A DNA stretch of 64,000 bases, from the NCBI GenBank assembly GCA_039920785.1, contig JBDSDB010000203.1, positions 1,042 through 65,041 on the forward strand, in the 5' to 3' direction. Positions 1-64,000 of the stretch are shown here, piece after piece (positions within the stretch are counted from its first letter, which is position 1; each line of letters begins with the position of its first letter). The DNA is from Gemmatimonadaceae bacterium. GTDB lineage: Bacteria; Gemmatimonadota; Gemmatimonadetes; Gemmatimonadales; Gemmatimonadaceae. The notes below the pieces were generated by a model. That model searched no databases, had not been told where the DNA came from, and saw only the letters and a list, made by a program, of their open reading frames with translations. A program made the translations under genes and the position numbers.

Positions 1-1
1 C

Positions 2-175
2 ATCGTCATCACGCACAACCCCCGCACGACGACCGAGGCGGGTGACGCGGTCTACGGCGTCACGATGCAGGAGCCCGGCGTATCGTCGCTGGTCAGTGTG
101 CGCATGCGCGGCCCGTCCACCGAGCCCGCGCCGCCGCTGGAGCCGGTCGTCGAGGAAGCCGGCGCAGCGACGTGA
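2..175 (+). CDS. smc: chromosome segregation protein SMC, C-terminal fragment (5' end lies outside the window)
   Basis: Frame 2 reads IVITHNPRTTTEAGDAVYGVTMQEPGVSSLVSVRM...AAT*. This matches the conserved SMC C-terminal tail (ITHN ... YGVTMQEPGVS.LVSV). TGA is at 173-175. The ORF is open to the window edge, so it is missing from the ORF track. Confidence 0.75.
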   Translation: MVITHNPRTTTEAGDAVYGVTMQEPGVSSLVSVRMRGPSTEPAPPLEPVVEEAGAAT

Positions 176-1212
176 CTCGGGTGCGCGCGCTCGGCGCGCT
201 CTGGGTGGCCCTCGTCGCGCTCGCTGTTCCGAGCGCGGTGCGCGCGCAGGGAGTCATCCAGCTCGTGTTGCCCACGCAGGATCCACTGCCGGCGACGCCG
301 CGCATCCTCGTGCGCGCCACTGGCTTTCCGCTCTCGGCGGGCCAGCTGCAGATTCGTCTACGGCTCTCGTTGAGCAGCGGGTTCGGTCTCATCCTCTATG
401 ACTCCACCAAATCGGGCACCGAGATCGAGTTCACCACGACGCAGTTGCTCCCCGAGAACCGAGACATCTTCGCCGAAGCGACCGTGTTCGATCAGCAGGG
501 GCGCGCACTGAGCTCGGTCATCTCTCCCGTGGGGCGCACCGGTCCCCGGCTCACGCTTTTGGATCCCGGCGGACAGACGAGCGTGAGTCTCAACACGCAG
601 CAGCCCCGCTTCTCGTGGCGCAGTGCGCAGATCAACTCGCCGCCCGGGCCGTGGGTATACGAGCTGTTCGTCACCAACGTGGCCACGCAGGAGACTCGCT
701 CGCGCGGAGGCATCATCGACACCGTGTATCTCTACCCGGACACGCTTCAGGCCAACACCTCCTATCGCTGGAAGGTCGTCGCGCGCCCGCTCAACGGTAT
801 GCTCTCCGACAGCGTCTCGGTGAGCAGCCTGTCGAGCTTCGTGATCGCTCCGGCAAACCAGCCGGTCGCCACACTGCTGTATCAGAACTTTCCGAATCCT
901 TTCCCCGCCGTCTCGTCGCAGACCACGTGCATCTGGTTCGACCTTCGCACCGCGGCCGAGGTGCGGCTCATGATCTACGATCTTCGGGGCAACCCCGTTC
1001 GCACGATCGTGCCAAGCCCGCAGTTCGCCGGCACGCTCGCGGCCGGCCGCTACGGGCGGCTCAACGACGCCGCGTCCAAAGGCTGCGATCCGCGGCTCGC
1101 CTGGGACGGCACCGCCGACGACGGACGCGCCGTCGCGCCGGGCGTGTATCTCGTGCGGCTCAGAGCGGACGGCTACGAGTCCATGCGGAAGATCGTCTTC
1201 CGAGGCCGCTGA
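172..1212 (+). CDS. secreted protein with C-terminal FlgD-Ig-like / T9SS-type sorting domain
   Basis: GTG start overlaps the smc stop (GTGA). N-terminal signal peptide (ALWVALVALAVPSAVRAQG). C-terminal LYQNFPNPFP...IYDLRGNPVRTIV...GVYLVRLRADG is the typical FlgD-Ig/Por-tail signature. Confidence 0.7.
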   Translation: MTRVRALGALWVALVALAVPSAVRAQGVIQLVLPTQDPLPATPRILVRATGFPLSAGQLQIRLRLSLSSGFGLILYDSTKSGTEIEFTTTQLLPENRDIFAEATVFDQQGRALSSVISPVGRTGPRLTLLDPGGQTSVSLNTQQPRFSWRSAQINSPPGPWVYELFVTNVATQETRSRGGIIDTVYLYPDTLQANTSYRWKVVARPLNGMLSDSVSVSSLSSFVIAPANQPVATLLYQNFPNPFPAVSSQTTCIWFDLRTAAEVRLMIYDLRGNPVRTIVPSPQFAGTLAAGRYGRLNDAASKGCDPRLAWDGTADDGRAVAPGVYLVRLRADGYESMRKIVFRGR

Positions 1213-1213
1213 C

Positions 1214-1981
1214 ATGCGTCTCGTGACGCTCGGCACTGGTACCGTCGCACTCTCCGCGGCGCGTGTGTGCGCGGGACACTACGTCGAAGCAGGCACGGTG
1301 CGGCTGCTGCTCGACTGCGGCAGTGGCGTCACGCATCGCCTCGCCGAGTTCGGCGTGCCGTGGCGCTCCATCACGCATGTCGCCATCACACACTTTCACC
1401 TCGACCACATCGCCGATCTCGCCACGCTCGTCTTTGCGTGGAAGTACGGCGATCTGCCGGGCCGGAGCGCGCCCCTGACGCTCATCGGTCCGCAGGGCAC
1501 GGCGGCGCTCCTCGAGCGCCTCATCGCTGCCTTCGGCGACTGGCTCCGCGACCCGGGCTTCCCGATCCTGATCCTCGAGATGGAGCCCGGCGCCGTGCTG
1601 GATCTCGGCGACGGCGTCGGCATCCGCGCGACCAAGGTTCCGCACACCGATGAGAGCATCGCGTACTCGATCGAGCGCGGCGGTCGGCGCATCGTGTACA
1701 CTGGAGACACCGGCTACGACCCGATGCTCGCGGAGTGGGCGCGCGGCACCGACGTGCTCCTGTGCGAGTGCTCGCTCCCGACGGAGATGGCGATCCCCTC
1801 GCATCTCACGCCGGAGCAGTGCGGCGCGCTCGCCGCCGCGGCGTTGCCGCAGCATCTGGTGCTTACACACTTCTATCCGCCGGTGGAGTGCGTGGACATC
1901 CGCGCGGTCATCGGTTCACTGTATGGCGGCCTGCTCACGCTCGCCGATGATGGGTCAACGTTCGAGATCGAGGAAGACTGA
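1214..1981 (+). CDS. MBL-fold metallo-hydrolase (RNase Z-like)
   Basis: HFHLDHIADL metal-binding motif (HxHxDH). The length and remaining histidines and aspartates fit the beta-lactamase fold. Confidence 0.8.
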   Translation: MRLVTLGTGTVALSAARVCAGHYVEAGTVRLLLDCGSGVTHRLAEFGVPWRSITHVAITHFHLDHIADLATLVFAWKYGDLPGRSAPLTLIGPQGTAALLERLIAAFGDWLRDPGFPILILEMEPGAVLDLGDGVGIRATKVPHTDESIAYSIERGGRRIVYTGDTGYDPMLAEWARGTDVLLCECSLPTEMAIPSHLTPEQCGALAAAALPQHLVLTHFYPPVECVDIRAVIGSLYGGLLTLADDGSTFEIEED

Positions 1982-3033
1982 TGCTGGTGGTGATGGAGCA
2001 CGGTGCGACGCAGGCGCAGATCGACAGGGTCGTCAGCGTCATCGTCGAGATGGGGTACCAGGCGCAGCCGATGCCGGGCGCGCAGCGCACCTCGGTCGGC
2101 CTCGTCGGCAACGATGGGCACGTCGATGGGTCGCAACTCGAGTCGCTCGACGGCGTGGCCGAAGTCATCCACGTCTCGAAGCCGTACAAGCAGGTCTCAC
2201 GCGAGTGGCGCCCCGAGAACACGCTGGTCACCATCGCGCCCGGCGTCGTCTTCGGCGGCACTGCGATCCCCATCATCGCGGGACCGTGCTCCGTCGAGAC
2301 CGAAGAGCAGATCGTGCTCGCCGCGCAGCAGGTGAAGGCCGCGGGCGCCGCCGCGCTGCGCGGCGGCGCGTTCAAGCCGCGCAGCTCGCCGTACTCGTTT
2401 CAGGGACTCGGCCGGAAAGGGCTCGAGCTCCTCGCGCTGGCGCGGCGCGAGACCGGGCTGCCGATCGTCACCGAAGCGCTGGACGAAGAGGGCGCGCATC
2501 ACGTCGCCGAGGTCGCCGACTGCATTCAGATCGGCGCCCGCAACATGCAGAACTACGCGCTGCTCCGAACCATCGGCCGGCTCGGCAAGCCGGTGCTGCT
2601 CAAGCGCGGCATGGCCGCCACGATCACCGATCTTCTGATGAGCGCCGAGTATCTTCTGGCCGAGGGCAACGGTCAGGTCATCCTCTGCGAGCGCGGCATC
2701 CGCAGCTTCGACAGCGCCACGCGCAACCTGTTCGATCTCACGGCGATTCCGCTCGTGCAGAAGCTGTCCCATCTACCCATGGTCGGAGACCCCAGCCACG
2801 GCACCGGCCTGCGCGACAAGGTCATCCCGATGGGCCGCGCCGCGATCGCCGCGGGAGCGGACGGGCTGCTCGTCGAGATGCACCCGAACCCCGATCGTGC
2901 CCTCTCCGACGGCGGGCAGTCGCTCTTCCCCGACCAGCTCGCGCGGCTCGTGCGTGAGACGCGCGCGATCGCCGAAGCCATCGGACGCTCGCTCACGCCG
3001 CCCCCGGGGACTGGGCCGGAACCGCTCCCATGA
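1981..3033 (+). CDS. aroF: 3-deoxy-7-phosphoheptulonate (DAHP) synthase, type I-beta with N-terminal ferredoxin-like regulatory domain
   Basis: The ATG overlaps the upstream stop (TGATG). IIAGPCSVETEEQ, GAFKPRSSPYSFQGLG and KRG motifs match Thermotoga/Bacillus-type DAHP synthase. About 70 aa of N-terminal extension. Confidence 0.9.
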   Translation: MLVVMEHGATQAQIDRVVSVIVEMGYQAQPMPGAQRTSVGLVGNDGHVDGSQLESLDGVAEVIHVSKPYKQVSREWRPENTLVTIAPGVVFGGTAIPIIAGPCSVETEEQIVLAAQQVKAAGAAALRGGAFKPRSSPYSFQGLGRKGLELLALARRETGLPIVTEALDEEGAHHVAEVADCIQIGARNMQNYALLRTIGRLGKPVLLKRGMAATITDLLMSAEYLLAEGNGQVILCERGIRSFDSATRNLFDLTAIPLVQKLSHLPMVGDPSHGTGLRDKVIPMGRAAIAAGADGLLVEMHPNPDRALSDGGQSLFPDQLARLVRETRAIAEAIGRSLTPPPGTGPEPLP

Positions 3034-3089
3034 GCCCCGGGTAGGACATTCCGACGGCGCGCTGCAGCGCCGCTCACACTGGAGCTCGC

Positions 3090-3758
3090 ATGCACGTTCG
3101 ACGTCTACAGTCGCTCATCCTCGCGGGGGCACTCCTCGCGCCGCTGTCATTCGCCTCTGCCCGCCCGCGCGCGCAGGGAGACCTCCTCGATCGCGCCGCC
3201 GCCCTCTGGTCCAAGGCCCGCACCGCGCGCGCCACGTTCGAGCAGACGATCACGAACTCGCTCACCGGCGGGACGCTCACGGCCACTGGCGAGTACCAGC
3301 AGCAGAAGCCAGGCAAGCTGTCCGTCAGCTTCTCCAAGCCCGCCAACGAACGGATCGTCGCCGACGGCAAGTATCTCTGGCTGTATCTCCCGAGTACGAC
3401 GCCCGGACAGGTGATCCGCACCTCGATGACGGAGGGCAGCAGCGGCATGATGGATCCCACGCAGTTCCTGAACTCGCCGCGCGCGCGCTTCATCGTCGTT
3501 CCCGCGGGAACCCTCGCCATCGGCGGACGTCCAACGCACGCCTTCACCCTCACGCCCAAGTCCAAGGCGGGCGCGCCCTTTCAGACGGCCACCGTCTGGA
3601 TCGACGACGCCGACGCCACGGTTCGCCAATTCGACGTGGCGGAGAACACGGGTGTGCAGCGGAAGGTCCGACTGACCTCGTTCAAGACGAACGTCGCCGT
3701 CGACGCGGGCGCGTTCACCTTCGAGGTGCCCGCTGGCGCGCGGGTGGTGAATCACTGA
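3090..3758 (+). CDS. LolA-like outer-membrane lipoprotein carrier protein
   Basis: Signal peptide. TFEQT...G.Y...PGKL....P....IVADGKYLWLY.P pattern typical of LolA-fold proteins. Confidence 0.65.
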   Translation: MHVRRLQSLILAGALLAPLSFASARPRAQGDLLDRAAALWSKARTARATFEQTITNSLTGGTLTATGEYQQQKPGKLSVSFSKPANERIVADGKYLWLYLPSTTPGQVIRTSMTEGSSGMMDPTQFLNSPRARFIVVPAGTLAIGGRPTHAFTLTPKSKAGAPFQTATVWIDDADATVRQFDVAENTGVQRKVRLTSFKTNVAVDAGAFTFEVPAGARVVNH

Positions 3759-3803
3759 TCGCGGACCGCTCGCGCTGGTCCATCGTTCCACGCACGACCG
3801 AAC

Positions 3804-3834
3804 GAGGCCGCGCCACGCGCGGCCTCGTTTGTGT
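3804..3834 (+). terminator. intrinsic terminator after the lolA-like gene
   Basis: GAGGCCGCG-ccacg-CGCGGCCTC hairpin (9-10 bp) followed by GTTTGTGTG. Confidence 0.6.
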
Positions 3835-3968
3835 GCTGGCCACGCTCACCCCCGCGAAGACGTTCTCGTCCCCGCTGGTCGAGGCTTCGTTCTGGCGCCA
3901 TACTTGGCGCAACCCGAGGCGACGCGCCTCTGCACGCAACGACGTGAACCTTTCACTCTGCATCCCGA

Positions 3969-5078
3969 ATGCACTCTGAGGCCATGATGCGCACTCACAC
4001 GGTGGGACGCTTCGTCACGCTCGCCGCCGCTCTCGCGGCGATGCTGGTCGCGCGCCCGCTCTCCGCCCAGTCGGCCGCGGGTCACGCGCCACACGCCGCG
4101 CCGCCCGCAGAGAAAACGATTCGCACCCTGATGAGCGCCATTCCGGATTCCGTGCGCGCGGCGGCGACCTTCAGCTTCGACACGACCGAGCGATTGAACT
4201 GGTTCTACGTCCCGCTCGACCGGCAGGGACTCCTGTTGTCGCGCATGACGCCGGCGGCGCGGTCGCTCGTCGACACGCTGCTGCACTCCGGTCTGAGCGC
4301 GAGCGGATTCGCCACCGCCAAGACCATCATGCGTCACGAAGCGATCCTCAATGCGATCGAGGCGGCTGGCCCCGCGTCGGGCCGCCGCTTCGTGCGCGAC
4401 TCGAACAAGTACTACCTGAGCGTGTTCGGCTCGCCCGACGCGAGCGATGTGTGGGGCTGGCGCGTGGAGGGACATCACCTCTCGGTGAACTACACCGGTG
4501 TCGGTGCGGCGGCGCAGGTGGTCTCGCCGCTCTTCATGGGCGCGAACCCGGCGCGCGTGCTCTCCGGGCCGAACGCCGGCCTCCGCATCCTCGCGGCGGA
4601 AGAGGATGTGGCGCGCGCGCTCGTGACGATGCTCGACGCGAAGCGCCGCGCCGTCGCCGTCTTCTCCGACACGGCGTTCGTGGAGGTGGAGACGCGAAAC
4701 GATCCGAAGGCGCGGCCGCTGAGCATGGAAGGTCTGCGCGCCGCAGACATGTCGTCGGCAGAGCGTGCGCAGCTCCGAACGCTTCTCGACGTGTATGCCA
4801 ACCGCATGTCGGCTGCTGCGCGCACACACGCCATGCGCGACATCCAGGATGGCGGGTTCGACGCGCTGCGCTTTGCCTGGGCGGGAAGCACGGCGGTGGG
4901 CCAGGCGCACTACTATCGCATCCACGGCCCGACCATTCTCATCGAGTATGACAATCAGCAGACCAACGCCAACCACATCCACACCGTGTGGCGCGATCTG
5001 CGTCACGACTTCGGAGGCGATCTGCTGGCCACGCACTACAAGCAGCACAAGCACCCACAGCCCGGGTCGGCACGATGA
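3969..5078 (+). CDS. DUF3500 domain-containing secreted protein
   Basis: Signal peptide. HHLSVNYT and HYYRIHGPTILIEYDNQQ..ANHIHTVWRD motifs are characteristic of DUF3500. Confidence 0.8.
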   Translation: MHSEAMMRTHTVGRFVTLAAALAAMLVARPLSAQSAAGHAPHAAPPAEKTIRTLMSAIPDSVRAAATFSFDTTERLNWFYVPLDRQGLLLSRMTPAARSLVDTLLHSGLSASGFATAKTIMRHEAILNAIEAAGPASGRRFVRDSNKYYLSVFGSPDASDVWGWRVEGHHLSVNYTGVGAAAQVVSPLFMGANPARVLSGPNAGLRILAAEEDVARALVTMLDAKRRAVAVFSDTAFVEVETRNDPKARPLSMEGLRAADMSSAERAQLRTLLDVYANRMSAAARTHAMRDIQDGGFDALRFAWAGSTAVGQAHYYRIHGPTILIEYDNQQTNANHIHTVWRDLRHDFGGDLLATHYKQHKHPQPGSAR

Positions 5079-6427
5079 CGATGCCGACGATCGCGGCGCG
5101 CCCACTCCGTATCCGCCGGACCGCATGGCGCGCCGCCGCGCTTCTCGTGTTCGGTGCGTCGCCCGTCGCGCTACAGGCACAGAGCGCGAGGACCGAGCCC
5201 AGCGCCTCACTACGATTCTCGCGCGACCGGTTGACGCGCATTGACCGATTCCTGCAAGAGCGCGTCGACTCGAATCGCATTGGCGGAGCCGTCGCGCTGG
5301 TGCTGCGTGACGGGCGGGTGGCGTATCAGAAAGCCGTTGGGTGGGGCGACCGGGAGTCGCGCCGTGCGATGAGTCAGGACGCCATCTTCCGCATCGCCTC
5401 GCAGTCCAAGGCCATCACGAGCACTGCGATCCTCATGCTCGTGGAAGAGGGCAGGATCACGCTCGGCGATCCCGTCAGCCAGTTCATCCCCGCCTACGCG
5501 CACACCACCGTCGCCTCGCGCGCCGACAGCGGACGCACAACCGTGCCCGCGCGCCGGCAGATCACGATCAAGGATCTGCTCACGCACTCGTCGGGCATCT
5601 CGTACGGCACCGACGCGATCATCGCGCAGCTGTACGCCTCGAAGGCGCTTGGTCCCGCGGCCGGCCGGGGATGGTACACCGCCGACAAGTCGGAGCCGAT
5701 CTGCGAGACGATGGAGCGGCTGGCGACCCTGCCGTTCATCGCCCAGCCGGGAGAGTCGTACGTGTACGGCTACAACACCGACATCCTGGGATGCGTCGTC
5801 GAACGCGCGTCCGGTCTCTCGCTGGACGAGTTCATCCGCACGCGCATCACCGTCCCGCTCGGCATGCGCGACACGCATTTCTTCCTGCCCGAGTCCAAGC
5901 GCGCGCGACTCGTCACGGTGTATGCGACGGACAGTGCCGGGCGCGTCGCTCGCGCGCCGAACGGTCCACTCGGCCAGGGAGACTACGTCGACGGTCCTCG
6001 GCGGAACTACTCAGGCGGAGCTGGCCTGCTCTCCACTGCCCACGACTACGCCCGCTTCCTCCAGATGATCCTCAATCGGGGCGAGCTGGATGGCGTGCGA
6101 ATCCTGTCGCCGAAGATGGTCGACGTGATGACGTCGAACCAGCTCGGCACGCTGTTCCCGCAGCCGGGCCGCGGGTTCGGCCTGGGGTTCGAGACGGTGG
6201 ACCGACAGGGCGCGGACGGACTCAAGTCCGTGGGGAGCTTCGGCTGGGGAGGTGCCTACGGCAGCACGTATTTCGTGGATCCTGTCGAACGGCTCGTCGT
6301 CGTGTTCATGCTCAACCAGATGCCCCTGAGGTCGGACATGGCGCCCAAGTTCCCGACGCTCGTGTACCAGGCACTCGTCGAGTCTTCTCCTCGGGCCGAC
6401 CGGCGCGCACGAGCGGAGGCGAGATAG
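5075..6427 (+). CDS. serine hydrolase (class C beta-lactamase / penicillin-binding family)
   Basis: ATG at 5075 gives an ATGA overlap with the DUF3500 stop and is followed by a signal peptide. SQSK (SxxK) active-site motif in FRIASQSKAITS. C-terminal GWGGAYGS. Confidence 0.85.
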   Translation: MTMPTIAARPLRIRRTAWRAAALLVFGASPVALQAQSARTEPSASLRFSRDRLTRIDRFLQERVDSNRIGGAVALVLRDGRVAYQKAVGWGDRESRRAMSQDAIFRIASQSKAITSTAILMLVEEGRITLGDPVSQFIPAYAHTTVASRADSGRTTVPARRQITIKDLLTHSSGISYGTDAIIAQLYASKALGPAAGRGWYTADKSEPICETMERLATLPFIAQPGESYVYGYNTDILGCVVERASGLSLDEFIRTRITVPLGMRDTHFFLPESKRARLVTVYATDSAGRVARAPNGPLGQGDYVDGPRRNYSGGAGLLSTAHDYARFLQMILNRGELDGVRILSPKMVDVMTSNQLGTLFPQPGRGFGLGFETVDRQGADGLKSVGSFGWGGAYGSTYFVDPVERLVVVFMLNQMPLRSDMAPKFPTLVYQALVESSPRADRRARAEAR

Positions 6428-6466
6428 CCCGAGGCGAATAGCAGTGGCCCTCGACGTTATCCCGAC

Positions 6467-8056
6467 TCACTTGCCTGCGCGCTGAAGCAGGTCTTTCGGC
6501 GTCGTCGCGCTGCGCAATAGCTCCTGCGCCTTCGCGACCGTCGCGTCTTCTCGAAGGGTGCGCGCGAACTCAGCCTGCGTGCCGAACACGAAGCGCGTGA
6601 TGTGCGACGCGAGCAGCCGCGTCACGAGCCCGTGCGCCGAATCGAAGACGGCGCGATCGAGGACGATGCCGCGCGACTGCATCCGGCGATACAGCTCGTC
6701 GCGCATGGCGGGCGTGACCGCGAAGGTCGGGCTGGTGATGGTCTGCGACGACTTGAGCGCGATGGCGTAGTCCACCAACGCATTGCGGAATTGCGGGACC
6801 TTGGCGCCGAGCGCTGTCTGCATCGCCTTGTCCTCCTTCGTCGCGATCCGGCTCGGCACCTCGACGTCGGGGACGATCCCACCCCCGCCGAGCACCTTGC
6901 GGCCGGCGTCCGTCTTGAATGCGGGACGCGGCTTCATAGTGTCGGCCCGCACCGCCGCGTCGTCGCCCACGCCCGTGGAGTCGTTGTCCGGGCGCGGCCG
7001 GTTGATGCTCCGGCCGCTCGGCGTGTACCAGAGCGCAGTGGTCAGCTTGACGGCACCATCCTGGATGCGGAACACGCGTTGCGCGCTGCCCTTGCCATAC
7101 GTCGCCGTTCCCACGACGAGCGCGCGATCGTGATCCTGCAGCGCGCCGGCCACGATCTCACTCGCCGAGGCGCTGCCGCTGTCGGTCAGCACCACGAGCG
7201 GCATCGTGCCCCATCGCTGCGGCGCGCGATCGGCGAACGCCCGGTTCTCGTCCGCCGTCCGGCCGCGCGTCGCGACGATCGACTGTCCGGCGTCGAGGAA
7301 GAGATCGGCCACCCCGATGCCCTGATCGAGCAGACCACCGGGATTACCGCGCAGGTCCAGCACGAGTGACCTGGCACCGACGGCGCGAAGCGAATCGGTC
7401 GCGCGTTGCAGGTCCACCGCCGCCTCCGCACTGAACACGCTCAGGTCGAGGTAGCCCACGCCGTCGGGCAGCAGCAACGCGTGCTGCACCGGATTGACCT
7501 GGATCTCGCGTCGCGTGAGGGTGAACGAGAGCGGCGCGAGAATGCCCGGGCGCTCAACCGTCACGCGCACGGGAGTGCCCGCCGGTCCGCGCAGCGTCTT
7601 GAGCGCTTCATCAGAAGTGAGGCCGTGCGTCGCCTTGCCGTCGATCTCGACGATGCGGTCGCCAGCGGACATCCCCGCCTGCTCCGCCGGCGTGCCCGGT
7701 AGCGTCGCGACCACCGTGATGCCGCTGTCGCGAACGTCCATCTGAATGCCGACACCGGCGTAGTGGCCGCTGGTGCTCTCGTCGAGGCGGCTCAGACGTT
7801 TGGGATCGAGGAAGACGGTGTGCGGATCGTGCAGCTCACCAAGGAGGCCGCTCACCGCCTTGCGGTAGAGCAGCGAATCGGGAAGCGTGTCCACGTAGTT
7901 CCGGCGAAGGTGCATCAGCACCTCGTCGAACAGCCGCGCACCGGCCGCCGCGTCGAGCGGGCCGCGGGACATGGTGCCCTGTTCCATCAGCCAGCCGCCA
8001 GACACCAGCGCGCCGGACAGCACCGCCGCTGCGACTAACCCTCGTGGTGACCGCAT
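6467..8056 (-). CDS. S41 family carboxy-terminal processing peptidase (PDZ domain)
   Basis: Internal ATG at 8056 precedes a TM/signal segment (LVAAAVLSGALVSGGWL). PDZ segment (GIQM...GDRIVEIDG). LDLRGNPGG and GSASASEI catalytic Ser/Lys region. Confidence 0.9.
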   Translation of the reverse strand: MRSPRGLVAAAVLSGALVSGGWLMEQGTMSRGPLDAAAGARLFDEVLMHLRRNYVDTLPDSLLYRKAVSGLLGELHDPHTVFLDPKRLSRLDESTSGHYAGVGIQMDVRDSGITVVATLPGTPAEQAGMSAGDRIVEIDGKATHGLTSDEALKTLRGPAGTPVRVTVERPGILAPLSFTLTRREIQVNPVQHALLLPDGVGYLDLSVFSAEAAVDLQRATDSLRAVGARSLVLDLRGNPGGLLDQGIGVADLFLDAGQSIVATRGRTADENRAFADRAPQRWGTMPLVVLTDSGSASASEIVAGALQDHDRALVVGTATYGKGSAQRVFRIQDGAVKLTTALWYTPSGRSINRPRPDNDSTGVGDDAAVRADTMKPRPAFKTDAGRKVLGGGGIVPDVEVPSRIATKEDKAMQTALGAKVPQFRNALVDYAIALKSSQTITSPTFAVTPAMRDELYRRMQSRGIVLDRAVFDSAHGLVTRLLASHITRFVFGTQAEFARTLREDATVAKAQELLRSATTPKDLLQRAGK

Positions 8057-8102
8057 CCCGCTCCCGCGCTGAGTGCTCCGCCGCCCACGCGATCGAGGGC
8101 AG

Positions 8103-8792
8103 TCATGTATCAGATGCCAGAAGCCCGGCGAAAGTTCCGGGCCACCTATCGGCGAGGGTCGACCACACGCACGCCGCGACCTCCTCCTCGCTTCCCCGCC
8201 CGTCCAGCTTGAGTATCGGACCGCTTTCCGGATGTGCAGACTGCCACTCGACCTCGGCATAGCTCTCGAACGCTGCCGCTACGCGCTCATGGAACTTCTC
8301 ACCCATCGCCTCCATCCGGTCGTGCGACGTTGATCGGCCAGCCGCCCGGGCAAGCCCGTCGACCACCGGATATTCGAGCAGAAAAGTGACGTCCGGGACG
8401 AGCCCGCCCGTCGCGAACCGGTTCGCCGAACGGACCTCCTCCTCCGGCAATCCGTGCCCGCCGATCTGGTACGCATACGTACTGAGAAAGAATCGATCCA
8501 GGAGCACGACCTCTCCGCGTTTCCGCGCCGGTCGGATCTCGCGCTCCACCAACTGTGCGCGCGACGCCATGAACAAGAGTGCCTCGGCGCGCGCCTCGAT
8601 GTCCGACGCCGGATCGAGGAGCACGCGTCGCACCTCGGTGCCAAGCGGAGTGCCCCCCGGCTCTCGGAGGCACAGATGCGCCACGCCCAGCGCGGTGAGC
8701 CTTGCCGCCAGAAGGCGCAGTTGGGTGGACTTCCCCGACCCCTCGCCTCCCTCGAACACGATGAGGCGCCCTGCGCTGGCCACGGCCGTCAC
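8103..8792 (-). CDS. tmk: dTMP (thymidylate) kinase
   Basis: LIVFEGGEGSGKSTQ P-loop and LLDRF..S..AYQ motif. GTG at 8792 forms a GTGA overlap with the upstream stop. Confidence 0.9.
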   Translation of the reverse strand: MTAVASAGRLIVFEGGEGSGKSTQLRLLAARLTALGVAHLCLREPGGTPLGTEVRRVLLDPASDIEARAEALLFMASRAQLVEREIRPARKRGEVVLLDRFFLSTYAYQIGGHGLPEEEVRSANRFATGGLVPDVTFLLEYPVVDGLARAAGRSTSHDRMEAMGEKFHERVAAAFESYAEVEWQSAHPESGPILKLDGRGSEEEVAACVWSTLADRWPGTFAGLLASDT

Positions 8793-9142
8793 CCCAGCGT
8801 GATGATCGAGCTCGTCGCTCCACGTTCGATCCCGTCCACGATCCAATCGTTCACGCGCGCCATGAGCTTGTCGAAGTTCTCCTGCGCCGATACGAGCCGC
8901 TGGTAGACCGCCTGCCCCTGCACCTGCCCCAGGAGGGCGTCCAGCTCCTTCTCCATCTCCTCGGTCGGACGCTCGCCACGCTGGATCATCTGCTGGGCGT
9001 TCACGCGCAGCTGCTCCATCTGCTTGAGCAGCGCGACGGCGGCCGTGTCCTGGCCGAGCGTGTCGTTCGCGCGCTTCACCGCCTGATACTCGGAGCTCTG
9101 CCCGACCAGCCGCCCCAGCTCCTTGGCCTTGTCCTCGATCAT
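8789..9142 (-). CDS. YlbF/YmcA-like small helical protein
   Basis: 117 aa, helical. KELGRLVGQSSEYQAVK...LKQMEQL...QRL resembles the UPF0342/YlbF family. ATGA overlap with the prmC stop. The long upstream extension of the ORF is Arg/Gly junk. Confidence 0.55.
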   Translation of the reverse strand: MIEDKAKELGRLVGQSSEYQAVKRANDTLGQDTAAVALLKQMEQLRVNAQQMIQRGERPTEEMEKELDALLGQVQGQAVYQRLVSAQENFDKLMARVNDWIVDGIERGATSSIITLG

Positions 9143-10044
9143 CCGAACGCCTCCCGTCGTCTGGCGACCACGAATCGTTCGCGGCCGGTGAGATCCATCA
9201 GCACCTGCACTATCTCGTATGCGCCGTGCGACGCCACGCATTCGGCCGCGATCGACGCGCGCCGCGAGTCCACCTCGAGGGCGAGCACACCGCCGGCGCC
9301 GAGCGCGTCCGCCGCCTCGCGCACCAGCTGTGCCGTCGCGGCCATGCCATCCGACCCGCTGAACAGGGCAACCGCAGGCTCCCAATCGCGCACGCTCGCC
9401 GGCAGCACTCCGGCTTCCGCCATGGAGATGTACGGCGGATTGGACACCACCGCACGCAGCGGACGCTCGTGCACGGGTCGGAGGAGCGAGCCGACACGCA
9501 GCTCCACGGGCACGCGAAGCACCGCTGCGCACCGGCGTGCGTTGCCCTCCGCCACGGCGATGGCGTCGCGCGAGATGTCGGTGCCGATCACTCGCGCAAA
9601 CGGGCCCTCGCTCGCCAACGCCAGCGCGATGGCGCCCGAACCGGTCCCCACGTCCACCGCCACCCCACCCGGTTCGGCGCCCACGACGCCGAGCACCACG
9701 TCCACCAGCTGCTCCGTCTCCGGGCGTGGAATGAGCACGCGGTCGTCGACGTCCAGCGTGAGATGCCGGAAGGCGGCGCGCCCCGCGGCGTACTGGATCG
9801 GCGCACCCTTCAGGCGCCGGTCGGCCGCTCGCAGCGCGCACGTCCAGTCAGTTGGACTCACGACGGTGTCGCGCTCCACCACGGGCCAGTGTCGCGGCAT
9901 GTCGTGCAGCGCGGCGAGGAGCTCGCGGGCCTCGCGGCCCGCGTCCGCCCCCATGAGAGGCGCGAGCACCGCGGCCATCTCTTCGGCGAGAGCGCCGACG
10001 GTCTGCCCCTCGCTCGCCGCGAGGAGCGACGTCGCGTCAGCCAC
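9139..10044 (-). CDS. prmC: peptide chain release factor N5-glutamine methyltransferase
   Basis: VSNPPYI (NPPY) catalytic motif and [18 protein letters not shown]-binding motif. The start is either GTG 10044 (8-nt overlap with prfA) or ATG 10080. Confidence 0.85.
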
Positions 10045-11101
10045 CGAGGCGCTCCTCGACGTCGGCCAGCTTGAGCGCATCGATGATCGGCTCGATGTGC
10101 CCGTCCATCACGCCCGGCAGATCATGCGTCGTGTACCCGATGCGATGGTCCGTGATGCGGCTCTGTGGATAGTTGTAGGTGCGGATCTTCGCCGAGCGGT
10201 CGCCGGTCCCGACCTGCGACTTCCGCATCTTCGACCGCGCTGCCTCCATCTCGCTCACGCGCAGATCCAGCAGCCGCGCGCGCAGCACTTCCATCGCCTT
10301 GATCTTGTTCTGCAATTGCGATTTCTGGTCCTGCTGCGACACGACCAATCCCGAGGGGATGTGCGTGATGCGTACCGCGGAATCCGTCGTGTTCACGCTC
10401 TGGCCGCCTGGCCCACTCGAGCGGAACACATCGATGCGGAGATCCTTGTCCTCGATCCGCACATCGACCTCTTCGGCCTCGGGAAGCACGGCGACGGTGG
10501 CGGCGGAGGTGTGGATGCGGCCCTGGGTCTCGGTGGCCGGGACGCGCTGCACGCGGTGTACCCCGCTCTCCCAGCGCATCGCGCCGAACGCTCCGTCACC
10601 GGAGACTTTGAACACCGCCTCCTTCACGCCACCGAGTGTTCCCTCGGAGTGCGAGATCGTCTCGCGGCGCCAGCCCCGGCGCTCGATGAACCGCGTGTAC
10701 ATGCGGAAGAGGTCCGCGGCGAACAGCGCGGCTTCGTCCCCGCCCGTGCCGGCGCGGAGCTCGATGATCGCGTTGCGATCGTCGAGTGGGTCGTGGGGGA
10801 GGAGGGCGGGCTTGAGCCGCTGCTCCAGGTCGGCGATCGACGCCTCCAGGCGCTCGACCTCCCGGGATGCCTCGGCGGCCATCTCGGGGTCGTCAATGAG
10901 AACGAGCTCGCGCGCGTCGGCGAGCTCGTTCTCTGACTTTTCCAGCTGTGCCGCCAACTCGAGGACCGGCTGGAGGCGTCGGTGCTCTCGTCCGAGCTCG
11001 GCGGCTTTGGTGCTGTCGCCGAAGGTGTCGGGGTTGGAGAGCAGCCGCTCCACCTCCGCCGCCTGGGCGAGGGTGTCGCCCAGCAGGTCGCGGAGGCTCA
11101 G
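10037..11101 (-). CDS. prfA: peptide chain release factor 1
   Basis: [12 protein letters not shown] (PxT anticodon-like motif) and SGPGGQSVN (GGQ). The N-terminal helix alignment puts the start close to the rpmE stop. No ATG/GTG/TTG is available there, so I assume the CTG at 11101 (see finding). Confidence 0.9.
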
Positions 11102-11105
11102 AGGC

Positions 11106-11327
11106 TCAGCTCTCCTTCGTCTCGACCGGCTTGGTCTGGTACTTCTGGCGGAAGCGCTCGACGCGGCCCGCGGTGTCGACCAGGCGCTGCTTGCCGGTGT
11201 AGAACGGGTGGCAGTCTGCGCACACGTCCGTGTGGATCGCAGCGATCGTCGAGCGCGTCTCAAAGGTGTTGCCGCACGCGCACTTCACGGTCGCGGTCGC
11301 GTACTCGGGATGGATTTCGGTCTTCAT
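11106..11327 (-). CDS. rpmE: 50S ribosomal protein L31
   Basis: MKTEIHPEY...CACG...[12 protein letters not shown] is the canonical L31 with the zinc-binding CxxC pair. Confidence 0.95.
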
Positions 11328-11495
11328 TGGGAGCCCTGCCTGGCGAAAAGAGCAGTATCGGAAACAGCTTACGAATATACCCAGATCAAGGCCTAAAAGA
11401 CAAGCCGACAATGGCTTGCTCGTTTGACACGCCTCTCCGGCTCGCGTACGTTAGCCGGATTCCCCCGATTGGGTTCCCGACGACGGCCCCCGCCA

Positions 11496-12176
11496 ATGAC
11501 CGCCCAGACCGCCGATTTTCTCTCCAGCGTCCCGATGTTCAGCGGACTCCAGCGCGACGAGCTGCTCAAGTTCGCCGAGCTTACGCGCGAGCGCACCTAT
11601 CCCAAGGGGAGCGTCATCCTCTTCCAGGGCGATCCCGGCGACTCTCTCTACGTCCTGCGGCAAGGGCGCGTGAAAGTGGTGCTGATCGGCGAAGACGGCC
11701 GCGAGGTGATCCTCGGGGTGTTCGAGCCCGGCGCTCACTTCGGCGAACTCTCCCTCATAGACGACCAGCCGCGCTCGGCGCACGTCATCGCCATGGAGGA
11801 ATCGCAGCTGCTGATCCTCCGCCGCGAGGACTTCCGGCGGCGAGTGGAGGCGAATCCGACGGTCGCGTGGGCGTTGCTCTCCGAGCTGTCGCGGCGTCTA
11901 CGTCGCGCGGATCAGAAGATCGGAGGCCTCGTGCTGCTCGACGTGCCTGGCCGCATCTCCCGGCTCCTCCTCGACCTCTCGGCTGAGTCGGGGGGAGCGT
12001 CGATCGAGAAGCCACTCACGCATCAGACGATCGCACAGATGATCGGCGCGAGCCGCGAGACCGTCTCGCGGGCCATGAAGGAGTTCCAGGAAGAAGGGCT
12101 CATCCGAGTGGAGCGTCGCAAGATCGCCGTGGCGAATCGCGACGCGCTGGAGAAACGGGCACAGGTGCGGATGTGA
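11496..12176 (+). CDS. Crp/Fnr family transcriptional regulator
   Basis: cNMP-binding domain (FGELSLID, RSA) followed by a C-terminal HTH (TIAQMIGASRETVSRAMKEF). ATG at 11496 is preferred over the Arg-rich upstream extension. Confidence 0.85.
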   Translation: MTAQTADFLSSVPMFSGLQRDELLKFAELTRERTYPKGSVILFQGDPGDSLYVLRQGRVKVVLIGEDGREVILGVFEPGAHFGELSLIDDQPRSAHVIAMEESQLLILRREDFRRRVEANPTVAWALLSELSRRLRRADQKIGGLVLLDVPGRISRLLLDLSAESGGASIEKPLTHQTIAQMIGASRETVSRAMKEFQEEGLIRVERRKIAVANRDALEKRAQVRM

Positions 12177-12266
12177 CGTCGAGCACGACCAGGCCGTGAT
12201 GCCGTTCGTTGATCGGTCGCGTGTCACTCCGGTACTGTATAGGTCGCCTGTCGGGGAGTCAGCCGC

Positions 12267-13139
12267 ATGAGCCTCAGCCTTCGGTTCTGGGGCACGCGTG
12301 GATCGATCCCGAGCCCCGGGCACAGCACCGTCCGATACGGCGGAAACACTCCCTGCCTCGAGCTCAGGACGTCCGATGGATGGTTGATCATCCTGGACGC
12401 GGGGACGGGCATCCGGGAGCTGGGGCGCTCCCTGCTGGAGCTCGGAAATGGGACCCCCATCGCCGGCGACATATTCCTCACGCACGCCCATTGGGACCAC
12501 ATTCAGGGCATTCCCTTCTTCGCCCCGTTGTTCCGGAAGGGGAACCGCTTCACCATCTGGGGTTCCAAGTCGCTCCAGACGAGCATCGATCGGGTTGTTC
12601 GCGATCAGATGTCCCCCGTTGTCTTCCCTGTCTCGTTCGAAGAGTTGCAGGCCAGGATCGACTTCCAGGAGCTGGCGGAAGAGAGCCGGATGGGCAATGG
12701 TTATGAGGTGTCCGCCATCGGAGTCCGGCACCCCGGAGGCGCGCTGGGGTACCGCTTCTCATCGGGAAACGGACACGGTGGGGCACTCGTCTATATCTCG
12801 GACAACGAGCTGAGCACAGACGCGCGATACGCCGACTCGCCGGGATGGCGGGCGAAGCTGCTGGAGTTCGCGCGCGATGCCAGCGTGCTCGTGCACGATG
12901 CGATGTTCACCTCCGAGGAATACCAGTCGTTCGTGGGTTGGGGTCACTCGACGCACGAGCAGGCCGTGGAGCTGGCGCTGGACGCAAACGTGGAACGGCT
13001 CGTCCTGTTCCATCATCGGCCCGAACGAAGCGATGACGAGGTCGACCGCTGCGTGGACGTCTGCCGGGAGCTGGTGGCGCGGCGAGGAGGATCCCTTCAG
13101 GTGCTGGCCGCGGCCGAAGGATTGACACTACAGGTGTGA
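12267..13139 (+). CDS. MBL-fold metallo-hydrolase
   Basis: LTHAHWDHIQG (HxHxDH) motif. GGGGAG Shine-Dalgarno upstream. Confidence 0.8.
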   Translation: MSLSLRFWGTRGSIPSPGHSTVRYGGNTPCLELRTSDGWLIILDAGTGIRELGRSLLELGNGTPIAGDIFLTHAHWDHIQGIPFFAPLFRKGNRFTIWGSKSLQTSIDRVVRDQMSPVVFPVSFEELQARIDFQELAEESRMGNGYEVSAIGVRHPGGALGYRFSSGNGHGGALVYISDNELSTDARYADSPGWRAKLLEFARDASVLVHDAMFTSEEYQSFVGWGHSTHEQAVELALDANVERLVLFHHRPERSDDEVDRCVDVCRELVARRGGSLQVLAAAEGLTLQV

Positions 13140-13230
13140 TCGCTCGCGTCGGCTGTCGATAATGGAAGCAGTGGCGCGTTCGCGCCTCCGGCTGCGAGCG
13201 TAGACCGATGTACGAGTCTCGGAGGAGACC

Positions 13231-13968
13231 ATGACCCGCACTACACAGATCGCGTTGCTCGCCTTTGCCGCCGCTGGACTCGTCGCGCCTCGGGACGTGG
13301 TCGCACAGAGTGGCAAGCCGACGGTCGCCATCATGTACTTCAACAACAACGTCTTCACCAAGGACGCGCGCGACTACGATGGCCTTGCGAAGGGCGTGCC
13401 CGATTTCCTCATCACCGAGATGTCGGCAAACCAGGGGATCCGCGTCGTCGAGCGCGACCAGGTGCAGAAGCTCATCGACGAGCAGAAGCTCGTCGGAGCG
13501 GGTCAGGTCGATCGCGAGACGGCGGTGAAGGTGGGCAAGCTGCTCGGCGCCCAGCACATGATCTTCGGCGGCTTCATGGCCGATCCGAAAGGCAACTTCC
13601 GCATCGACGCGCGCGCCGTGAACGTCGAGACGGGAGCCGTCGAGTACACCGATCGCGTGCAGGACAAGTCCGACAACGTGCTCGCGCTGATCACGCAGCT
13701 CGCCGGCCGACTGAACTCCGGCCTCAAGCTGCCCGCCATGCCAACGCGGACCGGCGACGCCAGCCCCTCCTCCGGCGCGCGGCAGGCCGGCGCGCCGAGC
13801 GCGAAGAAGCTCCCGATGCGGTACGCCGTGATGTACGGCAAAGCGCTGGACATGACGGACAAGGGCGACAAGGACCGCGCCGTCGAACTGTTCAACGCCG
13901 TGTTGAAGGACTTTCCGGACTACACGCCGGCCAGGAACGGCATGGCCAAAGTGAAGACCGGGAGCTGA
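13231..13968 (+). CDS. CsgG/LpoB-like periplasmic protein with C-terminal TPR-like tail
   Basis: Signal peptide. VAIMYFNN...ITEMS...GIRVVERDQVQKLIDEQKL...GAQHMIFGGF is typical of the CsgG/FlgO/LpoB fold. The family assignment is tentative. Confidence 0.5.
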   Translation: MTRTTQIALLAFAAAGLVAPRDVVAQSGKPTVAIMYFNNNVFTKDARDYDGLAKGVPDFLITEMSANQGIRVVERDQVQKLIDEQKLVGAGQVDRETAVKVGKLLGAQHMIFGGFMADPKGNFRIDARAVNVETGAVEYTDRVQDKSDNVLALITQLAGRLNSGLKLPAMPTRTGDASPSSGARQAGAPSAKKLPMRYAVMYGKALDMTDKGDKDRAVELFNAVLKDFPDYTPARNGMAKVKTGS

Positions 13969-13983
13969 CCGCTCCGTCGTCTC

Positions 13984-14025
13984 GAACCCGCCGCTGCTCC
14001 AGGAGCAGCGGCGGGTTCGTCGTTT
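13984..14025 (+). terminator. intrinsic terminator
   Basis: GAACCCGCCGCTGCTCC / GGAGCAGCGGCGGGTTC near-perfect long hairpin followed by GTCGTTTC. Confidence 0.6.
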
Positions 14026-14047
14026 CACTCCCGCCTCGCCGCCGCCA

Positions 14048-16008
<1,961 letters not shown>

Positions 16009-16012
<4 letters not shown>

Positions 16013-17304
16013 GTCGTGAACGGCTTTTCTTTAGGCGGCGTCATCGGCCGCACCGGCGCCGGCGCGATCTGAGGCAGCGCCAGCGCCCACGCGAGCGCGA
16101 GGTGCACGGGGAAGAACAGCGCGACGATGGCGCGGTTCTCCTGCCCGCCCGGCAGCAGTGACAGCAGCAGCCCGAGCGTGGCGATGGCCAGCACCGCCAC
16201 CGCCGTGAGCCGCGCGATGCGCTGGTGGTGCTCGCGAAGGAGAGCGATCGGGATCAGCACAACCATCGCAAGCGACAGCGGTGAGAGCTGCAACAGGTTC
16301 TCATTCCGCGCCCAGAAGACGTGCTGCGTAGCCGTCCAGGCGAGGGTCAGGATCACGCCGACGAGCCCGCACACGAGCGACCACGCCATCGCGAACAGTG
16401 CCAGCCCCCACGCGGCACCGCGCCGGCTGATCGCCATGATGCGGAGACCCACGAGCAGTACGGCGAGCACGACGCCGACGACCGACAACCGCCACACGAG
16501 CCGCGGCGAGGTCTCTCGCTCTTCGACGACGGGCGAGCCGGGCAGCGGCTTGATGAACCTCTCGTCACTGACGAGCGGAACGCGCGCGCCGTCAGCGCCC
16601 AACACGGTGATCTCGCGCAGGCGATCGCGGAGCCGCATCGGGATGAAGAACGACTCCCAGTCGGTGAGCGGCGCGTCGGCCGGACGACCCAGTGCGATGT
16701 CGATGCCGGCCTGGATCGGCCTGTCGCCGTCCGTGAGTCGCACGCTCTCGCGGCGATAGCTCAACGACGTGCGCACGCTGTCCGTCGCGGCGTGGATCGC
16801 GCCGCCCAGCACGCGGTCGAGCGCGTCGCGCAGCCTCGTGGAGCAGTTGTCGAGGTAGTAGTCGTACCGGTAGTACTTGTTCTCCTCGAGCGCGTTCCAG
16901 CGCAGGAACTCACGCAGCGCGGCCTTCTGCGCGGGCGTGAGATTGAGACGCTGCAGCGTGATGGGACGTCCGATTTGCTGGTACGCTTCGAGCATCGCGC
17001 CCGCCTCGCTGGCCTGCATCCAGTAGCGTGTGTCGCCGGTGAGGAAGCGTCGCAGGAAGCCGGGTTGCTCGAAGTCGAAACGACCCCAATCGTACGCGAC
17101 GTCGATACCGCGCACGTTGTCGTGTAGCCAGATCGCGTTGTGTCCGAACCGCTCGAACACCTGTTGGCCGAGTCCGAAGGTGATCAGCGTGACGTCGAGC
17201 TCACTGCCGGGCTGCGCCGTCTGCTGCGCCACAGCCCGCACGGGCTGCATCGCCGCGAGCGTGAGTGCGATCGCGGCGACGAGCGTCCGGTTCCCGGCGC
17301 TCAC
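16009..17304 (-). CDS. DUF4105 (Lnb N-terminal periplasmic) domain membrane protein
   Basis: Signal peptide. FGHNAIWLHD core motif of DUF4105. C-terminal half has several TM helices. Confidence 0.7.
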
Positions 17305-18359
17305 AAGCGAATCTCCTTTCCCTCGTCGGCGGACTTGTAGATCGCTTCGATGACACGGTGCAGCAGGATCTGATCGGTCGGTGCCTCATACACGGCGTCG
17401 CCCGCGACCACGGCGGCAAAGTGCGCGAGCTCCGCCCGGTACGACTGGATGAAGGCGCTCTCGCGCGCCGCCGCACCTCGCGGCGAGACGTCCGTGGGGC
17501 GGCCGTGCAGCTCCTTCACGACCCGCAGCGGCGCGAGTCGCGTGCTCCCGCGCGTGGAGAGCGTCTCGAACCACCACCGCTCCTCCTCGCCCACATACGC
17601 GCCCGAGATGTCGAAGCTGAATGTCGTACCGTCAGTGCAGCGCACCTGCACCAGCATGGAATCCTCGACCGTATTCTTGCCGGCTCCTCGATCCATGTGC
17701 GCCACGACGCGCTCCGGAGCAGGGCCGTCCGCCAGCCAGAGCGCCAGGTCGATGAGCGGCACGCCGTAGTCGAAGAACGCGCCGCCGCCCGACTCGGCGC
17801 GCCGGTGGCGCCAGCCCTGCTCCGTGCGGCGATGATGATACGCACCCGCGCGGATGCCCGTGAGCTTCCCTAGCTCGTTTCCGCGCAGGAATCCGGCGAG
17901 CGCCTGGACGTCGCTGCGGAAGCGATGGTTGTTCGCCGCGAGCACCTTCCGGCCACCGCGTTCTGCCGCGTTGACGATCCGTTCGGCACCGCGCGCGCTC
18001 AGCGCCATCGGCCGCTCGCACAGCACGTCTACCCCCGCGGCGAGTGCGCTGAGCACGTGCGGCTCGTGAAGATGATTCGGAGTCGCGATCACCACCGCCT
18101 CGAGGCCCTCCGCCTCGAGCAGATCCTCGATGTCGGTGTACGCGTCGGGAATGTCGAATCGATCTGCCAGCGCCCGCGCCTTCGGCCGATCGTTGTCGCA
18201 GAGGGCGATCAGCTGCACTCCACGCATCTTCGAGAGCACGGGGAGGTGCGCGAGTTGCGAGATCGCACCCGCGCCGACCACGCCAACGCGGAGCGGTATC
18301 GTCGCCGAACGGGACTCACTGCGCTCCGCCGAGAGCGGTGCCTCACTGGATCGTGCCAA
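17301..18359 (-). CDS. Gfo/Idh/MocA family oxidoreductase
   Basis: LRVGVVGAGAISQ Rossmann motif and EKPMA-like CERPMA. The start is uncertain: TTG 18359, or GTG 18431/ATG 18461 overlapping the spoIID 3' end. Confidence 0.8.
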   Translation of the reverse strand: MARSSEAPLSAERSESRSATIPLRVGVVGAGAISQLAHLPVLSKMRGVQLIALCDNDRPKARALADRFDIPDAYTDIEDLLEAEGLEAVVIATPNHLHEPHVLSALAAGVDVLCERPMALSARGAERIVNAAERGGRKVLAANNHRFRSDVQALAGFLRGNELGKLTGIRAGAYHHRRTEQGWRHRRAESGGGAFFDYGVPLIDLALWLADGPAPERVVAHMDRGAGKNTVEDSMLVQVRCTDGTTFSFDISGAYVGEEERWWFETLSTRGSTRLAPLRVVKELHGRPTDVSPRGAAARESAFIQSYRAELAHFAAVVAGDAVYEAPTDQILLHRVIEAIYKSADEGKEIRL

Positions 18360-19665
18360 CGCTCGTGCCGGGATAGTAGGTGCGAAGGATCGTTCGGAAG
18401 TCCTGCCCCGCGCGCGCGCGGCCGATGGCACCGCTCTGGCACATGCCGATGCCGTGGCCATTGCCTCCGCCGCGCAGCGTCAAGCTCTGCACACCGCCGC
18501 GCCCCGCGACCGCGTCGACGGAAAAATAGGTGCTGTACAACAAGTCGCCACCCGGCGAACGCAGCGCCGAACGGATCTCGTTGCCCTTGAGCGTCCATCG
18601 GCCCCGGTCGGTCTGCACGGTCAACGTTCCCACCCGGCCCGCCGACGTGACAGAGGTGACGGTGACGTTCGTCACCGCGCCGATACCGCCGACACCGCCC
18701 GGCAGCGACCGGACGTAGCGTGCGATCGCCTGGCGCAGCTCGTCGCCGCCAAAGGTGCGCGTCCACCGGAATCGCGGTGCCTGGTCGCAGTAGAAGCGAT
18801 CCGTCCCGGGGATCTGGTCGCTCACGCGCTGCAAGAACGGCTCGGCCGACGAGTGCCACGAGTCCTGTGGCTCGGCCGTGATCCCGCCGCAGTTCGCGTG
18901 GTACGGCGCGTTGACGACGGTTCCGCCGTAGAGCAGCACGAGCCCCTCGGTCGACTCCACCGACTGATTCGCGACGTTCGTCTCCACGTCGGCGCCACCG
19001 TAGACCTGGTCCTGTACCGTCGCCGTCATGTCGAATGGGCGGCGCGTCCCACCGAGATGCGTGACGGCGTAGCTTCGCGCAGTCACCGCCTGGGCGTCCA
19101 CGGCGGCGGCGTCAGACGCCGCAGCGGTGCCGATTTCCAGCGGCACCACGCCGCGCAGATAGTCGTCCATTCGCAGGCGATTCACCACGACCAGGCCGCT
19201 GTCCGTGGACAGAATGGCCAGCTCGCCGCGCCATCGCTTGCCATTGAACGAGATCGTGGCACCCGGCTCGAGCGGTCGCACGATGAGTGGCGACTCCCGC
19301 CGCGGCACCGCGCGCGCGTCCTCGCGTCGCGCGCTCACGAGGCGCCCCTCCCGCTCGAGCATCCAGCGCTCGCGCGGCTCGGGAAGCGCGACGAGCGTCA
19401 CCCCGTCGGCCGCGTACATGCGCCACGGCCCGTCGGCCGTGAGGCGCACCTGCGGCAGCCGCGACGCGAGCAGGATGCGAACGACGCGCTCGGATGCATC
19501 GCGCGGCCCACGCACCGCGCGCTCGACGTCGCCACCCGACGAGACGGTGGTGGACGCGCCGCGGCGACCGTTGGTTGCCGTGCATGCCCCGATCACCGCG
19601 GCAATGGCCACCCACGCCGCGACTTCGCGGCGGAGGTTACGCGCGCGCCTCGGCAAGCGCCTCAT
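18343..19665 (-). CDS. SpoIID/LytB domain-containing protein
   Basis: AQAVTARSYA, NCGG and GHGIGMCQSGA motifs of the SpoIID amidase-enhancer family. ATG 19665 precedes a signal/TM segment. Confidence 0.85.
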   Translation of the reverse strand: MRRLPRRARNLRREVAAWVAIAAVIGACTATNGRRGASTTVSSGGDVERAVRGPRDASERVVRILLASRLPQVRLTADGPWRMYAADGVTLVALPEPRERWMLEREGRLVSARREDARAVPRRESPLIVRPLEPGATISFNGKRWRGELAILSTDSGLVVVNRLRMDDYLRGVVPLEIGTAAASDAAAVDAQAVTARSYAVTHLGGTRRPFDMTATVQDQVYGGADVETNVANQSVESTEGLVLLYGGTVVNAPYHANCGGITAEPQDSWHSSAEPFLQRVSDQIPGTDRFYCDQAPRFRWTRTFGGDELRQAIARYVRSLPGGVGGIGAVTNVTVTSVTSAGRVGTLTVQTDRGRWTLKGNEIRSALRSPGGDLLYSTYFSVDAVAGRGGVQSLTLRGGGNGHGIGMCQSGAIGRARAGQDFRTILRTYYPGTSVGTIQ

Positions 19666-20944
19666 CCAACCGCTCGAGCGTGAGCGCGATCTCGGCGTCG
19701 CCGTGCGCTGCGGAGGTGAACCCGGCCTCGAACGCCGACGGCGCGAGGTAGACCCCGCGCGCCAATGCCGCGTGGAAGAACCGGCGGAACAGCGCAACAT
19801 CCGCCGTCTTGGCGTCGGCGTACGAACGAACGGGCTCCTCGCGGAAGAAGAAACCGAACATCGATCCCGCGGAGTCGGCGGTGAACGGCACGCCGCGTCG
19901 CGCCGCGATGCCCCGCAGCCCTTCGACGAGCGCACGGGTACGCTGCGCGATCGACTCGTGCACGGCGGGCGTCAACGCGCGCAGCGTCGCGATGCCCGCC
20001 GCCATCGCCAGTGGATTGCCTGACAGCGTTCCTGCCTGATACACCGGGCCGCTAGGCGCAACCTGCGACATCAGCTCCCGCCGGCCACCGTACGCCGCCA
20101 CCGGCACACCGCCACCGATCACCTTGCCCAGCGTCGTGAGGTCCGCTCGCACACCGAACCGCTCCGCCGCCCCGCCAATCGCGATGCGAAATCCAGTCAT
20201 CACCTCGTCGAAGATGAGCAGCGCGCCATGCTCGTCCGCGAGTCGGCGCAGCGCCGGCAGGAACGCCGGATCCGGCGAAATGAATCCCGCGTTGCCGATC
20301 GCCGGCTCGACGATGATCGCCGCGACGCGACCGGCGTTCTGCCGTAGAACTGCGTCGGTGCTGTCCACATCATTGAACGGCGCGGTCAACGTCAGGGCTG
20401 CGAGCGCGTCGGGCACCCCGGGCGAGTTGGGAAGCCCGAGCGTCGCCACGCCGGAGCCAGCACGAACGAGGAAGCTGTCGCCATGCCCGTGATAGCATCC
20501 GTCGAACTTGAGCAGGAGATCGCGCCCAGTTGCAGCGCGTGCCACTCGCAGCGCGCTCATCGTGGCCTCGGTACCGCTGGAGACGAAGCGCAGCATCTCC
20601 ACGTGCGGCATGCGTTCGCGCACCAGCTCACCAAGGGTGATCTCGAGCTCCGTGGGAATGCCGAAGCTCGTGCCGCGCGACATCACGTCGCGCAGCGCGT
20701 CGAGCACAAAAGGATCCGCATGGCCGAGCACGAGCGGGCCCCACGACAGCACGTAGTCGATGTACTCGTTGCCGTCCACGTCCCAGATGCGCGCTCCCGC
20801 CCCGCGCTCCACCACGAACGGCTCACCGCCCACACCGCCGAACGCGCGCACCGGAGAGCTCACGCCTCCGGGGAAGAGCTCCTGCGCACGCGCCATCAGT
20901 TCATGCGAGCGCGCGGTGGCCCGGCTGCTGGCAACTGCACTCAC
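19637..20944 (-). CDS. hemL: glutamate-1-semialdehyde 2,1-aminomutase
   Basis: FPGGVSSPVRAF, SGTEATMSALRVAR and LIFDEVMTGFR. Full-length match in architecture. Confidence 0.95.
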   Translation of the reverse strand: MSAVASSRATARSHELMARAQELFPGGVSSPVRAFGGVGGEPFVVERGAGARIWDVDGNEYIDYVLSWGPLVLGHADPFVLDALRDVMSRGTSFGIPTELEITLGELVRERMPHVEMLRFVSSGTEATMSALRVARAATGRDLLLKFDGCYHGHGDSFLVRAGSGVATLGLPNSPGVPDALAALTLTAPFNDVDSTDAVLRQNAGRVAAIIVEPAIGNAGFISPDPAFLPALRRLADEHGALLIFDEVMTGFRIAIGGAAERFGVRADLTTLGKVIGGGVPVAAYGGRRELMSQVAPSGPVYQAGTLSGNPLAMAAGIATLRALTPAVHESIAQRTRALVEGLRGIAARRGVPFTADSAGSMFGFFFREEPVRSYADAKTADVALFRRFFHAALARGVYLAPSAFEAGFTSAAHGDAEIALTLERLDEALAEARA

Positions 20945-22326
20945 CGGCCGAAGCTCCCCATCGACGAACCCACTACGGGCAGCGCCATCCTGCGTGGAGT
21001 GATGCGCGCGCTTGGACGGTCGACCACGCGCAGCAATGCCGCGCGGAAATCGACGTCATCCTCGATGCCCTCGATCACCGCGTCCACGATCGTCCCCGGC
21101 GGCAGCAGCTCGGCGCCGTCGAGGAAGGTCACCCCGTCCACATCGTCGGCCTGCCACACGGTACGTGCCTCGGCCTCTCCGTCCACGACGCGATCGACCA
21201 TCGTGCGCACCGTGCGGCCGATGAACCGTTCGTAGCGTTCGCCGGTGATCTGGCGCTGCAGTTCCATCAGCCGCTCGAGCCGCTCACGCTTCACGGACTC
21301 CGGCACGTCGTCCACCATCTCCGCTGCCCGCGTGCCTTCCTGCGGCGAGTACGTGAACGCGCCCACGCGCTCGAACTGGATCTCTTCCAGAAAACCCATC
21401 AGCTGATGAAAGTCCTCGTCGGTCTCACCAGGAAAGCCGACGATGCACGTCGTCCGGATGGCGATGTCGGGCACGACGCCGCGAATCGTCGCGACCCGAT
21501 CGCGGATCGTGCGCTGGCGCTCGGGCCGCCGCATGCGCGCGAGCACCGCGTCGGACGCGTGCTGCATCGGCATGTCCAGATACGGAAGGATGCGCGACTC
21601 GCGCGCCATCACCTCCAGCAGGCGTGGCGTGATCCCGGAGCTGTACAGATAGAGCATGCGGAACCAGGGAATCTCCGTCTCCCGCACGAGTCCTTCCAGG
21701 AGCTCGGGCAGCGTGAACCCGTCGCGCCGATCACGTCCGTAGTGCGCGAGGTCCTGCGCAACGAGATTCACCTCGCGTGCTCCCTGTGCCTCGAGCAGCT
21801 GCGCCTCGCGCAGCACCTCGTCGAGCGCGAACGAGCGATGCTTGCCGCGCATCAGCGGGATCGCGCAGAACGCGCAGCCGTGGTCGCACCCTTCGCTCAC
21901 CTTGAGGTAGCGGATGTGGGCGGCGTCGCCGGTGAACAGGCGCACTCCCGGATGCACCGCCGGCTGGTCGTCGATCAGCCCACGCGCTTCGAGCTCGGGC
22001 AGCAGTCGGTCCATCTCCGACGCGCCGAGAAACAGATCCACCTCGGGAAGCGCCTCCGAGAGCTCGTCCTTGTGGCGCTGCACCATGCATCCCACGGCGA
22101 CGACCGCCTGGCACCGCCCGTCGTCCTTCATCCGGCCCGCTTCGATGATCGCGTCGAGCGACTCCTTCTTCGCCGCATCGATGAAGCCGCACGTGTTGAT
22201 CACGATCACGTTGGCCTGGGTCAGATCGTCGGTGTACTCCGCGCCGCGATCAGCGAGCTGCGCGAGGTAGCGCTCGCTGTCGACCGTGTTCTTGTCGCAG
22301 CCGAGTGTGATGAAACCGACTTTCAT
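20941..22326 (-). CDS. rimO: ribosomal protein S12 methylthiotransferase
   Basis: MKVGFITLGCDKNTVDSE N-terminus, CDHGCAFCAIP radical-SAM CxxxCxxC and a C-terminal TRAM domain. ATG 22326 is chosen over the junk extension. Confidence 0.95.
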   Translation of the reverse strand: MKVGFITLGCDKNTVDSERYLAQLADRGAEYTDDLTQANVIVINTCGFIDAAKKESLDAIIEAGRMKDDGRCQAVVAVGCMVQRHKDELSEALPEVDLFLGASEMDRLLPELEARGLIDDQPAVHPGVRLFTGDAAHIRYLKVSEGCDHGCAFCAIPLMRGKHRSFALDEVLREAQLLEAQGAREVNLVAQDLAHYGRDRRDGFTLPELLEGLVRETEIPWFRMLYLYSSGITPRLLEVMARESRILPYLDMPMQHASDAVLARMRRPERQRTIRDRVATIRGVVPDIAIRTTCIVGFPGETDEDFHQLMGFLEEIQFERVGAFTYSPQEGTRAAEMVDDVPESVKRERLERLMELQRQITGERYERFIGRTVRTMVDRVVDGEAEARTVWQADDVDGVTFLDGAELLPPGTIVDAVIEGIEDDVDFRAALLRVVDRPSARITPRRMALPVVGSSMGSFGR

Positions 22327-22459
22327 GCGGAGCCGACCGTGGCGGGCGAAGCGAAGCGTCCAGTGTGCGCGTCGGGCTGGACGCCGAAGGATAGTGACTG
22401 AAGTAAGGTAGCTTACTCTATGGCCCGGCTGTAGTTCCGCGTCCAACCGCCTCCGTCTC

Positions 22460-22993
22460 ATGCCCCTCTCCGCTGCCCGTGTACGGCCGTTCGCGATCGC
22501 CGTCGGCGCGCTGCTCGCCGCGTGCGCAGGCGACGATGTGCGCGATCACGTGCATCGATCGACTCCGCCCGCGCGCCCCGCACCGCCGCCGGCATCGGTC
22601 CCGTCGGTAGCGACGAAACCGCCACTCGGCGCGGGCGGACCAAGTGCCGAGATCATCTCGATTCGCCTCGCCAGCAGCGGCGCTCCCGTCTCGCTCGATC
22701 ACATCACCGATACCGTCAACGTCCTCGCGCTCGTCACGCGGGGAGCAGGTTCGTCTTCGCTGGGCCCGGCGCGACTGGAGCTCGTGCTGCACGGGCCGCA
22801 GAACATGACGCTCATCGAATGGAGCGCGACGCCCGTGCCGCTCGTCATCGCGCACGAATTCCGGGTGCCCGTTTCGAATGGTTGGGAGGGACTGCCCACG
22901 GGCCTATACCTGGCACAAGTCCGACTCGTCGGCCCCACGGGATGGCTCATCGCGCAATCGACACCCGTGACCTGGAAGGTTCGGGGCCACTAG
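22460..22993 (+). CDS. hypothetical lipoprotein
   Basis: Lipobox-like signal (GALLAAC). GC3-rich coding look. No recognisable domain. Confidence 0.5.
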   Translation: MPLSAARVRPFAIAVGALLAACAGDDVRDHVHRSTPPARPAPPPASVPSVATKPPLGAGGPSAEIISIRLASSGAPVSLDHITDTVNVLALVTRGAGSSSLGPARLELVLHGPQNMTLIEWSATPVPLVIAHEFRVPVSNGWEGLPTGLYLAQVRLVGPTGWLIAQSTPVTWKVRGH

Positions 22994-23098
22994 CCAACGC
23001 GGTCGGCGTCTCGGCGGCTCCCTCCGCCTTACTCGACCCCGGATGGCCCGATGAATCGCCTCTTGCGCTGATGTACTTTGCATTATAAAGTTCTTTCC

Positions 23099-24745
23099 AT
23101 GACCACCTCCGCCATCCGCGCCGCGTCCCCAGAGAGTACCCTCGCCGGCTTCCTCACCCTGACCAGGGCGGAGCGCGCCGACGCGCCGCCCGCGACCACT
23201 CTGCTCTGGCAAGCCGTCCTCCTCGGCATCTCCGGCGACGCCCTCCTGCGCCAGGGACCCATCGGACCCGCGCTCGCCGTGTGGGTCGGCGTGATGGGCA
23301 TGGCCGTCCTCTCGTTGACATGGAGCGCCAGGCGAACGATGCCGCGCCAGGCGGCGGGATGGCTTGGCACCGCGCTCCTCTTCGCAATTCTCACGGCCTG
23401 GCGCAACTCGGAACTTCTTCAGGTGCTCGACTTCCTCAGCGTCGTCGGCGCGCTCGGTCTCGCGGCCCTCGCGCTCCGCGATCGCGGGCTCGCTCTGTGG
23501 GCCTCGAGACTCCGCGACACCATCTGGGGCGCTGCCGCGGTGGTGCTCAACGTGATGCGTGGCGTGCTGCCGCTCGCCGTCCGTGAGCTATTTCGCGCCG
23601 AGCATGGAACCGGCTGGCAACGCCGGACGCGCGCCATCGTGCGCGCATCGCTGATCGCCGGGGTGCTCGCCATCGTCTTCGGCTCGCTGCTCCGCAGCGC
23701 GGATCCCGTCTTCGCGCAGCTCGTCAGATTGCCCGACCTCGACTTCGAGATCATCGCCTCGCACATCTTCCTGACCGGGTTCTTCGCGTGGACGACCGGG
23801 GGCTGGGCGTACGCCGCCCTCGTGGCGCATCCCTCCGGCTGGCGTGCCCCCGAGCGACTCCCCGTCACTCTCGGCACGCTCGAAGTGACCACCGCGCTCG
23901 CGACGCTGAATGTGCTCTTCGGCGCCTTCGTCCTGACGCAGCTCGGCTGGTTCTTCGGGGGAGAGCGGTTCCTCAGCGCCACGACCGGTCTCACTGCGGC
24001 CGAGTACGCGCGCCAGGGATTCTTCCAGATGGTCTGGGTGGTCGTGCTGGTCGTTCCGCTTCTCCTCGCGACACGCGCGGCGATGTCGCCCGACCCGGCG
24101 CTCGCGCGCCGCCATACATCGCTCTCCTTGCCCGTGGTCGCGTTGCTCGGCACGATCATCGTTTCTGCGGCGCTGCGGATGCGCCTCTACGTGCACTACT
24201 ACGGCCTCTCGACTGATCGCCTCACGACGCTCGTGTTCATGGGCTGGCTCTTCTTCGTGCTCGCGCTGCTCGCCGCAACAGTCCTGCGCGGCCGCGGCGG
24301 CGCGTTCGTCGCCGGCAGCGTCCTGTCGGGGCTCGCCGTCCTCGCGGCGCTTCACATCGTGACTCCCGACCTCGTGGTGGCGCGCGTGAACATCGCGCGG
24401 GCCGCGGAGACACCGCACGATGCTCGAACAGCGCTCGATGTCCACTACCTGACGAGACTCAGCGCCGAGGCGGCGGAGCTCGCGACGGTGGCGACGTTGG
24501 CACCGCCGAACTCGGCGATCCGCAGTGCGGAGAGCGATGCGGCGCGCTGTGCGGCCACGGCCACTCTTCTGACCCGCTGGGGTCCGGGCTCGGCGGCGGT
24601 GAAGCGCGCGACGCGTGAAGGCGCGTGGCGAACGTGGAACGCGGGCGAGGTGCGGGCGCTCCATGTGGTGGGCGCGAACGTGGGCGCCCTTGTCCGGCTG
24701 CGCCACGAAGTGTGTGGACGCACACGGCGTGGAGCCACGCGGTGA
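23099..24745 (+). CDS. polytopic membrane protein (DUF4153/DUF4173-like)
   Basis: About 10 hydrophobic helices. The ATG at 23099 sits 12 nt after a TATAAA box. The family name is from memory and tentative. Confidence 0.6.
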   Translation: MTTSAIRAASPESTLAGFLTLTRAERADAPPATTLLWQAVLLGISGDALLRQGPIGPALAVWVGVMGMAVLSLTWSARRTMPRQAAGWLGTALLFAILTAWRNSELLQVLDFLSVVGALGLAALALRDRGLALWASRLRDTIWGAAAVVLNVMRGVLPLAVRELFRAEHGTGWQRRTRAIVRASLIAGVLAIVFGSLLRSADPVFAQLVRLPDLDFEIIASHIFLTGFFAWTTGGWAYAALVAHPSGWRAPERLPVTLGTLEVTTALATLNVLFGAFVLTQLGWFFGGERFLSATTGLTAAEYARQGFFQMVWVVVLVVPLLLATRAAMSPDPALARRHTSLSLPVVALLGTIIVSAALRMRLYVHYYGLSTDRLTTLVFMGWLFFVLALLAATVLRGRGGAFVAGSVLSGLAVLAALHIVTPDLVVARVNIARAAETPHDARTALDVHYLTRLSAEAAELATVATLAPPNSAIRSAESDAARCAATATLLTRWGPGSAAVKRATREGAWRTWNAGEVRALHVVGANVGALVRLRHEVCGRTRRGATR

Positions 24746-24761
24746 GTCGTTGCGTGGACGC

Positions 24762-25262
24762 CTAGCGGTAGTTCCCGAACTTGAGCTCGACGCCGAAATC
24801 CTTGCTCCGCAACAGCGCCATCACTTCCTGGAGGTCGTCGCGTGAGGGGCCGCTGACGCGCACCTGCTCCCCTTGGATTGCCGCCTGCACCTTTTTGAGC
24901 TTTGCGTCCTTGATGGCCGCGGCGACCTTCTTCGCGGTCTCCGTATCGAGCTCCATCTTGAGCTTCACGTCGCGACGTACGGTGTCCCCCGCCGCCTGCT
25001 TGATCTCGCCGATCTCGAGGTTCTTCACCGACACACCCCGCTTGATCAGCTTCGTCTGCACCACGTCGAACAGCGCCGTCATCTGGAAGTCGCTGTCCGC
25101 AACGAGCAGGATCAGCCCCTCGGTGCGCTTGAACTCGATCGTCGCCTTGGACCCCTTGAAGTCGTAGCGCTGCACGATCTCCTTCTGCGCCTGGTTGATG
25201 GCGTTGTCGACTTCCTGAAGGTCTACTCCGGTGGTGACGTCGAAGGAGGCGGTGGGGGGCAT
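24762..25262 (-). CDS. yajQ: YajQ family cyclic-di-GMP-binding protein (UPF0234)
   Basis: MPPTASFDV...DLQEVDNAINQAQKEI.QRYDFKGS is the canonical YajQ N-terminus. 166 aa. Confidence 0.9.
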   Translation of the reverse strand: MPPTASFDVTTGVDLQEVDNAINQAQKEIVQRYDFKGSKATIEFKRTEGLILLVADSDFQMTALFDVVQTKLIKRGVSVKNLEIGEIKQAAGDTVRRDVKLKMELDTETAKKVAAAIKDAKLKKVQAAIQGEQVRVSGPSRDDLQEVMALLRSKDFGVELKFGNYR

Positions 25263-25268
25263 GAGAGC

Positions 25269-25300
25269 GGTGAGTTGGTGAACTGGTGACGCGGTGAACT
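25269..25300. repeat. 4 tandem copies of an 8-nt unit: GGTGAGTT GGTGAACT GGTGACGC GGTGAACT
   Basis: Read directly. Exact 8-nt period starting at 25269, 25277, 25285 and 25293. It lies between the yajQ start and the four-helix-bundle gene. Confidence 0.9.
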
Positions 25301-25390
25301 TGTCGCTGAGTGTTGAGCTCACGACGCGGTCCGATGAGCGCCGCATTCCCGAGATGACGTATCGGCGCAAGGTGGCTGCAGGCTTGGTCC

Positions 25391-25798
25391 ATGCAGGATA
25401 CCAAGAATTTGGTAGTCGCGGAACACGCGAAGCAACTAGCAGTCGACGTTTACCGGCTCACTGCCGGATATCCCCCGGCCGAACGCTTTGGGCTCACGTC
25501 TCAAATGCGTCGGGCGGCGGTCTCGATCGGGTCCAACATCGCCGAGGGGTGCGGCCGCAGAAGCAATAAGGAGTTGCTCGCCTACCTCTACATCGCGAAC
25601 GGATCCGTGAGCGAGCTCGATTTTCAGTTCGAACTCGCGCGTGAGCTCGGATTCGGTGACCCGCGCATCGCGACATCCGTGGCGTCGCAAACCGGGTCCG
25701 TTCGGCGCATGCTAAACCGTCTGATCACCTTCCTCCGAACACAACCGGCGTGGAGAAAAGGCGAGGGGTCCCGCGCAGGCGGGACCCCTCTCGAGTAG
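25391..25798 (+). CDS. four-helix-bundle protein (23S rRNA intervening-sequence protein / Avd-like family)
   Basis: A..LAV.VY.LT..YP..ERFGLTSQMRRAAVSIGSNIAEG......KE...YL.IA.GS..EL..Q..LA is the signature of the family. It lies on the opposite strand to both neighbours and has visibly lower GC than the flanks. Confidence 0.85.
   Translation: MQDTKNLVVAEHAKQLAVDVYRLTAGYPPAERFGLTSQMRRAAVSIGSNIAEGCGRRSNKELLAYLYIANGSVSELDFQFELARELGFGDPRIATSVASQTGSVRRMLNRLITFLRTQPAWRKGEGSRAGGTPLE
25763..25790 (+). terminator. perfect 12-bp hairpin at the 3' end of the four-helix-bundle ORF (no U-tract)
   Basis: GAGGGGTCCCGC-gcag-GCGGGACCCCTC. The stop TAG is at 25796-25798. A C-rich repeat array follows. Confidence 0.4.
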
Positions 25799-25808
25799 TA
25801 AACTCGCC

Positions 25809-25868
25809 AATTCACCGACCAATTCACTGCTTCACCCATTCATCAATTCACCAGTTCATCGGCTCACC
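25809..25868. repeat. 7 copies of the 8-nt unit ARTTCACC (reverse complement of the upstream array)
   Basis: AATTCACC (25809), then six contiguous units from 25821: AATTCACT GCTTCACC CATTCATC AATTCACC AGTTCATC GGCTCACC. The last unit overlaps the rpoD stop codon (25864-25866). Confidence 0.9.
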
Positions 25869-26724
25869 CCAGATACGACTCCAGCGCCCGCGCCCGCGAC
25901 ACATGCCTCAGCCTCGACAGCGCCTTCTCCTTGATTTGCCTCACCCGCTCCCGCGTGATCCCGAGCAGCGAGCCAATCTGCTCCAGCGTCATCGGCTCCT
26001 CCCCGTCCAGCCCGAAGTACAGCCGTAGGATCTTCGACTCGCGCTCCTTCAGGTGCGCGAGCGCTTCCTCGATACTCTCCGTCAACGCCTTCTCGAACGT
26101 CTGCTCGTCGGGAGTTGGATTGAGATTGTCGGGGAGATAGTCGAGGAGCCGGTTGTCCTCTCCGGGCGTGAGGGGAGCGTCGAGCGACAGGTGCGTCTGC
26201 GAGATCGACATCGTCTTCGCGACCTCTTCCTCCGTGATGTCCATGCCCTCGGCGATCTCGGCATGCGTCGCCTCGCGGCCGAGCTCCTGGAGGAGCATGC
26301 TCGCGCGCTTGCCGATCCGGTGCAGCGTGCCGGCGCGATTCAGCGGGACGCGTACGATGCGGCTCTGCTCCGCGAGCGCCTGAAGGATGGCCTGCCGAAT
26401 CCACCACACCGCGTAGGAGATGAACTTGATCCCCTTCGTCTCGTCGAACTTGTGTGCGGCGCGAATGAGCCCGAGGTTGCCTTCATTGATCAGGTCCGAG
26501 AGCGAGACGCCCTGATTCTGGTACTTCTTCGCCACGCTGACGACGAACCGGAGGTTCGAGCGGACCAGCTTGTCGAGCGCCTCCTGATCGCCGACGCGGA
26601 TGCGCTGCGCAAGAGCCACCTCATCTTCCCGCGTGATGAGCGGATAGATGCTGATGTCGCGGAGATACTGATCGAGCGAGCCCTCTTCGAACGACGACTT
26701 CTTGCTGTTCGGAGTGGTGGCCAT
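25864..26724 (-). CDS. rpoD: RpoD/SigA-family RNA polymerase sigma factor (short form, no region 1.1)
   Basis: Regions 1.2 to 4.2 are all present (YLRDI, NLRFVVSVAKKY, FISYAVWWIRQAI, ITRERVRQIKEKAL). Only 286 aa. Confidence 0.9.
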   Translation of the reverse strand: MATTPNSKKSSFEEGSLDQYLRDISIYPLITREDEVALAQRIRVGDQEALDKLVRSNLRFVVSVAKKYQNQGVSLSDLINEGNLGLIRAAHKFDETKGIKFISYAVWWIRQAILQALAEQSRIVRVPLNRAGTLHRIGKRASMLLQELGREATHAEIAEGMDITEEEVAKTMSISQTHLSLDAPLTPGEDNRLLDYLPDNLNPTPDEQTFEKALTESIEEALAHLKERESKILRLYFGLDGEEPMTLEQIGSLLGITRERVRQIKEKALSRLRHVSRARALESYLG

Positions 26725-26821
26725 GCGGGCGGCTGTTCCAGGGATGCGGCTGTCCGCAGACGAGAGCTCGTCGGGAGCGGAGGCGAAGGTCGACCGGGCT
26801 ACGGTCGGAGAGATGCCGGTG

Positions 26822-27616
26822 TCAGTGCACGCGCTCGCCTAGCCTCGTCCATCGGACGTGGGTCAGCCATGCGAAATCATCGGCGGAATCTGGCGCGAAG
26901 CTGAAGTACACCACCTCGGGACGACCGCGCAGCAGGGAGTCTGGAACGAACCCCCAATACCGGCTGTCGAGCGAGTTGTCCCGATTATCGCCCAGCACGA
27001 AGTACTCCGATCCAGGGACGACCAACGGACCCCAGTTGTTTCGTGACGGATGATATGCCAGTGCGGCCCCAGCGGTCTTCACGAGAAAGTTGCTCTGCCA
27101 ACGAAATTCTTCCCACACGGGATCCGCTTCCGGGTCCGAATGGCTCACGTACGACTCGGCGAGCGCGACCCCGTTGCGGATGAGGATGCCGTCTCGCATG
27201 GCGAGCGTATCGCCCGGCATGCCCACGAGACGCTTCACGAAGTTCTTGCTGCGGTCCTTCGGCCACTCGAAGACGATCACATCTCCGTGATTCGGTCGCC
27301 GGAGCCCCGGCAGTCGTCGGCCCATGAGGGGGAGCTCGGCGCCGTAGACGACCTTGTTTACCAGCAGGAAATCGCCGACCAGGAGCGTCCGCTCCATGCT
27401 TCCGCTAGGGATCTTGAACGCCTCGATCAGAAACGTCTTGATCCCGAAGAACAGCACCACTGAGATGGTGAAGATCTTTGCCCAGTCCCACAGGAACCCC
27501 AGCCCGCTGCGCCCACGATTGACGTGCTGCAGCGCCTCGAGCTTTCGCTCGGGGGTGATCATTCTGTGCAACGGAGGCTGCATCGGCTCCGGCGTTCCTG
27601 GCATGGCCACCTGCAC
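26822..27616 (-). CDS. lepB: signal peptidase I
   Basis: IPSGSMERTL (catalytic Ser), GDNRDNSLDSRYWG (box E) and an N-terminal TM anchor. Confidence 0.9.
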   Translation of the reverse strand: MQVAMPGTPEPMQPPLHRMITPERKLEALQHVNRGRSGLGFLWDWAKIFTISVVLFFGIKTFLIEAFKIPSGSMERTLLVGDFLLVNKVVYGAELPLMGRRLPGLRRPNHGDVIVFEWPKDRSKNFVKRLVGMPGDTLAMRDGILIRNGVALAESYVSHSDPEADPVWEEFRWQSNFLVKTAGAALAYHPSRNNWGPLVVPGSEYFVLGDNRDNSLDSRYWGFVPDSLLRGRPEVVYFSFAPDSADDFAWLTHVRWTRLGERVH

Positions 27617-27673
27617 AATTAACTCCTGTCCCCCGGACCCAGCAAGCAGGTCCGAGCTCCCGCGTGCCTCCGG

Positions 27674-29176
27674 TCAGTCCGGAGTGCCGAGGTAGTTGTC
27701 GATCTGTGCCCGCTGCAGCGCGCCCGAGAAGTCGCAGTACCCGACTTTGGTCTCCGAATAGAACTCGTAGACCTCCCAGCCACCCTCACGGTGTCCGTTC
27801 CCCGTGTGCTTTACCCCTCCGAACGGCAGATGCGCCTCCGCGCCGATCGTTGGAGCATTGATGTACGTGATGCCGTTGTCCAACTCGTCGAACGCCCGGA
27901 ACGCGAGGCTCACATCCTTCGTGTAGAGTGAGGACGACAGACCGTACTTCACCCCGTTGTTCACACGAAACGCCTCGTCCGCGTCACTCACCCTGATCAC
28001 GCTGAGCACGGGGCCGAAGATCTCCTCCTGCTCGATCCGCATTCCATGCTCCACTCTGGCGAAGATCGTCGGCTCGAAAAAGAATCCGTGCTCGAGCTCC
28101 TTGCCCTCGCCGCGACGCCCGCCGCACACGAGGTCCGCGCCATCCGCCTGGCCGATGTCGATGTAGCGCTCGACCCTCGTCCGAGCGCTCTCGTGGATCA
28201 TCGGCCCGATGTCGGTCCCCTTCTTCCGGCCGTCACCGAGCTTCATCCCCCGAGCGCGATCGATGAGCCGGCTGAGGAACTCGTCGTGGACGCCCTTCTG
28301 GACGACGAGCCGGCTAGTCGCGGTGCAGCGCTGTCCCGTCGTGCCGAAGGCCCCCCACAGCACCCCCTCCAGAGCGAGGTCGAGGTCTGCGTCGTCCATC
28401 ACGATCATCGCGTTCTTGCCGCCCATCTCCAGCGACAGCCGCTTGTGCATGCGTCCGCACACCGTGCCCACCGCGCTTCCCGTGTCGGTGGACCCTGTGA
28501 ACGAGATCACCGGCACATCCGCATGACGCACGATCGGCGCGCCGACGTCCTCGCCCAGACCGTGCACCAGCTGGATCACCGCTGGAGGCAACCCTGCCTC
28601 GAGCATGATCTCGACGAGTGCATTCCCCGTGTGCGGCACGTCTTCGGCCGGCTTGAACACGCAGGAATTTCCGCACAACAGCGCGGGAAACATCTTCCAC
28701 GTGGGGATGGCGAGCGGAAAGTTGAACGGCGTGATGATCCCGGCGACACCGATCGGCCGACGGAAGCTCATCGCCCACTTGCTCGGCATCTCGCTCGGAA
28801 CGGTGCGACCGGCGAGCTGCCGTCCCATCGTCGCCGCGTAGTACGCGGTGTCGATCCCCTCCTGCACGTCGCCGCGCGTCTCGGTCAGCGGTTTGCCCAT
28901 CTCGCGCGTCATCAGATCCGCGAGCTCCTCCTTTCGCTTGACCATGAGGTCACCGATTCGGCGCAGGATGTCGCCGCGCGCGGGCGCCGGTACTCTGCGC
29001 CAAGTCTCGAAGCCCAGCTTGGCCGAAGCGACGGCGCGGTCGACGTCGGCGGCCGAGGAGAGGGGAAACTTGCCGATGAGGTCTCGCGTGTCGGCAGGAT
29101 TGCGATTCTCGAAGTAAGCGCCGCCCTCGGGGGCGCTCCACTCGCCGGCGATGAAGTTCTGGAAGGTCTTCGTCAT
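27674..29176 (-). CDS. NAD(P)-dependent aldehyde dehydrogenase
   Basis: [16 protein letters not shown] and GQRCTA (catalytic Cys) motifs. 500 aa. Confidence 0.9.
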
Positions 29177-29185
29177 CGGAGAAAT

Positions 29186-29673
29186 CTAGCGCGCCGCGGC
29201 CGGAGCTGGCACGGCCGATGGGACAGGTGCGGTTGGTGCGGTGCAGCTCAACCCCGCCGGCCTCTTCGGATCCGCCTTCGCGTAACCGAGCCTCGGCGCG
29301 AGTTCGATGCCACCGAGCACCAACCCCCACAGCACGAGCAGCAGCGAGAGCACGTGGGCGCGCGCCGTGCGGTGGCGCCATGTCCACACACTGCTCCACA
29401 GCCCGCCCACCATCAACACGGCGATCGCGATGAGGTAACCGAACAGTCCGGCGCCACACTGGGCGGGGTACGGCCAGAAGAGGATGCCCACTCCGAGCGC
29501 CGTGGCGAGCGCCAGGCGAAGAAACGCACCCCACGTCTTCGTGGCGGTGCGCTCGGCGGCCACCTGTGCCTTCGCCGCCGGCGGCGCCCCCTTGGGCGCG
29601 GCGGGGATCAGCGCCGAGTCGGACATCGACTCCATCTGCTTGTCGATCTTCTTGAGCTGCGCGTCCCAATCAC

Positions 29674-29677
<4 letters not shown>
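29186..29677 (-). CDS. hypothetical membrane protein
   Basis: Three predicted TM helices. 4-nt overlap with the upstream regulator gene. No known domain recognised. Confidence 0.5.
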
Positions 29678-31085
<1,408 letters not shown>

Positions 31086-31089
<4 letters not shown>

Positions 31090-31748
31090 GGTCTGACGCC
31101 CGTCGTCTTGTACAGCGTGACCCGCCGGTTCGCGATGCGCACGTCGGCGAGGCTTTTCGGCGTGATCACCGGAAGCGCATCGGCAGCGACACCGTCGGGC
31201 CGCGCACCTCGCGTGATCTGCTGAACGAGCTTGGGGATTGCTGCGGTGGGCACCTTGAAGTCGCGCAGCTTGATCTCGCGAATCTGGAACTCGCTCAGGC
31301 CCGGACGGATCACGTGAAAGCTTCCGCCGAGCTGCAGCCGCTCACGATCGTTGAGCAGGCCAGCCAACGGACCGAGCACCCCGGAGCCGGCGATGTCCTT
31401 CATGGGCAGCACGGTACGCACGTACAGCGCGTCGCCGATGATCGCCGCCTCGGTACTGTCGGCCGAGGATGGGAGCGTGCGGGCCGCTGTCTGGAAGACG
31501 TAGGACGCGATCTCCCCCGCGCTCAGGTTTGCGAAGACGGGACCACCCGGATTGGCGAGGTTGTCGATGGCGCGCTTCCCGCGAGCCCCGGCAGCGGGGT
31601 TCAGCGGTTCCCAGAGCGGGCCCGTGGTCGTGGTCGAGGAGGACGGTGAGCCGGTGACCCTGTGAAGCCAACGATCCTTGGTGAGCCACCCAACGACGGC
31701 GATCACCGCGAGCACCACCAGGCATCCGAGTCGCGCGATACAGCCCAT
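31086..31748 (-). CDS. hypothetical membrane-anchored protein
   Basis: N-terminal TM helix, then a soluble domain with no recognisable motif. 4-nt overlap with the ntrC-like start. Confidence 0.5.
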
Positions 31749-31751
31749 GGG

Positions 31752-32315
31752 TCAGCATCCTTTGAAAGTCGCCGCGTGAACGCGACGGTAATGTGCGCCC
31801 GATGGCGCCAGCATGCTCTCGATCAGGGTGATCTGCTTCACCTGCTCGGCCACCCGCAGTCGCACCGAACGCGCCACGCGGGCCAATGCCCGCGCGCGCT
31901 CGATCGTGATGGGAGCGTGGACCCGGGCGAGCGTGATGTGCGGGCGAAACGGCCGACCTTCCACCTCGAAGCCGGCTTGCTCGCACGCGATCTCGAGATC
32001 GTGATGCAACAGCTCCAGCCTCGGATCCTGCTCTACCCCGATCCATACGACGCGTGCCCGACGAAAGTTCGGAAACGCGCCGACCTCGCGCACGTTCATC
32101 TCGAGCAGGCGATGATTGGCGGCGACTCGATCCGCGGCGTTCACCAACCGAGGTGCCGCATCGTCGGGCACGTCTCCGAGGAACTTGAGCGAGAGATGGC
32201 ATTTCTCCCTCGACGTCCACGACAGCTCCGGTGCCTCGGCGCGCAACGGCGCGATCGCGGTGTCCAGCACGTCGAGGAGCGGCGCACCGAGCTCAATCGC
32301 GAAGAACAGGCGCAT
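31752..32315 (-). CDS. thpR: RNA 2',3'-cyclic phosphodiesterase (2H family)
   Basis: MRLFFAIEL start and two HxS/T motifs (HLSLKFLG and HITLAR). Confidence 0.85.
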   Translation of the reverse strand: MRLFFAIELGAPLLDVLDTAIAPLRAEAPELSWTSREKCHLSLKFLGDVPDDAAPRLVNAADRVAANHRLLEMNVREVGAFPNFRRARVVWIGVEQDPRLELLHHDLEIACEQAGFEVEGRPFRPHITLARVHAPITIERARALARVARSVRLRVAEQVKQITLIESMLAPSGAHYRRVHAATFKGC

Positions 32316-32574
32316 CCGGGTCGGCAGGCGCCCTGCGGCGATCATTCGGGAGCTCGATCGCGACGTGCGTGAATCCGTGCTCGCGCGCGAGCGAAAGTGT
32401 CGCACGGCGAGTTTCGGTCTCCGCGAGCCGCGCGAGACTTTCGGGGGCCGGCAGCAACAGCACGAGCTTGCCTCGCGCTTCGATCGCGCACGAGAGCCCG
32501 AGCGCCGTGACCGCGCGGGCCAGCGCGACCACGTCGTGCCCGGACTCGTCGATTCGCATGGGCGACCCGGTCAT
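32293..32574 (-). CDS. small hypothetical protein (93 aa) coupled to larE
   Basis: ATGA overlap with the larE stop at 32571-32574. It fills the otherwise empty 256-nt gap before thpR and overlaps the thpR start by 23 nt. No domain recognised. Confidence 0.4.
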   Translation of the reverse strand: MTGSPMRIDESGHDVVALARAVTALGLSCAIEARGKLVLLLPAPESLARLAETETRRATLSLAREHGFTHVAIELPNDRRRAPADPDAPVLRD

Positions 32575-33425
32575 TCGGGCGACACTCCACTCAGCACGTT
32601 CAACGACCCCGAGCGGAACCCTCGAAGGTCGAGCGCCACACGCTCGAAGCCCACGCGAACGACGGCGTCCCGCAGCTCGGTGAGGCGTTCTGCCTGGAGC
32701 CAGCACGACAGCGCGGCCGGCGCTAGTTCGACGCGCGCCAGGTCGTCGTGATAGCGGACGCGGAGATCGCCCTCGATCCCCAGCGCCCGAAGTGCGTACT
32801 CGGCCCGTTCGATCAGGGCGAGTCGCTCGCGTGTGACCGGCGTTCCATAAGGAATTCGAGACGACAGGCAAGGCGAGGACGGTTGCTGCCACGTCGGCAG
32901 CCCCAGCGACCGTGACGCCGCGCGGATATCCGTCTTGCTGAAGCCCAGGTCGGCTAGCGGGCTCGCGACGGCGTGCTCGCGCGCTGCCACTGCGCCGGGT
33001 CGGTGATCGGAGAGATCATCGGCGTTGGTGCCATCGACGACGGTGAGGAATCCCCGCGCGCCGGCGGCGGGCACCAGCCTGGTCCAGAGCTCTGTCTTGC
33101 AGAAATAGCAGCGATTGCTCGGATTGGAGGCGTAGGCTGGGTCGTGCAGTTCGTCGGTGTCCAACTCCAGCACTGGAACATCGAAGGCGGCGGCCACCCC
33201 GCGGGCGGTCGCCCACTGCTCGGCGGGATAGGACGGGCTGCGGCCGATGATCGCCAGGACGGCATCACGGCCCAGCGTCCTTCGTGCAAACACGGCGAGG
33301 TAGGCGGAGTCCACGCCACCGCTGAATCCAACGGCGACCGGGCCTCGATCCCGCAACCAGGCAGCGAGGTCCGCTTCCTTTTTGCCAACCGCTTTCTGCT
33401 CCAGCGTGGCGAGTGATGTCTCCAT
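32571..33425 (-). CDS. larE: PP-loop ATPase, LarE-type sulfur transferase (TIGR00268-like)
   Basis: VAVGFSGGVDSAYLA PP-loop and CYFCK motif. Confidence 0.85.
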   Translation of the reverse strand: METSLATLEQKAVGKKEADLAAWLRDRGPVAVGFSGGVDSAYLAVFARRTLGRDAVLAIIGRSPSYPAEQWATARGVAAAFDVPVLELDTDELHDPAYASNPSNRCYFCKTELWTRLVPAAGARGFLTVVDGTNADDLSDHRPGAVAAREHAVASPLADLGFSKTDIRAASRSLGLPTWQQPSSPCLSSRIPYGTPVTRERLALIERAEYALRALGIEGDLRVRYHDDLARVELAPAALSCWLQAERLTELRDAVVRVGFERVALDLRGFRSGSLNVLSGVSPE

Positions 33426-33511
33426 GACAGCAAGCTATCCGCAGCGCGACCGCCAATGGAGGCGTCAGCGCTTCCGGACAAAGACTGACCCGTGCGGAAG
33501 TTGCCGGACTG

Positions 33512-33520
33512 TGCTATAAT
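33512..33520 (+). promoter_or_regulatory. extended -10 promoter element TGcTATAAT
   Basis: Perfect TATAAT (33515-33520) preceded by TG at 33512-33513. It lies about 95 nt upstream of the zinc-ribbon ORF. There is no good -35. Confidence 0.4.
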
Positions 33521-33613
33521 ATCGGCCCCGAATCATCGTTCTGCCGAGGTCTATCCAGGCAGGCCGGTGGACTCTCGACCCGCTTTCACTGCTCCACGAC
33601 GAAGTGGCGTGCA

Positions 33614-33973
33614 ATGGCGATCGCGATCTGTAGTCATTGTGGTGGTCTCGTCCTGATGCACGCCACCCTGTGCGGCCACTGCGGCCAGCGGGGCGAGGCG
33701 CGCCCGGAACGGCGGCGGACAAGCTCGTTCGGATCGTCGAAGCGGCGCATGCCGCCGGCGATGCGACGGCTCATCGTGGCTCTCGCTGTGGGTACGGGAG
33801 CGCTCGGGAGCCTGGCGCTGGCGCATCTCGCGCGGCCGGAGGGAGGCCGACGGGCGCTCGATCAGGCGACGCTCAGGTGTGAGAGAATTCGGCAGGTGGG
33901 CGAGCGAACACCAGGCCAACTCTCGGTCTGCCTTTCCCAGGTGGCCCGGCTTCGCGGGGCCGAACGTCCATGA
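33614..33973 (+). CDS. zinc-ribbon domain membrane protein (hypothetical)
   Basis: CSHCGG...N12...CGHCG double CxxC at the N-terminus, then a TM helix (LIVALAVGTGALGSLALA). GC3-rich. Confidence 0.45.
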   Translation: MAIAICSHCGGLVLMHATLCGHCGQRGEARPERRRTSSFGSSKRRMPPAMRRLIVALAVGTGALGSLALAHLARPEGGRRALDQATLRCERIRQVGERTPGQLSVCLSQVARLRGAERP

Positions 33974-34009
33974 AGGTGTCATCCGCGCTAGTCGGATGAG
34001 TCGAGGCGC

Positions 34010-34038
34010 TTGACTCGGCCGTGAGTCGGGGGTACGTT
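34010..34038 (+). promoter_or_regulatory. sigma-70-like promoter TTGACT-N17-TACGTT
   Basis: TTGACT at 34010-34015, a 17-nt spacer, then TACGTT at 34033-34038. It is the only good promoter match upstream of the cys operon leader. Confidence 0.4.
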
Positions 34039-34044
34039 GGGGGA

Positions 34045-34146
34045 ACTAATTGAAGCTCGTGGTGATTTGCCGCCTATTGCCGCCACGTTAAAGAAAGTGC
34101 TAAAACGCGAACGCGCCCGGCGGCCCTCTCGCTCGGGCACTTTTTG
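34045..34146 (+). ncRNA. candidate ~100-nt leader RNA / small RNA ending in a weak intrinsic terminator
   Basis: It lies downstream of the promoter above. Hairpin CGTGGTG (34058-64) / CGCCACG (34081-87) encloses a tandem TTGCCGCC repeat (34067 and 34077). GCCCGG...TCGGGC stem (34115-34138) followed by ACTTTTTGT. Confidence 0.3.
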
Positions 34147-34200
34147 TATACAGGCCATCGCCGGCCAGAACTCGATCATTTACCGCGATATCAGGCTCCA

Positions 34201-34359
34201 GTGATCACATCGTCGCATACGTCCGTTCCCGCAGCCCGTAGCGTCCGCGCGATTCGCGCGGCTAGCTGCACATGCGCCTGTATGCGTTCGGCGAACTCGA
34301 TTTGCTGTTGTCTGGAGAAGCGCGCACGAGCACGACGCGGCCGGGAATGGAGTCACTGA
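34201..34359 (+). CDS. candidate Cys-rich leader peptide of the cysteine operon (start GTG 34201 or ATG 34282)
   Basis: ...ASCTCACMRSANSICCCLEKRARARRGREWSH*. Six Cys codons lie within 15 codons, including TGC-TGT-TGT at 34303-34311. The stop TGA is at 34357-34359. Confidence 0.4.
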   Translation: MITSSHTSVPAARSVRAIRAASCTCACMRSANSICCCLEKRARARRGREWSH

Positions 34360-34405
34360 CGTAGCAGCACACGTCTCCACCCACACGGGAACCACACCCG
34401 GCCGC
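34337..34405 (+). promoter_or_regulatory. candidate antiterminator helix
   Basis: GCGGCCGGG (34337-34345) is the perfect complement of CCCGGCCGC (34397-34405). The latter shares 7 nt with the 5' arm of the terminator. Confidence 0.4.
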
Positions 34406-34427
34406 TCACGAGAGCGGCCGTTTTTCG
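34399..34427 (+). terminator. intrinsic terminator / attenuator directly upstream of osmC-cys operon
   Basis: CGGCCGCTC-acga-GAGCGGCCG (9 bp, tetraloop) followed by TTTTTCG. It lies 22 nt upstream of the ATG at 34448. Confidence 0.7.
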
Positions 34428-34447
34428 TTGTGCCCGCCGAATCGCAC

Positions 34448-34996
34448 ATGACTCCTCAGTTGCCGATCAAATCTATGTCCTCCACCAGCACCCCCGTTGT
34501 CGAGCAGGACGTTGCATCGCCACTGGATGGCGGCGCCTCGCGTCCGACGTCGACGACGGTGCATGTCTCATGGCGCGGAGAGCGTCGCTACGAGATCGGG
34601 CGGCCCGGCGGCCCCGCCGTCACGATCGACGCCGCGGGCGAGGCCGGGCTCGGACCCGTGGACACGATGCTCGGTGCGCTCGCTGCCTGCTCGGCGATCG
34701 ACGTGCTCGACTATCTCGCCAAGCGACGTACCCCAGCCGCCGGCCTCGACGTTCGCGTGGACGCGGAGCGAAGCGCCAGCGTGCCTCGACGCGTGCTGCG
34801 CGCGCGCCTGACAATCACCATCGACGGTAGCGGCATCGACACCGGCCACGCCGAGCGCGCGATCGCGCTCTCGTTCCAGACCTATTGCTCGGTGTCTGCG
34901 TCATTGGCGCCAGATCTGGTGATCGAATCGCAGCTCGTGCTGAACGGAGTGACGCAGCCCGTGGTCGTCCAGAGAGCAGTGGAGGCGAGCGCATGA
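34448..34996 (+). CDS. OsmC family peroxiredoxin-like protein
   Basis: [10 protein letters not shown] and [11 protein letters not shown] are the two conserved OsmC/Ohr cysteines. The start may instead be ATG 34475. Confidence 0.85.
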
Positions 34997-36885
34997 GCGT
35001 TGCACGTGGGACCGCACCGGTGAGCTCGCGACCGATCCGCTTCGACGAGGAAGGATTGCCTTTCGAGTCCGAGGAGAAGAACGAGTTCCAACGGATCGAC
35101 GATCCGGCCGAAGTCGAAGCGCGCATGGGGATCGTGATCGTCGGGCACGTCGATCATGGCAAGAGCACGATCATCGGGCGATTGCTCGCCGACACGGGTT
35201 CGCTGCCCGAGGGCCGCCTCGAACAGATCAAGGATCTCTGCGCCCGCACGGCGAAGCCATTCGAGTACGCCTTTCTGCTGGATGCGCTCAAGGACGAGCG
35301 CGCGCAGGGCATCACGATCGACGCGGCGCGCGTCTTCTTCCGCACGCCGAAGCGGCGCTACCTGATCCTCGATGCGCCCGGTCACGTCGAGTTCCTCAAG
35401 AACATGGTCACCGGCGCGGCGCGCGCCGAGGCGGCGCTGCTCGTGCTCGATGCCGGCGAAGGGATCCAGGAAAACACGCGCCGACACGCGTACCTGCTCT
35501 CCCTGCTCGGCGTGCGGCAGATCGCCGTGGTCGTCAACAAGATGGATCTCGTGGAAGGCAAGGAATCGGCGTTCGACGATTTCGCGCGCGACCTGACGAC
35601 GTTCCTCAAGAGCATCAACCTCGAACCGGCGGCGATCATCCCCGTGATCGGGCGCGATGGGGACAACCTCGCGATACGCTCGACGACGATGTCATGGTAC
35701 TCGGGACCGACCGTGCTCGAGACACTCGACGGTTTCCAGAGTCAGGGCGAGGCGGTCGACGGACCATTCCGCATGCCGGTGCAGTCCGTGTACAAGTTCA
35801 CCAACGATGGCGACGACCGGCGCATCGTCGCCGGGACGATCGAGAGCGGGCGCGTGAAGGTCGGCGATGAGGTGGTATTCCACCCGTCAGGCAAGCGCAC
35901 GCGCGTGAAGTCGCTCGAGGCGTTCAACCGGGTCGCGCCCGCGGTCGCCGGGGCCGGCGAGTCCACCGGATTCACCCTGGCGCAGCAGATCTACGTGACG
36001 CGCGGTGAGCTCGCGACGCTGGCGCACGAGCCGCAGCCCGTTGCGGCGACGCGCATCCGCTCCAGCGTGTTCTGGCTCGGAGCTCGGCCGCTCGAAGTCG
36101 GCCGCAATTACACGCTCAAGCTGGGCACGGCGCGCGTGTCCGCGCACCTCGAGAGCATCGAGCGCGTGCTCGACGCGTCGACGCTCGCGTCCGTGACGGG
36201 ACGGACCTCCGTGCTTCGCAACGAAGTCGCCGACTGCGTGCTCAAGCTCCGGCATCCCATCGCCTTCGATCGTGCCGCGGACCTTGCCGCGACGAGCCGA
36301 TTCGTGTTGGTGGACAACTTCAGCATCAGTGGTGGCGGCGTCGTGCGCGAGGCGCTCACAGGCTCGGACGTGCACCGAGCGCGCGCGCGCACGAGCACGT
36401 CCGCGCCGTTGCGGCCGAGCGTCCTCTGGCTGACCGGCGAGCGCGGCGCGGGCAAGAGCGCGCTCGCGCACTGGCTGGCGACCGACGCAGAACACGCGGG
36501 GTCGCGCGTGGAGCTCATCGACGACGACACCGTCGGCGAGTTGTTTCCCGCAGGCGGCTCCATCGCGGAACGCGAGCTGCGCGTGCGACGCCTGGCGTGG
36601 CTCGCGTCGCGGCTCGAGGCGCACGGCGCGGTCGTCGTCGTCGCGATCGACTCGCCGAGCGAGGAGGCACGTCGCTTCGCGAGGTCCGTCGCGCGCGATT
36701 TCGTCGAAGTGCATCTGACAGCCGCCTCGGACGTACTCGAAGAGCGCCGTGGCGCGCGCGCGATGCCCGAAGCGTATGAGGTACCCATTCAGCCCGAGCT
36801 GCGGCTCGACACGGGACGTTTGACACTGGAGGAAGCCGGCGCGGAAGTGCTCGCCTGGCTCGAGGAATGGAGCAGCAACTCATGA
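34993..36885 (+). CDS. cysN: sulfate adenylyltransferase subunit 1 (GTPase) fused to a divergent APS-kinase-like C-terminal domain
   Basis: ATGA overlap with the osmC stop. [14 protein letters not shown] and NKMD G-motifs. The C-terminal ~180 aa carry a P-loop ([10 protein letters not shown]) and AIDSP, but lack the canonical KGLY...FTG lid. Confidence 0.9.
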
Positions 36886-37814
36886 GTGCAACAACTACCG
36901 TGCACGCGCCGTCGAGCAAGCGCGCGAGCCGCATCGATCATCTCGATCAGCTCGAGCACCGCAGCGTACATCTCCTGCGCGAGGCATACGCGAGTTTTCC
37001 GCAGCTCGCGATGCTTTGGTCCATCGGCAAGGACAGTACGGTGCTCCTGTGGCTGGCGCGCAAGGCGTTCTTCGGCCACGTGCCGATGCCGCTCGTCCAC
37101 ATCGACACGGGCTACAAGATCCCCGAGATGATCCAGTACCGTGACCGGCTCGCGGCGGAGTGGCGCCTGACCGTCATCTACGGGCAGAACGAGGAAGCGC
37201 TCGCCAGCAAGCAGACGTTCCCGGATGGCAACGTCGACCGGCTCACCTGCTGCGGCAACCTCAAGACCGAGGCGCTGCGACGCACGCTCTCTGGCGAAGG
37301 GAAGCGGTATCGGTTCGACCACACGCTGGGCACGTACGTCGTGGACACCAATCGCGAGCCATTCACCGGTGTGATCGTCGGCGTGCGCGCGGACGAGGAG
37401 GGCAGCCGTTCCAAGGAGCGCTATTTCTCCCCGCGATCGGGTGAGAACAACTGGGACGTGGGCGATCAGCCCCCGGAGTTCTGGAATCAGTACGCCACCG
37501 AATTCGCGCCCGGTACGCACGTCCGCATCCATCCCCTGCTCGACTGGACGGAGCTCGACATCTGGGAGTACATCGAGCGCGAACGCATTCCGACCGTGGG
37601 TCTCTACTACGATCGTGGCGAGGGTGAGCGATTCCGCTCGCTCGGCTGCTGGCCGTGCACCAAGGCGGTGTCGTCGAGCGCGAGGAACGTCGGCGAGATC
37701 ATCGTGGAGCTGAAGAGCGGCAAGTTCTCGCACATCGCGGAGCGGGCCGGCCGCGCGCAGGACAAGGATGACGGAGGCGGTCTCGAGACGCTCCGCCGAG
37801 ATGGGTACATGTAG
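36882..37814 (+). CDS. cysD: sulfate adenylyltransferase subunit 2
   Basis: ATGA overlap with the cysN stop. [14 protein letters not shown]-loop, RADEE and WNQY...[15 protein letters not shown] motifs. Confidence 0.95.
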
Positions 37815-37883
37815 CTCGCAGACTGTTCGGCCGCTCGCATCGCACGCGCACGTCACGCCTCGCCTGTTCTCTCGGAGTCCACA

Positions 37884-38504
37884 GTGCCTCATTCGTCCCA
37901 CACCACGTCCGTCACGGTCGGCCAGGGCTCGCTGCCGGGCAGCGGCGCGCGCAGGGGATTCACCCTCTGGCTCACCGGACTCTCGGGCGCCGGCAAGTCC
38001 ACCATCGCCAGCGCGGTCGCCGACCGGCTGCGCGCCGAGGGCGCGGCGGTAGAGGTGCTGGATGGGGACGAGGTGCGCGAACATCTCTCCAAGGGACTCT
38101 CGTTCTCGCGCGAAGACCGCGACATCAATGTGCGGCGCATCGCGTACGTCGCGAAGCTGCTCTGCCGGAACGGGGTCGCCGTGATCACCGCGGCCATCTC
38201 GCCGTACCGTTCGACGCGCGACGAGGCACGGCGCGATATCGGTGATGGCTTCATCGAGGTGTACGTCAACGCCTCGCTGGACGAGTGCATTCGACGCGAC
38301 GTCAAAGGGCTGTATGAGAAGGCGCTCGCCGGCGCAATCACGACGTTCACGGGCGTGTCGGATCCGTACGAGGCACCGCTCGCGCCCGACGTCGAGGTCA
38401 ACACCGAGCGGGAGACGATCGACGAGAGCGTCGAGCGAGTGCTCGAGACGATCCGTGGCCGCGGGTTCCTGTCGTCCGCGCTGCAGTCCACGAGCGCCGC
38501 GTGA
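37884..38504 (+). CDS. cysC: adenylyl-sulfate (APS) kinase
   Basis: LWLTGLSGAGKSTIA P-loop, LDGDEVREHLSKGLSFSREDRD.NVRRI, AISPY and RDVKGLYEKA...FTGVSDPYE are all canonical. GTG start with GGAG upstream. Confidence 0.9.
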   Translation: MPHSSHTTSVTVGQGSLPGSGARRGFTLWLTGLSGAGKSTIASAVADRLRAEGAAVEVLDGDEVREHLSKGLSFSREDRDINVRRIAYVAKLLCRNGVAVITAAISPYRSTRDEARRDIGDGFIEVYVNASLDECIRRDVKGLYEKALAGAITTFTGVSDPYEAPLAPDVEVNTERETIDESVERVLETIRGRGFLSSALQSTSAA

Positions 38505-39262
38505 CCATGAGCTCTGCCTTGCGCCCTCTGCCGCTCACCGCCACCACGGAGCTTCTGACGCCGACTCGGCTTCGGGAGGAGGCCGCGCGCCTGCGTGAGC
38601 GGGGGCCCGAGGAGATCCTCGCGTGGACGCTGGCGTCGTTCCCGCGCCGGACGGCGGTGACGGTGAGCTTCGGCGGGCCGGGAGTGGCGCTCGCCTACAT
38701 GGCGAGCCAGATCGAGCCGTCCACACCCATCGTCTTCCTCGACACCAAGTTCCTCTTTCCCGAGACCTACGCGCTGCGCGACGAGCTCGTGAAGAAGTAC
38801 GCGCTGAACCTCGTCGAGTACGCGCCGCTGTCTGATCCGGGACCGCTCTACGAGACGGACACCGACGGCTGCTGCGCCATCCGCAAGGTGGAGCCGATGC
38901 AGCGCGCACTCGGCGACTTCGACGCCTGGGTGAGCGGCGTGCGACGTGACCAGGGACCGACCCGGGCGAACACCGAAGTGGTGGAGCTCCATGTCGCGAA
39001 CGGTCGCCCGCTTGCCAAGGTGTATCCGCTGGCGTACTGGAGCCGGAGCCAGATCTGGGGCTATCTGCTCGACATGGGGATTCCGTACAACCCGCTGCTC
39101 GACCAGGGTTATTCGAGCCTGGGTTGCTGGCCGTGCACGCGTAGGACCGGTGCCGGAGAGGACGAGCGCGCGGGCCGGTGGACCGGCACGGGCAAGACCG
39201 AGTGCGGATTGCACACCTTCACGTCGCCCGCTCTGCCCGCGACTCCAGGGAGCGGCGAATGA
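38501..39262 (+). CDS. cysH: adenylyl-sulfate (APS)/PAPS reductase, thioredoxin-dependent, Fe-S-cluster type
   Basis: ECGLH C-terminal catalytic motif, plus the CC (DGCCAIRK) and CxxC (GCWPCT) cysteines typical of [4Fe-4S] APS reductases. Confidence 0.9.
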   Translation: MTMSSALRPLPLTATTELLTPTRLREEAARLRERGPEEILAWTLASFPRRTAVTVSFGGPGVALAYMASQIEPSTPIVFLDTKFLFPETYALRDELVKKYALNLVEYAPLSDPGPLYETDTDGCCAIRKVEPMQRALGDFDAWVSGVRRDQGPTRANTEVVELHVANGRPLAKVYPLAYWSRSQIWGYLLDMGIPYNPLLDQGYSSLGCWPCTRRTGAGEDERAGRWTGTGKTECGLHTFTSPALPATPGSGE

Positions 39263-40023
39263 GCAGCATGCTGGTGAACCTCATCGTGGCCGGTCTCGTC
39301 GTCGGCTTCATGATCGGACTGACGGGCGTGGGCAGCGGTGCGCTGATGGCGCCGGTGCTACTGCTGCTCGGTATCCCGCCCGCGACCGTGGTCGGCAGTG
39401 ACCTGCTGTTCGGGCTCCTCACGAAGATCGTGGGCGTCGGTTCGCACGTGCAGCACAAGACGATCGCCTGGCGGTGGGTGTGGCTGATGGCGATTGGCAG
39501 CCTCCCCGGTGTGTTGATCGGGACGCGCCTCCTCGCTCACTTTGCCGGTGCGCCGAAGACGATCCGCGTCTGGATCGGCATCGTGCTCGTGCTCACGCCG
39601 ATCATTGCAGTCCTCATGGAGATCGCGCGCCGACGTGAGAAGGAGTGGGTCGAGAAGCTGCGCAGTCCGCGACCGGTGACGATCGCCCTCATCGGCGCGG
39701 CGATCGGCGTGACGGTCGGCGCGACGTCCGTGGGCAGCGGCAGCCTCGTCGACATGGCGCTCGTGCTCTTCTCACCGCTTTCCGGTGCGGTGCTCATCGG
39801 CACCGGGATCGCGCACGCGGTGCTCATCACCGGTGCGGGCGCGGCAGCGCACTGGAATCTCGGCAACGTCGATCCCGCGCTCGTCGGGCGGTTGCTGATC
39901 GGCTCCATCCCCGGCGTGCTGCTCGGAGGATGGGTCGCGCGGCGCTCGCGGCCGCACTACGTGCGCTGGGGCGCAACGACTCTCGTGCTACTGAGTGGCC
40001 TTACCCTTCTTTCTAGAGCCTGA
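39259..40023 (+). CDS. TauE/SafE family sulfite exporter-like membrane protein
   Basis: ATGA overlap with the cysH stop. About 8 TM helices. GLTGVGSGALMAP motif of the TauE/SafE (DUF81) family. Confidence 0.85.
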   Translation: MSSMLVNLIVAGLVVGFMIGLTGVGSGALMAPVLLLLGIPPATVVGSDLLFGLLTKIVGVGSHVQHKTIAWRWVWLMAIGSLPGVLIGTRLLAHFAGAPKTIRVWIGIVLVLTPIIAVLMEIARRREKEWVEKLRSPRPVTIALIGAAIGVTVGATSVGSGSLVDMALVLFSPLSGAVLIGTGIAHAVLITGAGAAAHWNLGNVDPALVGRLLIGSIPGVLLGGWVARRSRPHYVRWGATTLVLLSGLTLLSRA

Positions 40024-40026
40024 GAT

Positions 40027-41712
40027 ATGACTGGACCAACCGTGACGCCTCCCGCCGATCCGACCACCGAGCTGACGCCGGTGAAGGAATCTCCGGCACA
40101 GCGCGTCGAGCGCATCAAGCGCGAGAAGGCGCCGTGGTCGATCATGGACGACATCCGACGCTATTCGCGCGAGGGCTTCGCGTCGATTTCGAACGAGGAT
40201 CTCACCGTGCGATTTCGCGCGTGGGGGCTCTACACGCAGGGCGACGGACGCGGCACGCGCGGCGAGGAGATGCCCTTCTTCATGATGCGTGTGCGGACGC
40301 CGAACGGCTTCCTCACGTCCGACATGGTGCGGCGCATCTCCGACATCTCGGACAGGTACGCGCGCAGCAGCATCGACATCACGAACCGCGAGAACTTCCA
40401 GCTGCACTGGCTGCGCATCGAGGACATCCCAGCGATCTGGGACTCGCTCGCCGAAGTCGGGTGGACGAGCATGGGCGCGTGCGGCGACAACCCCCGTACC
40501 GTGACCGGCTGTCCGCTCGCCGGCGTCGAGCACGACGAGCTGATCGACGCGAGCCCGATCGCCGTGGCGGTGGACAAGTTCCTCAACGGCAACCCCGACT
40601 ACGCGAACCTGCCGCGCAAGTTCAAGATCACGATCACCGGATGTCAGAACTGGTGCTCGTATCCGGAGATCAACGACATCGGCGCGACGGCCGTGCGCCG
40701 CGCGGATGGTGTCGTCGGTTTCCACGTGCGCGTCGGCGGCGGCCTCTCCACCAAACCGCACCTCGCGGTGCTGCTCCCGGCCTTCGTGCATCCGCATCAG
40801 CTGCCGGAAGTCGTGAACGCCGTCACCGCGATCTTCCGCGATTCCGACGAGCTGCGCGTCAATCGCACCAAGGCGCGCATGAAGTTCCTGTTCGTGACCC
40901 ACGGGTGGACGGCCGACAAGTTCCTCGCAGAGATCGAGCGCCGCATCGGCTACACGCTCGAGGCGCCAGCCGAGGAGAACGCGCCGGAAGGACATTACCG
41001 TGATCACATCGGCGTGCATCCGCAGAAGCAGCCCGGCCTCAGCTACGCCGGCTACTCCGTCGTGTCGGGGCGCATCTCCACCGAGCAGTTGCGTGGACTG
41101 GCGACGATCGCTGACGAGTTCGGCGACGGCCAGCTGCGGCTCAGCGCGACGCAGAACATCCTGATCACGAACGTTCCCACGGAGCGCACGGCCGAGTTGG
41201 TCGTGCGGAGCCGCGCGCTCGGCGTCGCCCTCGACGGCTCGGCATTCCAGCGCGGCACCGCGTCGTGCACCGGCAGTGAGTACTGCAAGCTGGCGCTCAC
41301 CGAGACGAAGCTGTTCAGCATCCGGCTCGCCCAGGAGCTCGAGGATCGCCTCCCGGGCTTCGCGGACACGGTGAAGCTGCACATTGCCGGCTGCCCGAAC
41401 TCGTGCGGCCAGCATCCCATCGCCGACGTCGGCCTGCAGGGCGTGCTGCTCAACCAGGGCGGCGTCCAGGTGGAAGGATTCGACTTCTTCGTCGGCGGAG
41501 GACTCGGCAGGAACAGCGCGCTCGGTCATCGCGTGGGGTTCCGCGCCGCAGCGGACGAGGTGCCCAACGCTCTCGAGCGACTCTTCGAAGCATACGTGGC
41601 TGCGAAGAGTGATGGCGAGACCATCCGGTCCTGGACGGGCCGCCTGGGTGATGCGGGGGTGAAAGCAATTCTCGCGAACGCGCAGCCGGTTGCCGCGGGC
41701 TCGGCGTCATGA
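40027..41712 (+). CDS. sir: ferredoxin-dependent sulfite reductase (NirA/Sir family, siroheme-[4Fe-4S])
   Basis: Two nitrite/sulfite reductase repeats. CTGSEYCKLA and GCPNSCGQH cluster/siroheme cysteines. Confidence 0.9.
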   Translation: MTGPTVTPPADPTTELTPVKESPAQRVERIKREKAPWSIMDDIRRYSREGFASISNEDLTVRFRAWGLYTQGDGRGTRGEEMPFFMMRVRTPNGFLTSDMVRRISDISDRYARSSIDITNRENFQLHWLRIEDIPAIWDSLAEVGWTSMGACGDNPRTVTGCPLAGVEHDELIDASPIAVAVDKFLNGNPDYANLPRKFKITITGCQNWCSYPEINDIGATAVRRADGVVGFHVRVGGGLSTKPHLAVLLPAFVHPHQLPEVVNAVTAIFRDSDELRVNRTKARMKFLFVTHGWTADKFLAEIERRIGYTLEAPAEENAPEGHYRDHIGVHPQKQPGLSYAGYSVVSGRISTEQLRGLATIADEFGDGQLRLSATQNILITNVPTERTAELVVRSRALGVALDGSAFQRGTASCTGSEYCKLALTETKLFSIRLAQELEDRLPGFADTVKLHIAGCPNSCGQHPIADVGLQGVLLNQGGVQVEGFDFFVGGGLGRNSALGHRVGFRAAADEVPNALERLFEAYVAAKSDGETIRSWTGRLGDAGVKAILANAQPVAAGSAS

Positions 41713-41755
41713 CACCACCACTCCGTCATCGCGATGGCGGAACAGGGAGGAGCGA

Positions 41756-42766
41756 GTGAGCACATTCGTACAGCGGGAAGTGGCGCACGGGATCGGCGCG
41801 GTCATCGAGGGTCCCGTGGTGCCTGGCAATCGCGTGGACGCCGTGATCGGGCGGACGCCGGTCGTGCGCCTGGAGCGCGTGGTCACGCCCGCCATGGCCG
41901 AGGTGTGGATCAAGCTCGAGGGCGCCAATCCGGGCGGTTCGATCAAGGACCGAACGGCCCTGGGAATGATCCTCGACGCCGAAGCGCGCGGCGTACTCAA
42001 GCCCGGGGATACGATCGTCGAACCGACGTCGGGCAACACCGGGATCGGGTTGGCGCAGGTGGCGTCAGCGCGCGGGTATCGGCTCATCCTCTGCCTGCCC
42101 GATTCGGCGAGCGACGAACGCAAGCGAACATTGGAGGCCTACGGGGCGGAGCTGGTGCTGACCGACCCGGAGCGGCGCATGTTGGCGGCGATCGAAGCGG
42201 CTGAACAGATCCGCGACGAAACGGGCGCGTGGCTCCCCAATCAGTTCTCGAATCCGGCGAACCCTCGCGTGCACTACGAGACGACGGCGCCGGAGCTCTG
42301 GTCGCAAATGGATGGCCGGATCGACGCGTTCGTGTACGGCTCCGGGACGGGTGGCACGATCACCGGCGTGGGTCGGTTCCTCAAGGAGCGGAGTCCTGAC
42401 ACCCTGGTGGTGGCGGTGGAACCTGCTCGTTCGCCCGTGCTATCGGGCGGTGAGCGTGGGCAGCACCAGTTCCAGGGGATGGGGCCCGGCTTCGTGCCGG
42501 ACAACTTCGATCGCTCGGTGGTGGATCGGGTGATCCCGGTGTGGGAAGAGGACGCCTTTCCTGTCGCGCGGCGGCTGGCGAAGGAGGAGGGACTGTTCGT
42601 GGGGATGTCGAGTGGGGCGATCGCGTTTGCCGCCTTACAGGTGGCGACGACGCTCGGTCCGGGAAAGCGGGTGGCGATGATCGCGCCGGACACCGGGGCG
42701 CGATACCTGACCACGGTGCTGTTCTCCAACGAAGACACGCCCGATCCCGCGCACGGCGTGCTGTGA
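41756..42766 (+). CDS. cysK: cysteine synthase A (O-acetylserine sulfhydrylase)
   Basis: GTG at 41756 is preceded by GGGAGGAG. NPGGSIKDR (PLP lysine), TSGNTGIGLA and GTGGTITG motifs. Confidence 0.9.
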   Translation: MSTFVQREVAHGIGAVIEGPVVPGNRVDAVIGRTPVVRLERVVTPAMAEVWIKLEGANPGGSIKDRTALGMILDAEARGVLKPGDTIVEPTSGNTGIGLAQVASARGYRLILCLPDSASDERKRTLEAYGAELVLTDPERRMLAAIEAAEQIRDETGAWLPNQFSNPANPRVHYETTAPELWSQMDGRIDAFVYGSGTGGTITGVGRFLKERSPDTLVVAVEPARSPVLSGGERGQHQFQGMGPGFVPDNFDRSVVDRVIPVWEEDAFPVARRLAKEEGLFVGMSSGAIAFAALQVATTLGPGKRVAMIAPDTGARYLTTVLFSNEDTPDPAHGVL

Positions 42767-42798
42767 GTCTGGGGCAGGTCATCGTCGAGGAGAATTCA

Positions 42799-42830
42799 AA
42801 GCGGGCCCGGGAGCGGGCCCGCTTCTTTTT
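42799..42830 (+). terminator. intrinsic terminator of the cys operon
   Basis: AAGCGGGCCCG-ggag-CGGGCCCGCTT (11 bp) followed by CTTTTT. Confidence 0.8.
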
Positions 42831-42979
42831 GGCTCGGCGGAACGGTGGGCCAATTGGTGGAAGAGGTAGGATCGTGGCTGGAAAGTGCGCATTTTGCCGT
42901 CTTGACGCCACAGTTATGCAATTTTTCGTCAGGAACTGCCAGTATTTCTGCCGAATATTGTAATTTCTGCATTTCAAGC

Positions 42980-43008
42980 TTGACACGCGGATTTTGTTGT
43001 CCTAGTTT
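42980..43008 (+). promoter_or_regulatory. sigma-70-like promoter TTGACA-N17-TAGTTT upstream of amtB
   Basis: TTGACA at 42980-42985 and TAGTTT at 43003-43008. It is embedded in an AT-rich island containing ATTTCTGC repeats. Confidence 0.4.
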
Positions 43009-43333
43009 GCCGGCGTGACGAAACCGCCTGCTGTGTTCGCCCCTGCCGCTCTTCCGAGCAAGAGCTCGGATGTCTCGACGCGCGATGATTGCGCAGGGGC
43101 GCGCTCGAATCACGGCTCGAATCGACACCACGGCGGAGTGGTCGCGAGTAATCGGAGGAATCGGCAGGCGGGACCGGGCTGAACGCGGGATCCAGCGTGA
43201 GCGCGGCCCCGCCCCCGTGAATCGCCCGACGACCACGGGGGCTTCGCATGTGGGTCCGGCTCGCGGGCAGGCGACGGGCAGGAGACGCAAGGCAACACGG
43301 TCGGACCAAGTCACCATCACTCCAGGAGCGAAC

Positions 43334-44890
43334 ATGGAATCGCGGGGACACACACACGTTCGGCGAGGGTTGATTGCCGGAGCGCTACTGGCCGCGGTTG
43401 CGGCGCCCACGCTCCTGCTCGCGCAGGCTGCCGCGCCGGCGCCGCCGACGATCGAGCAGGTCGCCAAAACGGTCGCCGACACCGGCGCCGCCATCAACAT
43501 GGTCTGGGTGCTGATCGCTGGATTCCTCGTGATGTTCATGCAGCTCGGCTTCGCCATGGTGGAGGTCGGATTCACGCGCGCGAAGAACGCCGGTCACACC
43601 GTGACGATGAACTTCATGGTGTACGCCATCGGCATGCTCGCGTACTGGGTGATCGGCTTCGCGTTGCACATGGGCGGCGTCGGTGCGCTCGGCACCCTCG
43701 GCGGCTACGACCAGCTGAACGGCCTGTTCAGCATCACGGTGGGCGGGCACGAGTGGGGACTCTTCGGCACGAAAGGGTTCTTCCTCACCGGCGTGGCGTA
43801 CAACGCCTCCGTGTTCGCGTTCTTCCTGTTCCAGATGGTGTTCATGGACACGACGCTGACCATCCCGACCGGCGCACTTGCCGAGCGATGGAAGTTCTCG
43901 TCGTTCTGCATCTTCACGGTGTTTCTTGGCGCGATCATCTACCCGATCTTCGGGAACTGGGCGTGGGGCGGCGGATGGCTCTCCGCGCTGGGCCGAAACG
44001 TTGGTCTCGGCAACGGCTACGTGGACTTCGCCGGCTCCGGCGTGGTCCATCTCACCGGCGGCGTGATCGCCCTGGTCACGTGCAAGCTGCTTGGACCTCG
44101 GCGCGGGAAATTCAACGCCGACGGCACGTCGAACGTGCTTCCGGGCCACAACATCCCGATGGCCATCTTCGGCACCTTCGTCCTGGCGTTTGGCTGGTTC
44201 GGCTTCAACGCCGGCTCCACGCTCGCCGGCACAGACGTTCGCATTGGCGTCGTCGCGACGAATACGATGCTCGCCGCGGCCGCCGGCGCGGTCTCGGCGA
44301 TGGCGTACGTCTGGATGCGCTTCGACAAGCCTGATCCCTCGATGCTGGCCAACGGCATGCTCGCCGGGCTCGTCGCCATCACCGCACCGTGCGCGTTCGT
44401 CACCGCACCGTCGGCAGTCGCCATCGGTCTGATCGCGGGCGTGATCGTGTGCTGGTCAGTCACCTTCGTCGAGCGCACCCTCGAGCTCGATGACCCCGTC
44501 GGCGCGATCTCCGTGCACGGTACCAACGGGCTCTGGGGCCTGCTCGCCGTCGGCATCTTCGCCGATGGCACGTATGGCGGCGGGTTGAACGGCGTCACGG
44601 GGAACGTCACCGGCCTGCTCTACGGAGGCACGAGTCAGATGCTGGCGCAGCTCGTCGGCATCGTGGCCAACTTCGTCTGGGTCGGCTCCACGGCGTACGC
44701 CGCGTGGAAGATCACCAGCCTGATCACCGGTGGCAGTCGCGTCTCGGCGTCGGTCGAAGAGCTCGGACTCGACATTCCGGAGATGGGTTCGCTGGCCTAC
44801 CCGGATCGTGGCGACATGACCACGGGCGTCGTGCTGTCCCACGCCGAAGTGCCGCCGCTCAGCAACTACGCCGCGTCGGCGGGCGACTAG
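43334..44890 (+). CDS. amtB: ammonium transporter
   Basis: ATG 43334 has AGGAG 6 nt upstream and is followed by a signal peptide. Amt/MEP motifs are present (FLVMFMQLGFAMVE, DFAGSGVVH, VHGTNGLWG). The 88-aa in-frame upstream extension is Arg-rich junk. Confidence 0.9.
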   Translation: MESRGHTHVRRGLIAGALLAAVAAPTLLLAQAAAPAPPTIEQVAKTVADTGAAINMVWVLIAGFLVMFMQLGFAMVEVGFTRAKNAGHTVTMNFMVYAIGMLAYWVIGFALHMGGVGALGTLGGYDQLNGLFSITVGGHEWGLFGTKGFFLTGVAYNASVFAFFLFQMVFMDTTLTIPTGALAERWKFSSFCIFTVFLGAIIYPIFGNWAWGGGWLSALGRNVGLGNGYVDFAGSGVVHLTGGVIALVTCKLLGPRRGKFNADGTSNVLPGHNIPMAIFGTFVLAFGWFGFNAGSTLAGTDVRIGVVATNTMLAAAAGAVSAMAYVWMRFDKPDPSMLANGMLAGLVAITAPCAFVTAPSAVAIGLIAGVIVCWSVTFVERTLELDDPVGAISVHGTNGLWGLLAVGIFADGTYGGGLNGVTGNVTGLLYGGTSQMLAQLVGIVANFVWVGSTAYAAWKITSLITGGSRVSASVEELGLDIPEMGSLAYPDRGDMTTGVVLSHAEVPPLSNYAASAGD

Positions 44891-44893
44891 GCG

Positions 44894-44929
44894 GAACCCG
44901 GGCGCCGCGCCGGCACGGCGCCCGGGTTC
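44894..44929 (+). promoter_or_regulatory. 14-bp perfect intercistronic hairpin between amtB and glnK
   Basis: GAACCCGGGCGCCG-cgccggca-CGGCGCCCGGGTTC starts 4 nt after the amtB stop. There is essentially no U-tract (TGTCGG). Confidence 0.5.
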
Positions 44930-44942
44930 TGTCGGATCGTGT

Positions 44943-44959
44943 TGGCACTCTTCGCTGCA
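44943..44959 (+). promoter_or_regulatory. sigma-54-like -24/-12 element (TGGCAC-N7-TGCA), spacing one nt longer than consensus
   Basis: TGGCAC at 44943-44948 and TGCA at 44956-44959. There are 11 nt between the GG and GC dinucleotides rather than the consensus 10. It lies 30 nt upstream of the glnK ATG. Confidence 0.25.
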
Positions 44960-44988
44960 ACCCTTGTCTCTCACAGGATTGAATCGAG

Positions 44989-45381
44989 ATGAAGCTGATC
45001 ACCTGCGTCATACGTCCCGATCGGCTGCCCGCCGTGAAGGAAGCGCTGTTCAGAGCTGGCGTCACCGGCATCACGTTGAGCCGCGCCAGCGGCCACGGAG
45101 GCGAGCAGGATCGCCTTGAGCACTATCGCGGCGGCGCCGTCGTGCTCGAGTTCCAGGACAAAGTCAAGATCGAGATGGTCTGCTCCGAGCCGTACGTGCA
45201 GATCACCATCGACGCGATCATCAAGGGTGCCCGCACCGGGGCGGTCGGCGACGGCAAGATCTTCGTACAGGCGATCGAGCGCGTCATCCGCATCCGAACG
45301 GGCGAGCAGGACAACGCCGCGCTCACGCCCGTCACCGCGGACGAAGTACGTCGCAAGGCGCTCGATCCGGCGCACGTTTAA
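44989..45381 (+). CDS. glnK: P-II family nitrogen regulator
   Basis: MKLITCVIRP..L..VKEAL...GVTGITLS...G.G and GDGKIFV motifs. The T-loop has a Tyr (LEHYRGG). Confidence 0.9.
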   Translation: MKLITCVIRPDRLPAVKEALFRAGVTGITLSRASGHGGEQDRLEHYRGGAVVLEFQDKVKIEMVCSEPYVQITIDAIIKGARTGAVGDGKIFVQAIERVIRIRTGEQDNAALTPVTADEVRRKALDPAHV

Positions 45382-45456
45382 CTCGGTACCACCGGCACCA
45401 CCACTGTGCTGGGGCACGCACCGCTCTGGCACGTTCTCATACAGCAAGGAGGATTC

Positions 45457-46674
45457 TTGGAACGGCACCGATCCGCAGCTCTCACTCTGATGGTCGCGCT
45501 CACGACGGCGGGCTCCGTCGCGTCCGCGCAGACATCGGGGACCGTCGCTTCAGCGCAGACGACCAGCGCCCCCGCGACCGACGCCAAGGCGGCTATCGAC
45601 TCGACGCCGAAGACCGCGGCCCCGGCCGCGGACTCAACCCCGAACTTCTTCCGGGACATTCAAGCCAACGCGTTCTTGTCCTTCGGCATCCAGACGAATC
45701 TCAATCAGCCGGACGATCGGAGCGTGGGTCTCCGCTACTTCGACAACGTCGCCAACAGTTTCAGCCTGGACGTCGCCGAGATCGTGCTGCAGAAGGCCGT
45801 GAAGAAGCCGGGCGACGCCGGCTTCCGCGTCGACTTCACGGCGGGGTCCACGATCCCAGGCAAGGCGCAGTCGGCCGGACTTCGCATCGGTGAGAGTGCC
45901 GATCTGCAGCAGGCCTTCTTCACCTACCTCGCCCCAGTGGGTTCAGGACTCAAGTTCGACATCGGCAAGTTCGTCACGCATTTGGGTTACGAACTGATCG
46001 AGGGCTACGACGGGTACAATGACAACTACAGCCGTTCCCTGCTGTTCAACTACGCCATCCCTCTCACCCACACGGGCGTGAAGGTCGGCTATACGGTGAA
46101 CAGCATGGTCTCGGTGACGGGCATGGTCGTGAACGGGTGGGACAACGCCCTCGACAACAACAGTGGTAAGTCGATCGGTGCACAGATCGCCCTCACGCCG
46201 GCGCCGCCAGTGGCGATCTACCTGAACTACATGGGCGGGCCCGAGTTGACGGATACGAACAAGTACCTTCGGCACATCGGCGACTTCATTGCCACCTACA
46301 AGGTGTCGGACGCGGCGATGCTCGGCATCAATGCAGACTACGGAATGGAAGAGAACGCGAGCCTCGTGAAGCCCGGTGACGACGCGAAGTGGTATGGTGT
46401 GGCTGGCTACGGCCGGTTTGGCCCCGCCACTGGATTGTCGGTCGGCCTGCGCGCGGAGACATTCAAGGACGACGGCGGCTCGCGCCTCGGTAGCGATGTG
46501 CCGGTTTCGGCCAAGGAGTTCACCATCACACCGGTCTTCAAGTTCGCGAACAACTTCGCCGTCCGCGCGGAGTTCCGGTACGACTCGGTGAACGAGGCCA
46601 TCTTCACGGACGACAAGGGCAAGCCAAAGAAGAGTCAGGCCACCCTCGGCCTCAACGCGGTCTGGTCGTACTGA
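45457..46674 (+). CDS. outer-membrane beta-barrel porin (OmpL/BBP2-like)
   Basis: TTG at 45457 is preceded by AGGAGG. Signal peptide ends ASAQ. Alternating beta-strand pattern and a C-terminal aromatic residue (VWSY). Confidence 0.7.
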   Translation: MERHRSAALTLMVALTTAGSVASAQTSGTVASAQTTSAPATDAKAAIDSTPKTAAPAADSTPNFFRDIQANAFLSFGIQTNLNQPDDRSVGLRYFDNVANSFSLDVAEIVLQKAVKKPGDAGFRVDFTAGSTIPGKAQSAGLRIGESADLQQAFFTYLAPVGSGLKFDIGKFVTHLGYELIEGYDGYNDNYSRSLLFNYAIPLTHTGVKVGYTVNSMVSVTGMVVNGWDNALDNNSGKSIGAQIALTPAPPVAIYLNYMGGPELTDTNKYLRHIGDFIATYKVSDAAMLGINADYGMEENASLVKPGDDAKWYGVAGYGRFGPATGLSVGLRAETFKDDGGSRLGSDVPVSAKEFTITPVFKFANNFAVRAEFRYDSVNEAIFTDDKGKPKKSQATLGLNAVWSY

Positions 46675-46736
46675 GAGTGAGTGGATGCCGGATGCGGTGA
46701 TTGGCGGTCTGCTGGGGGCAGCAGCCCGCTGCTGCA

Positions 46737-46772
46737 CAGCGAAGGGCGTGTCGCGAGGCACGCCCTTCGCTG
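46737..46772. terminator. bidirectional hairpin between convergent porin and antiporter genes
   Basis: CAGCGAAGGGCGTG-tcgcgagg-CACGCCCTTCGCTG, 14 bp perfect. Confidence 0.6.
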
Positions 46773-46798
46773 TATCTCACGCTCGGGAAGGTCGGTGC

Positions 46799-48121
46799 TC
46801 AGTCCGCGCCGGCTTCCTTCGCAAGGCGACGCCGCGCCACCGACGCGAGCCGCCACTTGAGCGCAGGCGGAGTGACGAGCGTCGTCATCATCACGGCAAC
46901 AACCACCGCCGCGAAAATGCGCTCGTCGACGATAGGCTCGCCGCGCACGGTGAGCCCGAGCCCGATGTTGGCGAAGATCAGCCCGACCTCGCCTCGTGGA
47001 ATCATCCCGATGCCGATCGCCGTGCGATCGACCGATGCCCCGATGCCGCCGAGTGCGCAGGCCTGCTTCCCGATGATGGCGACGACGGTGAGCAACGCCG
47101 CCAGTCCGAGCACGCCTGGCTGCACAAACGCACCGAGCTCGACGCGCATTCCCATCAGCACGAAGAAGACCGGCACGAGGAACACCGAGATGGGGCGGAC
47201 AAGCTCCTCGACGCGGTGCTCGCCCTGATCCATGAAGTCGCTGTAGTGCGCCTCCTCGAGAATCAGCCCGGCGGCGTACGCGCCCACGATCGGCGCGAGC
47301 CCGATCAGTGACGCCACGGCAGAGAGGAGGAAGCAGAAGGCGAGCGCGGTGGTGAGCAACACACCCTTCATCTGGAGTCGCGCCGCGACCGCGAACATCC
47401 TCGGCGAAGCGAAGGCGCCGATGGTGAATGCGCCAACGAGGAAGCCGAGCGCCTTCGCCAGCACCAGCGTGGCGTCGCCCAACGAGAGCGTCGTTCCCTG
47501 GTTCGCGGCGGAGATGATGCTGCCGACGACCGCCAGGATGACGAGCCCGATGACGTCGTCAATCACCGCCGCGCCCAGGATGATTCGCGCCTCGAGCGTC
47601 TGCGCGTGGCCAAGATCCTTCAGCACGCGCGCCGTGATGCCGACGCTGGTGGCTGTGAGCGTTGCGCCGAGGAAGACGTGTACGTACACGCTATGGTCGG
47701 GGAGCAGCAACCGTCCCACCATGAAGCCAAGCACCCACGGCACGACGACCCCGAGCACGGCGACGACGAGCGAGCGCAGCCCAACACGCAACATCTCGCG
47801 CAGCGTGGACTCGAGCCCTACCTCGAAGAGCAGCACCACTGCGCCGATGCTCGCCAGCATTCCGATCATCGGGTCCGCGCGGACCTCGCCCGACCATTGG
47901 CCGGCCAGCCCAGGAAGGTTTCCGAGTATGACGCCGACGATCAGCTCACCGAGAACCGCCGGCTGTCCGAGCCGCTCGGCCAGGCTCCCTCCAAGCTTGG
48001 CGGTGGAGAGGATGATCGCGAGCGCCAACAGTACCGTGGCGATCGGATCGACGTGGGAGGTTCCGGACACTGGCGGCGACCTGCTAAAAGGGAGAGACGA
48101 CGCGCGAGTGGGCACGCGCAA
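46799..48121 (-). CDS. cation:proton antiporter (CPA1/CPA2 family)
   Basis: About 12 TM helices. Typical Na_H_Exchanger layout (LGQPAVLGELIVGVILG near the N-terminus). Confidence 0.85.
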   Translation of the reverse strand: MRVPTRASSLPFSRSPPVSGTSHVDPIATVLLALAIILSTAKLGGSLAERLGQPAVLGELIVGVILGNLPGLAGQWSGEVRADPMIGMLASIGAVVLLFEVGLESTLREMLRVGLRSLVVAVLGVVVPWVLGFMVGRLLLPDHSVYVHVFLGATLTATSVGITARVLKDLGHAQTLEARIILGAAVIDDVIGLVILAVVGSIISAANQGTTLSLGDATLVLAKALGFLVGAFTIGAFASPRMFAVAARLQMKGVLLTTALAFCFLLSAVASLIGLAPIVGAYAAGLILEEAHYSDFMDQGEHRVEELVRPISVFLVPVFFVLMGMRVELGAFVQPGVLGLAALLTVVAIIGKQACALGGIGASVDRTAIGIGMIPRGEVGLIFANIGLGLTVRGEPIVDERIFAAVVVAVMMTTLVTPPALKWRLASVARRRLAKEAGAD

Positions 48122-48225
48122 GTTGCATTGTCCGCGCGCGGGACGCTACGCCGTGCGTCGCGCGAATCTCTCTCGGCACGCGTCACAAGCGCATCGCGTA
48201 CTCGAGCGCGTGCGCCAGCGATTTG

Positions 48226-48834
48226 TCACGGGGACCAACAAATCTTCTCGTGCCATTCCGCAGCGCCGCTTTGCTGCAGGCGCATGAACAAGAACACGAT
48301 GTACGCGGTCATCGCGGCGCCCGCGGCGAATACGTTGGCGCGATGATACCACTCGCGGCGCGTGACCGCCGCAATGACCGCCGACATAATCATCACCACA
48401 TGGAATGCGAGGTTCGCGCTGGCGGGCAGGTGCCCGCCCAGTACGAGGTCCGTGGCGAGGCTGGCAACCAGCGTGAGCACGAGCGAGCCGAAGCACCAGC
48501 GCACATGATGGTAATAGTGCGCGTGCAAATCGACCGGCTGGTCGCACGCGAGAGCGGGAAGAACGAACGCCGCCTGCATGTAGATGGCGATGACTTGGAG
48601 CAGCTCCACGGCGAAGGAGAGGAAAGTCCATTCGCGCACGTTGCGGAGTCCGTAGATCGCCCACCAGGACTGCACGCAGATGAGCAGCACCATCGCCGCC
48701 AACGCGATGGGAAGCCAGTACACTCAGACGCGCGATCGCTCCAGCACGATGCCGCGCGGCCCCTGCAGCAACTGCGTGATTGAGAGACCGATGATGATCG
48801 AGATCAGGACGGAAAGATGGCCGAACGCCTCCAT
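48226..48834 (-). pseudogene. membrane protein gene interrupted by one in-frame TGA (48724-48726). It could instead be a 36-aa ORF followed by a 165-aa ORF starting at GTG 48723.
   Basis: Same reading frame on both sides of the stop: MEAFGHLSVLISIIIGLSITQLLQGPRGIVLERSRV * VYWLPIALAAMVLL... Both parts look like TM helices with GC3-rich codons. Confidence 0.45.
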
Positions 48835-48859
48835 GAGATCTCGTCGCGTCGAAGCGATG

Positions 48860-49741
48860 CTAGAAGATTCGGGCGTCCTGCGCGGCGACGAGCAGCGCAA
48901 CAGCCATCTCGTTGAGCGGCGTGGGGATGCCGTGCTTCCTGCCGAAGCGCACGACCGCGCCATTGCGCGCATCGATCTCCATTGGACGCCCGGCCATGCG
49001 GTCGGCAATCAGCGAGTTGAGTCCATCAGCCGGCGCGTTGCGCGCTCCCTCGACCACCGCCTCGACGATGCCGTCGTCGAGCTTGGCCCCCTCGGCGCGG
49101 CCGACGGCGACGCACTCGCGAACAATTCCCCGCGTCAGCTCGGAGATTGGATCGACCTGTATCACGCCGGTGGGCTTCATGAGGATCGCCGAGATGGCGC
49201 CGGGCGCATTGATGCACAGCTTAGCCCACGCGCGCGTGGTGAAATCATCGGTCCGCACGGCGAAGTTCGTCTTCGCGAACAGCGGGACGAACGCTCGTCC
49301 CTGCTCGGAATCCGGAACGATGATCCACGATTCGCCGCGCTGGCGCATGCGGCCTGGCGCGGTGCGCTCCGCCGGGCAGTCGATCACCGCGGGCACGAGA
49401 TGCTCGGCGCGTACGTACGGCGTGAAACGCTCGACGTGCTCCACGCCATTCTGGAGCACCACTACCGGAGTGTCGGCTCGCCGAAGCGCCGGAAGCCATC
49501 GGGCTGCGCCCGCGGCGTCGTACGCCTTCGTCGTGATGAGCACCCAGTCCACCGGCCTCGCATCTGATACGTCAGTCAATATCGTCGGCGCGCATGTGAT
49601 CTTGCCCGATGGCGTCTCCACCTCGAGGTGATCGAAGGCGGCGCGCGCACAGACGGTGATGGTATTGTCGGGGTCCTGGCCCAGCCAGGCCGCGAGAATT
49701 CCGCCGATGGCCCCGGGTCCGATGATGGCAATTGTCGTCAT
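48860..49741 (-). CDS. panE: 2-dehydropantoate 2-reductase
   Basis: IAIIGPGAIGG Rossmann start and ApbA/PanE N- and C-domain layout. Confidence 0.85.
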   Translation of the reverse strand: MTTIAIIGPGAIGGILAAWLGQDPDNTITVCARAAFDHLEVETPSGKITCAPTILTDVSDARPVDWVLITTKAYDAAGAARWLPALRRADTPVVVLQNGVEHVERFTPYVRAEHLVPAVIDCPAERTAPGRMRQRGESWIIVPDSEQGRAFVPLFAKTNFAVRTDDFTTRAWAKLCINAPGAISAILMKPTGVIQVDPISELTRGIVRECVAVGRAEGAKLDDGIVEAVVEGARNAPADGLNSLIADRMAGRPMEIDARNGAVVRFGRKHGIPTPLNEMAVALLVAAQDARIF

Positions 49742-49789
49742 GACCGAACGTAGTTCGATCGCGCAGACGAGACAATCATTTCGGCGTCG

Positions 49790-51385
49790 TCATGCGGACG
49801 ACGTGAGTGGCGCGACGCGGATCGCGGACGTCGCTTCCTCCCCCCGCGGACGATAGCCCAGCGCCTCGGAGACGTGTGCCGAGGTGATGCTGGGCTCCTC
49901 GTCGAGGTCCGCGATGGTCCGCGCCACCCGAAGCACACGGTGGAATGCGCGCGCGGAGAGGTGCAGCTGTTCGCCGGCGTACGTGAGTGTGCGCCGCGCA
50001 TCGGCTTCCAGCTTACCGTGTACTTCGAGCCACCGCCCAGGCGCGCGGGCGTTGCATTCTTTCACATTGCCGTACCGCTCACGCTGCCGGGTTCTGGCCA
50101 GCTCGACGCGCGCGCGGATGCTCGGTGAGCGCTCCGCGTCGTCGCGCGCCGACAACTTCGCGAGCGCCACCGGCGGCACGCTCACGTGCAGATCGATGCG
50201 GTCGGCCAACGGACCAGAGAGCCGCGCCCGGTAGCGCAGCACGTCCGCCGCCGCGCAGACACAAGGGTGCGAGGGATCCCCCGCGTGACCGCACGGACAG
50301 GGATTCATCGCGGCGACCAGAGCAAAGCGCGCCGGAAATCGCAACGATGCCGAAGCGCGCGCGATTGTGACGGTGCCGTCTTCCATGGGCTGGCGAAGCG
50401 CTTCCAGCACGGAGCGCGGGAACTCCAGCAGTTCGTCGAGGAACAGCACCCCGTGATGGGCGAGACTCGCCTCCCCGGGCCGCGGGATGGAGCCGCCGCC
50501 GACGAGACCGGCGGTCGACACGGAGTGATGCGGGGCGCGGAACGGGCGACGCGCCACGGCCCCGAGCGTAGGGTCGAGCATTCCCGCGACGCTGTGAACA
50601 GCCGTGACCTCCAGGGCTTCGGCGCTGGTCAGCGCGGGAAGGATCGTCGGAAGCCTGCGCGCCAGCATCGTTTTGCCCGAGCCGGGCGGCCCGATGAGCA
50701 ACGCGCCATGTCCACCCGCCGCGGCAATCGTGAGCGCGCGCTTGGCCCCCTCCTGTCCGGCGACATCCGCGAAGTCGCTGGAGTCGTCGGGCACGGAGGC
50801 GACGACTCGGCGAATGGGTTCTGGCAGCACGCCTCCTCGCAGCCAGGCCACCAGCTCGCCGAGGCTGCTCGGAGCGCACAGCGCGAGCCCATGCACCAGC
50901 GATGCTTCCGTTACGTTCGCGTTCGGAAGCACCAACGTGGCTCGCGAGCTGCCGGCTCGCGACGCCGTCATGCGGGCGATGGACAGCGCGCCTCGCACGG
51001 GACGCAGCGATCCGTCGAGGCCGAGCTCGCCGACGAAGGTGTGCCGCTTCACTTCCTCCGCGTCGAGCACTCCGCTGCCGACCAGTACGCCGAGAGCGAT
51101 GGGCAGATCAAAGGCGGTTCCTTCTTTCCGGATGTCGGCTGGCGCGAGATTCGTCGTGATGCGTCGTGGAGGAACCACGAACCCCGAGTTGAGCAGAGCG
51201 GCGCTCACGCGCTCACGACTCTCCTTCACCGCGCTCGCCGGCAACCCAACGGTGATCCATTGCGGTAGTCCAAGTGCGACGTCGACCTCGACGATGACGT
51301 CGTACGCGTCGATGCCGAGCACTGCGGCGGAGCGGATGGCGGCGAGCATGAGGAAGAATCGCGCGCGTCGCTGCTCTGCCATCAT
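49790..51385 (-). CDS. comM: YifB/ComM family Mg-chelatase-like AAA+ ATPase
   Basis: ATG-ATG at 51385 has GGAG upstream. AAVLGIDAYDV N-terminus, LIGPPGSGKTMLA Walker A, FLDELLEF Walker B. A C-terminal CPCG zinc motif is present. Confidence 0.9.
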   Translation of the reverse strand: MMAEQRRARFFLMLAAIRSAAVLGIDAYDVIVEVDVALGLPQWITVGLPASAVKESRERVSAALLNSGFVVPPRRITTNLAPADIRKEGTAFDLPIALGVLVGSGVLDAEEVKRHTFVGELGLDGSLRPVRGALSIARMTASRAGSSRATLVLPNANVTEASLVHGLALCAPSSLGELVAWLRGGVLPEPIRRVVASVPDDSSDFADVAGQEGAKRALTIAAAGGHGALLIGPPGSGKTMLARRLPTILPALTSAEALEVTAVHSVAGMLDPTLGAVARRPFRAPHHSVSTAGLVGGGSIPRPGEASLAHHGVLFLDELLEFPRSVLEALRQPMEDGTVTIARASASLRFPARFALVAAMNPCPCGHAGDPSHPCVCAAADVLRYRARLSGPLADRIDLHVSVPPVALAKLSARDDAERSPSIRARVELARTRQRERYGNVKECNARAPGRWLEVHGKLEADARRTLTYAGEQLHLSARAFHRVLRVARTIADLDEEPSITSAHVSEALGYRPRGEEATSAIRVAPLTSSA

Positions 51386-51504
51386 CACTCCGGCGCGCGT
51401 GTCGTCGACTGCACGCGCGGCACGGAGCGGTGGCGGAATTGAGGAAACGCCCCGGCTCAGGGTGCCGGGGCGTTGCTCGTCACGTAGCTCTCGATGCCAC
51501 GTCT

Positions 51505-52047
51505 CTAGTACTTCAGCTTCTCGAGCTTGTCGTGCGCCGCGTCCATATGTGCCTTGAACGCCGGTGCGACCTTCGTCACCAGATCCTTCGCTTCCTGGTT
51601 CTGCAGCGCCGGCAGCAGCGAGGTGGTCACGGCCTCGATCACCGCCTTGTGGTACGCGACCTCGTGCTCGAGGAAGGCTCGGTCGAACGTCGCACCGCGC
51701 TTCGCGCGAAGTGAGCGGAGTGCAGCGGCGTGCTGGGTCGCCATGTCGAAGCTTTTCGGCGGAGTCGGGTGCACACCGAGCTTCTTCGCGAGATCGCGTC
51801 CCTGCTGCCGCACCGCTCGATGATCCCGAACGAGCATCGCCCCGAACTGACGGATGTCGGCGGTCGTCCCCTTCTTCGCGCCGATCGCACCGGTCTCCAT
51901 GTCCCAGCTGTTGGCCGCATCGAATATCGCAATGATCGTGGGGTCGTCGAGCTTGGCGGTCTGTGCCCGCGCACTCGACGCAGCGGCGAGAAATGAGCTC
52001 AGCACGATGACGGCAACGTACGGCGTGCGGAAGGATGGGTTCTGCAT
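51505..52047 (-). CDS. DUF4142 domain-containing periplasmic protein
   Basis: Signal peptide. Repeated helical units (FGAMLVRDH..., FLEHEVAYH) typical of DUF4142. Confidence 0.8.
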   Translation of the reverse strand: MQNPSFRTPYVAVIVLSSFLAAASSARAQTAKLDDPTIIAIFDAANSWDMETGAIGAKKGTTADIRQFGAMLVRDHRAVRQQGRDLAKKLGVHPTPPKSFDMATQHAAALRSLRAKRGATFDRAFLEHEVAYHKAVIEAVTTSLLPALQNQEAKDLVTKVAPAFKAHMDAAHDKLEKLKY

Positions 52048-52126
52048 GTCGTTCTCTCAGAGGGTTGGCTGGCGCGTGTTCGCCGGATTGGACAAATCGT
52101 CGCGGAGGGAGGATGGCGTCGGTGTG

Positions 52127-52158
52127 ATAATAAGTCAAGTTTTTACTTGACTTATTAT
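52127..52158. promoter_or_regulatory. 14-bp perfect inverted repeat (candidate operator) in the divergent DUF4142 / ArsR-like promoter
   Basis: ATAATAAGTCAAGT-tttt-ACTTGACTTATTAT. The right arm contains TTGACT (52147-52152), 15 nt upstream of TATCTT (52168-52173). It sits in an AT-rich island within GC-rich DNA. Confidence 0.5.
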
Positions 52159-52198
52159 TCTTGATGCTATCTTTCTCCCTCTTCAGAGAGGAGGCTGC

Positions 52199-52831
52199 AT
52201 GCGCTGGTGGGAACGACAGATTGGCGGGCCGACTCGCGGGCGAATCATCGCGCTGCTTCGCCGCGGGCGAACGACGGTGGAGGAGATTGCCGCAGCGTTG
52301 CGGGTCACCGACAACGCCGTGCGTCCTCAGCTGCAGATGCTCGAGCGCGAGGGCATTGTGCGCGCGATGGGTACTCGGTCGGGCATCGGCGCCGGCAAAC
52401 CAGCCACGACGTATGAGATCGTGCCCGCGGCCGAATCTGCGCTCTCGAGTGCGTACGCTCCGGTACTCACAGCGCTACTCAGCGCGCTCGCCGATCGAAT
52501 GCCCCCGGAGGAGCTCGACGAGCTGCTTCGCGACGCCGGACGACGGGTCGGCCCCGATGCATCGGAGGGCCGTTCGCTCGACACACGAGTGCGTTCGGCG
52601 GCCGCGCTGCTCTGCTCACTCGGTGGAGAGCTCGACGTGGAACGCACACCCACTGGCTATTTGCTTCGCGGCTTCGCCTGCCCCCTGTCGGCCGCGGTGC
52701 GCACGCTGCCGAACGCGTGCCACGCCGTGGAGGAGCTCGTGGCCTCGGTAGTCGGGATGCCCGTTCGCGAGTGCTGCGATCGCACCCGGACGCCGCGCTG
52801 CCGGTTCGAAGTGATCTCCAACGCATCGTGA
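52199..52831 (+). CDS. ArsR-family winged-helix transcriptional regulator with C-terminal extension
   Basis: RGRIIALLRRGRTTVEEIAAALRVTDNAVRPQLQMLEREGIV is a classic ArsR/SmtB wHTH. GAGGAGG Shine-Dalgarno upstream. Confidence 0.8.
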   Translation: MRWWERQIGGPTRGRIIALLRRGRTTVEEIAAALRVTDNAVRPQLQMLEREGIVRAMGTRSGIGAGKPATTYEIVPAAESALSSAYAPVLTALLSALADRMPPEELDELLRDAGRRVGPDASEGRSLDTRVRSAAALLCSLGGELDVERTPTGYLLRGFACPLSAAVRTLPNACHAVEELVASVVGMPVRECCDRTRTPRCRFEVISNAS

Positions 52832-52852
52832 TCGAGTCGGGCCGTACCGCGC

Positions 52853-53407
52853 TCAGCCTTCGAGCGGCCGCCTCATTCGAACGAGCGGCATGCGTATGCC
52901 GTCGGGCAGCGTCAACTCGACACGCTCTTCCTCTCGGAAGCCCAGGGCGCGATAGAGCGGCTCTCCGGGCAGCGTGGCCATCAGCTCCAGCGATCGGAAT
53001 CCCGACGCCTTCGCGGCGCTGGCGCAGGAGTCGAACAGCATGCGGGCTAGGCCCCGCCGCGTCCATCCCGGATCCACGAAGAACGCGCGAATGCGCGCTG
53101 GATCGACGGCGGGATCCAGCCGCGGCTCGTCGATGTCCTTGAAGTGATCACCGCCGAAAAGCGTGCCCCACGCGCTCCATCCACCCGCGGCAACGATCGA
53201 CCGCTCGCGCTCCACCACATGGTAGCTCCCGCTATCGACCAGCCGCGTGTCGACGCCAAACATGAATCGGAGTGCGCTGTCGATCTGCTCTCTCGAGTAG
53301 TACCCAACACTCAGCGCGCGGACCGAATGCTCGATCAGGCGCTCCAGCGAGGGAAGATCGCCACGACGCGCCGCGCGGAGGGAAAAGCCGTCGGTCGCTG
53401 ACATCAT
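52853..53407 (-). CDS. GNAT family N-acetyltransferase
   Basis: ATG-ATG at 53407. RIRAFFVDPGWTRRGLARML is the acetyl-CoA binding motif (Q/RxxGxG/A). Confidence 0.85.
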   Translation of the reverse strand: MMSATDGFSLRAARRGDLPSLERLIEHSVRALSVGYYSREQIDSALRFMFGVDTRLVDSGSYHVVERERSIVAAGGWSAWGTLFGGDHFKDIDEPRLDPAVDPARIRAFFVDPGWTRRGLARMLFDSCASAAKASGFRSLELMATLPGEPLYRALGFREEERVELTLPDGIRMPLVRMRRPLEG

Positions 53408-53435
53408 CCAAGCTGGCTGTCCATCTTCGACTTGG

Positions 53436-54524
53436 CTACAGGCAAAGCGCCAGTTGCTCGGGCTTCGCACCGGGCGCTTCCGCCGCGTTGCTCGACGCAT
53501 CCACGGACGGCGACTCCTCCTCATCCTCCTCGGTCTTGTAGTACCGGTCGAACACGACGCCGTGTCTCGTGCAGAGTTGGCGGAAGTGAGTGCGGAGCCC
53601 CTCCTTGTATCGATCTCCCACGTGGTGACCTCGCGCGTAGGTGGAGCGATACCGCGCCGCGAGATGAGGAAACTCCGCCTCGATGAATGGCAGATACCGC
53701 TTCCTCGCCGTGGCCTGGAGGCGCAGTGCACATGCGCCGAGATAGGAGGCGTCGGTCGCGGCGACGGCGCGAACGAGGGCGTCGAGCAGCTGCGGCGCGT
53801 CGGTGATGCCGGGCAGAACGGGCATGACGTTCACGCCGACCTCGATGCCGTACGCACGCAGGCGCGTGATCGCACGAAGCCGGGCCTCCGGCGTCGGCGC
53901 TCGAGGCTCGAGGCGACGCGCGAGCTCGCGATCGACGGTGATGAGCGACACGTGGACGGACAGGCGTGAGCGCGTCGCGATGCGCAGCAGCAGATCCACG
54001 TCGCGCGTGACGAGCGGACTCTTGGTGATGATCGTAACCCGGAGTCCGGACTGCTCGGCCAGGGCCTCCAATATGCCGCGAGTGATGCGGAACCGACGCT
54101 CGGCCGGCTGATAGGGATCCGTTGCCGTTCCGATCACCACGCCCGCGCGACGCAATCCATTCAGTCGAGCGGGCCGGCGCAGCTCGCGGCGCACGACTTC
54201 ACCGGCCTCTCGCTTGACGAAGATCGTGCGCTCGAAGGCGAGCCACGGGGGAAGTGCGGCCAGCGTCTCCTTGACGCCCGCCCCTTCTGGCACCGAGGCA
54301 GCCAGGCGCTCGGTGGTGTATCGATGGGCGTAGCGCGCGTAGCAGTACGCGCAGCCAAAGGCGCACCCGACGTATGGATTGATCGACCAGAACCCCATGC
54401 CCGTGGTCGCTGGACCATTGAGGACGCTTCGCGGGTCGGTGCCGAAATAACGAATGTCCTTCTGCTCACCGAGCAGAGGGGGCAACCCGCGTGTCGGGTC
54501 TTTTTCGAACATCGAGTGCTGCAT
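53436..54524 (-). CDS. radical SAM protein (PA0069/Rv2578c, SplB-like family)
   Basis: INPYVGCAFGCAYCYARY CxxxCxxC motif near the N-terminus. The size and layout fit the SPL-like family. Confidence 0.85.
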   Translation of the reverse strand: MQHSMFEKDPTRGLPPLLGEQKDIRYFGTDPRSVLNGPATTGMGFWSINPYVGCAFGCAYCYARYAHRYTTERLAASVPEGAGVKETLAALPPWLAFERTIFVKREAGEVVRRELRRPARLNGLRRAGVVIGTATDPYQPAERRFRITRGILEALAEQSGLRVTIITKSPLVTRDVDLLLRIATRSRLSVHVSLITVDRELARRLEPRAPTPEARLRAITRLRAYGIEVGVNVMPVLPGITDAPQLLDALVRAVAATDASYLGACALRLQATARKRYLPFIEAEFPHLAARYRSTYARGHHVGDRYKEGLRTHFRQLCTRHGVVFDRYYKTEEDEEESPSVDASSNAAEAPGAKPEQLALCL

Positions 54525-54679
54525 CGGTATCTCGCCCGGGGAGAGGACACCCCTCACGAGGGGATGATACCGAATAAACACCGAAAATGCAACGGGCCGC
54601 CGTCTGCGCCCATGGCATGCGCTGTGGAGTAGTAGGGCAGGCTCCGACCGCCAAGCGCCGGACTATACCGAGGCAATTT

Positions 54680-56398
54680 ATGAGCAGCCCCAGAGTGCAC
54701 TCCGTTCGTCTCGCGATGGCGATTGCGACCGCCGTATCGCTCGTAGCTTGCGGAGCGCAGGATTCGCAGGGACCCGAGCCCACACCCGGCGTGGTGACTC
54801 TGCTGTCGGGGCAGAGCGCCGCGATCGAGGGAGCGACGACGCTCCGAATTGTGGGAGGCTCGCAGGGGACGGAGAACCTCATCGTCATCACTGATACGGC
54901 GACGACCGGTGTCTCGGCCAAGGCGACGTATTCCGTCACGGCGACGAACGTCAGCGCGCCGGGTTCCGTCTCGGCGCCCGCAACGACACGGTTGCCGGAC
55001 GCGACGCGCGCCGCGACGGCGCTCGCGGCCGGACCCGAGCTCGACATGAGTTTCGGCATGCGCCTCAATTCGCGAAGCCGATCCCGACTCGCGAACGGAT
55101 TCCAGACGGCGCGCTCGGCGTATGCGTCGCGAGGCCTGACGCCGGCCGGCCGGTCGCGCAGCGTGGGCTCCGCACCTCTGCAGGTCGGTGATCTCGTCCA
55201 GCTGAACGTCGGCTCCAGCGCGTGCGATAGTATCGTCTCCCGCACGGCGCGCGTCGTGGCGATCGGAACTCGGTCCATCGTGCTTTCCGACACACTCAAT
55301 CCGTCGGGGGGATTCGCCACCGTGGATTACCAGCGGTTCGCCGCGCGTTTCGACACGCTTGTCTATCCGCTGGACGTCGCGAACTTTGGCGAGCCGGCCG
55401 ACATCGATCAGAACAGCAAGATCGAGCTGCTGTTCACGACGGCCGTCAACGAGTTGACACCGCGCAACTCGACCTCGTACGTCGGCGGCTTCTTCTTCGA
55501 CCGTGATCTTTTCCCGATCAGCGCCACGCCCGACTTTCAGGGCTGTAAGGGAAGTAACGTGGGAGAGATCTTCTACCTCCTCGCGCCCGACCCGACGGGA
55601 CTCGTCAATGGCAACATCCGTCGAACCGGTTTCGTCGACAGCGTCACGACATCGATCCTAGCGCACGAGTTTCAACATTTGATCAATGCCTCGCGCCGGC
55701 TGTACGTCTCGAAGGGCGCGGAGAATTTCGAGGTCACCTGGCTCAACGAGGGACTGAGTCACATCGCCGAAGAGCTACTCTTCTTCCACGAGGCCCGCAT
55801 CTCTCCGCGGCGCAATGTGGACTCGACGCTCCTCCGCAGCGACGCCAGGATCAGGTCCGCGTACAACGCCGACATGTCGTCGAACGTCTCCCGATATCGT
55901 CTCTTCCTCGCGGCACCATCCGAGAACTCCCCGCTTCGCAGCGACGACAGCCTGGCGACTCGCGGTGCGACGTGGAATTTTCTCCGCTACGCAGCCGACA
56001 GGAAGGCGGGGAGCGGTGGCTCCGACGTGCCCACGTGGCAGGCTCTCGCAAACTCTACCAGCACGGGCGTCACGAACCTGCGCAACGTGTTCGGCGCGAA
56101 CATAGGTGGGCTGCTACGCGACTGGTCCATCTCGCAATACACGGACGATCTCGTCACCGGTGCGGCCAGCGAGTACACGCAGCCCAGCTGGAACTTCCAC
56201 AGCGTCTTCCCGGCGCTGACGGGAGCGGGCAACACATATCCGCTCAGGACGAGTGCGCTCGTTGGGGGATCCGCGTCGGGAACGCTGATCGGAGGAGGAT
56301 CTGCGTTCTACCGGTTCGCCATTCCCGCGAACGCGACTGCTTCGATCAGCGTGACTGGAGCCACCGTGATCCAGGCAACTGTCGTCAGAGTACGCTGA
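54680..56398 (+). CDS. putative zinc metalloprotease lipoprotein (HEFQH motif, hyicolysin/M30-like)
   Basis: Lipoprotein signal (AVSLVACG). ILAHEFQHLINAS ... WLNEGLSH is a gluzincin-type HExxH+E arrangement. The family name is tentative. Confidence 0.6.
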   Translation: MSSPRVHSVRLAMAIATAVSLVACGAQDSQGPEPTPGVVTLLSGQSAAIEGATTLRIVGGSQGTENLIVITDTATTGVSAKATYSVTATNVSAPGSVSAPATTRLPDATRAATALAAGPELDMSFGMRLNSRSRSRLANGFQTARSAYASRGLTPAGRSRSVGSAPLQVGDLVQLNVGSSACDSIVSRTARVVAIGTRSIVLSDTLNPSGGFATVDYQRFAARFDTLVYPLDVANFGEPADIDQNSKIELLFTTAVNELTPRNSTSYVGGFFFDRDLFPISATPDFQGCKGSNVGEIFYLLAPDPTGLVNGNIRRTGFVDSVTTSILAHEFQHLINASRRLYVSKGAENFEVTWLNEGLSHIAEELLFFHEARISPRRNVDSTLLRSDARIRSAYNADMSSNVSRYRLFLAAPSENSPLRSDDSLATRGATWNFLRYAADRKAGSGGSDVPTWQALANSTSTGVTNLRNVFGANIGGLLRDWSISQYTDDLVTGAASEYTQPSWNFHSVFPALTGAGNTYPLRTSALVGGSASGTLIGGGSAFYRFAIPANATASISVTGATVIQATVVRVR

Positions 56399-56455
56399 CT
56401 GACCGCTCCGAGGGCCGCGGCGCGGGCGGACGCTCTCGTGATGAAACGGCGACGC

Positions 56456-56698
56456 TCAGTAGCCGAGGTACAGATACTTCGAGTGTCGGTCTTGCGGAGC
56501 GCGCAGCAGCCAACCATCGGTCATGCTGCGGTGCTGGAACGACAACGGATTGTAGAGGCTCAGCATGCTCCGATTGCTCGAGGCATTCTCGGGCTGCAGC
56601 GGGGCCACGCGCACGTTGGCGAGTGCGGTGCACGCGGGCAGGCTTGCCGCCACGCAGAGTGTCACGATGAGTCGGCCGACGATCCTCGAGTAGGTCAT
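56456..56698 (-). CDS. small hypothetical lipoprotein (80 aa)
   Basis: Lipobox (AASLPAC), GGAG upstream and a C-terminal YLGY. No homolog recognised. Confidence 0.4.
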   Translation of the reverse strand: MTYSRIVGRLIVTLCVAASLPACTALANVRVAPLQPENASSNRSMLSLYNPLSFQHRSMTDGWLLRAPQDRHSKYLYLGY

Positions 56699-56908
56699 GC
56701 GCCTTCGCTCCGGAAGTAGGGAGGGGTTTGCGTGCTCTCGGCACGGACCTGCACGACGTGGGCCGCGTCACCTCGCCAGAGCGTCGAAACCCACGACGCG
56801 GATGGCTCGTCGAGGTGGGTACATTGCGCCTCTCGCAAGGACTGACGCCAGGCTCGCGGTCCGGGACCGCGTGCATTCCCCGCGTCCTGCTCTCCCCGAC
56901 CGCACCCA

Positions 56909-58519
56909 ATGCACGCCAACGCGCCCGCGACGCTGCCCACGCTGATGGACCGGATCACGCTGCTCGTCCTGCAAGTGGGCGCCATCGCGGTCGTGCTGGC
57001 CGCCGTCACCTACAAGCAGTTCGAGCTCGACCGATTCTTCGTGCCCAAGGAGCTCGTGTTGCACGCAACGGCACTGCTTGCCGCTGTGTGCTGCCTGGTG
57101 CGTGTGAGGGAGCTTCGTTTGACGCGAGTCGATCAGATGCTCGGCATCTTCCTCAGCCTCGGTGTGGTCTCGGCGCTGTTCGCTCCCAACTGGTGGCTGG
57201 CGGTCCGCGCCGTCGCGCTCACGCTGTCCGGCGCCACCTGCTTCTGGTGCGCGCGCGCCGTGTCGCGCGCTGGGCTCGCGCGCCCGCTCGTTGCCGCGCT
57301 CGCGCTGGCCGCTATCGTCGGAGCCCTTACGTCGCTGCTGCAGACGTACGGCCTGCGAATCGACCAGTTCAGCCTCAACCGGGCGCCTGGTGGCACGTTC
57401 GGCAACCGCAACTTCATGGCGCATCTGTGCGTGATCGGCTTTCCCGCGCTGCTACTCACGGCATTACGCGTCGAATCCAGTCGCGCGTTCGGCTGGTGGT
57501 CGGCGGGGCTCGCCCTTTTGTCCGCGGCGCTCGTGCTCTCCCGCAGCCGCGCCGCATGGCTCTCGCTCGTCGCGTGCGCGTTGGTGCTGCTCGTCTTCGG
57601 ATTCCTCGCGGTGCGCCGCGCGCCCGGCTCGATCAGTTGGCGTCGACTGGTCGTGCTGGCGCTGGTCGCCGCAACGGGCGCCGGCTTGTCCCTCGTCCTT
57701 CCGAACACGCTCAATTGGAAGAGCGACTCGCCCTACCTCGAGACCGCGCGCAGCGTCGTGGACTACAAGGCGGGCAGCGGACGCGGACGTCTCGTCCAGT
57801 ATGGCAACACGGCGCGCATGTCGCTGCATCATCCCCTCCTCGGCGTCGGGCCGGGTAACTGGGCGGTGGTCTATCCGAACTTCGCGTCGAGCGGCGATCC
57901 GTCGCTCACCAGCGAGGGAATGACCGCCAACCCCTGGCCGAGCAGCGACTGGATGTCCTTTCTCTCGGAGCGCGGCCTTGCCGCGTTCGTCCTGCTCTCC
58001 CTCGCCGTCATCGCGCTCGTCGTGGACGCGTTGCGTGTCCTGCGCGTGGACGGCGATCCGGAAAATGCGCTGGCGTCGTGGACGCTGCTCGGTACCCTCT
58101 CCGTGCTTCTGGTCGTCGGCACCTTTGACGCAGTACTGATGCTGCCCGCGCCGGCATTGGTTGCTTGGGCATTGCTCGGCGCGCTCGCGCCGCCGTCGCG
58201 GTCTCGAAAGGTCGTGTCCCTTCCCCTGCCGAAGATGCTGCTTGCCGTTCTGCTCACGTTGGTGATTGGTGGCTTGGCAGTGACCCGAAGCGCGCAACAG
58301 GTGGCGGCGATGTCGGTGTTCGCGGGAAGCACCCGAACGAATCAGGGGGAGCGGGCCGCGGTGCTCGATCCGGGAAGCTTCAGAATTCACATGCGCTTGG
58401 CTGACGCGTACCTGCGTCGCGGAAGCTGCCCAAACGTACGAGCGCACGCATCCGCGGCACACGATCTCTTTCCCAACGCTGCCGCACCACGCCGTCTGCT
58501 CGTGGTCTGCAGGAGATAG
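56909..58519 (+). CDS. O-antigen ligase/polymerase family membrane protein with C-terminal TPR-like tail
   Basis: About 12 TM helices. SRSRAAWLSL motif of the Wzy_C/O-antigen ligase domain. Confidence 0.8.
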   Translation: MHANAPATLPTLMDRITLLVLQVGAIAVVLAAVTYKQFELDRFFVPKELVLHATALLAAVCCLVRVRELRLTRVDQMLGIFLSLGVVSALFAPNWWLAVRAVALTLSGATCFWCARAVSRAGLARPLVAALALAAIVGALTSLLQTYGLRIDQFSLNRAPGGTFGNRNFMAHLCVIGFPALLLTALRVESSRAFGWWSAGLALLSAALVLSRSRAAWLSLVACALVLLVFGFLAVRRAPGSISWRRLVVLALVAATGAGLSLVLPNTLNWKSDSPYLETARSVVDYKAGSGRGRLVQYGNTARMSLHHPLLGVGPGNWAVVYPNFASSGDPSLTSEGMTANPWPSSDWMSFLSERGLAAFVLLSLAVIALVVDALRVLRVDGDPENALASWTLLGTLSVLLVVGTFDAVLMLPAPALVAWALLGALAPPSRSRKVVSLPLPKMLLAVLLTLVIGGLAVTRSAQQVAAMSVFAGSTRTNQGERAAVLDPGSFRIHMRLADAYLRRGSCPNVRAHASAAHDLFPNAAAPRRLLVVCRR

Positions 58520-58537
58520 CGCAGAACCATCGAACGG

Positions 58538-59440
58538 TCAGCGCGAATTGCTGGGCGGGAGTCGCAGCGTTACGCCGGGTCGGAGCACCCCTCTTGGGCT
58601 CCGCTTGTTCGCGCGAGCGAGCTCGCTGACACTCACGCCCGAACGGCGAGCGACATCCCACAGAGTGTCCCCTTCGCGCACGCGATAGGTGCTCCCACGA
58701 ATCGCGTCGCCTGAGGCGGCATTGGAGCTCGGCACCTTAATCCTCTGGCCCGCGACGGGCGTGTTGGACACGCGAACTGCTTGATCCGGTGGTGTTGCCG
58801 CGATGGCGCCAGACGCAAGTTGCGGCAGACTGACCACCCGGCCTGGCTCTGTGAGCACCGCGACGTGAAGATGCGGCGGGTGCCGCTCCTCGGTCGCCTC
58901 GACGAACCCTCTGGCCTCGAGCTCGGCCAGCGCGTTCCGCAACCAAGTCTGGCACGGACCCGCGTTCGGGCGGCGGAGGTCCACGGCGATCCCCGTGGGA
59001 TGAACCGAATAGGGATTCGAGTTTCTCGGCTGGCGGCTGATGGGGCGCGCGGCGCTCGTGACGGTGAGCGGCGTACCGCAGGCCGCGAAGTACTGCGGCG
59101 CGAAGTCGAGCACGAACTGTCTCGCCTCGCGCGTCGCGTACGAGAAGCCCACACCGCTCGTCAGCTCATACGTGGAGTCGCCGGTCAGCGTCACGAGACG
59201 TCCCGTCTTGACCGCGTCCGACACATTCGTCGGGGTGAGATAGAACGGCAGATGATGCGACTCCGCGAAATCGTGCATCTTCTGCACGCTCGCTTGCGAT
59301 CCGCGCAACGCCTCGGGAAGTCGCGAGCGGCGCTGCGCAGCTGCGATCCACGGAGTGGCCCCAATGCTGAGCGCGACGCCGATTGCGAGCGTTGCAGCGC
59401 GACCGAGCCGTGGAAAGCGGAGACGGTGGACAGGACGCAT
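58538..59440 (-). CDS. LAS/M15-type peptidoglycan peptidase with C-terminal LysM domain
   Basis: ATG 59440 plus a signal peptide. SVHPTGIAVDL (SxHxxGxAxD) and a HLH zinc ligand. LysM domain (YRVREGDTLWDVARRSGVSVSELARAN). Confidence 0.75.
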   Translation of the reverse strand: MRPVHRLRFPRLGRAATLAIGVALSIGATPWIAAAQRRSRLPEALRGSQASVQKMHDFAESHHLPFYLTPTNVSDAVKTGRLVTLTGDSTYELTSGVGFSYATREARQFVLDFAPQYFAACGTPLTVTSAARPISRQPRNSNPYSVHPTGIAVDLRRPNAGPCQTWLRNALAELEARGFVEATEERHPPHLHVAVLTEPGRVVSLPQLASGAIAATPPDQAVRVSNTPVAGQRIKVPSSNAASGDAIRGSTYRVREGDTLWDVARRSGVSVSELARANKRSPRGVLRPGVTLRLPPSNSR

Positions 59441-59529
59441 GGTCGCTCGTACAAGCACGGGCGATGCCACGGATTCGCTGCGCACCGCGCTGCAACAAGG
59501 TGTCCCATTCGACATCGGATGGCGTCCGA

Positions 59530-60984
59530 TCAGCGCTCGACCAGCTGTGCGGGCTCTGGCGGCGCCGCGAGTGTGGCCCCGGCGACCGCATCGCGCACCG
59601 CGGCAACGATATCCACACTCGCTCGCTGCACCACGCGTGCGACGGCGCCGAGCGCGGCGCCGATCACTCGCGCCGGATCGATGCGTGGTTGGCCACCGTC
59701 CGGGTAGAGCGAGGCCATGATGCGCGATCGGAGCGAGAGCGCGATCGGCGTGGCGAACGCGAGCGCATTGAAGTGCGCGTCGTAGTGCGTGCCGAGCCCT
59801 TCGATCAGCGAGGCTGTCCGCGCGAAATACACGAGATGGCTGGGCATGATGACCGGCCAATCGTATAGCTCGGCGATGACCTCGTTGGCGAGCAGCTCGA
59901 CACGCTCGCGGGTGGTGTTCCGCTCGTTCGCGACGGCGAGCAACACGCCGGCAAGTCGTCGAATGACCGCTGGATCCGCTCCAGTCACCACGAGCCCCAG
60001 CGCGTGAAACGAAGCCGCGAGCGAGTCTGGGTCGCGGCGGATCGCAGCGAAGATCGCCGCGACGAGCTGACGGCGGAGCTCGAGGGGGACCCGCACGACC
60101 ATGCCGAAGTCGAGCAGGATGATCCGTCCATCCTCGGCCACGTGCACGTTGCCCGGATGCGGATCAGCGTGGAAGAGCCCGTGCACGAGCATCATCTTCG
60201 CATAGAGCTCCATCACTTCGCGCACCAATCGCTCCGGGCGAACGAGGCCGTCGCGCACCCACTCGTCGAGGCGATCGACGCGGCGACCGGGGCAATACTC
60301 CAGCACCAGCGCACGCTGTCGAACCATTGGTTCGATCACTCGCGGAATCCAGACGCCGCGTGATCCGGCGAAGTTGGAACGAATGGCCACCGCATGCGCC
60401 GCTTCGAGGCGAAAATCCATCTCCTCCACCACGCGGGCGGAAAACTCCTGGATCACGACGCGGGTGCCGACCACATGCGGATTGGGCCACCACCGCTCGA
60501 CCAATGCGACAATGCGCTGCGCGGCGCGAACGTCCGCGGCCACCAGCGCCTCGACGCCCGGGCGAAGCACCTTCACCACGACCTCTTCTCCGTCATAGCG
60601 GGCGCGGTGCACCTGACCCAGCGACGCGGCCGCGAGCGGCACCTCGTCGAACCGCTCGAACAACTCCGACGGCGGCGCGCCGTACTCCTCGATGAGAACA
60701 CGCTCGATCTCGGCGAGCGACACCTGCGGGACCTGATCGGTAAGCGTCGTGAGCATCCGCGCGTAGATCGGCGCCAAGAGGTCGGTGCGTCCCGCGAACA
60801 GCTGCGCCATCTTCACGAACGTCGGCCCGAGTGCCGCTAGGGCAGCGACGAGTCGCTCGGCGCGCATCTCGTGTTCGCGCACCGTACGACTGGCCGGCGC
60901 GCCGAACAACAGCCAGCGCCGATGATCGCGCCAGAACGCGAGCGCGAGAGGGAGGAGCCGGTAGAGGATTACGATCAGCCGCAT
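59530..60984 (-). CDS. ubiB: ABC1/UbiB family atypical kinase
   Basis: ASLGQVHRA, VVVKVLRPG and FHADPHPGN motifs. Confidence 0.9.
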   Translation of the reverse strand: MRLIVILYRLLPLALAFWRDHRRWLLFGAPASRTVREHEMRAERLVAALAALGPTFVKMAQLFAGRTDLLAPIYARMLTTLTDQVPQVSLAEIERVLIEEYGAPPSELFERFDEVPLAAASLGQVHRARYDGEEVVVKVLRPGVEALVAADVRAAQRIVALVERWWPNPHVVGTRVVIQEFSARVVEEMDFRLEAAHAVAIRSNFAGSRGVWIPRVIEPMVRQRALVLEYCPGRRVDRLDEWVRDGLVRPERLVREVMELYAKMMLVHGLFHADPHPGNVHVAEDGRIILLDFGMVVRVPLELRRQLVAAIFAAIRRDPDSLAASFHALGLVVTGADPAVIRRLAGVLLAVANERNTTRERVELLANEVIAELYDWPVIMPSHLVYFARTASLIEGLGTHYDAHFNALAFATPIALSLRSRIMASLYPDGGQPRIDPARVIGAALGAVARVVQRASVDIVAAVRDAVAGATLAAPPEPAQLVER

Positions 60985-61024
60985 GGGTTGTCCGATCCCC
61001 TCTCGCCCGTGAGCGTGCGCGCGC

Positions 61025-62158
61025 TCAGCTGGCCCGCATGGTCACTGGGTCGATCCCGATCCGTCCGCACCACAGCTCGTACTCGCCGGGCAGCACCTCG
61101 GACGGTTTGATCTCGCTACGTCCCCCCCAGAAGACGTTCGTATAGCTCACCGGAATCCCCGCTTCCTCAAGGTGACGATCGATCGCGGCCTTGTGGGCGA
61201 GCACCGTGGTCTTCTCCGTCCCGTGCGCGACGGCCATGACGTTCACGTTCGCGAACTCCTCCCCGCCCTCGCGCCAGTACGCATGGGTGAGGATGTGATG
61301 GCGTCCCACCTCGCGTCCCGCTTCGATCTCGCGTCCGGCTGGCACTCGCCAGTGGAACAGTGCGTTGTATCGTGTGGCGCGCTCGCCAGTGACGGACGGC
61401 TTCACGTGCTCGAGAAAGGTGGAGAAGCGCCCGATCACGCGACGTTCGGAGAGAGCGCGCGCGACGCGGAGAAATTCGTCGTACGATACTCCGGCCTCGT
61501 CAGCGCGCGATCGCCATGGCTCCGTCCGGAGCTCGTGGGGGCCGAGCTCGCGCTTGAGTGCGGCGAGCACCCGCCACTCCAGCGCGCTCAGCTCGACGAT
61601 GTTGGTGTCGAGCACCTCGCCCGGTTCGGGCGAGCGGCTGCCGGGCTCCATGCCACGGCGGCGCATGTGTCCCACGCCGAGAGCGAACAGCCGTTTGGCC
61701 GGCATGATCCGGAACGACGATGCGCCGATGCGGGCCGCGAGCCACTCACAGTGACGCTGCATGGAGAATCCCTGCGGCACCTTGAGCGTCGTCCAGAGCC
61801 GATAGATCGACCCCGGTGTCTCCGCGTCCGTGGAGCGGATGACCACGTGCCCGGAGAACGGATCTTCCTCGACGAAGTAGTCGAACGCGGTATCGAGCTG
61901 GTCGCCGGCGACTTGCCAGGCGACGAGCGCGCCGGGCGCGAGGTTCGTCGCCATGAGGGTCTGGCGGATTCGTCGGACTACACCGGACTCCAGCATCGCG
62001 CGGAGCCGCTCCAGCACCGTATCGACCGGTAGCTCGCTCAGCCTCGCGATCTCGACGAACGGATCCTCGAGGAATCCGGCGATCCGGTCCTCGCTGACGG
62101 CGAGGATGCGAGCGTTGACCGGATCGGAGATCTCGGTGGACAGGACGGATGGCGACAT
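61025..62158 (-). CDS. duplicated Lrp/AsnC-like protein, siroheme decarboxylase (NirDL/AhbAB)-like
   Basis: Two tandem halves. Each has an HTH-like segment (IARLSELPVDTVLERLRAMLESGVVRRI / LSALEWRVLAALK) followed by an ...LVAW.V... and ...H.Y.R...N.. type beta-alpha module. The assignment is from motif memory only. Confidence 0.45.
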   Translation of the reverse strand: MSPSVLSTEISDPVNARILAVSEDRIAGFLEDPFVEIARLSELPVDTVLERLRAMLESGVVRRIRQTLMATNLAPGALVAWQVAGDQLDTAFDYFVEEDPFSGHVVIRSTDAETPGSIYRLWTTLKVPQGFSMQRHCEWLAARIGASSFRIMPAKRLFALGVGHMRRRGMEPGSRSPEPGEVLDTNIVELSALEWRVLAALKRELGPHELRTEPWRSRADEAGVSYDEFLRVARALSERRVIGRFSTFLEHVKPSVTGERATRYNALFHWRVPAGREIEAGREVGRHHILTHAYWREGGEEFANVNVMAVAHGTEKTTVLAHKAAIDRHLEEAGIPVSYTNVFWGGRSEIKPSEVLPGEYELWCGRIGIDPVTMRAS

Positions 62159-62198
62159 GAGCGAAAGATAATCAGTCGCCGGCCCTCGTCGGGCGTGA

Positions 62199-62477
62199 TC
62201 AGAGACCGGGCAGACGCCGCCGTACCTCTCTCGAGCCGGCCGCCACCCCCGCGCCGACCGCGATGCCGAAGCTGAGTGCCGTTCCGGCACCCAGAAGCGG
62301 CACGAGCGCGACGAGAGGGAGGGCGATCAGGGCCGCGCCCACGCCGGCGATGAAGGGCGCGAGCGCAGTGTGGACGGCGTCCACATACCGGAGCCGTCCC
62401 GTCACGAAGTTGCGCGCCTGGGCGTAGCCGAGCATCGCGAGTACGGTGCCCGCCAGAAAGCTGAGAAGGAAAAACAT
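62199..62477 (-). CDS. small hypothetical membrane protein (92 aa)
   Basis: Three hydrophobic helices. The ATG at 62477 has GAGG upstream. Confidence 0.45.
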   Translation of the reverse strand: MFFLLSFLAGTVLAMLGYAQARNFVTGRLRYVDAVHTALAPFIAGVGAALIALPLVALVPLLGAGTALSFGIAVGAGVAAGSREVRRRLPGL

Positions 62478-62600
62478 GATGTACCTCGCCGAATTTTGGG
62501 TGCGCACACTCGTACGCCGCGAGTGGTCGCGAGTTTCATCGCCACGCTGGCTCGGAGCGCGATCGCTTTCTAACTTCCGCGCACCTCAACGCTACTCTAA

Positions 62601-62915
62601 ATGATCACGCTTCGCGTCACCCGACACGACCGCAATGAAGCCCTGCTCGCCGAGTGCCAGAGTGCGGTGATCCCGGCGCGTGGCGAGGTGCTGCAACTCG
62701 ACACGCTCGAATCGGACGGCAGCATGGTCAGGCCGAGCACGATGTGGCGGATCGTCGCCGTCACGATCCACGTCCCATCGCTGCAGTCCGCCGCACCGGT
62801 CGGCGCTGACTCGCTTCGCGTACGCACGGTGGAGGTGAGCGTGCTGCCCGATGTCTCGCTCATCCCGGCGCTGCATCAGGCGGCTGCCGAGGTGCTATCC
62901 GAATCACGCTTGTGA
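62601..62915 (+). CDS. hypothetical protein (104 aa)
   Basis: GC3-rich ORF directly upstream of the kinase gene. No motif recognised. Confidence 0.45.
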   Translation: MITLRVTRHDRNEALLAECQSAVIPARGEVLQLDTLESDGSMVRPSTMWRIVAVTIHVPSLQSAAPVGADSLRVRTVEVSVLPDVSLIPALHQAAAEVLSESRL

Positions 62916-62959
62916 CCGTGCATGTCCCGGGTGCTTCGAGCCGCTTCGTTCGCTAGGTT

Positions 62960-64000
62960 GTGGGGGTGACCCGCCCGCCCTCGCTACCTCGTCCCGAATC
63001 CGTCACGGACCGCCCGCTGCGCGTCGTGGGCGACTTGCATCGCGTCACCCACAGTCTCCCCGAGCACCTTGCCGAGTGGCAGCTGCCGCCTGGCTGGAGC
63101 TGGGGCACCGAAGGGGTATGGGACGACCATCGCCACTTCCAGGAGATCGTCGACGCTCTCGACAGATCGCTCTCGCTGGTGAGCGCTCCGGTGCCCGAGC
63201 ACGCCGCGTGGCTCGAGGCGGAGGCACGCGGACTCGCGCACCGCAACCATCCGGCGGCGCCCACCACGTATCACTACTGGACATCGTACAAGGAGAGTCG
63301 TCGGGGTCCCGGCTATCTGCGGCGCTGGATCGCCGGCGAGACGATCGGCGCCCGCTTGATGCGCGCCGGAGCCGACGACGTACCGGCGGTCCTGCGCGTC
63401 GTTCGGGAGATCGGCTCGGCACTCTCGTACCTGCACGACGCCGGCACGGTGCACGGTGCCATCTCGGTGGAGACGGTGTGGACAACGCCCATGGGCCGGC
63501 TCTGGCTGCTGGGATGGCAGTGGGCGGTTCCGCTGTCCGATGTGCCCGAGGGGCTCGCTCCCGATGCCGCGCGCATGCCACTGCCCCCAGAGTGGGGAGA
63601 CGACTGGCACCCGACGGCATCCAGCGACCAGTGGCAGCTGGCGGCGCTGTGCTTCAACGCGCTCACTGGCGAGGCGCCGCCCCGCGACGACATCCCTCCC
63701 GTCGCGCTTGTGCGGCCAGATGTTCCTCCGTCCGTGGCGCAGGTGATGGACAAGGCGCTCCATCACGACCCCGCGCAGCGATACGGGAGCGTGGCGGCGA
63801 TGATCCGAGCGATGGATCGCATCGTGGGCAGCCGCACAGTGCTGACCTTGAGCGGAGAGCACACGGCGGCGGCGCGTGAGTCCCCCGAGGTGCGCCTCCG
63901 CTGGGCGCTCGCCGACGACTACGAAGTGATCGCTCCACTCGGCGCCGGTAGCTTCGGGTCCGTGTGGCGCGTACGCGATCTCTCGCTCGGTCGCGAGGTC
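62960..64000 (+). CDS. Ser/Thr protein kinase with N-terminal pseudokinase-like domain (3' end outside window)
   Basis: The ORF is open from the TAG at 62954 to the window end, which is why it is missing from the ORF track. GTG at 62960 or 62966. The first domain has kinase C-lobe-like motifs but HGAIS instead of HRDLKP. The sequence ends in a canonical Gly-loop (YEVIAPLGAGSFGSVWRVRD). Confidence 0.75.
   Translation, partial: MGVTRPPSLPRPESVTDRPLRVVGDLHRVTHSLPEHLAEWQLPPGWSWGTEGVWDDHRHFQEIVDALDRSLSLVSAPVPEHAAWLEAEARGLAHRNHPAAPTTYHYWTSYKESRRGPGYLRRWIAGETIGARLMRAGADDVPAVLRVVREIGSALSYLHDAGTVHGAISVETVWTTPMGRLWLLGWQWAVPLSDVPEGLAPDAARMPLPPEWGDDWHPTASSDQWQLAALCFNALTGEAPPRDDIPPVALVRPDVPPSVAQVMDKALHHDPAQRYGSVAAMIRAMDRIVGSRTVLTLSGEHTAAARESPEVRLRWALADDYEVIAPLGAGSFGSVWRVRDLSLGREV

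Follow-up and report, generated by a model that had tools for sequence, protein, structure and literature searches.

The window is a stretch of 64,000 nucleotides from a Gemmatimonadaceae bacterium, and the locus described here lies near its middle. A leader of some 400 bases, containing a riboswitch, a small open reading frame (ORF) and two terminators, precedes an operon for sulfate assimilation and cysteine synthesis. The features are as follows:

34010-34038, plus strand: promoter, with -35 TTGACT at 34010-34015, -10 TACGTT at 34033-34038 and a 17-nt spacer; conserved in the alignment.
34049-34120, plus strand: SAM-II riboswitch aptamer (Rfam RF00521, SAM_alpha); covariance-model match.
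34115-34145, plus strand: terminator T1, the riboswitch expression platform; by fold and conservation.
34201-34359, plus strand: leader ORF of 52 codons from GTG to TGA, VITSSHTSVPAARSVRAIRAASCTCACMRSANSICCCLEKRARARRGREWSH; open in 35/35 homologs.
34245-34261, plus strand: GC hairpin H1 (CCGCGCG-ATT-CGCGCGG) inside the ORF; conserved.
34267-34281, plus strand: first Cys cluster, TGC-ACA-TGC-GCC-TGT (C.C.C); conserved.
34303-34311, plus strand: Cys-Cys-Cys run, the proposed ribosome stall site; Cys in 35/35.
34337-34345, plus strand: GCGGCCGGG, the putative antiterminator 5' strand (segment 2); part of the invariant block CGCGGCCGGGA (34336-34346); codons Arg-Gly-Arg.
34357-34359, plus strand: TGA stop of the leader ORF; invariant in 35/35.
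34397-34405, plus strand: putative antiterminator 3' strand CCCGGCCGC (segment 3), with 7 nt common to the T2 5' arm.
34399-34425, plus strand: intrinsic terminator T2, with a 9-bp stem and 4-nt loop (34399-34420) and TTTTT (34421-34425); terminator scan.
34448-42766, plus strand: operon of osmC-like, cysN/APS-kinase-like, cysD, cysC, cysH, tauE, sulfite reductase and cysK-like genes; Pfam domains.

An earlier, sequence-only reading of this DNA had named the downstream genes osmC-cysNDCH-tauE-sir-cysK. The Pfam results agree with it, giving OsmC-like, CysN with an APS-kinase-like domain, CysD, CysC, CysH, TauE, sulfite reductase and, as the last gene, a CysK-like cysteine synthase. The NCBI start of the osmC-like gene is ATG 34475, and the window's own OsmC protein (P0005) comes from a Gemmatimonadaceae MAG. 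In two related contigs, L052 and L053, the operon has the identical gene order.

In an alignment of seven genomes, CGCTTGAC and TA.GTT of the promoter are invariant within surrounding sequence that is unconserved; the -10 element of the relatives is TAGGTT. Transcription would start near 34045. The alignment contains no conserved promoter-like block between T2 and the first gene; therefore, the operon must be read through both T1 and T2.

The SAM-II riboswitch and its terminator, which lie between the promoter and the ORF, were overlooked in the sequence-only reading; their presence alters the regulatory logic of the leader. The aptamer scores 39.2 bits in the window (gathering score 36; E=2.5e-5 for the whole window) and 40.0-41.9 bits in the six relatives L001-L006. 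These seven sequences were the ones scored with RF00521, the other leaders being recovered by a scan anchored on the 3' half of the aptamer. In P1, CGTGG (34058-34062) pairs with CCACG (34083-34087), the cmscan alignment giving a 6-bp P1, and the SAM-II core blocks GAUUUG, UUGC, ACGUUAAA and GCUAAA are all present there. The core is invariant across the family (alignment A1). No other credible match was obtained from Rfam across 33800-34600 at E up to 10. Coupling to a terminator is typical of SAM-II aptamers (PMC2258182; PMC9481103). The T1 stem, GCCCGGCG / CGC(T)CGGGC at 34115-34138, has one bulge and is followed by AC and TTTTT (34141-34145); its fold energy is -15.2 kcal/mol, and it is present in all related leaders. 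Two near-isoenergetic folds are predicted, one with P1 and T1 and the other with GCCGCC of the aptamer paired to GGCGGC of the T1 arm (-30.6 and -30.5 kcal/mol).

The aptamer and hairpin module also occurs directly before other genes without the Cys leader (L009/L038 and L018), the genes following it being an aminotransferase gene and a MetH-like gene. Judged from such contexts, the SAM-II and T1 unit and the ORF and T2 unit are separate and separable, the former standing alone in L009, L018 and L038. With SAM-II and its own terminator upstream of the ORF, the leader thus appears as a series of two sensors, SAM and then cysteine.

For comparison, 35 non-redundant complete leaders were used, all of them Gemmatimonadaceae-like soil sequences. 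The 44 metagenome loci behind this survey were retrieved with a probe comprising only the 3' half of the aptamer and the linker; the ORF frame, start, stop, Cys run, 9-mer and T2 terminator were excluded from it. Six further genomes were reached via OsmC. The ORF, Cys run, 9-mer and T2 occur in every judgeably complete leader of this operon among these 44 loci and six genomes, and frame, start, stop, Cys run, 9-mer and terminator are present in all 35 non-redundant complete homologous leaders. The comparative check proposed with the first reading, conservation of a short ORF with a Cys run and of the complementary 9-mers, was thereby borne out. Among the matches listed in the OsmC homolog search, OsmC is at least 70% identical, and all leaders come from one clade. 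Contig look-ups for more diverged leaders yielded L052 and L053, in which both invariant 9-mers are unchanged. A diverged relative, L045, retains an ORF rich in Cys (six Cys out of 42, with no triple run), an 8-bp pairing GUGGCCGG/CCGGCCGC and an identical terminator stem; its contig ends before any U tract.

All 35 homologs keep the ORF frame open; of the other sense frames, one is open in 6/35 and one in 14/35. The antisense frame is likewise open in 34/35, because it mirrors the sense frame, which avoids TTA/CTA/TCA. Indels within the frame are all of 3 nt, and the flanks carry indels of 1, 2 and 4 nt (alignments A1/A2). A GTG or ATG start lies 33 or 34 codons before the Cys run in 33/35; in the other two, the start is an ATG at -30, three codons after the GTG position. 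One relative (L016) has an extra, earlier in-frame TGA. The first reading had favored ATG 34282 as the start; that codon is missing in 3/35 (L002, L028, L035), and the 52-codon GTG frame fits better. With a GTG or ATG start in all leaders, the peptide would have about 50 amino acids and not 25. Two other frames were discarded: TTG 34144, the start in the program-made ORF list, is in frame in some relatives only, with stops intervening in others, and a minus-strand ORF at 34180-34449 (89 aa) would cross T2 and the spacer, where length changes are not multiples of 3.

No Shine-Dalgarno sequence or other recognisable initiation signal precedes the GTG in the window or its relatives. Its absence had been correctly noted before; it is not the weakness it was taken for, since many window genes with unambiguous starts also have none. 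The first approximately 20 codons are unconserved, and the N-terminal codons and flanking spacers are free to vary; the C-terminus of the peptide is basic, and its conserved residues fall on nucleotide-invariant RNA blocks. Comparison of synonymous and non-synonymous differences revealed no amino-acid-level purifying selection on the peptide. The ratio is equal in all six frames, which is uninformative on translation, though expected for a leader peptide. The ORF is presumably translated. Within it, hairpin H1 (-12.7 kcal/mol) is paired in 98% of cells over 29 sequences, and 2/6 of its pairs are changed on both sides; it may serve as a transcription pause hairpin.

The positions read earlier for the Cys codons (TGC 34267, TGC 34273, TGT 34279 and TGC-TGT-TGT 34303-34311), for ATG 34282 and for TGA 34357-34359 match the sequence. 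In most relatives the first cluster is extended to C.C.CMC; Cys occupies codon columns 24 and 26 in 34/35 leaders each, and column 28 in 27/35. Codon 1 of the Cys run varies synonymously (TGC 19, TGT 16), and codons 2 and 3 are invariant TGT. The plus strand of the 64 kb window has a single TGY-TGY-TGY. Peptides of roughly 50 codons contain no fewer than six Cys codons each, and more in some relatives. Since Cys makes up 0.93% of the residues in the window's long ORFs, six Cys in 52 codons has a probability of about 1e-5.

T2 was found as first described, CGGCCGCTC-ACGA-GAGCGGCCG at 34399-34420 followed by TTTTT, and it is present in 35/35 leaders. The stem is GC, its energy is -18.6 kcal/mol, and it is the sole terminator-like site detected by terminator scan in 33500-35000. 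It lies 22-130 nt from the variable osmC starts and overlaps no ribosome-binding site. In 29 aligned sequences the hairpin is 100% paired, with one compensatory pair, the loop-closing one, switching from C-G (18) to U-A (10).

The complementarity reported earlier also holds: GCGGCCGGG (34337-34345) is the perfect complement of CCCGGCCGC (34397-34405). Segments 2 and 3 would form nine G-C pairs with a duplex energy of -20.7 kcal/mol, and a fold energy of -31.6 kcal/mol is calculated for the entire domain from 34337 to 34405. When the upstream 190 nt were dinucleotide-shuffled 5000 times, 0.7% of the shuffles contained a stretch of 9 nt or more perfectly complementary to the flank or arm of the terminator. 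The CGC-GGC-CGG block shows no variation in any of the 35 leaders, even at its three wobble bases, and neighbouring codons vary. The distance from the Cys run to the start of segment 2 is 25 nt in 33/35, and 11 nt separate the end of the segment from the stop in 34/35. All nine pairs of the putative antiterminator helix are invariant (29/29 aligned sequences, zero covariation); the covariation test was therefore feasible but uninformative for this helix. Covariation was unobtainable because the OsmC matches listed are so similar and the 9-mers of L052 and L053 are unchanged. The unvarying wobble bases of segment 2 and the rarity of such a complement among the shuffles lend the helix indirect support.

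The search for a protector (1:2) helix gave nothing consistent: in different sequences, different upstream partners are predicted for the 9-mer. Two candidate structures were rejected: a pairing of the Cys run with the 9-mer from RNAalifold, which rests largely on G-U pairs, and a GGAG/CUCC helix around the stop codon, which is broken in some subfamilies (by eye, alignment A2).

Folding with the antiterminator constrained, as had been suggested, gave energies of 0-7 kcal/mol above the minimum free energy (MFE) in all 35 leaders and the MFE itself in six. The complete transcript at equilibrium, however, favours T2 in most sequences at any ribosome position (mean P approximately 0.76-0.95), so the switch would have to be kinetic. 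Full-leader equilibrium folding with ribosome masks was for that reason set aside as a discriminator, T2 winning almost everywhere. Switch-like behaviour appears in the nascent-transcript calculation only. When the transcript ends at segment 3, placing a ribosome on the Cys run yields the antiterminator in 30/35 leaders, and moving it to the stop codon leaves just 4/35 with an antiterminator probability above 0.5 (0.50-0.55). In that position the ribosome shields just some 4 nt of the 9-mer, whose end is 11 nt upstream of the stop. Without any ribosome the antiterminator is predicted in 31/35, unlike the E. coli trp leader.

The conserved features support a ribosome-mediated cysteine attenuator, and the mini-gene most likely senses cysteine supply through ribosome stalling. 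The attenuator proposed at the outset stands with respect to its Cys ORF, terminator and competing pairing, all found in 35/35 leaders; its start codon, its omission of SAM-II and its account of prior art do not. We consider it fairly probable that the leader consists of a SAM-II switch and such an attenuator acting as two premature-termination switches in series, and we infer the stalling, both switching events and the resulting logic as follows. One promoter (34010-34038) would drive the operon through both switches. At the first, binding of SAM to the aptamer (34049-34120) would lock P1 and the pseudoknot; this would prevent GCCGCC from holding the 5' arm of T1, and T1 (34115-34145) would form for this reason and stop transcription. 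Transcripts passing T1 would carry the ORF from GTG 34201 to TGA 34357, with its 52 codons and six Cys codons. When Cys-tRNA(Cys) is ample, the ribosome would trail RNA polymerase through GCGGCCGGG to the stop codon; with GCGGCCGGG blocked, T2 (34399-34425) would form and the operon would be off. When Cys-tRNA(Cys) is scarce, the ribosome would stall among the Cys codons, 25 nt or more before GCGGCCGGG, which would be free to capture the emerging CCCGGCCGC. Seven of the nine nucleotides of the T2 5' arm would thus be sequestered, and polymerase would read into osmC-cysNDCH-tauE-sir-cysK. With two terminator switches in series, full expression would need both low SAM and low cysteine; the effect of the two would be multiplicative if each is leaky. 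The position of the stop codon near the antiterminator strand would let the place of the ribosome decide the fold.

Other explanations must be weighed against this one. The segment 34150-34425 could be a second, undescribed leader RNA that binds a ligand or protein and uses T2 as its expression platform, the open frame and Cys codons being incidental to RNA motifs such as UGCUGUUGU, GCGCGUGUAUGUGU, CGCGGCCGGGA and ACGGGA. Several blocks are indeed invariant at all three codon positions, the synonymous to non-synonymous ratio does not distinguish the six frames, the antisense frame is open too in 34/35, no initiation signal is visible, and SAM-II aptamers often stand in tandem with a second riboswitch (PMC9481103). 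We nevertheless regard such an RNA as unlikely: Rfam matches between 34150 and 34430 do not rise above noise even with E as high as 10, the leader as a whole folds no better than its shuffles (z = -0.19), and RNAalifold reveals no covarying aptamer-like structure beyond H1 and T2. It would also leave unexplained the conserved start, the invariant stop, the indels in multiples of three only and the synonymous TGC/TGT switch, as well as the fact that the codon enriched in frame is that of the operon's end product.

The frame may instead encode a small functional Cys-rich protein, for example a metal- or sulfur-binding one, under SAM-II control, with T2 as its own terminator and the operon expressed otherwise. 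A conserved ORF of about 50 amino acids with six or more Cys and a basic C-terminus would suit such a protein, and four such ORFs have been called by gene callers in metagenomes. This is very improbable, however, given a peptide that shows no amino-acid-level purifying selection, an unconserved N-terminal half, conserved C-terminal residues that coincide with the invariant RNA blocks, and the lack of a conserved promoter between T2 and osmC. A profile search of the leader peptides against 5.8 billion proteins returned four matches only, all from this same leader family and none outside it. Translation of the Cys ORF could also regulate without an antiterminator, through Rho-dependent polarity, mRNA stability or osmC translation, with the 9-mer conserved for some other cause. 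Mycobacterial Cys small ORFs (sORFs) do act on translation and not on termination, and the antiterminator's want of covariation and the preference of equilibrium folding for T2, whatever the ribosome position, would fit such a route. We hold it to be decidedly unlikely, because T2, having a U tract and a compensatory change, is a canonical intrinsic terminator and sits away from any ribosome-binding site, 22-130 nt from the osmC starts, and because the 9-mer, wobble-invariant and at a fixed distance from both Cys run and stop, is the exact complement of the T2 arm.

If the two-switch attenuator reading is true, leader-peptide attenuation by amino acids would extend to cysteine in its classical, terminator-based form, and also to the Gemmatimonadota, which abound in soil and in which gene regulation has hardly been studied. 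Tandem riboswitch logic gates would gain a new class of partner, a ribosome sensor, and signals from both end products of sulfur assimilation would meet in a single short leader, cysteine being read as charged tRNA and methionine/SAM as a metabolite. At about 380 nt the element is compact, and it is modular; its conserved ORF, initiated at GTG and lacking a Shine-Dalgarno sequence, offers a handle on translation start in this lineage. We give an even chance to the stronger claim that this is the first natural leader in which a SAM-II riboswitch and a leader-peptide attenuator act as serial, independent terminator switches, with both SAM and charged tRNA(Cys) low for expression, and also the first terminator-type cysteine attenuator, in the little-studied Gemmatimonadota.

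Classical attenuators (E. coli trpL, hisL, pheL, thrL and ilvL; Actinobacterial trp and ilvB) share with this leader an ORF rich in codons for the end product, an intrinsic terminator between ORF and first gene, an alternative helix that uses up the terminator 5' arm, and a stop codon near the antiterminator strand. Here, however, cysteine would be sensed, the peptide, at about 50 amino acids, exceeds the classical length (14-30), the 5' strand of the antiterminator is located within the ORF and before its stop, and the host belongs to the Gemmatimonadota, with no Shine-Dalgarno sequence and no convincing 1:2 protector helix found.

For cysteine itself, attenuators without terminators were predicted in Actinobacteria in 2005 (PMC1262725), and no description of a terminator-type Cys attenuator was found in the literature searched. 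The opinion that Cys leader attenuators exist as sporadic predictions only is out of date, as experiments in Mycobacterium smegmatis have demonstrated polycysteine sORF attenuators (Canestrari et al. 2020, 10.1101/834739). The mycobacterial 'Cys ribulon' described there resembles the present leaders in having small ORFs with three or more Cys codons in a row upstream of cysteine and sulfur operons. Stalling on these codons relieves repression when cysteine is scarce, as is proposed here too. The mycobacterial ORFs are leaderless, beginning at the transcription start, whereas this ORF begins about 155 nt in, behind the riboswitch and T1. They unmask a downstream ribosome-binding site and are thus translational, whereas a canonical intrinsic terminator follows the ORF here; no conserved pairing to a ribosome-binding site was seen in these leaders. 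The mycobacterial sORFs have no sequence similarity to this ORF.

The arrangement of aptamer, hairpin and U tract is the usual one for SAM-II (RF00521; PMC2258182), as is placement before sulfur and methionine genes. Elsewhere SAM-II is found in Alpha-/Betaproteobacteria or Bacteroidota, before metA/metX/metZ; here it occurs in Gemmatimonadaceae before an operon for sulfate assimilation and cysteine; the first gene lies some 310-350 nt away, with a second regulator between.

Two sensors per leader are known from tandem gates (Bacillus clausii metE SAM-I and AdoCbl; SAM-II/SAM-V; the ppGpp riboswitch and T-box; PMC9481103). The terms 'leader peptide' and 'attenuat' have 0 occurrences in that review of tandem architectures, and no description of a SAM riboswitch paired with a cysteine leader-peptide attenuator was found in the literature searched. 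Where each sensor has its own terminator, each can veto expression, with NOR-like or multiplicative logic. The closest known mixed case is the Salmonella mgtA leader, which combines Mg2+ sensing with a proline-codon ORF, mgtL, both signals acting on one terminator decision. Compared with the tandem riboswitch gates, the second sensor here would be not an aptamer or T-box, but a ribosome reading Cys codons.

We moderately favor reading the leader in front of osmC as two sensors in series, first a SAM-II riboswitch and then a transcription attenuator with a cysteine leader peptide. The following elements precede or lie within the leader ORF:

34010-34038, forward strand: promoter, recognized by conservation (TTGACT at 34010-34015, a 17-nt spacer, TACGTT at 34033-34038)
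34049-34120, forward strand: SAM-II aptamer, located 3' of the promoter and 5' of the ORF (Rfam RF00521, 39.2 bits; gathering score 36)
34115-34145, forward strand: terminator T1, a bulged GC hairpin with T5, 3' of the aptamer (-15.2 kcal/mol)
34245-34261, forward strand: hairpin H1, GC-rich and conserved, within the ORF; in two of its pairs both sides have changed

The SAM-II riboswitch upstream of the cysteine ORF was missed in the sequence-only reading, which had proposed a ribosome-mediated cysteine attenuator at 34201-34427. The sequence observations of that reading are confirmed and its interpretation is partly supported: the core of the model is strengthened by conservation, whereas its start codon and its view of the state of knowledge are revised, and the riboswitch is added. 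The promoter is the only conserved promoter-like block of the whole intergenic region. In the T1 region, two nearly isoenergetic folds (-30.6 and -30.5 kcal/mol) were obtained, in which either the aptamer P1 forms with the terminator or the aptamer GCCGCC pairs with the terminator arm GGCGGC; a SAM-off switch is a plausible interpretation of these modeled alternatives. SAM-II with its own terminator (34049-34145) fronts a sulfate-assimilation operon in this member of the Gemmatimonadaceae, a family that, to our knowledge, lies outside the clades usually listed for SAM-II. Most relatives carry GTATACA (palindromic core GTATAC) after the T1 U tract (34141-34152 in the window), and some have GTATGCA or GCATGCA there. 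The interval that separates the promoter from the LarE/NAD-synthase-like gene contains overlapping ORFs on the forward (33614-33973) and reverse (33551-33982) strands, neither with a Pfam match. The forward frame is apparently also present in L001 and L006, two related genomes (C-terminal ...CDSIRE.GEE...), and this interval represents a small gene or conserved stretch that lacks annotation.

Six Gemmatimonadaceae genomes (L001-L006) were retrieved via the OsmC protein, and all of them contained a SAM-II match. A metagenome scan yielded 44 loci with a probe consisting only of the aptamer 3' half and linker, and thus blind to the cysteine leader; two additional loci, found via OsmC homologs, showed the same leader features. 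Conservation of a Cys-codon ORF, proposed earlier as a check, was examined in 35 complete non-redundant leaders, window included. The ORF is kept in all 35, as is the C.C.C(MC) cluster; the Cys-Cys-Cys run, the codons CGC-GGC-CGG, the TGA stop and the arms of T2, the second terminator, are invariant.

The Cys codons (34267, 34273, 34279 and 34303-34311), ATG 34282 and TGA 34357-34359 were all placed correctly in the sequence-only reading. ATG 34282, however, from which it gave the peptide sequence, is absent in three relatives, and the ORF is better read from GTG 34201 to TGA 34357 (52 codons). A start codon lies 33-34 codons upstream of the Cys run as GTG in 32/35 leaders and as ATG in 1/35; the other two have ATG 30 codons upstream. 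Measured against the long ORFs of the window, where Cys usage is 0.93%, six Cys in 52 codons is improbable (P ~1e-5), and three successive TGY codons occur once on the forward strand of the 64 kb window.

Translation of the ORF is favored by a leader frame that is open in 35/35 leaders, against 6/35 and 14/35 for the remaining sense frames; the antisense frame, open in 34/35 as a mirror effect, is neutral or speaks against it. Several relatives have a stop three codons upstream of the GTG. Also in favor, all indels within the frame in the two leader alignments are of 3 nt, and indels of 1, 2 and 4 nt occur in the pre-ORF spacer and in the stretch past the stop. Synonymous change is likewise seen in the leading codon of the Cys run (TGC 19, TGT 16), and several further codons differ at position 3 only. 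Synonymous and non-synonymous differences were equally frequent in all six frames, with none standing out, which is neutral or counts against translation. A Shine-Dalgarno sequence, already conceded to be lacking, is not present at the leader ORF, and it is also missing at the unambiguous starts of sulfite reductase (40027) and aldehyde dehydrogenase (29176). Many window genes with unambiguous starts have no Shine-Dalgarno-like sequence (e.g. 40007-40029, 29177-29196 on the reverse strand, and 23052-23074), suggesting that initiation in this lineage is largely SD-independent. A frame that stays open, in which the start, the stop and the Cys codons hold while the N-terminal half changes freely, would be expected of a regulatory leader peptide and would not be expected of a functional small protein.

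The perfect complementarity claimed between GCGGCCGGG (34337-34345, within the ORF) and CCCGGCCGC (34397-34405, overlapping the T2 5' arm) was confirmed; among dinucleotide shuffles, 0.7% contained a stretch of 9 nt or more perfectly complementary to the terminator flank. The terminator described upstream of the first cistron is also present, with a 9-bp stem and 4-nt loop (34399-34420) followed by T5, and a terminator scan of 33500-35000 returned this hairpin as the sole terminator-like site. T2 is paired in 100% of alignment cells, and its loop-closing pair changes from C-G (18) to U-A (10). The antiterminator comprises nine G-C pairs (duplex energy -20.7 kcal/mol) and closes a domain with a folding energy of -31.6 kcal/mol, versus -18.6 for T2; forcing the antiterminator costs only 0-7 kcal/mol relative to the MFE across all 35 leaders. 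Once it has formed, hairpin nucleation can draw on just 2 free nt in the 5' arm of T2. Covariation, another check suggested earlier, is silent because no antiterminator pair varies. Three consecutive codons (CGC-GGC-CGG), unlike the variable codons next to them, show no change even at the wobble position, and this is indirect evidence for the antiterminator.

When nascent transcripts ending at 34397-34405 were folded, the antiterminator formed in 31/35 ribosome-free; a ribosome placed on the Cys run gave 30/35, and one placed on the stop codon gave 4/35 (0.50-0.55). At equilibrium the complete transcript favors T2; therefore, any switch must be kinetic. Because no consistent protector (1:2) helix could be defined across the leaders, the untranslated default may be read-through. 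The block 34375-34396 (consensus CUCCACCCACACGGGA), 3' of the leader stop codon and 5' of T2, is well conserved with a nearly invariant CGGG core, and its GGG can pair with CCC of 34397-34399 (RNAalifold). Downstream of T2, TTTTTTGTAT is conserved beyond the U tract in many relatives.

The features of the sequence, their conservation, the Rfam assignment and the folding energies are shown; we infer translation, stalling and both switching events as follows. A single promoter would be subject to two vetoes in series. SAM on the aptamer would cause termination at T1; otherwise the cysteine ORF would be translated, and H1 may act as a pause hairpin. With ample Cys-tRNA, the ribosome would pass 34337-34345 and reach the stop, and T2 would form. 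With scarce Cys-tRNA, it would stall at least 25 nt upstream, this segment would capture the T2 arm, and the operon would be transcribed.

The gene order claimed for the operon was borne out by domain assignments: OsmC-like, CysN with an APS-kinase-like domain fusion, CysD, CysC, CysH, TauE, sulfite reductase and a CysK-like PLP enzyme. The OsmC-family redox protein has a low-complexity N-terminus. The C-terminal APS-kinase-like domain of the CysN-like GTPase (34885-36885) is a weaker Pfam match (63 bits), and a separate full CysC (37884-38504) lies two genes past it.

In other loci, aptamer and T1 stand without the cysteine leader directly before a class I/II aminotransferase gene (L009/L038) or a homocysteine S-methyltransferase-like (N-terminus) gene (L018), so the unit appears to be a self-contained riboswitch. 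Such methionine-related genes behind SAM-II suggest that these soil bacteria have a small SAM-II regulon. In L045 (4240-4412), a diverged Cys-rich ORF, MRVHTQPAFPACIAAARALCLCAPQCMCALTCEWPGRPRDRV, with 6 Cys in 42 codons and no triple run, follows SAM-II and a weak T1; GUGGCCGG pairs with CCGGCCGC here, the stem of the terminator is the same, and the contig stops short of any U tract and of the regulated gene. L046 (745-1150, oriented forward) has SAM-II and T1, then a different leader of ~170 nt, a second terminator (GGCCCTCTCCCGCGAGAGGGCC and T-rich) and an ATP-grasp-family gene; one frame of this leader holds a 37-aa ORF (MFQPRSRVRHLAYRHCHRLSMRRVGRVFARARCADG) with two Cys, and the locus may be another two-stage leader.

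Coupling of a SAM-II aptamer to a terminator is standard (PMC2258182), and in tandem riboswitches SAM-II is often the first unit, according to the review PMC9481103, which lists no leader-peptide partner. A full-text literature search for SAM-II or riboswitches in Gemmatimonadetes gave no relevant result. Cysteine leader peptides without terminators have been reported in Actinobacteria (PMC1262725), and leaderless polycysteine sORFs were shown experimentally to control translation in M. smegmatis (10.1101/834739; also cited in PMC13236596). In the literature searched, cysteine attenuation is reported only in these forms; the experimental case contradicts the earlier statement that such leaders exist solely as sporadic predictions. 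The present leader shares its logic with classical leader-peptide attenuators, whose kinetic switching it would have to resemble. Membership in the mycobacterial polycysteine class was rejected on two defining features: unlike that class, the present ORF is not leaderless and does not depend on ribosome-binding-site sequestration. The stalling principle, predicted here, is the same in both.
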